A stretch of DNA of 13,459 nt from the IMG/VR virus record IMGVR_UViG_2579778974_000005; one strand, 5' to 3'. The translations under genes were made by a program, and so were the position numbers. Source of the DNA: a virus. Taxonomy: Duplodnaviria > Heunggongvirae > Uroviricota > Caudoviricetes. Within the stretch, counting starts at the first letter, position 1, and every line of letters begins with the position of its first letter. This document shows, piece after piece, positions 1-13,459 of this stretch. The notes beneath the pieces were generated by a model. The model was given only the letters and a program-made list of their open reading frames with translations. It did not search any database and was not told where the DNA came from.

Positions 1-279
1 ATGGCTGCGCTTGGGCAGTCAATCGGTGGTATATTCCCTTCTGATGAAATAGTCAAAGGCTCTATTAGCGGATATGTCTTCGAGCAATTTGAAATCGCCT
101 GTTACACCTCACTCTTAGCAGCAGCAAAAAATGCCGGTGATACAGCTTCAATTCCAACCATCGAAGCGATTTTAAATGAGGAAAAGCAAATGGCCGACTG
201 GCTGATTCAGCATATTCCGCAAACAACTGAGAAATTTTTAATTCGCTCTGAAACTGATGGCGTAGAAGCGAAGAAATAA
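1..279 (+). CDS. yciE: 3' end (92 codons) of a ferritin-like DUF892 family protein (YciE/YciF-type); the 5' end lies outside the window
   Basis: Open frame running from the window edge to TAA at 277..279. The translation (..FEQFEIACYTSLLAAAKNAGD..ILNEEKQMADWL..) has the C-terminal pattern of DUF892 proteins such as E. coli YciF. Assignment to yciE rather than a paralogue is recollection, not verified. Followed by a hairpin plus T-run. Confidence 0.6.
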   Translation: MAALGQSIGGIFPSDEIVKGSISGYVFEQFEIACYTSLLAAAKNAGDTASIPTIEAILNEEKQMADWLIQHIPQTTEKFLIRSETDGVEAKK

Positions 280-303
280 TACCCTTTATACCATGTCCTT
301 ATT

Positions 304-330
304 GACCCCGTATATTACGGGGTCGTTTTT
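304..330 (+). terminator. Rho-independent terminator of the yciE-like gene
   Basis: Inverted repeat GACCCCG (304..310) / CGGGGTC (318..324) with a 7-nt loop, followed directly by GTTTTT (325..330), 25 nt after the stop codon. Confidence 0.6.
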
Positions 331-767
331 GTGCGGAATTAAAAACGATATCCTGCTGAGAACATAAACACCCACGGATCGAGGCGTACGCTATCGTGTT
401 GCTGTGCACCGCCCAGTTTATAATTGGCGGTGGTATCGATATCCATGTACCACACTGGTAGGTTTCAAAAAACACAATAACCAATTGTATTTGAAGCAAA
501 AAACAAGACTTTGAGATGTTTTGTTGTACCTTTTTTTTATGTTTTTAACTGTCTGATTTTATTGAAATCTTTTTTAGTTTTGCAGAAGGAATTTTTTACT
601 TGATTGTAACTTTTTCGTTTTTTTGGGGCTAATTGACGCGCAATGCTGGGCGGGGAGCGCACAGCCAAAAAAACCGAAATTGACCGCTAATTACTGCCAA
701 TCATCATCGCTCTGATTGAGCGTAAATCATTCAGGTTATTCAGTTCTTCCTTCTGCTCTCGCTGACG

Positions 768-938
768 TCAATAAATCCCATCATTGCGATCAACCTCATC
801 CTTAACCATTGATGCGAGCAGTTCTTCCAGTTTCTGCGCTGACAGCTTTACCTGGTGATCTTCAGCATCTTCCCGGGCTATTGTGGTTCGCGCAGTGGCT
901 GATTTTGCTGACATCACCACAGGGGGCAGACGGACCAT
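768..938 (-). CDS. Hypothetical small protein (56 aa from the internal ATG at 936..938); doubtful
   Basis: Minus-strand ORF 768..1049 in the track. Its first 37 codons lie in the tfa-derived repeat and hairpin, so only the part from the ATG at 936..938 (GGAGG about 10 nt upstream) or 912..914 is plausible. No recognisable family. Confidence 0.2.
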   Translation of the reverse strand: MVRLPPVVMSAKSATARTTIAREDAEDHQVKLSAQKLEELLASMVKDEVDRNDGIY

Positions 939-1002
939 TGAACCATGGCCTCCGGAACAAATAAGGGCAAAAATAACAACCACTATCGAAAGCTCACAAA
1001 CT

Positions 1003-1172
1003 AACCGCAGCACGTTCCTGTATACGACGTGTCTGCGGCATAATCCCAATGATTACTCCCTGACAGGATTTGCAGGCCACTCAATATCAGGTGCAGTTGA
1101 TGTATCAACACGATTCAACAATACCCGATATTTATTCCATGCCTCCAGCAACGATCTTTCTTCCTCCGTTGC
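1003..1172. repeat. Left copy of a ~170-bp diverged direct repeat (tfa 3' end plus downstream hairpin)
   Basis: Aligns by eye with 2053..2221 in the same orientation, with scattered mismatches and a 1-nt length difference; roughly 85-90% identity, not computed. Confidence 0.8.
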
Positions 1173-1322
1173 GATTTCCAGATCTACAGCATCCTGCAGT
1201 GGCGCAATATACTCACTGAATTCCTGGATGTAGAACTGTGTGGTGACGGTCTTCCAGCCATTCGGCTCCTGCTGTATCGAAGCATACCAGGCTATTTCAA
1301 TATCGCTATGCTGCGGCAGCAT
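1053..1322 (-). CDS. tfa: Tail fibre assembly protein-like (Tfa C-terminal domain; short 89-aa form with a different N-terminus)
   Basis: C-terminus ..[51 protein letters not shown] matches the conserved C-terminal segment of lambda-type Tfa as I recall it. ATG at 1320..1322 preceded by AAGGGG. The N-terminal ~35 aa are unrelated to lambda Tfa. Confidence 0.65.
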
Positions 1323-1349
1323 TTAACCCCTTGTAATTCATCGCCATAA

Positions 1350-1378
1350 TTGATTTAATTCACAAATAAAACTATAAC
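1350..1378 (+). promoter_or_regulatory. Candidate sigma70 promoter upstream of the methyltransferase gene
   Basis: TTGATT (1350..1355), 17-nt spacer, TATAAC (1373..1378), ending immediately before the first ATG at 1379. Pattern match only. Confidence 0.3.
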
Positions 1379-2047
1379 ATGGTGAAATTAATGAAAAAAA
1401 ACACAGATGATGGGGCTAAAATTTACACACCACTTACCCTAAAGCTTTATGACTGGTGGGTTTTGGGAGTATCAAATTGGCTTGCATGGGGATGTCCTAC
1501 AAAGGAACACCTTCTTCCACACTTTCTGGAACATTTAGGTAACAACCATCTGGATATTGGTGTTGGAACTGGGTTTTACCTTACTCACGTACCTGAGAGT
1601 AGTCTGATATCTTTAATGGATTTGAACGAAGCTAGCCTGAACGCGGCATCTACAAGGGCTGGGGAATCAAAAATTAAACATAAAATTAGCCATGATGTTT
1701 TTGAACCTTATCCCGCGGCGTTACATGGTCAATTTGATTCCATTTCCATGTTTTACCTTCTTCACTGCCTGCCTGGAAATATAACTACAAAAAGCTGTGT
1801 AATACGCAATGCGGCGCAGGCCTTAACTGACGATGGAACTCTATACGGAGCCACAATTCTTGGCGATGGAGTTGTGCACAATAGCTTCGGTCAAAAACTG
1901 ATGCGCATTTACAATCAGAAAGGCATCTTTTCAAACACAAAAGATTCCGAAGAAGGCTTAACACATATACTCTCAGAGCATTTCGAGAATGTTAAAACCA
2001 AGGTTCAAGGTACTGTAGTAATGTTTTCCGCTTCAGGGAAAAAATAG
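1379..2047 (+). CDS. Class I SAM-dependent methyltransferase (222 aa; possible alternative start at ATG 1391)
   Basis: Complete ORF with the glycine-rich SAM-binding motif I DIGVGTGFY, preceded by a YDWW segment as in small Rossmann-fold methyltransferases. Visibly more AT-rich than the flanking tail genes. Opposite orientation to the flanking tfa fragments; I recall the same arrangement in E. coli K-12 prophage DLP12 (tfaD-ybcY-tfaX) but did not verify homology. Confidence 0.8.
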   Translation: MVKLMKKNTDDGAKIYTPLTLKLYDWWVLGVSNWLAWGCPTKEHLLPHFLEHLGNNHLDIGVGTGFYLTHVPESSLISLMDLNEASLNAASTRAGESKIKHKISHDVFEPYPAALHGQFDSISMFYLLHCLPGNITTKSCVIRNAAQALTDDGTLYGATILGDGVVHNSFGQKLMRIYNQKGIFSNTKDSEEGLTHILSEHFENVKTKVQGTVVMFSASGKK

Positions 2048-2052
2048 CATCC

Positions 2053-2221
2053 AACCGCAGCACGTTCTTGCTTAAGACGTGCTGCGGCATAATCCCAATG
2101 ATTACTCCCTGACAGAGTTCGTAGGCCACTCAATATCAGGTGCAGTTGATGTATCAACACGGTTCAGCAACACCCGATACTTTTTCCAGGCTTCCAGCAA
2201 CGAGTTTTCTTCCTCCGTTGC
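2053..2221. repeat. Right copy of the ~170-bp diverged direct repeat (tfa 3' end plus downstream hairpin)
   Basis: Partner of 1003..1172. Confidence 0.8.
2055..2087. terminator. Perfect 11-bp stem hairpin at the convergence of the methyltransferase gene and the tfa remnant; possible bidirectional terminator
   Basis: CCGCAGCACGT (2055..2065), 11-nt loop, ACGTGCTGCGG (2077..2087). No strong U-tract on either strand. An imperfect copy sits at 1005..1038. Confidence 0.35.
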
Positions 2222-2230
2222 ATATACAGC
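2102..2230 (-). pseudogene. tfa 3' remnant (last ~42 codons of a tail fibre assembly gene, no ATG)
   Basis: Minus-strand stop-to-stop frame translates to [42 protein letters not shown], bounded upstream by an in-frame TGA at 2231..2233. Absent from the ORF track because it is too short. Confidence 0.5.
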
Positions 2231-2240
2231 TCACCTTTTT

Positions 2241-2534
2241 TCACCCACGATTAACCAACAGCCAGACCAGCAGACACGCCACCACCGGCACAGCAAAATC
2301 CATCAGGCTTGCCACATCCCATGCACGTGTATCAAAACCGCCCCACCACGGCATATTCATTCGCTTGCCATGCCCGAACATTTCGATCCAGCGATATTCT
2401 GCCTGGGTGTGTTCACGCGCAATGAAGAACGTACAACCGGCTATCGCCCCGTAAGCCCAGTTCCCGGTAAAAAGACCAATCAGTAGCTGCGCAGCCACAG
2501 CACAAAGCGCATGAAGGAAAGGTGTTATATCCAT
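2241..2534 (-). CDS. Small membrane protein (97 aa, two predicted hydrophobic helices), function unknown
   Basis: ATG at 2532..2534 with AGGAGG 5 nt upstream, 10 nt after the stop of the preceding gene. Hydrophobic stretches FLHALCAVAAQLLIGLF..AIAGCTFFIA and LMDFAVPVVACLLVWLLV. Confidence 0.6.
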   Translation of the reverse strand: MDITPFLHALCAVAAQLLIGLFTGNWAYGAIAGCTFFIAREHTQAEYRWIEMFGHGKRMNMPWWGGFDTRAWDVASLMDFAVPVVACLLVWLLVNRG

Positions 2535-2544
2535 TACTCCTCCT

Positions 2545-3249
2545 TTATCCGATATCGCTTCGGGAAACGGATAACAACTTTAATTCTGACTCAAGTTCAT
2601 CAACTCTTTCAGTCAGCTTCTGGATATGGTGAATCAGTGGAACAACCAGACGTTCGTACATTACACCTTCGGCAACAAGGCCATTGCTGGAAATAGCTTC
2701 AGGAGCATCATCTTCGTTAGCTGGTCGCCAGTGTACAAACTGAGGGGCAATTTCTCCTACTTCCTCGGCAATCAATCCGTAGAATCCCCAGTCACGCCTG
2801 TCATTTTCGCATTGCGACCTGTACCACACAGGGCGCATCCTGAAAATGAGATCGGCGTGCTCTGAATCTATCGTCTCTACTGAATGTTTATAGCGAATAG
2901 ACGATGTTGACCGCAGTACAGACGAAATTGCAGGGTCAGGATTAAGATAAAGGTTTGCCGCCGCTGTAGTCGTGCCCAATCCCCACATATAAAACGCTTC
3001 ACGGCCAGTCAACGGGTAAAAATCTCCACCATAACGACCGCTTTCCAGATCGTTCACTTCCAGTTTGTTTTTCAGCTTATTATCAACTTCAGTTTTTGTG
3101 TATCTGGTGCTGATATCCTGCTTTGCACTGGTCATATCAGTCTGAAGCGTTGATACTTTTCCGTTAATTGAGGAAATATCTTCCTTAGTTTTACTGACAT
3201 CTCCCTTTAGCGTGGTGATATCTCCTGGAATTACTGTCGATGTAGCCAT
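2545..3249 (-). CDS. Short fibre-like protein: N-terminal coiled-coil plus C-terminal intramolecular chaperone (peptidase S74-type) domain (234 aa)
   Basis: ATG at 3247..3249 with GAGGGAG upstream. C-terminal region SSIRYKHSVETID..LIFRMRPVWY..WGFYGLIAEEVGEIAPQFV..GLVAEGVMYERLVVPLIHHIQKLTERVDELESELK fits the pattern of the tail fibre / endosialidase intramolecular chaperone domain as I recall it. Confidence 0.65.
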   Translation of the reverse strand: MATSTVIPGDITTLKGDVSKTKEDISSINGKVSTLQTDMTSAKQDISTRYTKTEVDNKLKNKLEVNDLESGRYGGDFYPLTGREAFYMWGLGTTTAAANLYLNPDPAISSVLRSTSSIRYKHSVETIDSEHADLIFRMRPVWYRSQCENDRRDWGFYGLIAEEVGEIAPQFVHWRPANEDDAPEAISSNGLVAEGVMYERLVVPLIHHIQKLTERVDELESELKLLSVSRSDIG

Positions 3250-3258
3250 TTGTCTCCC

Positions 3259-3540
3259 TCACATCCAGCCACGAAGTTGATGCTCAACAACAACCGCGTA
3301 TTTATCGAATATTGACGATTTTTTTACATCATTAATGATGCGCACGTTTACAAAATATCCGTCTTCCTTAACACATACCGGTTCGCCATCTTCAGTCAGT
3401 TCTCCGGTTTCTTTGTACACGTTACCTATCACGTCAATAAGAATATCATCCTGCATCGACTCGTCATCATAATAGCCAATACTCTCCATAAAGGCCGAAA
3501 AGTCGGCCCTGTCTGCAAATTTGAGTGTTAAATCTTTCAT
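3259..3540 (-). CDS. Small acidic hypothetical protein (93 aa); possible fibre chaperone or accessory factor
   Basis: ATG at 3538..3540 overlaps the stf stop (ATGA overlap), with a GGGGAGAG SD inside the stf 3' end. No recognisable family. Confidence 0.55.
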   Translation of the reverse strand: MKDLTLKFADRADFSAFMESIGYYDDESMQDDILIDVIGNVYKETGELTEDGEPVCVKEDGYFVNVRIINDVKKSSIFDKYAVVVEHQLRGWM

Positions 3541-5882
3541 TTAATACTCTCCCCCATTTGCGCATCAGTTAATTCTTTATGCCAGATACGCAGATTACGG
3601 ATATGACCAAAAAGATGATACTCCCCATTAGTGCCCTGCCCTCCAATTCGCAATACTGCCCGTGGAACAATTGAAGTCCATGTTGTTTTTGCCGCAACAG
3701 ATAATTCACCATTACATACGGCCTGAACATCTCCATCAGCGCCACAACGGAAGCCTGAAATGATTTTCCTCTGGGTTGTTGCCACATATTTATTACACCC
3801 TCCCATAGAAATAAAAGGAGAACCGGCATCAGAGAAATTATTACCACGGAATCCATGCGTGAACAGACCATTTTCCTGATAATCTTTAACATTAAAGATT
3901 AATGGTGATTTGCTGGGAGGGATATCCCAGTTTTTATTAACTTCAACAAGAGCACTGAATGGTAATCGGTGAATATTGTTTCTTACAGGTATTGTCACCA
4001 TGTCGCTGGAGCGAGTGCCAGGAGCCCCTTCAGTAATGATAAATGACGTCCTGTACGACCCAATCTCCGCCTGAGGCATCGCAATATCTAACGTAGAGCC
4101 ATTGGGGATAATACTGATTCCAGGCATCGCCAGGATTTCAAATCTTGAGCTGATTATCATTTCCGCATCTGCAAAAAGAGTGGCGGTAAACAACCACCAT
4201 TCACCGACTCTTTCTGCCGTCACCGTCACATTATTTCCATGAACAACATTTCCCGTAACAGGATCCAGAACTGCATCTGAATGAAAAACAAACGCACCAT
4301 TATCAGACATTTTTCCGAACCTTGCACGACACCGGGAATTATCACTTTTCGTCAGACACGATATCGTCGTATAAGAACCTGCCGGGCAGGTGTAAGCATC
4401 ATTCGTGTTTACAGCAATTGCCTGATATCCTTGTGCTGTCGGATTTTCATTAATAACAGTTATCCTTCCATAGTTAAACCCCTTATCACTGTCGAACGAC
4501 TCAACAGACACACTACCCGTGTTATTCCATGCTTCTGGTGTATTTGAATTTCTGAAATAGTTTGTTCTCTGTCCTTCAATCAGCAAACCTTCTCGTTCAA
4601 ATCGCGGTTCGTCAACTTCAGCAACGGTTAATACACCTGATTTATTAATGTATGTTGCACCTGATGCGCGTTTGAAGCTAACAACCTTATCGGATGGCAT
4701 TTTAATAACATCATCACCTACGGTTATTTGCTTATAACCAGGCGAAAAGCCAGCAAGCATATCCAGTGAATCGTTAAACGGTATCCACACATCAGGCAGT
4801 GGCTGTAAGACATATTTATACGGCTCTGCTGCCTGGCTTGCATACTCTCTGGCTGCATCCTCACTTGCTTTAGCTGCTGTCTGGCTTGCTGCCGATGCTT
4901 GCGCCGAGTTCGCCGCTGCAGTCTCGCTTGTCTTTGCATTGGTTTCACTGGTTTTTGCAGCTTTTTGACTGTTTGCTGATGCAGTGGCAGAAGCAGCCGC
5001 CGCACTTGCAGAACCAGCTGCAGCACTCTCGCTTTCGGCTGCTGCATCCTGACTGCTTTTCGCCGCAGTTTCGCTGGCTTTGGCATTTGTTTCGCTGGTC
5101 TTCGCTGCCGTCTGGCTGGACTTTGCGTTAGTTTCGCTCGTCTTCGCTGCTTTCTGGCTGTTAGCCGCAGCAGTTGCTGATCCAGCTGCTGCAGTCGCAG
5201 AACCGGCTGCCGCGCTCTCGCTTTCGGCTGCTGCATTCTGGCTATTTTTCGCCGCAGTTTCACTGGCTTTGGCATTCGTTTCGCTGGTTTTCGCTGCCGT
5301 CTGGCTGGACTTTGCGTTGGTTTCGCTCGTCTTTGCGGCTGTCTCGCTGTTTTTCGCGTTGGTTTCTGATTTTTTGGCTGCTGTCGCGGAGTTTGCCGAT
5401 GCAGTCTGCGAGGACGCTGCCGCCTGTGCGCTGTTAGCTGCATTCGTTTCTGAGGTTTTCGCCGCGTTCTTCGATGATGCCGCTGCAGTTTCGGATTTCT
5501 TTGCCGCCGCTGCGCTCTGAGAGGCGGCTTCGGCGTTGCGTGCCGCTTCTTCCACCATTGCCTCAAAACGACGCAATGCCTCCGGCATGACATCATCTTC
5601 CGTCATGGCACCGAGAAAATCATTCAGCGTACCTGGTCTGGAACCTTCATAGACGGTAATGGTTCCGGCATGTGAAGGCGGAAAACCTTCAACCAGCAGG
5701 GTGACGCTGTACTGGCCATGCTCAACATCCATGCTGTAACGCCCGGCTTCATCCGGATTTTCAGAGGCCACCGTGTTCACCAGTACCGTGGTGCTGTTAC
5801 GCTTTGCCTTCAGTTGAATAGTGCAGTTCTGTATTGGTTTTCCCGCACCATCTTTCAGCACACCTGAAATCTGTACTGCCAT
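3537..5882 (-). CDS. stf: Side tail fibre protein (Stf-like; 781 aa from the ATG at 5880..5882)
   Basis: N-terminus MAVQISGVLKDGAGKPIQNCTIQLKA..GRYSMDVE..FPPSHAGTITVYE matches the lambda Stf N-terminal domain from memory. It is followed by a long Ala/Ser/Thr-rich repetitive shaft and a distinct C-terminal region ending in a LamG/concanavalin-like motif (..RIGGQGTNGEYHLFGHIRNLRIWHKELTDAQM). GGAG SD before the ATG; the track's upstream GTG start is less likely. Confidence 0.85.
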   Translation of the reverse strand: MAVQISGVLKDGAGKPIQNCTIQLKAKRNSTTVLVNTVASENPDEAGRYSMDVEHGQYSVTLLVEGFPPSHAGTITVYEGSRPGTLNDFLGAMTEDDVMPEALRRFEAMVEEAARNAEAASQSAAAAKKSETAAASSKNAAKTSETNAANSAQAAASSQTASANSATAAKKSETNAKNSETAAKTSETNAKSSQTAAKTSETNAKASETAAKNSQNAAAESESAAAGSATAAAGSATAAANSQKAAKTSETNAKSSQTAAKTSETNAKASETAAKSSQDAAAESESAAAGSASAAAASATASANSQKAAKTSETNAKTSETAAANSAQASAASQTAAKASEDAAREYASQAAEPYKYVLQPLPDVWIPFNDSLDMLAGFSPGYKQITVGDDVIKMPSDKVVSFKRASGATYINKSGVLTVAEVDEPRFEREGLLIEGQRTNYFRNSNTPEAWNNTGSVSVESFDSDKGFNYGRITVINENPTAQGYQAIAVNTNDAYTCPAGSYTTISCLTKSDNSRCRARFGKMSDNGAFVFHSDAVLDPVTGNVVHGNNVTVTAERVGEWWLFTATLFADAEMIISSRFEILAMPGISIIPNGSTLDIAMPQAEIGSYRTSFIITEGAPGTRSSDMVTIPVRNNIHRLPFSALVEVNKNWDIPPSKSPLIFNVKDYQENGLFTHGFRGNNFSDAGSPFISMGGCNKYVATTQRKIISGFRCGADGDVQAVCNGELSVAAKTTWTSIVPRAVLRIGGQGTNGEYHLFGHIRNLRIWHKELTDAQMGESIK
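4850..5430. repeat. Tandem coding repeats (~189-bp unit, about 2.5-3 copies) in the stf shaft
   Basis: Near-identical blocks starting near 5041 and 5230, with a related copy near 4860-5040. Protein repeat ..KAAKTSETNAKSSQTAAKTSETNAKASETAAK.S..AAAESESAAAGSA.. seen twice. Confidence 0.8.
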
Positions 5883-5893
5883 ATTCACTCCAC

Positions 5894-5921
5894 AAATAAA
5901 AAAGGCGCCATTTCTGGCGCC
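5894..5921 (-). terminator. Rho-independent terminator downstream of J, immediately upstream of the stf ribosome-binding site
   Basis: On the minus strand: GGCGCCA-GAAA-TGGCGCC stem-loop (plus 5904..5921) followed by TTTTTTATTT (plus 5894..5903), about 20 nt after the J stop. Confidence 0.6.
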
Positions 5922-5940
5922 CGTATCTGGGTTATAAAAT

Positions 5941-8900
5941 TCAGCTAATCATGATGCCTGCAGTGGCTTTCTTCATCACCACAACCAGCAAATCGCTGAT
6001 ACTTGCTGTGGGATACCAGCCATTTACCAGCCATGCCGATACAGAAAATTCCAGTGTCATTACACCACTGCCTGCAGGCATATCAATAACACCCGTATAT
6101 ATCAGCGTATTATCCAGAGCCGTTCGGTTATAAATTTCAGCACCGTTTTTTCGTACTATCAGACGGCATGAGGAGTAGATATCAGTATGATCTTGCTCAT
6201 GTTTAGCGCCACTGAATGCCACCGCCGGAATAACAATTTGCCGGTCAAACGGCTGATCGTCATAAACCCTGACGGTAATGGTCCCTGATGGCCACCGCTC
6301 CGGTGCACGGGAGTCCCGGGGGAAAGCTTTGCCCACTGTTTTAACGAGATCGCCTTCAATCTGGTTCGCGGACAGTTTTCCCAGAACCCGGCAGTTCTCG
6401 TTAATCGTGACGTTGTTGAGCGTCCCGGAGTTCGCATTCACGTTACCGCTAATATCGGCATTTTTCGCCGTCAGCCGCCCGTCCGGTGTCAGGGAAAATG
6501 CCGGAGGATTACCGCCGCTGGTAATGGTGGGAGCCGTCAGATATTTCAGGAACACTTCGTTCATGAATATCTGATCGCCCTGACCAACAAACATCGGCTT
6601 TGTGTTGCCATTCGCAGGATTAATCATCGCAATCCTGTCCGCCGCCAGCAGCACCTGACTCTGCATACCGTCAGGGGTATTCTCAATACCGGCACCAATA
6701 CCCGCGATATAAAGGCGTCCGTCCTGCATCTGCTGCAGCTTCACAGCCCACATGCTGTTCAGGTTATTATTTGTATCAACCTGAACCTTCTGTATCTGCT
6801 GGATTGCCGCACTCTGGTCTTCCAGTTTCTTATTGACGGTCTGCGTGATTTCATTACTGACATCCGTGATGGACGTTCTGATTTCCGCCAGGTCAGGCGC
6901 AAGCTGACCGTTATCAATCTGCGTCCACAACTCCTGAGCCAGATGGGTTTTCCCTATCTCTCCTTTGAAAAAATTCAGATAGCCGGATGCATCATCACTC
7001 GGCTGGCCAACAGCCTCCACGAATGCCGATTTGCCAACGGTGTTCACACTGCGGATGTAAAAATAATAATCATGGCCCGGTTTGATATTGATACTGGCGG
7101 CTATCCAGTACAGCGCCGTGCCAAGATAGCGTGCTGTGGTTTCAACCTGCCTGATATCCGCAATCCGCTTTTCCGAGAACCAGAACTCAAACTGTACCGT
7201 CGGATCATAAACCGCAAGATGCGGCGTGGCGGTTATCTGAAAATACCCCGGTGTCAGCTCAATCTGCGACGGCGCTGCCGGTGCGGCAATCCGGAACGAT
7301 ACCGACGCCGGCTCGCCCTGCTGCCCCCACGCATTTACTGCCCGGACTGTCAGCCTGTAGTTCCCCAGAGCCAGTTGTGTGAAGCGGTAAGTGGTTTCCG
7401 TCGTCCGGGCCGTGCTGACCAGTCGCTCACGGCCGTCATCCGCTGCCACGGTCAGGCGAAGCAGGAAGCTCACGCCCTTCACCACCTTCGGCGTGTCCCA
7501 GCGGGCCAGCACCTGGTATTCCCCGCTGTCTGCGGTGACTTCTGCGGTCAGGTGCTGCACCGCTGGCGGCGTGACACCATTTACCGTGCCGCTCTGGTCG
7601 CCGTCAAAGTGCGCCCCGTTATCCACGATGGCCTCTTTTTCCGGTACATGCTGCACGGCGGTGATGGCATACGTGCCGTCGTCGTTCTCACGGATACTCA
7701 CGCAGCGGAACAGGCGCTGGCGCAACGTCGGCAGCTTCAGCCCCCATACGCTGTATTCAGCAACGCCGTCAGGAACACGGCTCACTTTCACCTTCACGCC
7801 GTCGGTGACGGACTGAACCTCCACGCTGACCGGACTCCCCTGCCCGTCAACCAGGCTTATCAGCGTGGTGCCGGAAGATGGCAGCGTGATTTCACGGTCG
7901 AGCGTCAGCGTCCGGGTCTGGCTGTTTACCGCCAGCACGCGCCCGCCGGTGCGGATACCGGCATAGTCATCATCGCAGATTTCAATGACATCGCCCGGTA
8001 CATGGCGAAGCCCTTCGGCACCCACGCTGAAGTCCACGGTCTGCGTTTCCAGCAGCTCCGTTTTAATCAGCCACAGCCCGGCGCGGTGTGCCTGCCCCCG
8101 GCTGGTACAGCCAAAGGCATCCATCTTCGTGACGTTACGACCGTAACGGAGAATGGCCTGCGTATCTTCAACAAGCTCTGTCGCCGTCTCCCAGCCGTTG
8201 TCCGGGTCAATCCAGTTCACCTCAACGGCATTATGGCGGTCCTTCAGGGCGCTGAAGCTGTAGCGGAACGGCGCGCCATCATCCGGCATCACCACATTAC
8301 TGCGGTTATAGGTCCACACCTTATCTGATGGTCGGTCCTGCACGAACGTCAGCGTCTGCCCGTTCCATACCGGCATACAGCGCATCGCCGAGCAGAAATC
8401 ACTGAGCACATCCCACGCCTTACGCTGCGTGGTCAGGTAGGCATTACAGGTGATGCGCGGCTCCGTGCCGCCAAAACCGTCCGGCACTGACTGGTCGCAG
8501 TACTGGCCGATGACATACAGCGCCCATTTATCCACATCCGCCGCACCAAGACGTTTCCCCATGCCGTAGCGCGGGTGGGTCAGCATATCCCACAGACACC
8601 AGGCCGGGTTGTTGCTGTATGCCGGCTTAAACGTTCCGTCCCAGATACCGCTGTATTGCCGCGTCTGCGGGTTATAGTTCGACGGCACCTGCAGAATGCG
8701 CCCGCGAAGATGATAATTACGGCTCACCTGCTGGCTGCCGAACTGCTCCGAGTCCACCTGCACGCCGACCAGTGCCGTGTTCGGGTAGCACTGTTTCACA
8801 TCGATGATTTCGGTGTATGACGACCAGAGCGTTTTGTTCTGCAGCTGGTCTGTGGTGCTGTCCGGCGTCATCCTGCGCATCCGGATGTTGAACGGGCGCG

Positions 8901-9420
8901 GCGGCAGGTTATCCACCACCACCGAGGCCAGATACTGCGAGGTGGTTTTGCCTTTAATGGTGATGTCTTTTTCCGTCACCCAGCCACCGTTACGCTGTAT
9001 CTGAACCAGCAGGCGGACTTCCGACGGATTCCGGTCCCCCTTTGAGGTGGTTTCCACCAGTGCCTGCACACCGAAGGTCAAGCGCAGACGGTCGATGTTT
9101 GCAGACGTGATGGTCCGGGTAATCGGCGTGTCGTACTTCACTTCCGTACCCAGCACCGTCTCGGAGCCGGAGGATTCAAATCCCTCCGGCGGTGTCTGCT
9201 CCTGCTCACCTGCCCGGAACACCACCGTGACGCCGGAGATATTGGTATTCCCCTCACTGTCCAGCACTGGCGTACTGTTCAGCAGCACGCTTTTTAATCC
9301 ATCCACCGGACCTTCAATCGGCCCTTCGCTGATGGCATCAATCACACTCAGCAACTGCGTGGACTTCAGGTTGTCCTTCGCTTCGCGCGGGGTATGCCCC
9401 TTACTGCTGCCTTTACCCAT
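5941..9420 (-). CDS. J: Tail tip host-specificity protein J (central tail fibre), 1159 aa, with a C-terminal region that differs from lambda J
   Basis: N-terminal ~790 aa ([24 protein letters not shown]..) match lambda J as recalled. The C-terminal ~350 aa differ from the lambda LamB-binding end as recalled. Confidence 0.95.
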
Positions 9421-9480
9421 TCCTCACGCTCCATAAACGACAAAACCGCCCGCAGGCGGTTTCACATAAAACATTTTGCA

Positions 9481-10152
9481 TCAGCGACCAATCACCACAA
9501 CCTGACCACCGTCCCCTTCGTCTGCCGTGCTGATCTCCTGAGAAACCACCCGTGACCCCACGCGCATTTCACCGTACAGAACGGGCAGAACATTGCTCTG
9601 GGCAACCATGTTATCCAGGGAGGAGAAATAGGTGTTCTGTTTGCCGTTATCCGTTGTCTGTGTACGGGGAGTTCTGGCTTTCGGTGCCAGCATCTGCGCC
9701 ACACCACCGAGCACCATACTGGCACCGAGAGAAAACAGGATGCCGGTCATACCACCGGCCCCAATGGCTGCCCCCCATGCTGCAAGGGTGGCTCCGGCGG
9801 TAAAGAATGATCCGGCAATGGCGGCAGCCCCCAGGACAATCTGGAATACGCCCCCTGACTTGGCCCCGGCGACTCTGGGAACAATATGAATCACAGCGCC
9901 ATCAGGCAGAGTCTCATGTAACTGCGCCGTTAACCCGGACGTGCTGACGTCCCGCCCGGCAATCCGTACCTGATACCAGCCGTCGCTCAGTTTCTGACGA
10001 AACGCCGGGAGCTGTGTGGCCAGTGCCCGGATGGCTTCAGCCCCCGTTTTCACACGAAGGTCGATGCGGCGACCAAATCGTTGTAAATCCCCGTAAAGGC
10101 AGATGCGCGCCATGCCCGGTGACGCCAGAGGGAGTGTGTGCGTCGCTGCCAT
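9481..10152 (-). CDS. I: Tail tip assembly protein I (223 aa)
   Basis: Translation MAATHTLPLASPGMARICLYGDLQRFGRRIDLRV.. matches lambda gpI from memory. Overlaps the 3' end of K by ~100 nt, as in lambda. Confidence 0.95.
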   Translation of the reverse strand: MAATHTLPLASPGMARICLYGDLQRFGRRIDLRVKTGAEAIRALATQLPAFRQKLSDGWYQVRIAGRDVSTSGLTAQLHETLPDGAVIHIVPRVAGAKSGGVFQIVLGAAAIAGSFFTAGATLAAWGAAIGAGGMTGILFSLGASMVLGGVAQMLAPKARTPRTQTTDNGKQNTYFSSLDNMVAQSNVLPVLYGEMRVGSRVVSQEISTADEGDGGQVVVIGR

Positions 10153-10793
10153 TTGTCGGTGTACCTCTCTCGTTTGCTCAGTTGTTCAGGAATATGGTGC
10201 AGCAGCTCGCCGTCGCCGCAGTAAATTGCGGCGTGATTCGGCACCGATGAACCAAAACAGCACAGCAGCACATCGCCCGGCTGTGCCGCTGACAACGGCA
10301 CCTGATACAGCCCCGTCGCCTCCAGATTATCCAGATAGAGATTCTGGCAGTTACGCCACCAGTCATCCTCACGATGAAAGTCCGGCATCTCAATCCCCGC
10401 CAGATGATAAGCATCCCGGAACAGCGTGTAACAGTCCGTCACCCCGTGCTCAAAGCACCGCCCGGTAAGATGCGGCACACAGCGGAACTTGTGAATCGCC
10501 CCCCGGCAGACCAGCCACCACGGCAAATCACTCTGCACCTGCAGCCGCCGGTCGGTCTCACTCAGCCAGGGCAGACCACCGGGGTGGCTGTGGACCAGCG
10601 CCACAATCTCACCCTGCATTTCTGCCTGCAGCCAGTCTTCCGGCGACATACGGAAATAATCCTCCGGCTCACCGGAGATATTCACGCCGGGGAAATATCT
10701 TTCCCCCTCCGGCGCTCTCACCACGAAGCCGCACGACTCCGCTGGCGCACATCGCCGGGCGTGCGCCAGAATCGCTGATTCTGTCTCTGTCAT
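10050..10793 (-). CDS. K: Tail tip assembly protein K (JAB/MPN metalloprotease-like plus NlpC/P60 domains), 247 aa from the ATG at 10791..10793
   Basis: JAMM-like motif HSHPGG..SETD and an NlpC/P60-like Cys/His pair (..VTDCYTLF.., ..NHAAIY..). The ATG at 10791..10793 lies 4 nt after the L stop. The classical 199-aa lambda annotation would start at the ATG at 10647..10649; the track's longer ORF (to 10835) overlaps L. Confidence 0.9.
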   Translation of the reverse strand: MTETESAILAHARRCAPAESCGFVVRAPEGERYFPGVNISGEPEDYFRMSPEDWLQAEMQGEIVALVHSHPGGLPWLSETDRRLQVQSDLPWWLVCRGAIHKFRCVPHLTGRCFEHGVTDCYTLFRDAYHLAGIEMPDFHREDDWWRNCQNLYLDNLEATGLYQVPLSAAQPGDVLLCCFGSSVPNHAAIYCGDGELLHHIPEQLSKRERYTDKWQRRTHSLWRHRAWRASAFTGIYNDLVAASTFV

Positions 10794-10797
10794 GGGA

Positions 10798-11496
10798 TTA
10801 CTGCGAAAGTTTGTTAATGGAAAGGAAGCCGCCAAAATTGCCGACGTTATTGCGAAACTTACAGCCGCTCAGGCATTTGCTGCATTTATCCTTCGTGATA
10901 TCGGACGTCGGCTGGTCATATTCATCCGCGACTGCCGGACCGTGATAACCGCACTCATCACCGCGATAGGTCCAGGTGCAGGTGTTGGCCAGCATGATAC
11001 GCCCCGGAAAAACAGCGCCGTCCGTTTCCGTCGGCGTGGACAGTACAAAAGAGGCACTGACCGCGCTCAGTTCGCTGCACTGCTCGATGCGCCAGCGGCT
11101 GATCACCTCCTGCTCCGGATCGGCGTCACTGTTTCCGTTGACGAAGTTCACCGCATCCAGAAAACGGGCGTAAACCTTACGCCGGACCACCGTTCCGCCG
11201 ACCAGACTCTGCAGATCTTCCGCCATCCCGGTGACCATACCGTACAGGTTAGAAACCGTCAGCGTGGGGCGCGTACTGGTGCCTTTGCCATTCAGTTCAA
11301 AACCACTCCCCTGAATGGGATACGGCTGATACTGTCGCCCCTGCCAGGTGACCGGCTCACCTTTTTCGTTCTGCTCATTACAGAAAAAATAACGTTCTCC
11401 ACCGACCTCTGTCAGATCGATTTCCCAGAGCACCACGCTGGCCGACTGCTCCGCACGGGTGCATTCATTCAGTGTTTCCTGCCGGATATCCTGCAT
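10798..11496 (-). CDS. L: Minor tail protein L (232 aa)
   Basis: MQDIRQETLNECTRAEQSASVVLWEIDL.. matches lambda gpL from memory. ATGA start/stop overlap with M. Confidence 0.95.
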   Translation of the reverse strand: MQDIRQETLNECTRAEQSASVVLWEIDLTEVGGERYFFCNEQNEKGEPVTWQGRQYQPYPIQGSGFELNGKGTSTRPTLTVSNLYGMVTGMAEDLQSLVGGTVVRRKVYARFLDAVNFVNGNSDADPEQEVISRWRIEQCSELSAVSASFVLSTPTETDGAVFPGRIMLANTCTWTYRGDECGYHGPAVADEYDQPTSDITKDKCSKCLSGCKFRNNVGNFGGFLSINKLSQ

Positions 11497-11825
11497 CAGT
11501 TCACCACCTGTTTAAACTCTGCGCTGAACTCAACACGCAACATACTGACCTGCGACGACCATTTTGCGCAGGTCACCTTTATCTGCCTGTAGCCATAAGG
11601 CGGCGTCCACAGAAAGGCCTTCCAGCCCCCGTGCTCAGCCAGAAACGACTCCAGCGCCGTGGCCTCCTCACGGGAGACAGACAGCGTCACGCTGTACGTT
11701 TTCAGGTCAGCGTTCAGCCCGGCAGGCGCACGCTGGGAATAGCCATCACCAAAGCGCACCTCCCTGACGGAAGGAGCCGATGTCACATCCATCCCGGGTT
11801 TCACTTTCCAGCGGAAGGTTTTCAT
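11496..11825 (-). CDS. M: Minor tail protein M (109 aa)
   Basis: MKTFRWKVKPGMDV..SQRAPAGLNA.LKTYSVTLSV matches lambda gpM from memory. ATGA overlap with the H stop. Confidence 0.95.
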   Translation of the reverse strand: MKTFRWKVKPGMDVTSAPSVREVRFGDGYSQRAPAGLNADLKTYSVTLSVSREEATALESFLAEHGGWKAFLWTPPYGYRQIKVTCAKWSSQVSMLRVEFSAEFKQVVN

Positions 11826-13372
11826 CGTCCACCTCCGGAGAACAGACCACCATCGCGCATCTGTGCCTGGATTTCATCACGGGCACCCTTGCGGGCCATG
11901 TCATACACTGCCTTCAGAGCAGCCGGACCTATCTGCCCGTTCGTGCCGTCGTTGTTAATCACCACATGGTTATTCTGCTCAAACGTCCCGGACGCCTGCG
12001 ACCGGCTGTCTGCCATGCTGCCCGGTGTACCGACATAACCGCCGGTGGCATAGCCGCGCATCAGCCGGTAAAGATTCCCCACGCCAATCCGGCTGGTTGC
12101 CTCCTTTGTGAAGACAAATTCACCACGGTGAACAATCCCCGCTGGCTCATATTTGCCGCCGGTTCCCGTAAATCCTCCGGTTGCAAAATGGAATTTCGCC
12201 GCAGCGGCCTGAATGGCTGTACCGCCTGACGCGGATGCGCCGCCACCAACAGCCCCGCCAATGGCGCTGCCGATACTCCCGACAATCCCCACCATTGCCT
12301 GCTTAAGCAGAATTTCTGTCATCATGGACAGCACGGAACGGGTGAAGCTGCGCCAGTTCTGCTCACTGCCGGTCAGCATCGCCGCCATATTCTGCGCAAT
12401 ACCATCAAAGGTCTGCGCGGCTGCACTTTTAACCTGCGACATACTGTCCGTGGCGCTCTCTTCCCACTCACTCCAGCCGGACTTCAGGCCTGCCATCCAG
12501 CTCCCGCGAAGCTGGTCTTCAGCCGCCCAGGTCTTTTTCTGCTCTGACATGACGTTATTCAGCGCCAGAGGATTATCGCCATACTGTTCCTTCAGGCGCT
12601 GTTCTGTGGCTTCCCGCGCTGCCTGCCGGTCAGTCAGCCCCCGGCTTTTCGCATCAATGGCGGTCCGTTTTGCCCGTTGCTGCTGTGCGAATTTATCCGC
12701 CTGCTGCGCCAGCGCGTTCAGGCGCTCCTGATACGTAACCTTGTCGCCAAGTGCAGCCAGCTGGCGTTTATACTCCAGCGTCTCATCTTTATGCGCCAGC
12801 AGGGATTTCTCCTGTGCAGACAGCTGGCGACGTTGCGCCGCCTCCTCCAGTACCGCGAACTGACTCTCCGCCTTCCACAAATCCCGGCGCTGCTGGCTGA
12901 TTTTCTCATTTGCTCCGGCATGCTTCTCCAGCGTCCGGAGTTCAGCCTGAAGCGTCAGCAGGGCAGCATGAGCACTGTCTTCCTGACGATCGCCCGCAGA
13001 CACCTTCACGCCGGACTGTTTCGGCTTTTTCAGCGTCGCTTCATAGTCCTTTTTCGCCGCCGCCATCAGCGTGTTGTAATCTGCCTGCAGAATTTTCCCG
13101 TCCTTCAGTGCCTTGTTCAGTTCTTCCTGACGGGCGGTATATTTCTCCAGCGGCGTCTGCAGCCGTTCGTAAGCCTTCTGCGCCTCTTCGGTATATTTCA
13201 GCCGTGACGCTTCAGTATCGCTCTGCTGCTGCGCATTTGTGTCCTGTTGACTCTGCTGTTCAGCCTTCTTTCGGGCGGCTTCAAGCGCAAGACGGGCCTT
13301 TTCACGATCATCCCAGTAACGCGCCCGCGCTTCATCGTTAACAAAATAATCATCCTTGCGCAGACTCCAGAT
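11822..13372 (-). CDS. H: Tail tape measure protein H, C-terminal ~515 codons only; the 5' portion is missing and replaced at 13373 by a fragment of gene I
   Basis: From ..IWSLRKDDYFVNDEARARYWDDREKARLALEAARKKAEQQ.. to the C-terminal ..MRDGGLFSGGGR the translation matches lambda gpH as recalled. The residues upstream of IW in the track ORF are an out-of-frame reading of the duplicated gene I fragment. Confidence 0.85.
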   Translation of the reverse strand: MWSLRKDDYFVNDEARARYWDDREKARLALEAARKKAEQQSQQDTNAQQQSDTEASRLKYTEEAQKAYERLQTPLEKYTARQEELNKALKDGKILQADYNTLMAAAKKDYEATLKKPKQSGVKVSAGDRQEDSAHAALLTLQAELRTLEKHAGANEKISQQRRDLWKAESQFAVLEEAAQRRQLSAQEKSLLAHKDETLEYKRQLAALGDKVTYQERLNALAQQADKFAQQQRAKRTAIDAKSRGLTDRQAAREATEQRLKEQYGDNPLALNNVMSEQKKTWAAEDQLRGSWMAGLKSGWSEWEESATDSMSQVKSAAAQTFDGIAQNMAAMLTGSEQNWRSFTRSVLSMMTEILLKQAMVGIVGSIGSAIGGAVGGGASASGGTAIQAAAAKFHFATGGFTGTGGKYEPAGIVHRGEFVFTKEATSRIGVGNLYRLMRGYATGGYVGTPGSMADSRSQASGTFEQNNHVVINNDGTNGQIGPAALKAVYDMARKGARDEIQAQMRDGGLFSGGGR

Positions 13373-13459
13373 CCACCGAGCACCATACTGGCACCGAGAG
13401 AAAACAGGATGCCGGTCATACCACCGGCCCCAATGGCTGCCCCCCATGCTGCAAGGGTG
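13373..13459. repeat. Exact 87-bp direct copy of gene I internal sequence (9704..9790), abutting truncated H and running off the window edge
   Basis: 13373..13459 is identical base-for-base to 9704..9790 (offset 3669 bp); the flanking bases 13372 and 9703 differ. Confidence 0.9.

Follow-up and report, generated by a model that had tools for sequence, protein, structure and literature searches.

An intact YbcY-family methyltransferase cassette between two tfa 3'-end scars in a lambda-like Escherichia coli prophage

What is a low-GC methyltransferase gene doing between two diverged copies of the end of a tail fibre assembly (tfa) gene, and how did it come to lie there? The analysis of the window (the whole stretch of 13,459 nt from IMG/VR record IMGVR_UViG_2579778974_000005) identifies the region as the cargo-bearing end of a lambda-like E. 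coli prophage, adjoining ompW'/yciE and carrying a DLP12-type YbcY cassette (Table 1). Positions 700-2600 are identical in sequence to strain MS6198, and a DUF4376 pseudogene remnant, whose internal stop is visible in translation, is placed between the cassette and the chromosomal ompW'/yciE junction. The architecture is already known, being the undamaged form of the annotated K-12 DLP12 locus tfaD-ybcY-tfaX, and the locus is ordinary because it is very common and already annotated. Our account combines a YbcY cassette, tfa scars on either side of it, crossovers at tfa 3' ends and methylation of a small molecule; taken as a whole, we regard it as highly probable.

The K-12 locus, whose gene order an earlier note on this DNA had given correctly, has the same genes in the same order and orientation and is 97.1% identical over 1,146 nt (1076-2221), including the hairpin and the promoter spacer. 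Its ybcY is a pseudogene that lost its start codon through a 2-nt deletion, whereas the gene is intact here, as had been supposed. K-12 also keeps a full-length tfaD upstream, where the window has just 39 codons behind an S74 fibre module, and its tfaX, which stops prematurely, has diverged at the 3' end and lacks the hairpin, whereas a canonical tfa end with a hairpin is found here. The downstream neighbours are appY-ompT in K-12 and DUF4376'-ompW'-yciE in the window. In the viable lambdoid phages 2G7b, ev243 (Nesevirus) and PhiR26_1 the core is 98.6-99.4% identical from position 1098 on, and these phages have in common the order J-lom-stf-(tfa or S74 module with tfa remnant)-hairpin-methyltransferase-tfaX; genes for an alpha/beta hydrolase, ompT and int come after the cassette there, a part that is absent from the window.

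The methyltransferase frame is open from ATG 1379 (1379-2047, 222 aa), and ATG 1391 is the probable true start (218 aa) because homologues and phrog_2132 begin there. The reading of this gene, on the strand opposite to the tfa pieces, as a SAM-dependent methyltransferase was borne out by Pfam scores above the gathering cut-offs for Methyltransf_12 (37.5 bits, cut-off 30), Methyltransf_23 (28.7, 27), Methyltransf_25 (27.8, 27), and Methyltransf_11 (24.7, 21.2). The protein conforms to the seven-stranded alpha/beta fold, the methyltransferase fold is confident, and D59-x-G61-x-G63-x-G65 (the glycine-rich loop of motif I), D81 and D106 (the acidic residues after strands 2 and 3) are invariant or nearly so in 40 homologues. 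Placement in the YbcY family follows from a full-length match to phrog_2132 (1-218 of 218, E = 3.7e-155) and 97% nucleotide identity to the ybcY locus, and the family has invariant motifs of its own (YDWWVL, HLDIGVGTGYY, FYLLHCLPG, and YNxKGIFxN). An intact 218-aa protein is encoded by 51 of the 54 sampled full-length copies, with a dN/dS of 0.11-0.22 that indicates purifying selection. Judged from its sequence, this is a class I SAM-dependent enzyme that is intact and maintained by selection.

Lambdoid phages gave rise to the moron concept (Hendrix/Juhala), with lom and bor as examples, and EHEC prophages carry cargo loci downstream of their tail-fibre genes. The designation of the present gene as a low-GC moron agrees with its composition (GC 40.9% and GC3 35.6%, against 56-60% and 62-71% in the tail genes J to H; GC is also low, at 40-48%, in the fibre genes that were swapped in) and with its deletion in phage Ayreon, where the last 36 nt alone are retained and the methyltransferase is therefore dispensable for the phage. 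Like other lambdoid morons, it is an extra, phage-dispensable gene of foreign composition between conserved modules, here with a candidate promoter of its own; unlike lom/bor-type morons or the EHEC cargo, its product is a cytoplasmic enzyme rather than an envelope protein or effector. Two candidate sigma-70 promoters were found in the divergent spacer, TTGATT (1350-1355)-17-TATAAC (1373-1378) and, by a consensus scan, TTAACC (1323-1328)-16-CATAAT (1345-1350). The hexamers TTGATT-17-TATAAC are those chosen for ybcY by Shimada et al. in a K-12 genomic-SELEX RNA-polymerase (RpoD) site, and an H-NS site is listed for the K-12 ybcY/tfaX spacer (PMC3946193). Both the SELEX hexamers and the H-NS-site sequence are conserved in the window, in keeping with the moron designation, though these hexamers would put the transcription start only ~6 nt before ATG 1391. 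In the lysogen, the methyltransferase would be expressed from a sigma-70 promoter of its own under the influence of H-NS.

The smallest form of the cassette was delimited by comparison with Citrobacter, in which an 825-bp methyltransferase unit is present without tfa flanks. Against loci L014-L016, the unit is 91.5% identical over 825 nt, and homology stops exactly at 1236 and 2059; in L014 the 80-aa partner ORF is intact.

Around this unit, the direct repeats 1003-1172 and 2053-2221 form a single gapped match of 170 nt (89.4% identity, E = 1.9e-56), in keeping with the diverged ~170-bp pair that had been described as encoding the Tfa C-terminus on the minus strand. A segment-wise repeat search resolved 1033-1172 against 2082-2221 (140 nt, 91%) and 1003-1031 against 2053-2081 (86%). 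Each copy consists of the last tfa codons and ~50 nt beyond the tfa stop, including a conserved hairpin, and in MS6198 both copies carry the RefSeq/PGAP label "tail fiber assembly protein, incomplete, missing N-terminus". Both were born of illegitimate joins, the right copy with the S74 fibre module at 2221/2222 and the left copy with an unrelated 80-aa gene at ~1209-1236.

The left 89-aa ORF was correctly described as an intact open frame, but it is not an intact tfa gene. Its codons 1 to ~37 (1212-1322; ~35 codons) belong to an unrelated phrog_3893-type 80-aa gene, with N-terminal matches to the Citrobacter 80-aa ORF and phrog_3893, and codons ~38-89 (1053-1211) encode the Tfa C-terminal domain, so that the ORF is a chimera. 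Its match to Pfam Caudo_TAP (E = 6e-25) covers aa 31-86 only, equivalent to profile positions 75-130 of 131, and other Tfa proteins align to it only from aa 27-32; profile positions 1-74, the N-terminal fibre-binding domain of a full Tfa of ~190 aa, are absent. The part at 1003-1097 is of another tfa lineage than that in K-12 and the phages, and the left-type flank also occurs 3' of full-length tfa genes in other phages and resembles lambda 24161-24230. The left copy has no hairpin in K-12 and the sequenced phages, where the repeat spans only 75-100 bp at 85-88% identity, which marks the 170-bp repeat as derived in this lineage (488-502 genomes). The left piece is a tfa 3' end of older date that became joined to the 80-aa gene and in this lineage later recombined with another tfa 3' end and its hairpin. 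IMG/VR contig L078 was rejected as a precursor of the left copy, since the third tfa' there precedes another methyltransferase end and not the left-type flank.

The right copy is the start-less remnant that had been reported, with 39 codons and a stop; an in-frame TGA lies beside it at 2231-2233. In K-12 and PhiR26_1 the same sequence runs on into a full-length tfa, while the junction at 2221/2222 is the same in phage 2G7b and is carried by 502 genomes. This piece comes from the phage's own tfa, whose 3' end survived when a self-chaperoning S74 fibre module took the place of the stf C-terminus and of most of tfa. The 97-aa ORF and the tfa remnant are in different frames, which rules out their fusion by read-through.

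Table 1. Features of the cassette and its surroundings (positions in the window; a dot marks a feature without strand).
Feature	Position	Strand	Basis
DUF4376 domain-containing pseudogene remnant (internal stop, N-terminus missing)	687..956	-	PGAP on identical MS6198 locus
Left repeat copy (tfa 3' end, stop, hairpin, flank)	1003..1172	-	Repeat search and alignment
Left hairpin, GCCGCAG(A)CACGT...ACGTGCTGCGG	1005..1039	-	Pattern match in L001, mapped onto the window
89-aa chimeric ORF, tfaX-like	1053..1322	-	Caudo_TAP partial match; N-terminal match to Citrobacter 80-aa ORF and phrog_3893
Core cassette (tfaD 3' end, ybcY, tfaX 5' part)	1076..2221	.	blastn against K-12 DLP12 and phages 2G7b, ev243, PhiR26_1
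Minimal methyltransferase unit (5' part of divergent 80-aa gene, spacer, methyltransferase)	1236..2059	+	Homology to L014-L016
Divergent promoter spacer	1323..1378	+	Hexamer candidates
Class I SAM-dependent methyltransferase, YbcY family, 218 aa	1391..2047	+	Pfam, phrog_2132
Right repeat copy	2053..2221	-	Repeat search and alignment
Right hairpin, between convergent tfa remnant and methyltransferase	2055..2088	-	RNA fold, CssrB 3'-end match
Right tfa remnant (last 39 codons and stop, no start codon)	2102..2221	-	Sequence, PGAP
Side-tail-fibre module	2241..5888	-	Pfam and PHROGs
97-aa ORF, in fibre module	2241-2534	-	
234-aa fibre protein with Peptidase_S74 intramolecular chaperone, in fibre module	2545-3249	-	
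93-aa ORF, in fibre module	3259-3540	-	
stf, in fibre module	3537-5888	-	

The methyltransferase gene is convergent to the tail operon and lies directly after the tfa stop and the conserved hairpin, the latter starting 8 nt past the methyltransferase stop. Both hairpins have a 12-bp stem, with RNA folds of -24.1 kcal/mol (z = -3.4) on the left and -28.5 and -23.9 kcal/mol (z = -4.3 and -5.6) on the right. The right hairpin, whose pairing is kept in 97.5% of cells over 17 variants with one compensatory pair, is a candidate bidirectional terminator and module boundary, and it would insulate the methyltransferase from convergent late transcription. Its U-tract is weak or displaced (none directly after the stem, none on the plus strand), and it was not called by a terminator consensus scan; it also matches the 3' end of Rfam CssrB, for which the same hairpin was taken as the predicted terminator that sets the 3' end (PMC3071730).

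The proposal that cassettes are exchanged by homologous recombination between tfa 3' segments gained support from a breakpoint within the left copy at ~1076-1098 relative to K-12 and the phages, and from markers on either side of the hairpin that are present in all four combinations (a four-gamete pattern). Together, these breakpoints and four-gamete patterns show recombination to be frequent within the tfa 3' end and hairpin; they fit both movement of the core cassette and exchange of its flanks. In published experiments, lambda acquired markers set into the stf/tfa homology regions of prophages (tfaQ::cat, stfR::cat) by a Red/RecA-dependent route and at ~2e-6 (PMC3945230). The tfa 3' end would encode a universally conserved C-terminal chaperone domain and would thereby provide a near-identical DNA stretch common to most lambdoid (and P2/Mu-type) phages. 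With one homologous crossover by Red or RecA in either of the copies, the methyltransferase would acquire a different left arm carrying the tail fibres, or a different right arm with hydrolase-ompT-int or a chromosome junction, and such crossovers would explain why a 97-99% identical core is found in many contexts. A like layout of hairpin, convergent cargo gene and hairpin occurs in lambda, with the same hairpin 3' of the tfa stop (22572-22606) and a second copy (24161-24195) beyond the opposite-strand ea47; lambda differs in that its cargo is ea47 instead of a methyltransferase and no tfa fragment precedes the second hairpin. Joints of tfa, hairpin and left-type flank without a methyltransferase also exist, and in phage 2B8 the equivalent position holds a tfa fragment and genes for T3SS effectors; a literature search on exchangeable effector loci gave no usable result.

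Other origins and roles of the tfa-derived pieces were weighed against this account. A gene bracketed by repeats might point to the target-site duplication of a mobile element, or to an invertible (Gin/Cin/Pin-type) tail-fibre switch with the repeats as its arms; invertible tail-fibre segments do duplicate tfa/stf ends, and phage P1 is among the tfa matches. However, the two copies run in the same direction over 170 bp with 11% divergence, the repeat is far shorter in K-12 and the phages, and the copies have different, identifiable junction partners; neither a transposase nor an invertase is present in the window, nor an invertase in the annotated locus. The junction anatomy effectively refutes both models, to which we give almost no credence, in agreement with the earlier note, which had argued against a recent target-site duplication. 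The 89-aa ORF could instead be a functional "mini-Tfa", a C-terminal oligomerisation domain kept for fibre assembly or its regulation: the frame is uninterrupted, recurs as phrog_2341 (88 aa) and is 89 aa long in 22 of the 32 left-type copies among the matches listed, and it is the C-terminal domain that forms the conserved functional core of Tfa proteins (PMC9608196). We consider this quite improbable, given that the first third of the ORF stems from an unrelated gene, the N-terminal domain that binds the fibre is lacking, K-12 tfaX ends after 61 aa, the frame is split in 2G7b and treated as a partial pseudogene by PGAP, and the resident fibre has an S74 chaperone of its own. That the tfa-derived segments have been kept because small RNAs (Rfam IS009; CssrB) with 3' ends at the hairpin are encoded in them appears equally far from likely. 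IS009 (RF02111) matches 1096-1299 with 112.5 bits (E = 1e-26), the hairpin coincides with the CssrB model at its 3' end, and CssrB yields a ~180-nt transcript on northern blots in Shigella flexneri (PMC3071730), but the IS009 match lies under the Rfam gathering score of 117 (112.5 bits in the left copy, 69.1 bits in the right copy), and the conservation is accounted for by the Tfa C-terminal domain. It is also unlikely, though somewhat less so, that the conserved GCCGCAG...CTGCGG hairpin goes beyond a terminator and is a dedicated module-boundary or recombination joint bracketing a lambdoid cargo slot (ea47 in lambda, YbcY here) with YbcY as a selected lysogenic-conversion enzyme.

With regard to the enzyme itself, the main rival is that it acts on a macromolecule (DNA, RNA, or protein) in anti-restriction, epigenetic marking or translational tuning, which we find doubtful. 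Neither the sequence nor the invariant columns of 40 homologues contain a (D/N/S)PP(Y/F/W) or PCQ motif, no target-recognition or RNA-binding domain is present in a protein that is a single 218-aa domain of pI 6.6, and Pfam, NCBIfam and PADLOC returned no match to DNA methyltransferase families, so that a DNA methyltransferase or defence role was rejected. Moreover, homologues in Salmonella, Enterobacter, Yersinia, Erwinia and Pasteurellaceae are stand-alone chromosomal genes without a restriction-enzyme partner, and the best PDB sequence matches are juvenile-hormone acid methyltransferase and UbiG. The substrate is most likely a small molecule as far as sequence comparison can indicate, and the enzyme would methylate a cytoplasmic compound, possibly at a carboxyl or hydroxyl group, rather than DNA. 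Identity to small-molecule class I methyltransferases (juvenile-hormone acid methyltransferase, UbiG, UbiE/Coq5, RebM, Rv0560c, and XrdM) is only 10-21%, with no substrate-binding signature established in common; PDB, NCBIfam and PADLOC held nothing substrate-specific, and the extra regions of fused relatives, which bear only generic source names ("UbiE", "class I SAM-dependent"), contain no Pfam domain except RCC1 repeats in a fungal protein. Under the unlikely lysogenic-conversion reading, YbcY might be a carboxyl methyltransferase partnering neighbouring esterases and modifying a host metabolite or xenobiotic.

Alpha/beta hydrolases or esterases recur beside the homologues, yet they are of different families and provide a weak lead only; conserved neighbours were rejected as a functional clue, the phage hydrolase and the tannase being without similarity.

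Beyond this window, methyltransferase DNA was found in 3,836 of 5,426 complete E. coli genomes (~71%), and the exact architecture in 488-502. K-12 is an atypical reference: its own copy is dead, whereas the gene is intact in nearly all copies sampled, evolves under purifying selection and occurs in most genomes. The papers found mention ybcY in passing and assign it no function, and a search on tfaX/tfaD gave no usable result; ybcY presents as a cheap, well-defined target for functional work. While the architecture itself adds little to the annotated K-12 locus, it illustrates the tfa 3' end and hairpin as a common crossover point reshuffling tail-fibre modules and cargo among lambdoid phages, which bears on predicting host range and the spread of cargo. 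Among the IMG/VR matches listed (contigs chosen by an exact 17-mer), the methyltransferase is preceded by a full-length tfa in at least 21 and by truncated remnants in at least 28.

The comparison of the repeat region with annotated genomes reveals that the locus is an already annotated DLP12-type cassette, extremely common in E. coli. Window 1076-2221 is 97.1% identical to DLP12, the cryptic prophage of E. coli K-12, where the annotated order tfaD - ybcY (pseudogene) - tfaX matches the one given in the earlier note. The methyltransferase gene lies open on the plus strand between the repeats, as also claimed there, and is intact in the window, whereas K-12 ybcY lost its start through a 2-nt deletion destroying the ATG that corresponds to window 1391. 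Viable lambdoid phages, among them 2G7b, ev243 and PhiR26_1, carry the same core at 98.6-99.4% identity, followed by tfaX, an alpha/beta hydrolase, ompT and int. Methyltransferase DNA occurs in 3836 of 5426 complete E. coli genomes (1-4 places each), the full window arrangement in 488 and the junction with the 97-aa ORF in 502. What is new is incremental: the left ORF is chimeric, the boundaries of the unit are located, the 170-bp repeat is of lineage-specific origin and the hairpin is shared with lambda.

The window covers that end of a lambda-like E. coli prophage which carries tail and cargo genes. The tail genes lie on the minus strand, in order of falling coordinate H (partial), M, L, K, I and J, followed by the fibre genes tabulated below. 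On the low-coordinate side of the repeat region lie a DUF4376-domain pseudogene remnant (as annotated), a truncated ompW and then yciE; the prophage edge falls at the latter two, within window 1-464, which suggests integration in or beside ompW. The fibre module with the S74 chaperone comes with the 97-aa and 93-aa ORFs both in the window and in phages 2G7b and ev243.

Coordinates of features in the window and, in the last five rows, of hydrolase or esterase contexts in comparison sequences
Feature	Coordinates	Strand	Remark
yciE	1-279		frameshifted per MS6198 annotation
Truncated ompW	339-464		
Left tfa-end hairpin	1005-1039	-	12-bp stem
Right tfa-end hairpin	2055-2088	-	12-bp stem
97-aa ORF	2241-2534	-	hydrophobic, phrog_1443, function unknown
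234-aa fibre protein	2545-3249	-	Peptidase_S74 intramolecular chaperone
93-aa ORF	3259-3540	-	phrog_1361, function unknown
stf	3537-5888	-	
J	5941-9420	-	
Context in L010	1614-3098		
Context in L004	9584-10414		
Context in L017	3115-4869		
Context in L143	3281-4813		
Context in L141	7170-9173		

The direct repeat was correctly placed and described by the earlier note: window 1003-1172 matches 2053-2221 over 170 nt (89.4% identity, one indel, E = 1.9e-56), each copy encoding a Tfa end (...VRE) on the minus strand and running ~50 nt beyond the tfa stop to take in the hairpin. In K-12 and the phages the repeat spans merely 75-100 bp at 85-88% identity and the left copy has no hairpin; the 170-bp form is thus lineage-specific in origin. 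The left copy had been called an intact 89-aa ORF, which holds for the open frame and fails for an intact tfa, as Caudo_TAP covers residues 31-86 alone, alignment with all other Tfa proteins begins no earlier than residue 27-32, and PGAP labels the ORF a partial pseudogene. Citrobacter carries window 1236-2059, an 825-bp unit of the first ~35 codons, spacer and methyltransferase, at 91.5% identity, flanked by tfa on neither side, and the divergent ORF there encodes an intact phrog_3893-type protein of 80 aa. Together with the Caudo_TAP limits, this identifies the 89-aa ORF as the start of the 80-aa gene fused to a Tfa C-terminus between about 1209 and 1236. The last 15 tfa codons, hairpin and flank (window 1003-1097) differ from the K-12/phage tfaX end and come from another tfa lineage, whose flank is similar to lambda 24161-24230 and in other places lies 3' of full-length tfa genes. 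The right copy is the plain 3' end of a full-length tfa in K-12 and PhiR26_1, whereas in the window, 2G7b and ev243 tfa homology ends at 2221/2222, next to the 97-aa ORF that belongs to the S74 fibre module, and the copy is therefore the scar of a replaced stf C-terminus and tfa, the replacing fibre having its own chaperone. Among the IMG/VR matches listed, at least 21 methyltransferase-linked tfa ends are full length and at least 28 truncated.

Cassette exchange by homologous recombination in tfa 3' ends, as proposed earlier, was examined by scoring three markers across sampled ends: last codons (PTNP/PANP), hairpin type, and sequence past the hairpin (methyltransferase or left-type flank). 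All four combinations of the first and third markers were present, as were recombinant hairpin-flank joints. In the plaque-forming phage Ayreon the gene has been cleanly deleted: the tfa remnant and hairpin are still present, and the final 36 nt of the methyltransferase ORF are fused to the spacer. Moreover, lambda acquires a marker set in prophage stf/tfa homology regions (tfaQ::cat, stfR::cat) through Red/RecA at ~2e-6 (PMC3945230). The C-terminal domain encoded by the tfa 3' end is the conserved functional core of Tfa proteins (PMC9608196), which explains why phages have this stretch of homology in common. These marker combinations, the deletion and the lambda experiments support the recombination model; the caveat is that both repeat copies began as illegitimate joins. 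One IMG/VR contig (L078) shows two tfa'-hairpin-methyltransferase-end joints, at 7248 and 12606, 5358 bp apart and bracketing methyltransferase, tfaX, hydrolase and ompT, so iteration is possible for the cassette or for its boundary.

The hairpins fold at -19 to -28 kcal/mol (z = -3.4 to -5.6), with 97.5% of cells paired across 17 distinct variants. A compensatory change (C-G to A-U) affects one pair, and a further five vary on a single side while mostly staying paired, one of these also having two unpaired variants; the observed covariation score was reached by 4 of 500 shuffles. Given how closely the sequences are related, this support is modest. Lambda carries the hairpin twice, after tfa and beyond the opposite-strand gene ea47 (3573-3607 and 5162-5196 of the lambda comparison sequence L011), and in its first copy a C-G pair of the E. 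coli prophage copies has become A-T, a compensatory change. The hairpin is the 3' end of Rfam model CssrB (RF02799; window 2056-2087, minus strand), a ~180-nt transcript on a Shigella northern blot whose 3' end was fixed by terminator prediction (PMC3071730). Rfam IS009 (RF02111) matches tfa-derived sequence on the minus strand with 112.5 bits on the left (1096-1299) and 69.1 on the right (2145-2243), both below its gathering score of 117, and both families seem to have been modelled on tfa remnants with their hairpin. Canonical terminators occupy the same position in other tfa lineages; as no U-tract adjoins this hairpin and a consensus scan made no terminator call, we can only infer a role as terminator or insulator.

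The methyltransferase scored above the Pfam gathering cut-offs of four generic class I families and matched phrog_2132 (function unknown) over its whole length (1-218 of 218); a protein of 218 aa is probable, given that homologues start from the second ATG (1391). Directly 3' of this codon is an A8 homopolymer (1393-1400), where 2 of 54 sampled copies have the K-12-type allele (A7, G of ATG lost). An AlphaFold2 model built on 40 homologues reached pLDDT 90.6. The family is large and distinct, with 426 clusters (50% identity) at E ≤ 1e-30, including Acidobacteria and lichen fungi, and its own invariant motifs. Values of dN/dS of 0.11-0.22 against mobile alleles 79-89% identical, and an intact 218-aa product in 51 of 54 sampled full-length copies, argue for a functional gene. 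Such alleles occupy other islands, and stand-alone chromosomal homologues (55-70% identity) occur in Salmonella, Enterobacter, Yersinia, Erwinia and one Pasteurellaceae genome, so the phage copy looks like a captured host-type gene. The 56-nt spacer holds a candidate promoter, TTGATT-17-TATAAC (1350-1378), the hexamers that a K-12 genomic SELEX study (PMC3946193) gives for ybcY, along with an H-NS site. The consensus scan found a second consensus-like candidate at 1323-1350.

A DNA methyltransferase was considered and judged very unlikely from the protein's lack of a DPPY or PCQ motif and of an extra domain, and its pI of 6.6. NCBIfam and PADLOC searches gave no usable match, and PDB sequence and profile searches reached just juvenile-hormone acid methyltransferase and UbiG (E = 1e-5 to 1e-3). 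Most likely, the enzyme is expressed from the prophage and methylates a small molecule in the cytoplasm. In 4-5 of 8 contexts its homologues adjoin esterases or alpha/beta hydrolases, which are non-homologous and of different families (TAP-like hydrolase, Abhydrolase_1, tannase, COesterase, GDSL autotransporter). Taken with a carboxyl methyltransferase as the best PDB match, these neighbours hint at methyl-ester chemistry, a weak, post hoc lead.

E. coli MS6198 is collinear with window 1-13372 at 99.95% identity. The last 87 nt (13373-13459), where its tape-measure gene runs on and collinearity is lost, repeat part of tail gene I (9704-9790) exactly and in direct orientation. This stretch gives ORF 11822-13447 an artificially fused start and is probably a chimeric contig end or assembly artefact. 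Within stf, 4850-5500 (minus strand) holds long Ala/Ser/Thr-rich repeats with 21-nt periodicity and a 189-nt unit repeated at 81% identity, a region that could be open to length variation.

Follow-up and report, generated by a model that had tools for sequence, protein, structure and literature searches.

Side tail fibres carry out the first step of host recognition in lambdoid phages, and they are under engineering for targeted DNA delivery to gut E. coli. In lambda, the side tail fibre gene stf is followed by tfa only. In the 13,459-nt stretch of viral DNA analysed here (the window; IMG/VR record IMGVR_UViG_2579778974_000005), the same position holds three small genes, which raises the question of what these genes encode and why they lie there. 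A previous reading, made from the sequence alone, regarded the trio as accessory cargo co-expressed with the fibre and offered two hypotheses: an auxiliary short fibre with its own chaperone plus a membrane protein that blocks the receptor in the lysogen, or a moron of unrelated function, such as defence, riding the late operon. We find that the cassette is the remainder of a common, swappable two-part side-tail-fibre module together with a membrane protein. Our full explanation, in which we place slightly more belief than doubt, is that the cassette represents the distal half of a two-tier side-fibre locus, followed by a protective membrane protein mostly of temperate phages.

The cassette and the stf-tfa region

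The host locus is an E. coli lambdoid prophage adjoining yciE/ompW. All genes concerned lie on the minus strand. The ATG of orf93 (3259–3540) overlaps the TGA of stf (3537–5888; side tail fibre, 783 aa) as ATGA at 3537–3540, orf234 (2545–3249) starts 9 nt past the orf93 stop, and orf97 (2241–2534), the final gene in the fibre operon, starts 10 nt past the orf234 stop; the coordinates thereby confirm the layout of overlap and 9–10 nt spacers described before. The sequences in front of orf93, orf234 and orf97 are GGGGGAGAGtattaaATG, GAGGGAGacaaATG and AGGAGGagtaATG, respectively. On the other side of stf, a terminator-like hairpin (5903–5922, minus strand) is found between J and stf, the position at which phage 21 is also annotated with a terminator, and no lom gene is present between the two. 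The three genes are real, and chance open reading frames are ruled out by their PHROG matches (E = 2e-46 to phrog_1361 for orf93, 2e-140 for orf234 and 3e-58 to phrog_1443 for orf97) and by their recurrence in genomes. The entire 1.3-kb stretch (at least 80% coverage) is present in 723 of the 5,426 complete E. coli genomes; parts of the trio occur in 35% of complete E. coli genomes and the full trio in 13%. A literature search on the RefSeq accessions of the four proteins and on lambdoid side-fibre accessory genes returned nothing specific, and phrog_1361 and phrog_1443 are two uncharacterised families present in thousands of genomes.

The stf product begins with a lambda-type anchor (PF08400, E = 6e-67), continues into an Ala/Ser-rich repeat shaft (the gene carries tandem repeats at 4914–5385), and matches phrog_1419 over its full length. 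Its C-terminus is lectin-like, of the GTA head-spike-fibre type, with NF048003 (GTA_spike_fiber) matching residues 436–627; a PDB search with the C-terminal half gave no match. A conservation profile over 18 alleles reveals a lectin-like domain that is variable in the middle and conserved at its ends, and the only conserved regions of Stf near orf93 are residues 361–441 and the last 40 residues.

The locus invites comparison with lambda Stf/Tfa, with which it shares the N-terminal anchor, the position after J and a tfa remnant downstream. However, the C-terminal half of Stf is unrelated to that of lambda, and none of orf93, orf234 and orf97 matches the Caudo_TAP family (PF02413) at E ≤ 0.1. 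The remnant itself had been recognised before and is corroborated by RefSeq, which annotates a pseudogene for an incomplete tail fibre assembly protein, the C-terminal part of tfa, at 2102–2221 (minus strand), downstream of the cassette. A second tfa remnant is located at about 1053–1229, and the two form a direct repeat of 140 nt with 91% identity (second copy at 1033–1172). The remnant at 1053–1322, unlike the three cassette proteins, does match PF02413 (E = 6e-25). The tfa remnant marks the replacement of a lambda-type stf end together with tfa. Lambda tfa is missing here because the Stf C-terminus is a different, lectin-like one, and not because cargo was inserted.

The second fibre and its small partner

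The product of orf234 had been read as a coiled coil plus a chaperone domain, and the searches bear this out. It is built from an N-terminal peptide, a coiled coil, a tip of ~50 aa and a C-terminal intramolecular chaperone domain. The coiled-coil-like N-terminal region matches Lpp and the needle protein gp26 of P22 weakly, and residues 116–172 match Peptidase_S74 (PF13884) with 27.1 bits against a gathering cut-off of 22. In addition, orf234 matches the C-terminus of DT57C LtfA (PDB 8hqz, E = 1.6e-7), the C-terminal end of phrog_3299 and other tail-fibre PHROGs, and its homologues carry the annotations 'tail fibre' or 'lateral tail fibre chaperone'. The S74 domain and the PHROG and PDB matches support the earlier proposal of an auxiliary short fibre with its own chaperone.

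Two elements are conserved among six distal fibres from four phage groups (227–581 aa, otherwise 26–60% identical). First, codons 1–16 of orf234 (MATSTVIPGDITTLKG; 3202–3249, minus strand) encode a peptide common to all distal fibres of the module, in which M1, T3, T5, I7, P8, D10, I11, L14 and K15 are invariant across the six. A start of the form M-[AV]-T-x-T-[VI]-I-P-x-D-I-x-x-L-K is also found in the 346/347-aa alleles of the middle gene. From this conservation we infer that the 16-residue peptide is probably a docking element. Second, S116 and K121, five residues apart at the start of the chaperone domain (residues 116–234; 2548–2904, minus strand), are invariant in the same six fibres. 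The Ser/Lys pair is reportedly catalytic, as described in published work on the K1F endosialidase. Like the K1F endosialidase and T5 pb1, orf234 has the Pfam domain, the Ser and Lys five apart and a C-terminal helical segment; unlike those proteins, which are a large beta-helical spike or a long fibre, it is a very small coiled-coil fibre. By analogy with these two proteins, the chaperone domain is predicted to be released once folding is complete, so that the mature chain would be ~115 aa long.

It could be argued that orf234 is nothing but a non-functional C-terminal fragment of a longer fibre gene, left by recombination. Indeed, it aligns to the last ~240 of the 1,385 positions in the phrog_3299 profile, and the locus, in which tfa remnants persist, is a hot spot of recombination. 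However, orf234 has its own SD and ATG, and the products of stand-alone genes in four phage groups, isolated and viable phages among them, genuinely begin with its conserved N-terminal peptide. Furthermore, intact copies are present in 39 of the 80 E. coli viral contigs that were surveyed for alleles, and the truly truncated middle genes (3 of the 80) are clearly recognisable as such. We consider a fragment highly improbable and continue to read orf234 as a short second fibre.

The order of a phrog_1419 fibre, a phrog_1361 protein and an S74 fibre, on one strand and with an ATGA overlap, holds in the window and is found identically, overlap included, in five virulent phages (PeterMerian, FGS017, JenP2, ESCO3 and IrisVonRoten). 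Hosts of the module include virulent Drexlerviridae, Nonagvirus and T5-like phages, and the small protein of ESCO3 is 92.5% identical to orf93. The fibre module itself is thus already known from other phages, and this locus adds another instance. The survey of 80 contigs further revealed 13 Stf tip alleles, 4 small-protein alleles and 3 intact middle-gene types, the middle gene being of the 234/227-aa type in 39 contigs, of the 346/347-aa type (two types) in 30, truncated in 3 and absent from 8. Stf tip and middle gene reassort freely across the contigs; they are interchangeable alleles. As to synteny, which the sequence-only reading had singled out for checking, the trio does travel together, its exact architecture recurring in 39 of the 80 contigs, and no match to the lambda Tfa set was obtained.

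These data also bear on the view of the trio as a moron, or as cargo for anti-phage defence, with no relation to the fibre. The slot after tail fibre genes is a known moron hot spot, and a methyltransferase moron sits directly downstream of the cassette. Nevertheless, PADLOC defence models gave no significant match to orf93, orf234 or orf97, and the Pfam, PHROG and PDB matches all identify orf234 as a tail fibre protein. Moreover, virulent phages from four further groups have conserved orf93- and orf234-type genes alongside the fibre gene, as integral components of the fibre module, at odds with the label of accessory cargo. By these comparisons the defence reading is contradicted for orf93 and orf234, and for the trio as a whole we hold it to be very improbable.

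Between the two fibre genes lies orf93, an acidic (pI 4.3, in agreement with the previous description) 93-aa alpha/beta protein of phrog_1361 that is translationally coupled to stf. In lambdoid, Drexlerviridae, Nonagvirus, T5-like and rV5-like phages, a member of its family always comes directly behind the fibre gene, and the stop and start codons overlap in at least five phage groups. Searches by sequence and by fold (Pfam, NCBIfam, PDB profiles and structure comparison) found no informative relative, the neighbours of its AF2 model (pLDDT 84) being uninformative as well. Given its position, orf93 is probably a fibre assembly factor or adaptor and the conserved partner of phrog_1419-type fibres. 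In the 80 contigs, one orf93 allele goes with at least 11 Stf tip alleles that are mutually only 37–44% identical; therefore, any chaperoning would act on the conserved core and not on the variable part. Phage 21-type loci keep orf93 in the absence of a second fibre, so that orf93 cannot be an adaptor of the joint only. The orf93 allele co-varies with the N-terminus of the distal fibre (MATS versus MVTK) and with the C-terminal end of Stf, which we set aside as evidence for contact because neighbouring DNA is linked.

Alternatively, orf93 might be a non-virion folding chaperone for the lectin-like C-terminus of Stf, that is, an analogue of Tfa, with orf234 attaching elsewhere or forming an independent fibre. 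Its presence wherever a phrog_1419-type fibre is found, including the phage 21-type loci, would fit, as would the overlap of its start with the stf stop codon. A strongly divergent 89-aa allele, which occurs only with a single Stf allele of divergent C-terminal end, also points this way, but this co-variation could be plain linkage of adjoining DNA. Weighing against a chaperone are the single allele that serves so many dissimilar tips, the annotation of the IrisVonRoten homologue as a tail fibre protein, and the lack, within the locus, of any apparent place for orf234 to attach except the Stf fibre. We regard this alternative as possible, though clearly on the doubtful side, and retain orf93 as an assembly factor or adaptor within the two-fibre module. 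Proteins between an Stf-type fibre and orf97 in Comamonas and Pantoea were missed by a plain orf93 HMM; a profile-profile comparison (64% probability, E = 6e-5) is suggestive only of their homology to orf93.

The closest known system is that of IrisVonRoten (Bas32, T5-like), whose gp22-gp23-gp24 have the same gene order and belong to the same families as stf-orf93-orf234. Its proximal fibre is a phrog_1419 protein with an Stf-type N-terminus and a lectin/galectin-like C-terminus; a 92-aa phrog_1361 protein follows with a stop/start overlap, and the distal fibre starts with M-x-T-x-T-V-I-P-x-D-I and ends in an S74 chaperone, like orf234. In the BASEL study, gp22 was modelled as the proximal fibre with a galectin-like domain and gp24 as the distal, chaperone-bearing one; the attachment of the distal to the proximal fibre is a prediction there too, and the small protein between them is not discussed (PMC11990801). 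In contrast to IrisVonRoten, the present module is on a lambdoid temperate phage, orf97 follows as a fourth gene, and the distal fibre has 234 instead of 574 aa, with a tip of ~50 aa in place of a T-shaped dual binding domain. A more distant parallel is the branched, L-shaped lateral fibre made of LtfA and LtfB in the T5-like phage DT57C (PMC4728585, PMC10713586). There, too, the second fibre is thought to dock via a short conserved N-terminal segment, autocleavable S74 chaperones are found at fibre ends, and module swapping sets the host range. The docking module of LtfB, however, is a 45-residue phiEco32 gp15-like N-terminus, no phrog_1361 protein lies between the two genes, and the proximal LtfA itself carries a chaperone.

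We propose that orf234 would trimerise via its coiled coil and that its small tip would fold with the help of the C-terminal chaperone, which would then cleave itself off at Ser116 to leave ~12.5 kDa per chain. The mature protein might dock by its N-terminal peptide on the end of the Stf fibre and thereby provide a second receptor-binding tip. As assembly factor or adaptor, orf93 would serve the Stf–orf234 joint, the conserved end of the lectin domain in Stf, or both. If so, phrog_1361, which lacks any known structural relative, might be a fibre-joint adaptor or chaperone of a new kind. In place of lambda Stf/Tfa, a large share of the natural prophages of E. coli carry a plug-and-play set, in which the first fibre is lectin-tipped, the small partner is conserved and the short second fibre can be exchanged. 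The conserved joints would offer natural splice points for specificity swaps, namely the final 40 residues of Stf, the orf93 protein and the first 16 residues of the distal fibre.

The membrane protein orf97

The last gene had been read as encoding a two-helix membrane protein. Its product is indeed hydrophobic; the AlphaFold2 model (pLDDT 92), however, has three helices (residues 4–23, 26–52 and 74–96) and not two. It is most likely an inner-membrane protein. Residues 40–72 (REHTQAEYRWIEMFGHGKRMNMPWWGGFDTRAW; 2319–2417, minus strand) form a near-invariant loop (REHTQAEYRW...MPWWGGFD). An alignment of 29 sequences, drawn from Escherichia, Salmonella, Aeromonas, Comamonas and Leclercia, has invariant columns here, and in 41 more distant members R40, E41 and W72 are invariant and H8, Q44, E46 and D79 at least 90% conserved. 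One search gave 453 clusters of homologues and another 430 representatives at 50% identity, and the representatives among those listed are all stand-alone proteins of 58–146 aa. There is no Pfam or NCBIfam family for orf97, the 41 distant members fall in the unnamed phrog_1443 only, and neither a family profile search of the PDB nor fold comparison produced an informative relative. As to topology, the loop would be cytoplasmic by the Lys/Arg count, which favours that side, but periplasmic by the annotation in phage 21 (N-in, C-in). An assignment as lipoprotein was rejected, with Cys11 unconserved and a lipobox absent.

By its genomic context, orf97 goes with receptor-binding genes of various types. 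In prophages of several proteobacterial classes it is the final gene after tailspikes, P2-type fibres or Stf-type fibres: it directly follows a P22-like tailspike, elsewhere a P2-type fibre or its assembly protein, and Stf-type fibres in Comamonas, Pantoea and Chelativorans (high-GC loci with spurious or non-phage upstream ORFs, e.g. L100, L104, L112, L129, L135 and L139, were left out of this evidence). It is absent from the five virulent module carriers named above, and virulent ST1UNAM and PBM-2 have only a truncated remnant, after a tailspike with an S74 chaperone; orf97 is thus dispensable for fibre assembly. Across the genomes compared, it appears to be found mostly in temperate phages. 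The Aeromonas jumbo phage AVP1, in which an intact 87-aa homologue adjoins a tailspike-like gene, is a possible exception, since jumbo phages are usually virulent.

Whatever the fibre alleles, orf97 is 95–100% identical in the 80 contigs, and it varies neither with the 13 tip alleles of Stf nor with those of the middle gene. This lack of co-variation disfavours the receptor-specific version of the earlier proposal that orf97 blocks the receptor in the lysogen; receptor blocking as such is possible. From the position of so compact and extremely conserved a protein, it may help to protect the cell during infection or lysogeny, and we infer that it may act in exclusion or envelope modification. 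Made together with the receptor-binding proteins, orf97 would act on a conserved envelope component and protect the cell, by superinfection exclusion or surface-glycan modification, independently of the receptor used by the fibre.

A different possibility is that orf97 works late in the lytic cycle, either by shutting down receptor or O-antigen export and so sparing progeny from debris, or as a holin-like lysis modulator. The gene has a strong SD behind orf234 and, with no sigma-70-like promoter found inside the cassette, late co-expression fits better than expression from the prophage. The ATGA overlap of its homologues with the upstream tailspike, assembly or fibre gene in JEP4, phiHAP-1 and Aeromonas, and the intact copy in the probably virulent AVP1, could be taken in the same sense. 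Against such a role, orf97 is gone or decayed in virulent coliphages with the same fibre modules. The holin version in particular lacks a credible match (Phage_holin_8 in 1 of the 41 distant members, weak, E = 0.004); the lysis cassette of these phages is elsewhere, and in the loci examined orf97 is located in fibre/tailspike clusters and never in lysis cassettes. We therefore judge a late lytic factor unlikely and prefer a protective function.

On a more speculative note, phrog_1443 might constitute a new, widespread class of small inner-membrane proteins that are linked to receptor-binding genes in phages, mostly temperate ones, of Gamma-, Beta- and Alphaproteobacteria and that act on a universal envelope component, a generalisation that we put forward tentatively and with more doubt than conviction. 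Were it correct, the loop and the conserved intramembrane His8 and Asp79 would target a lipid-linked glycan intermediate or a conserved biogenesis protein, and the resulting exclusion or surface change would not depend on which receptor the phage uses.

Comparison with known superinfection-exclusion and conversion families (Cor, Llp, Imm, SieA/B, Gtr and Oac) gave no family match. Unlike Cor (phi80/N15/T1), Llp (T5), gtrABC (P22) and oac (Sf6), to which it bears no sequence or fold similarity, orf97 has no lipobox and is not allele-matched to the fibre, and it is far smaller than the Gtr and Oac enzymes. The likeness to these systems is one of position. Thus, in the P22-like phage JEP4, the orf97 homologue fills the slot between tailspike and integrase, which in P22 and Sf6 holds the O-antigen conversion genes (PMC3303846).

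A shared fibre architecture in lambdoid form

E. coli MS6198 is one of several strains whose chromosome matches the window at 100% identity. A lambdoid prophage has inserted here, next to yciE and a truncated ompW, and the window contains its right end. The minus-strand genes run in the order H, M, L, K, I, J (5941–9420) and stf (3537–5888), followed by orf93 (3259–3540), orf234 (2545–3249) and orf97 (2241–2534), each named for the length of its product in residues. The sequence-only reading had described these last three as a tightly coupled cassette that begins with an acidic protein, and both points are borne out. The ATG of orf93 overlaps the stf stop as ATGA, orf234 and orf97 follow their predecessors by 9 and 10 nt, a purine-rich ribosome-binding site lies 4–6 nt upstream of each, and the orf93 product has a pI of 4.3. 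The three are real, common genes; they match phrog_1361 (2e-46), phrog_3299 (2e-140) and phrog_1443 (3e-58), respectively, and of 5,426 complete E. coli genomes, 723 carry almost all of the 1.3-kb cassette stretch and 1,904 carry part of it.

Stf has a lambda-type N-terminal domain (PF08400, 6e-67), its C-terminal 400 residues form a lectin-like domain classed as 'GTA head spike fibre' (NF048003), and the entire protein is assigned to phrog_1419. In an alignment of 18 alleles, residues 361–441 and the last 40 residues are conserved, with a highly variable stretch between. Because this tip differs from the lambda type, which requires Tfa, tfa has been displaced. Tandem repeats of 21, 42 and 189 nt encode the Ala/Ser-rich shaft and give rise to long spurious ORFs, both in alternative frames and on the complementary strand (for example 290 aa, 4724–5596; 146 aa, 5080–5520).

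A recurring order was seen in the inspected loci, whereby a phrog_1419-type fibre is followed, with an ATGA overlap, by the small protein and then by a fibre with an S74 chaperone. It was found in PeterMerian (Drexlerviridae), FGS017 and IrisVonRoten (T5-like), and JenP2 and ESCO3 (Nonagvirus). The IrisVonRoten counterparts of stf, orf93 and orf234 are gp22, gp23 and gp24; in the models of the BASEL paper (PMC11990801), which does not discuss gp23, a galectin-like domain protrudes from gp22, the proximal fibre, and gp24 is attached to gp22 as the distal fibre. The arrangement in the window is one already recognised in T5-like and Drexlerviridae phages, here in lambdoid form and joined by an additional gene, orf97, that occurs mostly in temperate phages. 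The cassette had been framed as cargo added to a lambda-like locus; this is wrong, as it is a different, widely shared fibre architecture. The suggestion of an unrelated moron, such as a defence gene, is unsupported, since the fibre module recurs in virulent phages. The chief interest lies in two abundant families with no assigned function, orf97 above all.

The small partner protein and the second fibre

Homologues of orf93, 35–92% identical, occur in 179 phage records, and among the matches listed nearly all sit at, or overlap, the 3' end of a gene annotated as tail fibre. Structure prediction gives, with confidence (pLDDT 84), a small alpha/beta domain for which no informative structural neighbour was found in the PDB or among viral models. 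Alleles were compared across 80 E. coli viral contigs retrieved via orf97. Clustered at 80% identity, the C-terminal 400 residues of Stf fall into 13 clusters, and the small protein into four. At the orf234 position, 39 contigs have an intact middle gene of the 234/227-aa type and 30 have one of two related 346/347-aa types, three intact types in all; the gene is truncated in three contigs and absent from eight, the arrangement of phage 21. A single orf93 allele is found alongside at least 11 Stf tip alleles and all three middle-gene types, and therefore orf93 shows no matching to the variable region of Stf, presumably the receptor-binding part. Any target that it chaperones or caps must be the conserved core or end of Stf. 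Since orf93 is retained in phage 21-type loci, which have no second fibre, it belongs primarily with Stf; a role as a joint for the second fibre is possible.

In the orf234 product, a Peptidase_S74 intramolecular chaperone domain scores above the Pfam threshold. In the PDB the protein matches the C-terminus of LtfA, the L-shaped fibre of DT57C, and over its first 60 residues it is similar to trimeric coiled coils. About 45 coliphages, mostly Drexlerviridae, encode homologues of 200–230 aa as separate genes, labelled 'putative lateral tail fiber chaperone' by the BASEL annotators. Six proteins of 227–581 aa from lambdoid, Drexlerviridae, Nonagvirus and T5-like phages were aligned, and only two features proved invariant: a 16-residue N-terminus (consensus M-x-T-x-T-x-I-P-x-D-I-x-x-L-K) and the chaperone domain with Ser116 and Lys121. 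Such a Ser/Lys pair releases the S74 domain by cleavage in K1F endosialidase and T5 pb1, once the domain has served as template for trimer folding. By analogy, the orf234 domain would be removed after folding, to leave a mature chain of about 115 residues. Of the earlier proposal of an auxiliary short fibre, its chaperone and a membrane protein blocking the phage's receptor, the fibre with its own chaperone stands, both in orf234; the receptor-masking part is argued against by the constancy of orf97 across fibre alleles.

orf97 and its possible role

The context of orf97 is consistent across very different phages. It directly follows Stf-type fibres in E. coli and a Stf-type lectin fibre in Chelativorans; in JEP4 and a Leclercia prophage it lies between a P22-like tailspike and an integrase, and in an Aeromonas prophage and Halomonas phage phiHAP-1 it comes after a P2-type fibre or its assembly protein. 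Its upstream neighbours are tail or fibre proteins by PHROG in six of ten diverse loci tested. In Comamonas and Pantoea prophages it follows a Stf-type lectin fibre and a protein that may be orf93-like. This in-between protein of 95–188 aa (locus coordinates: L108, 4484–4996; L113/L119, 4432–4995; L103, 4714–4998) shows orf93 motifs in its N-terminal ~70 residues (L-x-F, D-x-I-G, T-G, G-[YWF]-H-[VI]-N); its profile-profile probability against orf93 is only 64%. If the homology is real, the triad of fibre, orf93 and orf97 is older than enterobacterial phages.

All five virulent phages with a homologous fibre module (PeterMerian, FGS017, JenP2, ESCO3 and IrisVonRoten) have no orf97; the ESCO3 orf93 homologue is 92.5% identical to that of the window, yet the phage lacks orf97. 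In virulent ST1UNAM and PBM-2, an S74-chaperone tailspike is followed only by a truncated orf97 remnant. Because orf97 is absent or a remnant in virulent phages with such fibres or tailspikes, fibre assembly does not need it. The fragments lie at the same offset in ST1UNAM, a siphovirus (L143, 3965–4120, a 51-codon ORF), and PBM-2, an N4-like podovirus (L144, 4001–4159, match coordinates only), which have in common a tailspike annotated as an endosialidase; they are a trace of the transfer of that tailspike from a temperate P22-like phage.

In E. coli, orf97 is 95–100% identical regardless of fibre alleles, which counts against a role in masking whichever receptor its own phage uses. Cor, Llp, gtr and oac sit next to receptor-binding genes, and orf97 mirrors them, an analogy of position only. 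The leading candidate is a receptor-independent protective or envelope-modifying function, held tentatively and at well below even odds. Three points count against it: no promoter-like site was found in the cassette interior, whose spacing suggests late co-translation of orf97; the Aeromonas jumbo phage AVP1, probably virulent as jumbo phages usually are, has an intact homologue; and the indications of membrane topology are mixed.

Neighbouring remnants and the prophage end

The K-like tail protein ORF (10050–10835, 261 aa from TTG) overlaps the I region (9481–10152) by about 100 nt; its TTG was called mechanically, as the earliest start codon to follow a stop, and the real start may differ. 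The gap between J and stf (5889–5940) lacks lom, and most related contigs have a 199-aa Lom there; a terminator-like hairpin (5903–5922) is all that remains, as in phage 21.

A tfa remnant (2102–2221) lies just downstream of the cassette, with a second copy beyond a methyltransferase gene. Two 140-nt direct repeats, 91% identical (1033–1172 and 2082–2221), are each a tfa C-terminal remnant, and between them lies a plus-strand gene for a class I SAM-dependent methyltransferase (1379–2047; phrog_2132). The order orf97, methyltransferase, tfa fragment also occurs in phage ev243 and many viral contigs, and so the methyltransferase gene resembles a moron that has entered a duplicated end of tfa. 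The prophage/chromosome junction (1–700) holds a yciE pseudogene (1–279), a 126-nt minus-strand ompW fragment (339–464) and a DUF4376 pseudogene (687–956), and the insertion site of the prophage appears to lie in or next to ompW.

Follow-up and report, generated by a model that had tools for sequence, protein, structure and literature searches.

Phage accessory genes such as cor, llp, gtr and oac lie next to receptor-binding genes, and the tailspike–integrase site of P22 and the G–FI site of P2 classically house conversion or exclusion cargo. Cor (phi80, N15, HK022 and mEp167) and Llp (T5) are lipoproteins that act on a single phage-matched outer-membrane receptor, FhuA. T4 Imm, P22 SieA and HK97 gp15 are small inner-membrane proteins, which are expressed early or from the prophage and belong to families of narrow distribution. 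In phage lambda, the morons lom and bor encode accessory membrane proteins in or next to the late operon, and lom illustrates that genes within late operons can be expressed in lysogens.

The gene analyzed here occupies the same kind of place in a window of 13,459 nucleotides (the whole stretch of viral DNA under study, IMG/VR record IMGVR_UViG_2579778974_000005), which represents the tail end of an E. coli lambdoid prophage, adjoins yciE and an ompW remnant, and is 100% identical to E. coli MS6198. Its 97-residue product resembles Cor and Llp in being small, encoded beside receptor-binding genes and carried as non-essential cargo. In contrast to them, it has no lipobox, is predicted to be an integral three-helix inner-membrane protein, shows no sequence similarity to either, and stays the same whichever type of receptor-binding protein it accompanies. 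Imm, SieA and gp15 provide the most plausible functional analogy, by which the protein might act as a block at the cytoplasmic membrane, given that the structural model also describes a small inner-membrane protein. However, they share no sequence relation with it, and their mode of expression and narrow families differ from a broad family whose gene is wired into a late operon.

Two further comparisons concern genome position. The site of the homologues in phages phiHAP-1 and JEP4 matches that of the P2 Z/fun and P22/Sf6 tailspike–integrase cargo (gtrABC, oac). Known cargo at those sites consists of separately transcribed units, on the opposite strand in P22, whereas the family gene runs in the direction of the fibre or tailspike gene, with whose stop codon it overlaps. 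Like lom and bor, the 97-residue gene encodes an accessory membrane protein in a late operon, and its deviant G+C content and downstream hairpin are moron-like, but no promoter of its own was detected; Lom and Bor are moreover outer-membrane or lipoproteins with known virulence-related roles, unlike the protein described here.

Class I holins are likewise about 100 residues long with three hydrophobic helices. This assignment was ruled out by the C-terminus (...LLVNRG, without a charged tail), the lack of a holin family match, and lysis genes that lie elsewhere, none being adjacent in the window; holins also differ in having no counterpart of the invariant loop described below. A Pfam search at E ≤ 10 returned no exclusion or holin family and a single sub-threshold PhoR match; Caudo_TAP and chaperone families in Pfam, PADLOC and NCBIfam at E ≤ 1, and PDB sequences yielded no match, and fold searches gave nothing informative. 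Resemblances to the WWD heme-handling motif and to colicin-immunity topology were considered and set aside for want of supporting evidence.

The fibre module and its last intact gene

On the minus strand, the window carries, in order, the tape measure gene, M, L, K, I, J, a hairpin, the side tail fibre gene, and the genes for proteins of 93, 234 and 97 residues. The features of the module are:

5903..5922, minus strand: intrinsic-terminator-like hairpin with a T run, in the interval from J to the side tail fibre gene (terminator scan)
3537..5888, minus strand: side tail fibre of 783 residues, first gene of the module, with a phage_tail_N N-terminus and a PHROG 1419 C-terminal part
3259..3540, minus strand: acidic protein of 93 residues (PHROG 1361, no Pfam)
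2545..3249, minus strand: tail-fibre-domain protein of 234 residues with a C-terminal Peptidase_S74 intramolecular chaperone domain
2539..2544, minus strand: Shine–Dalgarno sequence AGGAGG, 4 nt upstream of the ATG, right after the upstream TAA
2241..2534, minus strand: predicted three-helix inner-membrane protein of 97 residues, PHROG 1443 family (open reading frame, profile, model and dN/dS)
2102..2221, minus strand: 3' end of a tail fibre assembly gene, left as a pseudogene remnant, downstream of the 97-residue gene
2039..2088, minus strand: hairpin (2054-2088) with a run of U 9 nt downstream, −28.5 kcal/mol, z = −4.3

The open reading frame at 2241-2534 is a real gene and not a chance reading frame. 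It starts with ATG and matches the profile of PHROG 1443, a family of unknown function, over its full length (E = 2.8e-58; residues 1-96 against positions 1-96 of 97). Homologues number 453 at E ≤ 0.001, and the family comprises 430 clusters at 50% identity, all of about 60-145 residues and none fused to another domain. Among 44 distinct 294-nt alleles from E. coli, the median dN/dS is 0.11. The reading frame, its length and the perfect AGGAGG given in the preliminary description were all borne out. Because the AGGAGG immediately succeeds the TAA of the 234-residue gene (2545-2547) and is separated from the ATG by 4 nt, the arrangement is operon-like, and the gene is probably translationally coupled to its upstream neighbor; the same layout is seen in phage 21 and in the Rac prophage of BL21. 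The G+C content of the gene is 52.7%, compared to 39-49% in its flanks. Searches of the literature by topic and by protein accession found no publication on the family.

The preliminary description had also placed the gene last in the fibre operon. No intact gene of the side-tail-fibre module follows it, but the assembly gene remnant intervenes before the terminator-like hairpin. This remnant is one copy of a direct repeat and likely marks a recombination joint. The hairpin at 2054-2088, which a simple terminator scan did not call, is a candidate terminator of the fibre operon. At the place equivalent to the hairpin that follows J, the phage 21 record annotates a terminator; antiterminated late transcription would pass this hairpin and reach the fibre module. 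A consensus scan of the minus strand between 1300 and 6000, which cannot prove absence, detected no sigma-70-like promoter. DNA common to the window and phage 21-type phages starts just 12 nt ahead of the ATG, and most of the phages have a start codon that adjoins the late gene before it or overlaps with that gene. In a P1-like element, a canonical terminator precedes the homologue. A terminator just upstream of the gene in prophages with a 346-residue upstream protein appeared plausible by eye and was rejected for lack of a clean fold (z = −1.8).

Several observations concern the neighboring genes. In lambdoid, P1-like and SSU5-like elements alike, each gene for a Laminin_G_3-type fibre has behind it the gene for the 93-residue acidic protein or for one of similar size (in locus L156 at 4994-5278 and 6601-6888); this uncharacterised protein is probably a dedicated partner or chaperone of LamG-type fibres. 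In other E. coli prophages, a 346-residue form takes the place of the 234-residue protein, and the two have in common the N-terminus MATSTVIP.D and the S74 intramolecular chaperone end. The 234-residue protein has the appearance of a second, short fibre, not of a gene fragment, and may branch from the main side fibre. The side tail fibre contains Ala/Ser/Thr-rich repeats, which between 4700 and 5600 of the window are long, Ala/Ser/Thr/Lys-rich variants of AAKTSETNAKSSQT. These repeats account for a high G+C content, an extreme AT skew and several long spurious open reading frames in other frames (e.g., 4724-5596 and 5080-5520).

At the other side of the gene, a direct repeat of about 170 nt (86-91% identity) occurs at 1003-1172 and 2053-2221 of the window and flanks a plus-strand gene for a class I SAM methyltransferase (1379-2047, PHROG 2132). 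Each copy comprises a hairpin and the 3' end of a tail fibre assembly gene (tfa), and the methyltransferase gene looks like a cassette inserted via recombination between tfa 3' ends. At the left end of the window (1-470), yciE is annotated as frameshifted in this strain and ompW is present only as a fragment at the prophage junction (L001, 6775-7465). The same trp–yciE–ompW site in Klebsiella-type contigs (L159-L162) holds a different siphovirus, which also has a PHROG 1443 family member.

Predicted structure and conserved residues

An AlphaFold2 model based on a 32-sequence alignment (pLDDT 94.6) predicts three helices, at residues 4-23, 26-53 and 74-96, and not the two proposed in the preliminary description. 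The hydrophobic stretch 5-39 forms a tight hairpin around G24-N25 in the model. TMHMM, as quoted in the GenBank record of phage 21, counts two transmembrane segments with both termini inside (N-in/C-in). Among 231 aligned, mostly phage-borne members, the conserved loop contains 5.4 K/R compared to about 0.6 at each end, a distribution that would favor a cytoplasmic loop by the positive-inside rule. Chromosomal relatives carry K/R-rich TM1–TM2 turns and C-terminal tails, indicative of the opposite orientation. The evidence from K/R counts, chromosomal relatives and the quoted TMHMM result therefore points in different directions. An acidic residue is found in the N-terminus, MDITPFLHALC, which lacks a basic n-region; with L at −1 before C11, no lipobox is present, and C11 itself is not conserved among relatives.

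The transmembrane parts of the protein are variable, whereas the central loop (RE..QAEYRWI...R..MPWWGGFD.R.W) is near-invariant. From Escherichia to Aeromonas and Comamonas, residues 40-72 remain almost unchanged, as AREHTQAEYRWI..FG.GKR.NMPWWGGFD.R.W. The conserved core consists of H8, G29, R40-E41-x-x-Q44-A45-E46-Y47-R48, R58, P62, W72, D79 and P83. When conservation was scored in 118 representatives, one per 50%-identity cluster, R40 was conserved in 100%, E41 in 99%, E46 in 97%, Q44 in 96%, A45 and P83 in 95% each, W72 in 94%, H8 in 93%, R58 in 91% and D79 in 77%. In the three-helix bundle, the invariant residues are predicted to gather near one membrane face, an arrangement that resembles a site for binding or catalysis directed at something conserved. 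In a subgroup of 140-146 residues (P0147, P0195 and P0256), the conserved loop is enlarged by an inserted segment of about 45 residues (FGKPF...YAEWHY...GR...Y...L.G.R), which separates the QAEYRWI part from the MPWWGGF part.

Relatives in phages and on bacterial chromosomes

The family spans alpha-, beta- and gamma-proteobacteria and Desulfovibrio. In all temperate phage types examined, its members directly follow the receptor-binding module, a position that recurs in at least six unrelated phage lineages. The usual order in E. coli lambdoid prophages is a fibre of about 790 residues, the 93-residue protein, a 234- or 346-residue S74 protein, and the 97-residue protein; a shorter form, to which phage 21 belongs, has a fibre followed by proteins of 92 and 97 residues. 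In the P22-like phage JEP4, the tailspike gene is followed by the homologue, with an overlapping start, and then by the integrase gene; in P22 and Sf6, this site is occupied by gtrABC or oac. HP1-like myoviruses of Aeromonas and Leclercia have the homologue immediately after the fibre gene (some S74) in mid-operon, and it is also mid-operon in Aeromonas P22-like phages. In phiHAP-1, its neighbors are the fibre assembly gene on one side and the sheath gene FI on the other, a position corresponding to the Z/fun cargo site of P2, between G and FI. It likewise follows receptor-binding genes in a P1-like element, in the SSU5-like PhiR41_1, in a Klebsiella-type siphovirus and in a Comamonas prophage; it adjoins lydA/lydB in the P1-like element and holin-like genes in Comamonas.

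The adjacent fibres are unrelated to one another, comprising Laminin_G_3 types, Peptidase_S74 types and tailspikes; receptor specificity thus changes without a corresponding change in the protein. In phage 21 (1536-4985 of locus L002) and in the Nissle 1917 prophage (1460-4909 of locus L167), the sitABCD iron/manganese transporter operon converges directly on the 97-residue gene, indicating that the DNA immediately beyond the fibre module serves as a cargo site for fitness genes.

Large or virulent phages present a mixed picture. The 154-kb Cobetia phage Carin-5 has an intact homologue between two spike genes, and the Aeromonas jumbo phage PS1 has an intact, divergent copy adjoining its terminase gene. 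In HC6, a virulent T1-like phage, an intact 860-residue S74 tail fibre is followed by an unannotated, decayed family copy (4900-5260 of locus L164), in which the RE..QAEYRWI segment is deleted and a frameshift and a stop codon have arisen. HC6-like partial matches were found in four further records, the virulent T1-like ST1UNAM and ZCEC08 and the two 72-kb records PBM-2/3, in which the decayed copy likewise stands directly behind the intact fibre gene. A decayed copy behind an intact fibre in HC6-type phages implies that the fibre cassette came from a temperate phage. As judged from these sequences, the protein is dispensable for the neighboring fibre.

Bacterial carriage is extensive. The gene was found in 1,900 of 5,426 complete E. 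coli genomes, about one third, with a median of two and up to seven copies, and at 57 plasmid locations in the same set. Carriers include BL21(DE3), Nissle 1917, CFT073, UTI89 and 536; in BL21(DE3), the gene is intact within the defective Rac prophage, where the adjoining fibre gene is truncated. The copies in BL21(DE3) and Nissle 1917 bear the locus tags ECD_RS07175 and ACFX5S_RS13830, and WP_000355602 and WP_000355360 are examples of the protein's accessions.

A search of one genome per species for chromosomal copies without surrounding phage genes revealed orphans in several genera. In five Leclercia genomes, the orphan lies between dcp (Peptidase_M3) and a Meth_synt_2 gene together with a periplasmic-binding-protein gene, with urea-transporter-like genes adjacent. 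In Silvania and one Leclercia metagenome-assembled genome, it is near a porin gene and nifJ, which is also the neighborhood of the Rac end in E. coli B. In Aeromonas aquatica, A. media and A. taiwanensis, it adjoins pirin. No remnants of fibre, 93-residue protein, J or Tfa genes were detectable around the Leclercia, Silvania and Aeromonas orphans. The orphans are intact, and equal-length alleles, available from the same three genera, gave dN/dS values of 0.09-0.18 at dS 0.5-0.8. One Leclercia orphan has two promoter-like sites upstream and a canonical terminator downstream, and so looks, from these signals, like an autonomous transcription unit.

In sphingomonad-type alpha-proteobacteria, the homologue follows ligA (four loci), lies between ftsA and ftsZ (two) or near a PBP1A gene (two), and in further cases follows pnp, kdsA or amn. 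Because greedy calling of open reading frames in high-G+C loci produced antisense artefacts, only neighbors confirmed by Pfam or BLAST were used. The ligA, ftsA–ftsZ and PBP1A contexts may reflect a link with the cell envelope or division, or coincidence. In two Sphingomicrobium-like genomes, the ftsA–homologue–ftsZ locus includes an MFS transporter gene (L136, 5833-6309; L120, 5992-6300). Conserved relatives thus exist on chromosomes outside prophages, but their patchy distribution is not that of a housekeeping gene, the possibility against which the preliminary description had set its proposal.

The gene persists autonomously, and the retention of the gene by bacteria after prophage loss suggests that it probably benefits the carrier cell. 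The orphans, together with decay beside an intact fibre, further indicate that the protein needs neither fibres nor late phage transcription, acts on its own in that cell and is not a fibre assembly factor. Overall, the distribution appears to show a gene kept by cells rather than by strictly lytic phages, with Carin-5 and PS1 as exceptions.

Possible functions of the protein

Based on these comparisons, a tentatively preferred and by no means secure model is that the gene is carrier-cell cargo and that its product, a conversion or exclusion factor, acts on a conserved component of the host envelope, the pay-off being protection at the inner membrane. The gene would travel as an accessory with cassettes of receptor-binding proteins, and its post-fibre position would result from hitch-hiking, the fibre module being the part of phage genomes exchanged most often as well as a classical cargo site. 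The protein would form a three-helix inner-membrane bundle that presents H8, R40, E41, Q44, E46, R48, R58, W72 and D79 at one membrane face and would work alone in the bacterial cell. We infer that its target would be an envelope component or lipid conserved across Proteobacteria, and not a particular receptor or phage protein; the benefit could be that phages are excluded at the inner membrane, as by Imm, SieA or gp15, or that the envelope is altered in a general way.

The recurrent position, the orphans under purifying selection and the decay in virulent T1-like phages would all fit a benefit to the carrier cell. To this extent the earlier suggestion, made from gene position and size, is partly supported in the general sense of cargo useful to the carrier cell, although the block of the phage's own receptor that it envisaged is unsupported. 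Counted against carrier protection are the intact relatives in structural operons of the large, probably virulent phages Carin-5 and PS1, which fit a role in lytic growth, and the expression signals, namely the lack of a detected promoter by which a lysogen could express the gene, a start coupled to a late gene, and shared DNA that reaches only 12 nt upstream. Very strong purifying selection is, in addition, unusual for proteins that fight phages directly. A more far-reaching version of the carrier-cargo model must be considered doubtful: PHROG 1443 would be a new, widespread class of carrier protection, a cassette hitch-hiker domesticated as an orphan, whose RE..QAEYR/PWWGGFD site would block genome entry or remodel a universal envelope intermediate independently of the receptor.

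Alternatively, the protein could be a small membrane enzyme, or a lipid or glycan handler, that alters the envelope for reasons unrelated to exclusion and was captured from bacteria by phages. The modeled cluster of invariant H, R, E, Q and D residues with the Trp-rich PWWGGFD.R.W at one membrane face, the sphingomonad relatives beside ligA, ftsA–ftsZ and PBP1A genes, and the strong purifying selection would be consistent with such an activity. DgkA, with 121 residues, is a precedent for a very small membrane enzyme; even so, 97 residues would be very few, the sequence resembles no enzyme family or solved structure, and the chromosomal contexts are varied and the distribution patchy. This explanation is considered unlikely.

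Less likely again is a factor made together with the tail fibres late in infection, which might mediate late exclusion, influence membrane energetics or the timing of lysis, or spare progeny from debris. In its favor, the gene is co-oriented with late genes and often overlaps them, no promoter was detected for it in the window, and the mid-operon positions in HP1-like and Aeromonas P22-like phages, the proximity to lydA/lydB and holin-like genes, and the intact copies in Carin-5 and PS1 point the same way. A late role is difficult to reconcile with the decayed copies in T1-like virulent phages and with orphans long kept in chromosomes devoid of late phage transcription. Furthermore, the protein has no holin-like charged C-terminal tail, and in most contexts its gene is far from the lysis genes.

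A role in tail fibre maturation or assembly, for example, as a membrane-tethered chaperone, would explain the tight physical and probably translational linkage to fibre genes, yet it is improbable: the neighboring fibres are of structurally unrelated kinds, HC6 combines an intact fibre with a pseudogene of the family and Rac of BL21(DE3) an intact gene with a truncated fibre, orphans occur without fibre remnants nearby, and no Caudo_TAP or chaperone family is matched. Least probable of all is superinfection exclusion matched to the receptor, as with Cor and FhuA or Llp of T5, in which the protein would block the receptor or entry route of its own fibre. The gene does adjoin receptor-binding genes throughout the temperate phage types examined, but receptor-binding proteins unrelated to one another stand beside a protein with the same near-invariant loop, in hosts ranging from E. 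coli to Comamonas. Moreover, the protein is predicted to be integral to the inner membrane with neither lipobox nor signal peptide and is thus not a lipoprotein, and orphans persist without a cognate phage.

The PHROG 1443 family is present in about one third of complete E. coli genomes and in at least six phage architectures, yet it has no annotation, Pfam family or literature. If carrier protection is its function, the gene would be among the commonest prophage-borne protection genes in enterobacteria and would be relevant to the choice of phages for therapy. Should the protein turn out to be a late-infection factor or a small membrane enzyme instead, it would expose a conserved weak point of the host that is addressed by many phages.

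Follow-up and report, generated by a model that had tools for sequence, protein, structure and literature searches.

A common Escherichia coli prophage gene for a short S74-chaperone protein is probably part of a multi-part lateral tail fibre

The 234-codon gene studied here, at positions 2545 to 3249 of a 13,459-nucleotide stretch of phage DNA (the window), is a common Escherichia coli prophage gene that probably belongs to a known kind of multi-part lateral tail fibre and does not encode an orphan chaperone. Its product (the target) carries an intramolecular-chaperone (S74) domain with a conserved Ser/Lys dyad and shares an N-terminal motif with the other third genes of a syntenic three-gene module; the gene lies in a cassette with defined boundaries and is under purifying selection. 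From the sequence comparisons, we put at about 0.65 the probability that it encodes, as the shortest of the common alleles, a minimal subunit at the distal end or on a branch of the side tail fibre; such a subunit would trimerise, cleave itself, and dock. Trimerisation, self-cleavage, docking, presence in the virion, and receptor binding are ascribed to the target by homology only.

The window is the tail end of a lambdoid E. coli prophage. Its minus strand carries, in order, the tape-measure gene, M, L, K, I, and J (5941-9420), a 783-aa fibre gene, a 93-aa gene, the target, and a 97-aa gene, and positions 2200-6000 share 100% identity with the DLP12-region prophage of E. coli B REL606, in which PGAP annotates the target as a "tail fiber domain-containing protein." The genes around the target are as follows.

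3537..5888, minus strand: proximal side-tail-fibre gene, 783 aa from GTG (PF08400 phage_tail_N, phrog_1419)
3259..3540, minus strand: 93-aa partner gene (phrog_1361), with a 4-nt overlap with the proximal-fibre gene
3254..3260, minus strand: GAGGGAG, the Shine-Dalgarno site of the target, 4 nt upstream of the ATG (inspection of the sequence)
2545..3249, minus strand: target gene, 234 aa, putative distal (third) subunit of the side-tail-fibre module (ORF list, phrog_3299, PF13884)
2241..2534, minus strand: 97-aa membrane-like ORF (phrog_1443), 10 nt downstream of the target

The proximal-fibre gene matches phage_tail_N (PF08400, E 5.9e-67) and phrog_1419 (E 0), and residues 132-782 of its product are 42.5% identical to IrisVonRoten Gp22. 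Its real start is probably the ATG at 5882; the RefSeq annotation of an identical gene is 6 nt shorter. The 93-aa protein encoded next has no Pfam or NCBIfam family in profile searches, and its AlphaFold2 model, built from a shallow alignment in which all sequences were at least 85% identical, has a pLDDT of 45. Homologues of this ~92-aa protein occur in 183 phage records and, among the matches listed, always have a fibre gene directly before them. The target is an intact 234-aa ORF in the ORF list, with an ATG that is the earliest start codon past the upstream stop, and its Shine-Dalgarno site overlaps the TGA stop (3259-3261) of the 93-aa gene. The idea that the target is the frameshifted end of the 783-aa fibre is ruled out by the complete, conserved 93-aa gene in between. 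The PHROG profile search assigns the target to phrog_3299 (E 1.9e-140), whereas PF02413 (Caudo_TAP) and the tail-fibre-assembly PHROG families were not matched in the Pfam and PHROG searches.

Full-length copies of the gene occur in 740 of 5,426 complete E. coli genomes, in which they are annotated as a "tail fiber domain-containing protein," and virulent T1-like phages keep a homologue with 55-60% identity across the whole length. Across 21 distinct alleles, pN/pS is 0.18 overall, with values of 0.22 for the passenger (the part upstream of the chaperone domain), 0.15 for its tip, and 0.13 for the chaperone domain; purifying selection thus acts on the whole gene, including the passenger with its stalk.

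The C-terminal half of the target contains the following features.

2548..2904, minus strand: intramolecular-chaperone (S74 / ICA) domain, codons 116-234, with a long C-terminal helix at its end
2887..2904, minus strand: codons 116-121 (SSIRYK), comprising the predicted cleavage site between T115 and S116 and the Ser116/Lys121 dyad (alignment, comparison with MyRF)

PF13884 (Peptidase_S74) matches residues 116-172 with E 5e-6 and 27.1 bits, above the curated cut-off of 22 bits, and positions 1-57 of the 58 in the profile are covered. The AlphaFold2 monomer model, built with 24 homologues, is confident over about residues 120-232 and of low confidence over residues 58-113, the tip included. Fold matches of the target comprise the chaperone domains of MyRF (ICA), endoNF, and GA-1, and the modelled domain adopts the chaperone-domain fold with a C-terminal, putatively trimerising helix. 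The S74-like domain proposed in an earlier, sequence-only reading of this DNA is therefore borne out by both the profile and the fold. Among solved structures, the best sequence match is to LtfA, an L-shaped fibre protein from phage DT57C (8hqz_d, E 1.6e-7); T5 pb1 was not recovered from the solved structures by sequence or by fold, and an alignment profile added only DT57C LtfA.

The same reading had placed a candidate S116/K121 dyad at the domain boundary. S116, S117, and K121 do not vary across 24 aligned sequences, long fibres with only 31-35% identity among them, and a phmmer alignment to MyRF sets T115, S116, R119, and K121 opposite P586, S587, R590, and K592 (S587 is Ala in the crystallised mutant). 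MyRF is cut between P586 and S587, S587A and K592A each abolish cleavage, and these two residues correspond to S911 and K916 of endoNF; the stalk that the S74/ICA domain folds and cleaves there is the one upstream in its own chain (PMC8326128). Because S116 and K121 are invariant and aligned with the proven MyRF dyad, the dyad of the target is confirmed as far as sequence allows, and the cut is predicted to fall between T115 and S116. To our knowledge, all characterised S74/ICA domains act on their own chain. The domains of endoNF, T5 pb1, the GA-1 neck appendage, DT57C LtfA, and MyRF resemble that of the target in fold, in having a Ser-x4-Lys dyad at the domain start, and in ending with a C-terminal helix of the trimerising kind. 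The passengers differ, being a beta-helix or fibre of hundreds of residues in endoNF, T5 pb1, GA-1, and LtfA and a transcription factor in MyRF, whereas that of the target has 115 residues and is mostly coiled coil; identity between the target and these S74/ICA proteins is about 26% or less.

The passenger is divided into three parts.

3205..3249, minus strand: N-terminal anchor motif M.T.T.IP.DI..LK, codons 1-15 (nine invariant positions in seven third-gene products)
3058..3225, minus strand: eight coiled-coil heptads, codons 9-64, a stalk of variable length (hydrophobic pattern)
2905..3039, minus strand: distal tip, codons 71-115, a fixed 45 residues, ending in LRST right before the predicted cleavage site

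Described at the outset as a coiled-coil segment of ~115 residues, the passenger does have a length of 115 but is more than a coiled coil: with its anchor motif, its eight heptads, and its 45-residue tip, it has, as read from the sequence, the anatomy of a small fibre. The hydrophobic residues at the seven heptad positions over residues 9-64 number 0, 1, 6, 0, 1, 5, and 1, so that two positions dominate, and AlphaFold2 predicts a helix at residues 11-47, with mean pLDDT values of 74-81 for the 10-residue blocks over residues 11-40. The stalk ends anywhere from residue 54 to residue 96 among homologues, whereas the catalytic Ser, measured from the stalk-end motif G-x-Y-x-G-x-F, lies at a distance of exactly 45 residues in each anchored homologue. 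Conservation of the second half of the tip (TTT..AN...LRSTSS) extends to distant long fibres. The whole unit of tip and chaperone domain is also found as the C-terminus of long Mu/T4-like fibres from E. coli and E. albertii, and one long Mu/T4-like fibre ends in the same ~50 C-terminal residues as the target. Tips of the lambdoid and T1-like versions are about 62% identical by our own count, and the tip pN/pS of 0.15 does not point to diversifying selection. For a receptor-binding site, 45 residues would be very few.

The chaperone domain alone matches 2,203 cluster representatives at E<=1e-3. In the best 150 of these 2,203, most domains start after residue 150 (the latest at about residue 1160), and about 17 start before residue ~137; several short-passenger representatives are complete ORFs of 167-242 aa, although some may be fragments. 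With about 17 of the 150 nearest relatives being short, S74 proteins with short passengers are therefore a minority (roughly one in ten) and not unique. If the distal-subunit reading is right, the 115-residue passenger would rank with the smallest natural substrates found here for an S74 intramolecular chaperone, and it would lend itself, as a minimal system, to studies of self-cleavage and of trimer folding on a chaperone template.

The target is the last member of a module in which the proximal-fibre gene overlaps a ~92-aa gene by 4 nt, and the latter is followed after a 9-nt gap by a third gene. This order and spacing are common to PeterMerian, IrisVonRoten, HMD-P4, JenP2, KarlBarth, and lambdoid phages; the 9-nt intergenic distance recurs in PeterMerian, IrisVonRoten, PhiR63_1, JenP2, and HMD-P4. 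Protein lengths in the module are listed below; those of PhiR49_1, 2G7b, HMD-P4, and KarlBarth were computed from annotated CDS coordinates.

Window (lambdoid prophage): proximal 783, small 93, third 234 aa
PhiR49_1 (lambdoid): proximal 812, small 93, third 234 aa
PhiR63_1 (lambdoid): proximal 790, small 93, third 346 aa
2G7b (lambdoid): proximal 791, small 93, third 345 aa
PeterMerian (T1-like, Drexlerviridae): proximal 655, small 92, third 231 aa
IrisVonRoten (T5-like): proximal 796, small 92, third 574 aa
HMD-P4 (T5-like): proximal 782, small 91, third 333 aa
JenP2 (Nonagvirus): proximal 688, small 92, third 348 aa
KarlBarth (Dhillonvirus): proximal 667, small 85, third 98 + 196 aa

Between phage groups, identity is 37-43% for the C-terminal part of the proximal fibre and 38-47% for the ~92-aa protein. 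The third genes begin with M-x-T-x-T-x-I-P-x-D-I-x-x-L-K, a motif in which seven products from five phage groups agree at nine positions without exception; beyond this anchor motif the products are unrelated, and their sizes range from 231 to 574 aa. The third proteins of 333-348 aa combine a globular domain with the canonical chaperone motif SDRDLK, and the KarlBarth allele is devoid of any chaperone domain. Phage 21 and ev017 possess the proximal fibre and the 92-aa gene and have no third gene, so that at least some fibres can do without the distal subunit; in phage 21, the homologue of the 97-aa ORF comes straight after the 92-aa gene. By these comparisons the target is the third member of a three-gene module and so not functionally stand-alone. 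The term "stand-alone" used in the sequence-only reading holds for a separate ORF with its own Shine-Dalgarno site, but it fails for function because of the three-gene context and of an anchor common to larger receptor-binding fibres.

Alleles of the third gene behave as an exchangeable cassette. In 80 prophage loci, all with a 93-aa gene of 91% or higher identity to that of the window, the third gene is either of the 234-aa type or of a 346-aa type that has a passenger of ~225 aa and the canonical chaperone motif SDRDLKDNI. When the window is compared with prophages carrying the 346-aa allele, DNA homology runs from 3618 to 3206, through the 93-aa gene and into the target as far as codon 15; it breaks there and is back at 2535, in the start region of the 97-aa gene, which provides the downstream homology arm. 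The exchangeable cassette therefore spans 3205-2536, with conserved arms on both sides. The last 330 residues of the proximal fibre are hypervariable, with 32-39% identity between alleles. No coupling was found between the allele of the third gene and the C-terminal allele of the proximal fibre, since the 234-type occurs both with 99-100% identical proximal alleles and with alleles only 32-39% identical, and this gives no clue to the docking surface.

In the mechanism that we propose, the target would be translated from the late tail operon, straight after the phage_tail_N-type proximal fibre and the 93-aa protein, and three chains would trimerise via the chaperone domain. This domain would then template the trimeric 45-residue tip and the eight-heptad coiled coil, after which the Ser116/Lys121 dyad would cut between T115 and S116 and the chaperone would be released. 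The mature trimer of 115-residue chains would consist of a coiled coil of about 7-8 nm (estimated from eight heptads) and a small tip. It may dock onto the proximal fibre via the N-terminal motif (MATSTVIPGDITTLK), possibly together with the 93-aa protein, and would form the distal end or a branch of the fibre, with the tip towards the cell surface.

The miniature fibre, one of three options raised in the sequence-only reading, is thus favoured by the position in the module, the shared anchor, the fibre-like anatomy, and the selection on the gene. The weak points of the distal-subunit reading are the tiny, conserved tip, the lack of a third gene in phage 21 and ev017, and the pairing with two unlike proximal alleles. 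An unlikely but serious competitor is a structural cap or spacer that binds no receptor: the cleaved trimer would end or stabilise the fibre as an "empty" cassette, and host recognition would be left to the C-terminus of the proximal fibre. The small size and the conservation of the tip (about 62% identity of lambdoid to T1-like versions) are in line with this, as are the hypervariable last 330 residues of the proximal fibre and the proposal that the homologous, galectin-like domain in IrisVonRoten Gp22 acts as an additional receptor-binding domain (10.1101/2024.09.12.612763). However, the tip-plus-chaperone unit sits at the extreme distal end of long fibres, and the fibres of phage 21 and ev017 do without a cap. 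The distal end of T5 pb1 is where binding occurs, which by analogy also counts against a cap.

A further option was a chaperone acting in trans, that is, a non-virion assembly factor that helps the proximal fibre, or its joint with the 93-aa protein, to fold. Such a role would suit a very short passenger that has no recognisable receptor-binding domain, a tip that is conserved rather than diversifying, and a gene that always adjoins a fibre gene, and the BASEL annotators labelled homologues in PeterMerian, KarlJaspers, VogelGryff, and HMD-P4 as "putative lateral tail fiber chaperone." We nevertheless consider it unlikely. Alleles in the same position with the same motif carry large receptor-binding domains (IrisVonRoten Gp24, the 346-aa allele), the KarlBarth allele has no chaperone domain at all, phage 21 and ev017 have the proximal fibre without any third gene, and the 234-type gene is found with two proximal C-terminal alleles that differ greatly; moreover, purifying selection covers the passenger, stalk included, and the S74/ICA domain acts on its own upstream stalk (PMC8326128). 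A more specific form of the idea, in which the S74 domain would work in trans as a dedicated assembly factor or as a sacrificial trimerisation seed for the joint between the proximal fibre and the 93-aa protein, seems a little less probable still. We know of no case of trans action by an intramolecular-chaperone domain. The last option, a decaying, functionless relic formed by the 3' remainder of a replaced long fibre gene with an acquired start codon, has next to no probability. It could draw on the mosaic locus, with true relics close by (tfa fragments, a 140-nt repeat), and on the occurrence of the tip-plus-chaperone unit in long fibres. Against it, no part of the module is better conserved across the five phage groups than the N-terminus, pN/pS is 0.18, and the gene is intact in 740 genomes and retained in compact virulent phage genomes; we reject the relic because of this conservation, selection, and prevalence.

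More likely than such trans action is a milder idea, namely that the ~15-residue motif and the ~92-aa protein form a universal plug-and-socket joint in at least five phage groups, with the target as its minimal natural cargo. The joint, comprising the end of the proximal fibre, the ~92-aa protein, and the 15-residue motif, could then serve as a socket for the exchange of receptor-binding cassettes. It is common to lambdoid, T1-like, T5-like, Nonagvirus, and Dhillonvirus phages and would therefore be relevant to host-range engineering. The current view of tail fibres is left unchanged, as multi-part fibres with chaperone-bearing distal subunits are already known from genome comparisons and structure predictions.

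The nearest counterparts are Gp22, Gp23, and Gp24 of IrisVonRoten and bas05_0031, 0030, and 0029 of PeterMerian, which have the same layout and spacing as the module in the window and whose third proteins combine, as the target does, the N-terminal motif with a C-terminal chaperone domain. The PeterMerian protein is a true orthologue of the target, with 56% identity end to end. IrisVonRoten Gp24 has 574 aa and two receptor-binding domains, whereas the target has only a coiled coil and the 45-residue tip; Gp24 is a T-shaped receptor-binding fibre whose attachment to the proximal Gp22 was modelled by AlphaFold-Multimer only (10.1101/2024.09.12.612763). JakobBernoulli Gp36 and RuthEpting Gp29, which join a coiled coil at the N-terminus to a T5-like tip and a chaperone domain at the C-terminus (10.1101/2024.09.12.612763), have an architecture of the target's kind, a likeness taken from the published description only; JakobBernoulli was not among the matches listed for homologues of the ~92-aa gene. 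The BASEL papers are silent on the function of the small third gene and of the ~92-aa gene. The swan01 virion proteome comprises five swan01 proteins, at least four of which are head and tail proteins; the fibre-module proteins SWAN_00002-4 are absent from this five-protein list, which is too shallow to tell (PMC6563131).

In DT57C, LtfB attaches through LtfA and not to the tail (PMC10713586), and the target is likewise proposed to sit on the proximal fibre; unlike for the module in the window, the descriptions of DT57C consulted here mention no ~92-aa gene or MAT..IP.DI motif. Lambda Stf and Tfa share with the window the position downstream of J, a phage_tail_N-type N-terminus, and the role of accessory fibre. 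Lambda uses a separate Tfa (Caudo_TAP) chaperone, whereas the window has only tfa relics, and its fibre, unlike that of lambda, ends in the 93-aa protein and what is probably a self-chaperoned distal subunit. The relics near the target are a 140-nt direct repeat and tail-fibre-assembly (tfa) fragments around a ybcY-like methyltransferase gene; the Caudo_TAP match in the window is a relic ORF at 1053-1322.

The proximal-fibre gene and the 93-aa gene of the fibre module, and sequences neighboring the module, lie in the window as follows:

3537-4530, minus strand: proximal-fibre C-terminal domain, encoded by the final ~330 codons of the 783-aa fibre gene
3259-3540, minus strand: 93-aa gene (phrog_1361)
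2241-2534, minus strand: 97-aa membrane-like ORF (phrog_1443), starting 10 nt past the 234-aa chaperone-domain gene
1379-2047, plus strand: ybcY-like SAM methyltransferase gene, between the two copies of a 140-nt repeat
1053-1322, minus strand: ORF matching Caudo_TAP (tail fibre assembly), of which it encodes a C-terminal piece

Prophages that carry almost the same 93-aa gene have very different alleles (32 to 39% identity) of the proximal-fibre C-terminal domain, which, judging from this sequence comparison, thus acts as a second swappable cassette for receptor binding. Residues 436 to 627 of the 783-aa fibre match NF048003 (“GTA_spike_fiber”). The 93-aa gene, which may encode an adaptor or a chaperone, matched no curated family, and the predicted structure of its product (pLDDT, 45) was too low in confidence for use; its homologues were found in 183 phage records, spanning lambdoid, T1-like, Dhillonvirus, Nonagvirus/Seuratvirus, T5-like, and rV5-like phages, and among the matches listed, a fibre gene lies immediately 5′ of the homologue in every case.

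The C-terminal end of the 234-aa protein is shared with a long fibre. P0185, a 588-aa partial E. coli fibre protein of the Mu/T4-like type, has the same ~50 C-terminal residues and a different tip (the 45-residue segment just before the chaperone domain); from these alignments, recombination evidently moves chaperone modules between long fibres and the mini-fibre.

The third gene of the module, encoding the distal subunit, is not present in all relatives. In phage 21 (locus positions 1944 to 4585) and ev017, the gene order at the fibre locus is proximal fibre, 92-aa gene, and then directly the 97-aa membrane ORF, with the third gene missing, which means that the distal subunit either is not obligatory or was lost in that lineage. 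In the Dhillonvirus KarlBarth, the third position (locus positions 4270 to 5149) is occupied by a pair of overlapping ORFs, 98 and 196 aa long, which carry the shared N-terminal motif M.T.T.IP.DI..LK and have no chaperone domain, and which may be a single gene split by frameshift or annotation.

The 97-aa ORF follows the fibre module regardless of which third-gene allele is present; the copy in PhiR63_1, a lambdoid phage with a 346-aa third gene, is 100% identical to that of the window. It had no family match in Pfam or NCBIfam, is annotated in phage 21 as “putative membrane protein, 2 TMDs,” and may function in lysogenic conversion or in exclusion.

On both sides of the methyltransferase gene lies the 140-nt direct repeat (1033-1172 and 2082-2221; 91% identity). 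A tfa pseudogene is annotated in E. coli REL606 at the repeat copy other than the one by the Caudo_TAP ORF, and the repeats together with the Caudo_TAP/tfa fragments look like remnants of an older lambda-type stf/tfa module adjoining the present fibre module. In one genome, E. coli EC24 (NZ_CP182191.1; 100% identity to the query), an IS3-family element lies inside the stretch matching window positions 2200 to 6000.

Follow-up and report, generated by a model that had tools for sequence, protein, structure and literature searches.

We consider it likely that the gene examined here encodes the side tail fiber of a lambda-like E. coli prophage, built of modules of mixed origin and ending in a Tfa-independent, glycan-binding head that acts as the primary-receptor adhesin. 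The open reading frame is intact on the minus strand of the window, by which is meant the whole 13,459-nt stretch of virus record IMGVR_UViG_2579778974_000005, and encodes 781 amino acids, with its ATG at 5882 (preceded by GGAG 7 nt upstream) and its stop codon at 3537-3539 (Table 1). An earlier sequence-only reading of this DNA gave no strand for the frame; the plus-strand translation yields only stops and was rejected. The protein is identical to RefSeq WP_000290529.1 ('prophage tail fiber N-terminal domain-containing protein') and is matched over its full length by phrog_1419, 'tail protein' (1250.5 bits, aa 1-780 against profile positions 1-793). Its gene lies immediately downstream of J (5941-9420, with eight gpJ Pfam domains), which is itself preceded by homologs of I, K, L, M and H; this is the lambda-type side-fiber position in a lambdoid tail operon. 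The mosaic organization proposed in the earlier reading, with a lambda-type N-terminus, a repetitive shaft and a lectin-like C-terminal fold, holds up in all three parts.

Table 1. Features of the side tail fiber gene and its downstream neighbors (positions in the window; aa, residues of the encoded protein)
Feature	Position	Strand	Basis
Stf-like side tail fiber ORF, 781 aa	3537..5882	-	ORF list, translation, WP_000290529.1, phrog_1419
Lambda-type Stf N-terminal collar/attachment domain, aa 1-131 (solved part aa 1-94)	5490..5882	-	PF08400, 9e7m_Ta
Shaft, 34 Ala/Ser-rich heptads, aa 111-348, with 63-aa higher-order repeat	4839..5552	-	heptad register, autocorrelation, TRF
Conserved neck at shaft-head junction, aa 349-433, EPYKYVLQPLPDVWIPFNDSLDM...ATYINKSG...EPRFE	4584..4838	-	family conservation
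D1, beta-sandwich, 'GTA/phage head spike fiber' domain, aa 434-617	4032..4583	-	
D2, LamG/ConA-like lectin jelly roll (predicted), aa 618-781, ends ...GEYHLFGHIRNLRIWHKELTDAQM	3540..4031	-	
Hypervariable specificity cassette, aa ~445-755, core of D1 and D2, between conserved recombination arms	3620..4555	-	blastn, protein conservation
93-aa acidic protein, pI 4.3, start overlaps Stf stop (ATGA)	3259..3540	-	phrog_1361 (function unknown), synteny
234-aa putative second short fiber: N-terminal motif MATSTVIPGDITTLK, coiled-coil-like middle, C-terminal S74 intramolecular-chaperone domain	2545..3249	-	PF13884, phrog_3299
97-aa hydrophobic protein, encoded at the conserved end of the module in lambdoid prophages	2241..2534	-	phrog_1443 (function unknown)
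tfa 3' fragment, pseudogene	2102..2221	-	RefSeq 'tail fiber assembly protein, incomplete, missing N-terminus'
Second tfa C-terminal fragment, 89-aa ORF, beyond inserted methyltransferase gene	1053..1322	-	PF02413; annotated pseudogene

Attachment domain and shaft

The first ~110 residues had been taken as lambda Stf-type, and they are: PF08400 (phage_tail_N) covers aa 1-131 with an E-value of 5.8e-67 (224.2 bits vs. a cut-off of 26.6), the lambda Stf chain in the PDB, 9e7m_Ta, matches aa 1-94 with E 4.5e-48, and identity to lambda Stf is 86% over aa 1-94 and 82% over aa 1-120. In Ur-lambda, a collar of twelve N-terminal domain copies bears four trimeric fibers (PMC12617516); the corresponding domain here (aa 1-~100) would anchor Stf trimers on the collar at the tail tip.

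The Ala/Ser/Thr-rich, repetitive character ascribed to the next region is equally clear. Over aa 111-345 it is 37% Ala, 19% Ser and 11% Thr, and 34 heptads of the forms xAAKxSE and TNAKxSx run unbroken from aa 111 to 348. In the autocorrelation, residue identity is 0.49-0.56 whenever the lag is a multiple of 7, and a lag of 63 gives 0.69; in the DNA, TRF finds a 189-nt repeat in 2.3 copies (score 610), with periods of 189, 42 and 21 nt. The proximal coiled coil of lambda Stf, whose aa 102-393 form a coiled coil (PMC12617516), is alignable (59% over aa 1-292). From this heptad pattern we infer a trimeric alpha-helical coiled coil, in which the ~34 heptads would make a three-stranded shaft roughly 35 nm long.

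The fiber thus resembles lambda Stf in its collar domain, in its Ala/Ser heptad coiled coil and in its position directly after J, and it presumably shares the role of an accessory fiber that speeds adsorption. It differs in that the distal half of the lambda fiber (orf314) is unrelated, and in that no intact tfa follows but instead genes for a 93-aa protein and for a protein with an S74 domain.

The distal head and its variable core

The distal module that is not of lambda type comprises about 435 aa (aa ~346-781), in which the neck would be followed in each chain by a head made up of two beta-sandwich domains, D1 and D2. The earlier proposal of a lectin-like tip was therefore right about the LamG/ConA-like fold at the C-terminus and wrong about the extent, ~200 residues having been allotted to what is a neck, D1 and the LamG-like domain together. 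The domain search and structure prediction that it had recommended found the NF048003 domain and predicted a jelly roll for the last domain. The neck is conserved, with an identity of 57-96% per 10-residue block (mostly >75%) across family members whose heads are ~47% identical overall, and from aa ~403 on it lies within the region of homology to the head spike fiber of the Rhodobacter gene transfer agent (RcGTA). The evidence for the head folds is AlphaFold2 monomer modelling, of moderate confidence (pLDDT 76-78); the neck comes out poorly in the monomer model (pLDDT 28-64).

D1 is recognized by NF048003 (GTA_spike_fiber, NCBIfam) at aa 434-625, with 66.8 bits against a 36-bit cut-off. With a clean alignment (A3), the profile matches the founding member of that family, RcGTA Rcc01080 or GhsB (6tb9_F3), at E 3.6e-18 in a stretch of about 235 residues that takes in D1 and the last part of the neck; the motifs ATY...PRFE...LL(I/L)E...TN and PQxE.G...SS.I.T...TRA.D are common to both. 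Rcc01080 is a beta-rich, quasi-two-domain adhesin for capsule polysaccharide (PMC10218006; PMC7296036). It is a 325-aa single subunit held in the capsid-vertex pentamer by a 10-residue N-terminal peptide, whereas here the module is fused to a tail-fiber shaft, apparently trimeric, and followed by an extra C-terminal LamG-like domain. A match to gpJ (E 1e-33) in the PDB profile search with another alignment, A1, vanished with A3 and is attributed to one chimeric J-tip sequence, P0007, that carries PF13550.

D2 is predicted to be a curved two-sheet beta-sandwich, superposable on LamG, pentraxin and CBM40 domains, which would place it in their structural superfamily. Sequence identity to the LamG, pentraxin, CBM40 and BoNT Hc-N jelly rolls of the ConA-like superfamily is only 8-18%, and PF13385 (Laminin_G_3) scores 15.9 bits (E 0.015), below its 27.6-bit gathering threshold, in a partial match of profile positions 93-149 to aa 719-775; P0012, the highest-scoring homolog, attains 27.0 bits. 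Residues of a ligand site or a Ca2+ site could not be identified in the LamG-like domain. LamG and pentraxin folds also bind proteins. Profile-profile comparison of D1 with D2 gave a probability of 0.3%, and an origin of the head by internal duplication was rejected.

Comparison with related loci, another check that had been recommended, shows a variable core between conserved arms. In blastn against other lambdoid loci, nucleotide identity is 91-95% up to aa ~442-453; similarity is then undetectable until aa ~743-756, past which identity is 92-94% again and continues through the downstream genes. The protein conservation profile concurs with these boundaries, the invariant residues lying in the neck, in an inter-domain strand (PQxE, TRxSD) and in the C-terminal strand. 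The exposed core of both head domains (aa ~445-755) would be swapped by recombination between conserved flanks. The present allele is carried by 149 of the 5,426 complete E. coli genomes (2.7%), including E. coli B; all copies are >=99% identical, and intermediates are absent among these genomes. That the alleles are hypervariable and discrete, with conserved arms on both sides, is in keeping with a diversifying receptor, for example a surface polysaccharide. E. coli B and hosts with the labels O7:H4 and O6:H16 share an identical cassette, so the allele does not follow the host's own O-antigen type in any simple way.

The tip family as a whole comprises 216 phage records and >2,500 database proteins. 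A species-level genome scan placed it in Escherichia loci only, apart from one 2.8-kb contig binned as Collinsella, which is probably mis-binned. Tips of roughly 435 aa with 32-52% identity (PHROG 1419/5939) form the ends of the lateral fibers of T5-like phages (EC104, AKFV33), Drexlerviridae (SECphi27, PeterMerian, tinuso), Dhillonvirus and rV5-like phages (FFH2, CarlMeissner). The small protein comes next to the tip there too, often with an S74 fiber of the common N-terminal motif after it, but the N-termini that attach these fibers to the virion are other than the lambda-type Stf domain found here.

Receptor binding

From the predicted fold and the homologs we infer that the head is carbohydrate-binding. 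It would bind an E. coli surface glycan (O-antigen, capsule, ECA or LPS core) reversibly and, as the primary receptor binder, enrich virions at the cell surface ahead of the contact between gpJ and its outer-membrane protein receptor. Three observations point to a glycan role: the RcGTA homolog binds capsule (PMC10218006; PMC7296036), the tip occurs on lateral fibers of T5-like, Drexlerviridae, Dhillonvirus and rV5-like phages, and its alleles are discrete and hypervariable. O-antigen has been shown to be the primary receptor for the lateral fibers of T5-like phages, while for Drexlerviridae and Dhillonvirus such a role is only proposed and the rV5-like phages appear to use ECA (PMC8594841; PMC4728585).

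Recognition of an outer-membrane protein, with the LamG-like and spike-fiber-like domains serving as protein-protein adhesins, is the strongest competitor, though it seems rather improbable. Lambda Stf itself is reported to bind OmpC (PMC12617516), many protein-binding modules, such as neurexin, laminin and agrin, are among the closest LamG, LNS and pentraxin fold matches, and the sharing of one cassette by E. coli B and strains of differing O type would be in keeping with a protein receptor. Against this, Rcc01080, the sole sequence homolog to have been studied experimentally, binds a polysaccharide, the T5-like fibers that bear the tip target O-antigen, as is proposed for those of Drexlerviridae, and several of the highest-ranking fold matches, namely CBM40, AbnA domain 4 and an alginate-binding CBM, are genuine carbohydrate-binding modules. 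The head could also have tailspike-like enzymatic activity, breaking down or modifying surface polysaccharide as a glycanase or lyase of the ConA-like glucanase superfamily; this is quite unlikely, as the best fold matches are all non-catalytic binding modules, the core is hypervariable in both domains with no conserved acidic pair at the would-be catalytic cleft, and a fiber on a coiled coil is a design typical of adhesins rather than of spikes. A glycan-binding head is the preferred reading.

Downstream genes and proposed independence from Tfa

The sequence-only reading had further held that the tip is not of the lambda/T4 gp37 type, that no full-length tfa follows it and that a different set of accessory genes takes the place of tfa. 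BLASTP against lambda orf314, the gp37-like distal half, gave a best E of 2.5, and the last domain is predicted to have a jelly-roll lectin fold; an intact tfa is absent, and a gp37/Tfa-type tip was rejected. Of tfa only truncated fragments remain. The one at 2102-2221, annotated as a pseudogene, recurs in many loci as the immediate downstream neighbor of the 97-aa gene and is a recombination scar of the stf-tfa module that was replaced. That at 1053-1322 matches only positions 75-130 of the 131 in the PF02413 (Caudo_TAP) profile and is a duplicate of the first, one subject segment matching both. The absence of orf314 similarity, the reduction of tfa to 3' fragments, and the 93-aa gene that follows the tip with an ATGA overlap together argue from gene content that the head, which lacks a gp37-type fold, would need no Tfa. 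A divergent gp37- or lambda-type tip, with its chaperone supplied by the two tfa-derived fragments or by one of the several tfa genes usual in other prophages of E. coli genomes, is highly improbable, since besides the missing orf314 similarity the local fragments are without the N-terminal two thirds, the predicted fold is of two globular beta-sandwiches and not an interdigitated fiber, and the tips of T5-like, Drexlerviridae and rV5-like phages adjoin the 93-aa gene with no tfa in the loci inspected.

Of 90 tip loci, all those whose downstream sequence is readable have the 93-aa gene immediately after the tip, and this holds for all loci examined in five phage groups; the product of this gene is present in 183 phage records, vs. 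216 with the tip. Searches of Pfam, NCBIfam, PADLOC and PDB sequences gave no relatives, and a defense-system search of the genes downstream of Stf found nothing. The protein stays ~90% identical while the tip core changes, and so cannot be specific to the variable surfaces. We propose that it is an obligate partner of the tip family, a chaperone or structural accessory; as a cognate factor of the head it would either help in folding and assembly or remain as a bound subunit.

The 234-aa protein matches PF13884 (Peptidase_S74) at aa 116-172 (E 5e-6) and the C-terminal end of phrog_3299, and its N-terminal motif MATSTVIPGDITTLK is common to alternatives of 346 and 576 aa in lambdoid, Drexlerviridae and T5-like loci. 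It is possibly a branch fiber and may dock as a second short fiber, to judge from the conserved N-terminal ~15-30 residues. A parallel is offered by the branched LtfA/LtfB fibers of the T5-like phages DT57C and DT571/2, where an S74-processed receptor-binding protein likewise comes second, after a fiber to which it is believed to attach via a short conserved N-terminus (PMC4728585). DT57C LtfA ends in an S74 chaperone domain, whereas a Pfam search found no PF13884 match in the 781-aa protein. A search for a link to DT57C LtfB or phiEco32 gp15, made with the N-terminal 50 aa of the third gene of EC104, returned only T5-like fibers and a generic tail-fiber motif. The 97-aa protein, which is 91% identical to its mEp460 homolog and encoded in nearly all lambdoid loci, has two strongly hydrophobic segments in a hydropathy scan (aa ~3-23 and ~72-95).

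A bolder scheme can be offered only tentatively. As the relative in RcGTA functions as one subunit, each shaft chain may by analogy end in its own two-domain lectin head, giving a three-headed avidity adhesin instead of an interdigitated trimeric tip. The ~435-aa head and its 93-aa partner would then be a self-contained, Tfa-independent cassette moving among at least five coliphage lineages, and the small protein either a new class of fiber chaperone or a stoichiometric adaptor on which the S74 'branch' fiber docks. If this is true, and the 93-aa protein is such an adaptor, it would mean a branched side fiber on a lambdoid phage.

The tip family is common, yet the literature searched yielded no report of its binding or assembly, of a determined receptor or of a solved structure. 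Side and lateral tail fibers set the first step of host recognition and are swapped by phage engineers to retarget lambda-based particles. For the design of chimeric fibers and the prediction of host range, the conserved neck, the variable core at aa ~445-755 and the conserved C-terminal strand with the 93-aa gene provide a usable map, of a cassette that appears to function free of Tfa and carries its own small partner gene. The mosaicism of this fiber is real and widespread, yet it is of the expected kind and not surprising biology: an ordinary case of the known exchange of host-recognition modules among phages.

The fibre gene and its lambda-type half

The window corresponds to the right end of a lambda-like prophage whose insertion site in E. 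coli is beside trp-yciE-ompW. At its edge (1-500) the prophage meets the 3' end of yciE (a pseudogene in MS6198) and an OmpW-family fragment of 126 nt (about 339-464) without the N-terminus, suggesting integration of the phage into ompW, or recombination there. The interval that the sequence-only reading gave to a side tail fibre, Stf, is filled by an intact ORF, but on the minus strand: a single frame of 781 codons runs from an ATG at 5882, with GGAG seven bases 5' of it, to a stop at 3537-3539, and a plus-strand gene is ruled out by a translation full of stops. RefSeq holds the identical protein (WP_000290529.1, 'prophage tail fiber N-terminal domain-containing protein').

Features of the fibre locus, with positions in the window
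Feature	Position	Strand	Remark
Tape measure, M, L, K, I, J	J at 5941-9420	-	minus-strand order
Stf gene	3537-5882	-	after J
93-aa ORF	3259-3540	-	after Stf
234-aa ORF	2545-3249	-	'tail fiber domain-containing protein'; Peptidase_S74
97-aa ORF	2241-2534	-	phrog_1443
tfa 3' fragment, first copy	2102-2221		after 97-aa ORF
Class I SAM-dependent methyltransferase gene	1379-2047	+	phrog_2132
tfa 3' fragment, second copy	about 1053-1229		beyond methyltransferase gene
DUF4376 pseudogene	about 687-956

Both the lambda-type N-terminal domain and the repetitive Ala/Ser/Thr-rich shaft of the sequence-only reading were borne out. PF08400 covers aa 1-131 (E 5.8e-67), and the solved collar domain of Ur-lambda Stf (9e7m, residues 1-94) matches the N-terminus with 86% identity (E 4.5e-48); in Ur-lambda, twelve Stf N-terminal domains make up a collar, and four trimeric fibres extend from it via a coiled coil (PMC12617516). 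The lambda proximal coiled coil also aligns with Stf (59% over aa 1-292). The shaft consists of 34 heptads in unbroken register (aa 111-348; xAAKxSE / TNAKxSx), with 37% Ala and 19% Ser over aa 111-345, and carries a higher-order repeat of 63 aa, which the DNA shows as a tandem repeat of 189 nt (score 610). With a rise of about 1.5 A per residue, the shaft would be some 35 nm long. Long ORFs of 290, 146 and 87 aa, in alternative frames or antisense, overlap the repeats at 4724-5596 (-) and 5080-5520 (+). Their translations are of low complexity, either Arg/Gln/Lys-rich or Ala/Phe/Leu-rich, and rather than genes they look like by-products of the GC-rich heptad repeat.

The distal module and its predicted head

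Similarity to lambda stops where the shaft stops. The remaining module of about 435 aa is 32-52% identical to proteins annotated as 'tail fibre', 'side tail fibre' or 'lateral tail fibre' in other lambdoids and in N15-like, T5-like, Drexlerviridae, Dhillonvirus and rV5-like coliphages, and was found in 216 phage records and more than 2,500 database proteins. The first head domain, D1, scores 66.8 bits (cut-off 36) with the NCBIfam 'phage head spike fiber' domain NF048003 over aa 434-625, and a clean family profile matches the head spike fibre Rcc01080 of the Rhodobacter gene transfer agent over about 235 residues (E 3.6e-18), a single-subunit, beta-rich adhesin for capsular polysaccharide (PMC7296036; PMC10218006). 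The same profile reaches the large C-terminal appendage of the distal tail protein of Shigella phage Sf11 (E 2e-6); this part of gp17 (residues ~260-410), left unmodelled in PDB 9occ chain C (PMC12724387), is a sequence homolog of D1. This likeness suggests that the appendage is a decoration that binds glycans, much as CBMs do on 'evolved' Dit proteins. A strong match of the family alignment A1 to gpJ was spurious: we attribute it to a chimera of a gpJ fragment and an Stf-type tip (P0007; 576 aa, Logan assembly, carrying PF13550) and vanished with the clean alignment.

What is said here about structure comes from AlphaFold2 models of the monomer throughout, and the oligomeric geometry of Stf is one that we infer. 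The second head domain, D2, is predicted to resemble the LamG domain of PAPP-A (148/164 residues, 2.6 A; score 14.0), the pentraxin domain of PTX3 (13.5) and the sialic-acid-binding CBM40 of NanA (13.1), with LG domains of laminin and LNS domains of neurexin scoring 10-11. The motif from which a LamG/ConA-like tip had been proposed is the C-terminal strand of Pfam Laminin_G_3, which on the Stf sequence falls below threshold (15.9 bits vs a cut-off of 27.6; 27.0 bits in a homolog). The proposal thus holds at the level of fold but covers just the last third of the foreign module. No sequence relationship between D1 and D2 was detectable.

Genes downstream of the fibre

The start of the 93-aa ORF lies inside the Stf stop codon (AAATGA). 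Its acidic product (pI 4.3; phrog_1361) matched nothing in Pfam, NCBIfam, PADLOC or PDB sequences. Homologs occur in 183 phage records, and among 90 tip-bearing loci one lies directly after the tip wherever there is downstream sequence. Among lambdoid prophages it is about 90% identical while the tip core falls to 46-51%, so it cannot be tailored to the variable surfaces. A chaperone role is a tentative assignment.

The 234-aa protein ends in a Peptidase_S74 intramolecular-chaperone domain (aa 116-172). If it works like the Ser-Lys dyad of K1F endosialidase, the cleavage site would be close to Ser116, paired with Lys121, and the presumed mature product would be only about 115 aa long. Its N-terminal motif, M(A/V)T(S/K)TVIPxDIxxLK (MATSTVIPGDITTLK in the window), is common to lambdoid, Drexlerviridae and T5-like loci; the rest is swapped across loci for 346-aa or 576-aa alternatives, and the gene is missing from mEp460 and rV5-like phages. 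Stf and this protein resemble the LtfA/LtfB branched fibre of DT57C (PMC4728585), and by that analogy, with docking presumed, it may form a short branch fibre. The 97-aa protein, whose gene closes the module in lambdoid prophages with 89-100% conservation and is kept where the S74 gene is missing (mEp460), is strongly hydrophobic over aa ~3-23 and ~72-95 and could be a membrane moron or exclusion factor. The three accessory genes also accompany the tip, 96-97% identical to those of E. coli, on a 2.8-kb scaffold binned as the actinobacterium Collinsella sp. (JAGZNZ010000051.1), which is almost certainly a piece of E. coli prophage put in the wrong bin.

As had been noted, no full-length tfa follows Stf; there are instead two tfa 3' fragments. 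In many loci such a fragment lies directly after the 97-aa gene, best read as the scar of a recombination that replaced an ancestral gp37-like tip together with tfa. Here the two copies flank the plus-strand methyltransferase gene, and since related loci have one fragment, that gene resembles a moron whose insertion involved target duplication or recombination.

Exchange of the tip and its likely receptor

Compared with other lambdoid loci carrying the module, the window's DNA is 91-95% identical from the start codon to aa ~442-453, shows no similarity from there to aa ~743-756, and is again 92-94% identical across all three accessory genes. The protein alignment agrees, the neck and the last 35 residues being conserved and the cores of D1 and D2 hypervariable. 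The window's allele of this cassette is carried by 149 of 5,426 complete E. coli genomes; every copy is at least 99% identical, and there are no intermediates. It lies at differing chromosomal sites, and its hosts include strains labelled O7:H4 and O6:H16. E. coli B has four proteins identical to those of the window (Stf and the 93-aa, 234-aa and 97-aa proteins) in the DLP12 region next to appY-ompT; in E. coli B-LamR (NZ_CP115179.1 554719-558360) they share WP accessions with those of the window and lie behind a truncated J in a defective prophage of that region, so the module is found in a standard laboratory lineage, where it sits at an attachment site other than the window's.

We favour, with some reserve, a cell-surface glycan as the receptor. 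That the head binds a protein is less likely, though proteins are among the ligands of LamG-type folds, OmpC is reported to be bound by lambda Stf (PMC12617516) and the identical allele is found in hosts of differing O types. An enzymatic head is unlikely, as the structures that fit best are those of binding modules and the variable cores have no conserved catalytic residues. A Tfa-dependent gp37-type tip, already discounted in the sequence-only reading, is contradicted by a comparison with lambda orf314, the gp37-like distal half, which gave no match to Stf (best E 2.5).

That mosaic side fibres can exchange their tips is well known, this exact Stf was already in RefSeq and E. coli B, and the spike-fibre and ConA-like signatures had been flagged by databases; the literature searched gave neither a receptor nor a structure for this tip family, nor a function for its accessory proteins. 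Stf is probably a glycan-binding, Tfa-independent accessory adhesin: a lambda collar and coiled-coil shaft would bear a two-domain lectin-like head. Folding of the head would need no Tfa, the 93-aa protein serving as its cognate helper or subunit, and the variable surfaces of the head would attach reversibly to a cell-surface glycan before gpJ binds.

Follow-up and report, generated by a model that had tools for sequence, protein, structure and literature searches.

An exact copy of part of tail gene I fused to tape-measure gene H at a contig end of Escherichia coli BIDMC 43a: a probable mate-pair artefact

Analysis of the window, by which we mean the whole stretch of 13,459 nt under study, demonstrated that it corresponds to a single contig in the draft assembly of the Escherichia coli BIDMC 43a genome (GCA_000522105.1; BioSample SAMN02356581), located in scaffold KI929668.1 (4,517,625 bp). 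The tail genes H, M, L, K, I, and J are all encoded on the minus strand and follow the lambda order from high to low coordinates. The Pfam families listed for the source locus appear in the same lambda order, and the RefSeq names given in a near-identical relative agree with them. The genes and features that bear on the following analysis are listed below.

5941–9420, minus strand: gene J, tail tip attachment protein, intact, 1159 aa (gpJ domains)
9481–10053, minus strand: gene I, tail assembly protein, intact (PF06805)
9704–9790, minus strand: genuine copy of the repeated piece within tail assembly gene I, with the codons for ..TLAAWGAAIGAGGMTGILFSLGASMVLGG
10050–10793, minus strand: gene K, JAB/NlpC-P60 peptidase (PF14464/PF00877)
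10798–11496, minus strand: gene L, minor tail protein L (PF05100)
11496–11825, minus strand: gene M, minor tail protein (PF05939)
11822–13372, minus strand: 3′ part of gene H, tape measure, comprising the C-terminal 516 codons and the stop (PF09718)
13092–13372, minus strand: stretch of H in which both contigs overlap (281 nt, 2 mismatches), the neighbouring contig being intact at the breakpoint
13273–13274, no strand assigned: GG dinucleotide, where the neighbouring contig of this scaffold and all close relatives have TC
13373–13459, minus strand: chimeric contig tail, an exact copy of an internal piece of gene I; it runs up to a 100-N scaffold gap and most likely represents the far side of a circularisation joint from a mate-pair library

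Several further features were noted in the low-coordinate part of the window. Within its first 700 nt, the prophage end meets the 3′ terminus of yciE, which is a pseudogene in a relative, and a truncated remnant of ompW that lies next to the trp operon; the prophage thus appears to be located in or next to ompW. Two direct repeats of approximately 170 nt (1003–1172 and 2053–2221; ~89–91% identical) correspond to two annotated remnants of tail-fibre-assembly (tfa) genes. A plus-strand gene for a class I SAM-dependent methyltransferase (1379–2047) lies between both remnants and resembles a cargo gene that entered between duplicated tfa fragments. In addition, the 783-aa tail-fibre ORF at 3537–5888 contains a 189-nt tandem repeat (4914–5291) with two copies of 81% identity and a shifted copy of 60% identity, presumably a repeated fibre-shaft domain.

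Related loci were fetched with gene J as the query. Several genomes were found to carry the same prophage at the same site (yciE, truncated ompW, and the trp operon), each with an intact H of 853 aa. The closest relative is strain BIDMC3 (GCA_000522285.1; locus at KI929760.1, 1,210,222–1,233,701), which, as BIDMC 43a, is of ST-648 and carries blaKPC-2. The two strains come from one hospital and one study collection and were isolated in 2009 and 2012, respectively. This clonal relative encodes the intact 853-aa H and is identical to window positions 1–13372 save for 13273–13274, and the 3′ part of H in the window matches the intact H of the relatives with the same exception.

The homology to H ends abruptly at position 13372. 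The first codons of the H part, read on the minus strand, are ATC TGG AGT (I W S), which correspond to the site ..KKADD/IWSLRKDDYF.. of the intact protein; the alignment thus confirmed that H stops at its Ile-Trp codons, as the original prediction had stated. From 13373 to 13459, the window is 100% identical over 87 nt to 9704–9790, forming a direct repeat with a spacing of 3669. By our estimate, a chance match of 87 nt in 13.5 kb has an expected number of about 1e-44. The same-orientation, out-of-frame copy of gene I that had been described at this position was therefore borne out, and in the source record it extends to 88 nt (9704–9791). At the joint 13372/9704, a piece of tail gene I coding for ..TLAAWGAAIGAGGMTGILFSLGASMVLGG is fused in the same orientation to the interior of the tape-measure gene. 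The minus strand across the joint reads ...GGTGG/ATCTGGAGTCTGCGC, with the I piece followed by H from Ile-Trp. No microhomology (0 bp) was detected at the joint when the H side (..CCAGAT/GTCG) was compared with the I side (..CCACA/CCAC). Natural homology between H and I as the cause of a mis-joining was rejected, because the aligned genes have nothing in common at the breakpoint.

The reading frames across the joint were also examined. Although 3669 is divisible by 3, the frame of I differs from that of H. The I frame continues through the joint into a junk tail of 57 aa ending in ..KRHG and a stop. The H frame stays open through the I piece and contains an ATG that gives a 541-aa ORF (11822–13447). 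Read from the contig edge to the H stop (11822–13459), the chimera has 545 aa and has been deposited in GenBank and RefSeq as a "tape measure protein, partial" (ETX86003.1/WP_380061905.1). The first 29 residues of ETX86003.1 are gene I translated out of frame. This 545-aa product is recorded solely in GCA_000522105.1, scaffold KI929668.1, and the other truncated H proteins of the same 90% cluster have ordinary H N-termini.

The high-coordinate end of the window is the end of the contig and lies one base short of a 100-N scaffold gap inside gene H. Inspection of the sequence beyond 13459, which had been proposed as a check, revealed one more base of the I copy and then the run of 100 N (positions 9901–10000 of the retrieved source-locus sequence, L003). 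The neighbouring contig, on the far side of the gap, contains the 5′ part of H; its sequence (..KKADDIWSLRKDDYF..) runs uninterrupted past the breakpoint position (...AAAGCGGACGACATCTGGAGTCTGCGC...) and stops 281 nt further on. An intact H at this position had been named as the observation that would reveal an assembly artefact. Such an H is indeed present in the neighbouring contig, but alone it is not decisive, because a tandem duplication would likewise keep one intact H. Beyond one full copy of the 3669-bp unit, the source record holds just 88 nt and 281 nt of additional sequence.

The GG dinucleotide at 13273–13274 lies 99–100 nt from the joint, and its two bases are the sole differences from the relatives in 13,372 nt. 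It changes GCG AGA to GCC CGA, which is synonymous in both codons. The same state is found in other natural H alleles (Nissle 1917 type), and the dinucleotide therefore looks borrowed from another copy of H rather than produced by random error. The probable source of the GG is either another copy of H in the genome or the chimeric molecule itself. At the end of the neighbouring contig, the final base (L003 position 9900, equivalent to window position 13091) is also non-native and has the Nissle-type H state, which again points to a mixture of two H copies at both flanks of the gap. Two H-bearing places per genome are present in close relatives that carry this prophage, and a second lambdoid prophage is thus the probable cause of the broken assembly. 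From 13273 to its end (~188 nt), the contig is an unfaithful copy of this prophage, and this abnormal block has approximately the size of one 180-bp library fragment. A second H allele that differs only at 13091 and 13273–13274 (a 181-nt exact repeat) was considered and rejected, as the query crafted for it had a best match of 99.0% in the complete genomes. The exact sequence of window positions 13250–13372 was found in none of the 5426 complete E. coli genomes.

The joint was then searched for in other collections. With a joint-spanning query, no place covering at least 80% was found in any of 5426 complete E. coli genomes, and all matches in these genomes ended at 13372. The joint was also not found in 50,697 phage records, and a joint pattern of 30–38 nt had no matches in IMG/VR contigs, GTDB species genomes, or JGI metagenome contigs. 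A recurrent natural H/I fusion was therefore ruled out, given that the joint was found neither in the genomes nor in the phage records nor in the three contig collections. To extend the comparison to proteins, a fully assembled duplication was simulated, giving predicted I′ fusion proteins of 174, 194, and 207 aa and a 541-aa ′H starting at an ATG; none of these had a match in ~15 billion proteins and 153 billion gene positions.

Mate-pair libraries were used in the assembly of BIDMC43a (Salamzade et al., Table S2). The recipe cited by these authors combines 180-bp fragment pairs with jumping libraries of ~3 kb and a spread of 2–10 kb, and specifies 101-nt reads and unipaths with K = 96 (Ribeiro et al., 2012; PMC3483556). 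In the same account, gap patching by ALLPATHS-LG takes jumping reads "ignoring their pairing," and the description of this step states no support threshold. The Pilon paper describes the Broad standard recipe with long-insert libraries of 3–5 kb and a partial filling of gaps through "consensus extensions from each flank," for which its local assembler accepts only links with at least 5-fold support (PMC4237348). If Pilon made the extension, this threshold means that a single chimeric molecule would need PCR duplicates. Illumina mate-pair joints carry no linker, and reads that run through the junction therefore become unrecognisable chimeric reads (PMC3253782). For BIDMC 43a itself, we infer the insert range, the blunt-ligation protocol, and the use of ALLPATHS-LG and Pilon from the published recipes of the laboratory. 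An overlap of de Bruijn k-mers was also considered as the origin of the 87/88-nt length and was rejected, as it fits neither K = 96 (ALLPATHS-LG) nor K = 47 (Pilon).

It is very likely that the joint is an artefact of one kind or another, and probably it is a contig-end artefact of mate-pair circularisation rather than a structure of the genome. In such a library, DNA fragments of a few kb would be circularised by blunt self-ligation with no marker sequence, and a read across the ligation point would continue from the end of a fragment into its start, with the orientation unchanged. For a fragment of 3669 bp that spans 9704–13372, the expected order is accordingly ...13372/9704.... If one such read, or its PCR duplicates, was treated as plain sequence, it could have extended or patched the end of the contig into the gap, adding 88 nt, under the length of one 101-nt read. 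A junction-crossing read was presumably the actual source of the tail. The observed geometry fits a mate-pair joint on four counts, namely the orientation, the distance of 3669 bp, the 0-bp microhomology, and the 88-nt tail. The distance falls within both published insert ranges, ~3 kb (2–10 kb) and 3–5 kb, and the tail is shorter than the 101-nt read of the published recipe. The mate-pair mechanism alone does not explain the GG dinucleotide, which would need a second H allele in the genome. A further point counted against an artefact is the layout of the scaffold (H 5′ part, gap, I piece, H 3′ part, and M-L-K-I-J), which would also be expected of a real tandem duplication with its first copy unassembled.

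A genuine 3669-bp tandem duplication with the structure H-M-L-K-I′/′H-M-L-K-I-J, formed by illegitimate end-joining and present clonally or in a sizeable subpopulation, was considered unlikely. According to this explanation, the first copy collapsed in the assembly and left the gap; the upstream I would be truncated and carry the 57-aa junk tail, and the ATG at 13447 would be the only start available for expression of the downstream ′H. The end-to-start joint in the same orientation is what a duplication would produce, the order of the scaffold across the gap is compatible with it, and an assembly from short reads would be expected to break at a two-copy repeat of 3.7 kb. Short repeats are usually involved in RecA-independent duplications, whereas no repeat is present at these end points and the microhomology is 0 bp. 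Moreover, the supposed copies differ at 2 of 281 nt, whereas the window differs from its clonal relative at none of the other 13,370 nt. The overlaps of 281 and 88 nt are unlike the symmetric K-1 overlap of a graph repeat, and the recorded gap is 100 N and not ~3.3 kb. The joint and the predicted fusion proteins are absent from all other genomes and collections searched, relatives included, and the length of the unit coincides with the mate-pair insert range. The original prediction had left the choice between the joint of a tandem duplication and an artefact open. The geometry that it described held, while the position of the joint (88 nt from the end of a contig at a 100-N gap), the mate-pair libraries, the uniqueness of the joint, and the GG dinucleotide favour an artefact. 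On this evidence, its further suggestion of a duplicated and partly defective tail module, if the joint were real, is not supported.

An artefact of another kind, such as a chimeric insert in the short-fragment library, template switching during PCR, or a wrong gap-fill walk that mixed two lambdoid prophages, is quite improbable. Such an origin would agree with the last ~188 nt being abnormal as a block of about one 180-bp fragment, and the alleles are mixed at both contig ends, which points to the recruitment of reads from a second H copy. The Pilon paper also reports one wrong partial fill, which extended into a different repeat copy (PMC4237348). Against this, the two ends of a random chimera would fall 2–10 kb apart in the same orientation in about 1 of 1000 cases or less in a 5.4-Mb genome (our estimate), and a wrong walk from one paralogous prophage to another can switch only where the two have sequence in common, which H and I lack at this point. 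Because a random ligation chimera would rarely join sequences 2–10 kb away in the right orientation, mate-pair circularisation is by far the likeliest origin of an artefact.

It is highly improbable that the joint is real and lies in a second, rearranged lambdoid prophage into which the contig end wandered (such as a deletion between two neighbouring prophages that connected gene I of the first to gene H of the second): the GG before the joint differs from the allele of this prophage in any relative, relatives have two H-bearing places per genome, and the 87-nt I piece is too short to tell from which I gene it derives, but an H allele with GG and the other states of the window occurs in no complete genome, no complete genome contains an I/H joint, including close relatives with two H copies, and the match of the distance to a mate-pair insert, measured in this prophage, would have to be a coincidence.

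If the joint were real, a KPC-producing ST-648 bloodstream isolate would carry a 3.67-kb I′-K-L-M-′H duplication in a lambdoid prophage, and a blunt illegitimate joining would have occurred within approximately three years of divergence from its clonal relative. The products would be a truncated I with a junk tail and possibly an N-terminally truncated tape-measure ORF that starts in I-derived sequence. The biological weight of the locus is small, as its relatives have an ordinary intact lambda-type tail module. As a probable circularisation artefact, the case shows how linker-free mate-pair joints can leave false joints of "tandem duplications" at the gap flanks of draft assemblies. Such false joints spread into databases, as with ETX86003.1/WP_380061905.1. 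Therefore, scans for rearrangements or gene fusions in drafts based on mate pairs should mask about one read length beside N-gaps.

The locus was finally compared with known systems. The order, sizes, and Pfam families of H-M-L-K-I-J are like those of the lambda tail module, with an H of 853 aa in the relatives. Nothing is unusual in this comparison: the module is intact in the relatives, and only the assembly of H is interrupted here. The joint resembles the novel joint of a bacterial tandem duplication in its end-to-start order and same orientation, for which the unit would be I′-K-L-M-′H. Unlike such a joint, it has no microhomology or flanking repeats, its second copy is unassembled, its overlap is non-identical, and it occurs at a contig end only. 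Compared with linker-free mate-pair junction reads patched into contigs (ALLPATHS-LG and Pilon), it differs in the dinucleotide variant 100 nt away, for which a second H allele or a molecule of paralogous origin must be assumed. In other respects it is like them, being an end-to-start, blunt, and unmarked joint over ~3.7 kb that lies at a gap flank, extends for less than one read, and occurs in an assembly for which mate-pair libraries were used.
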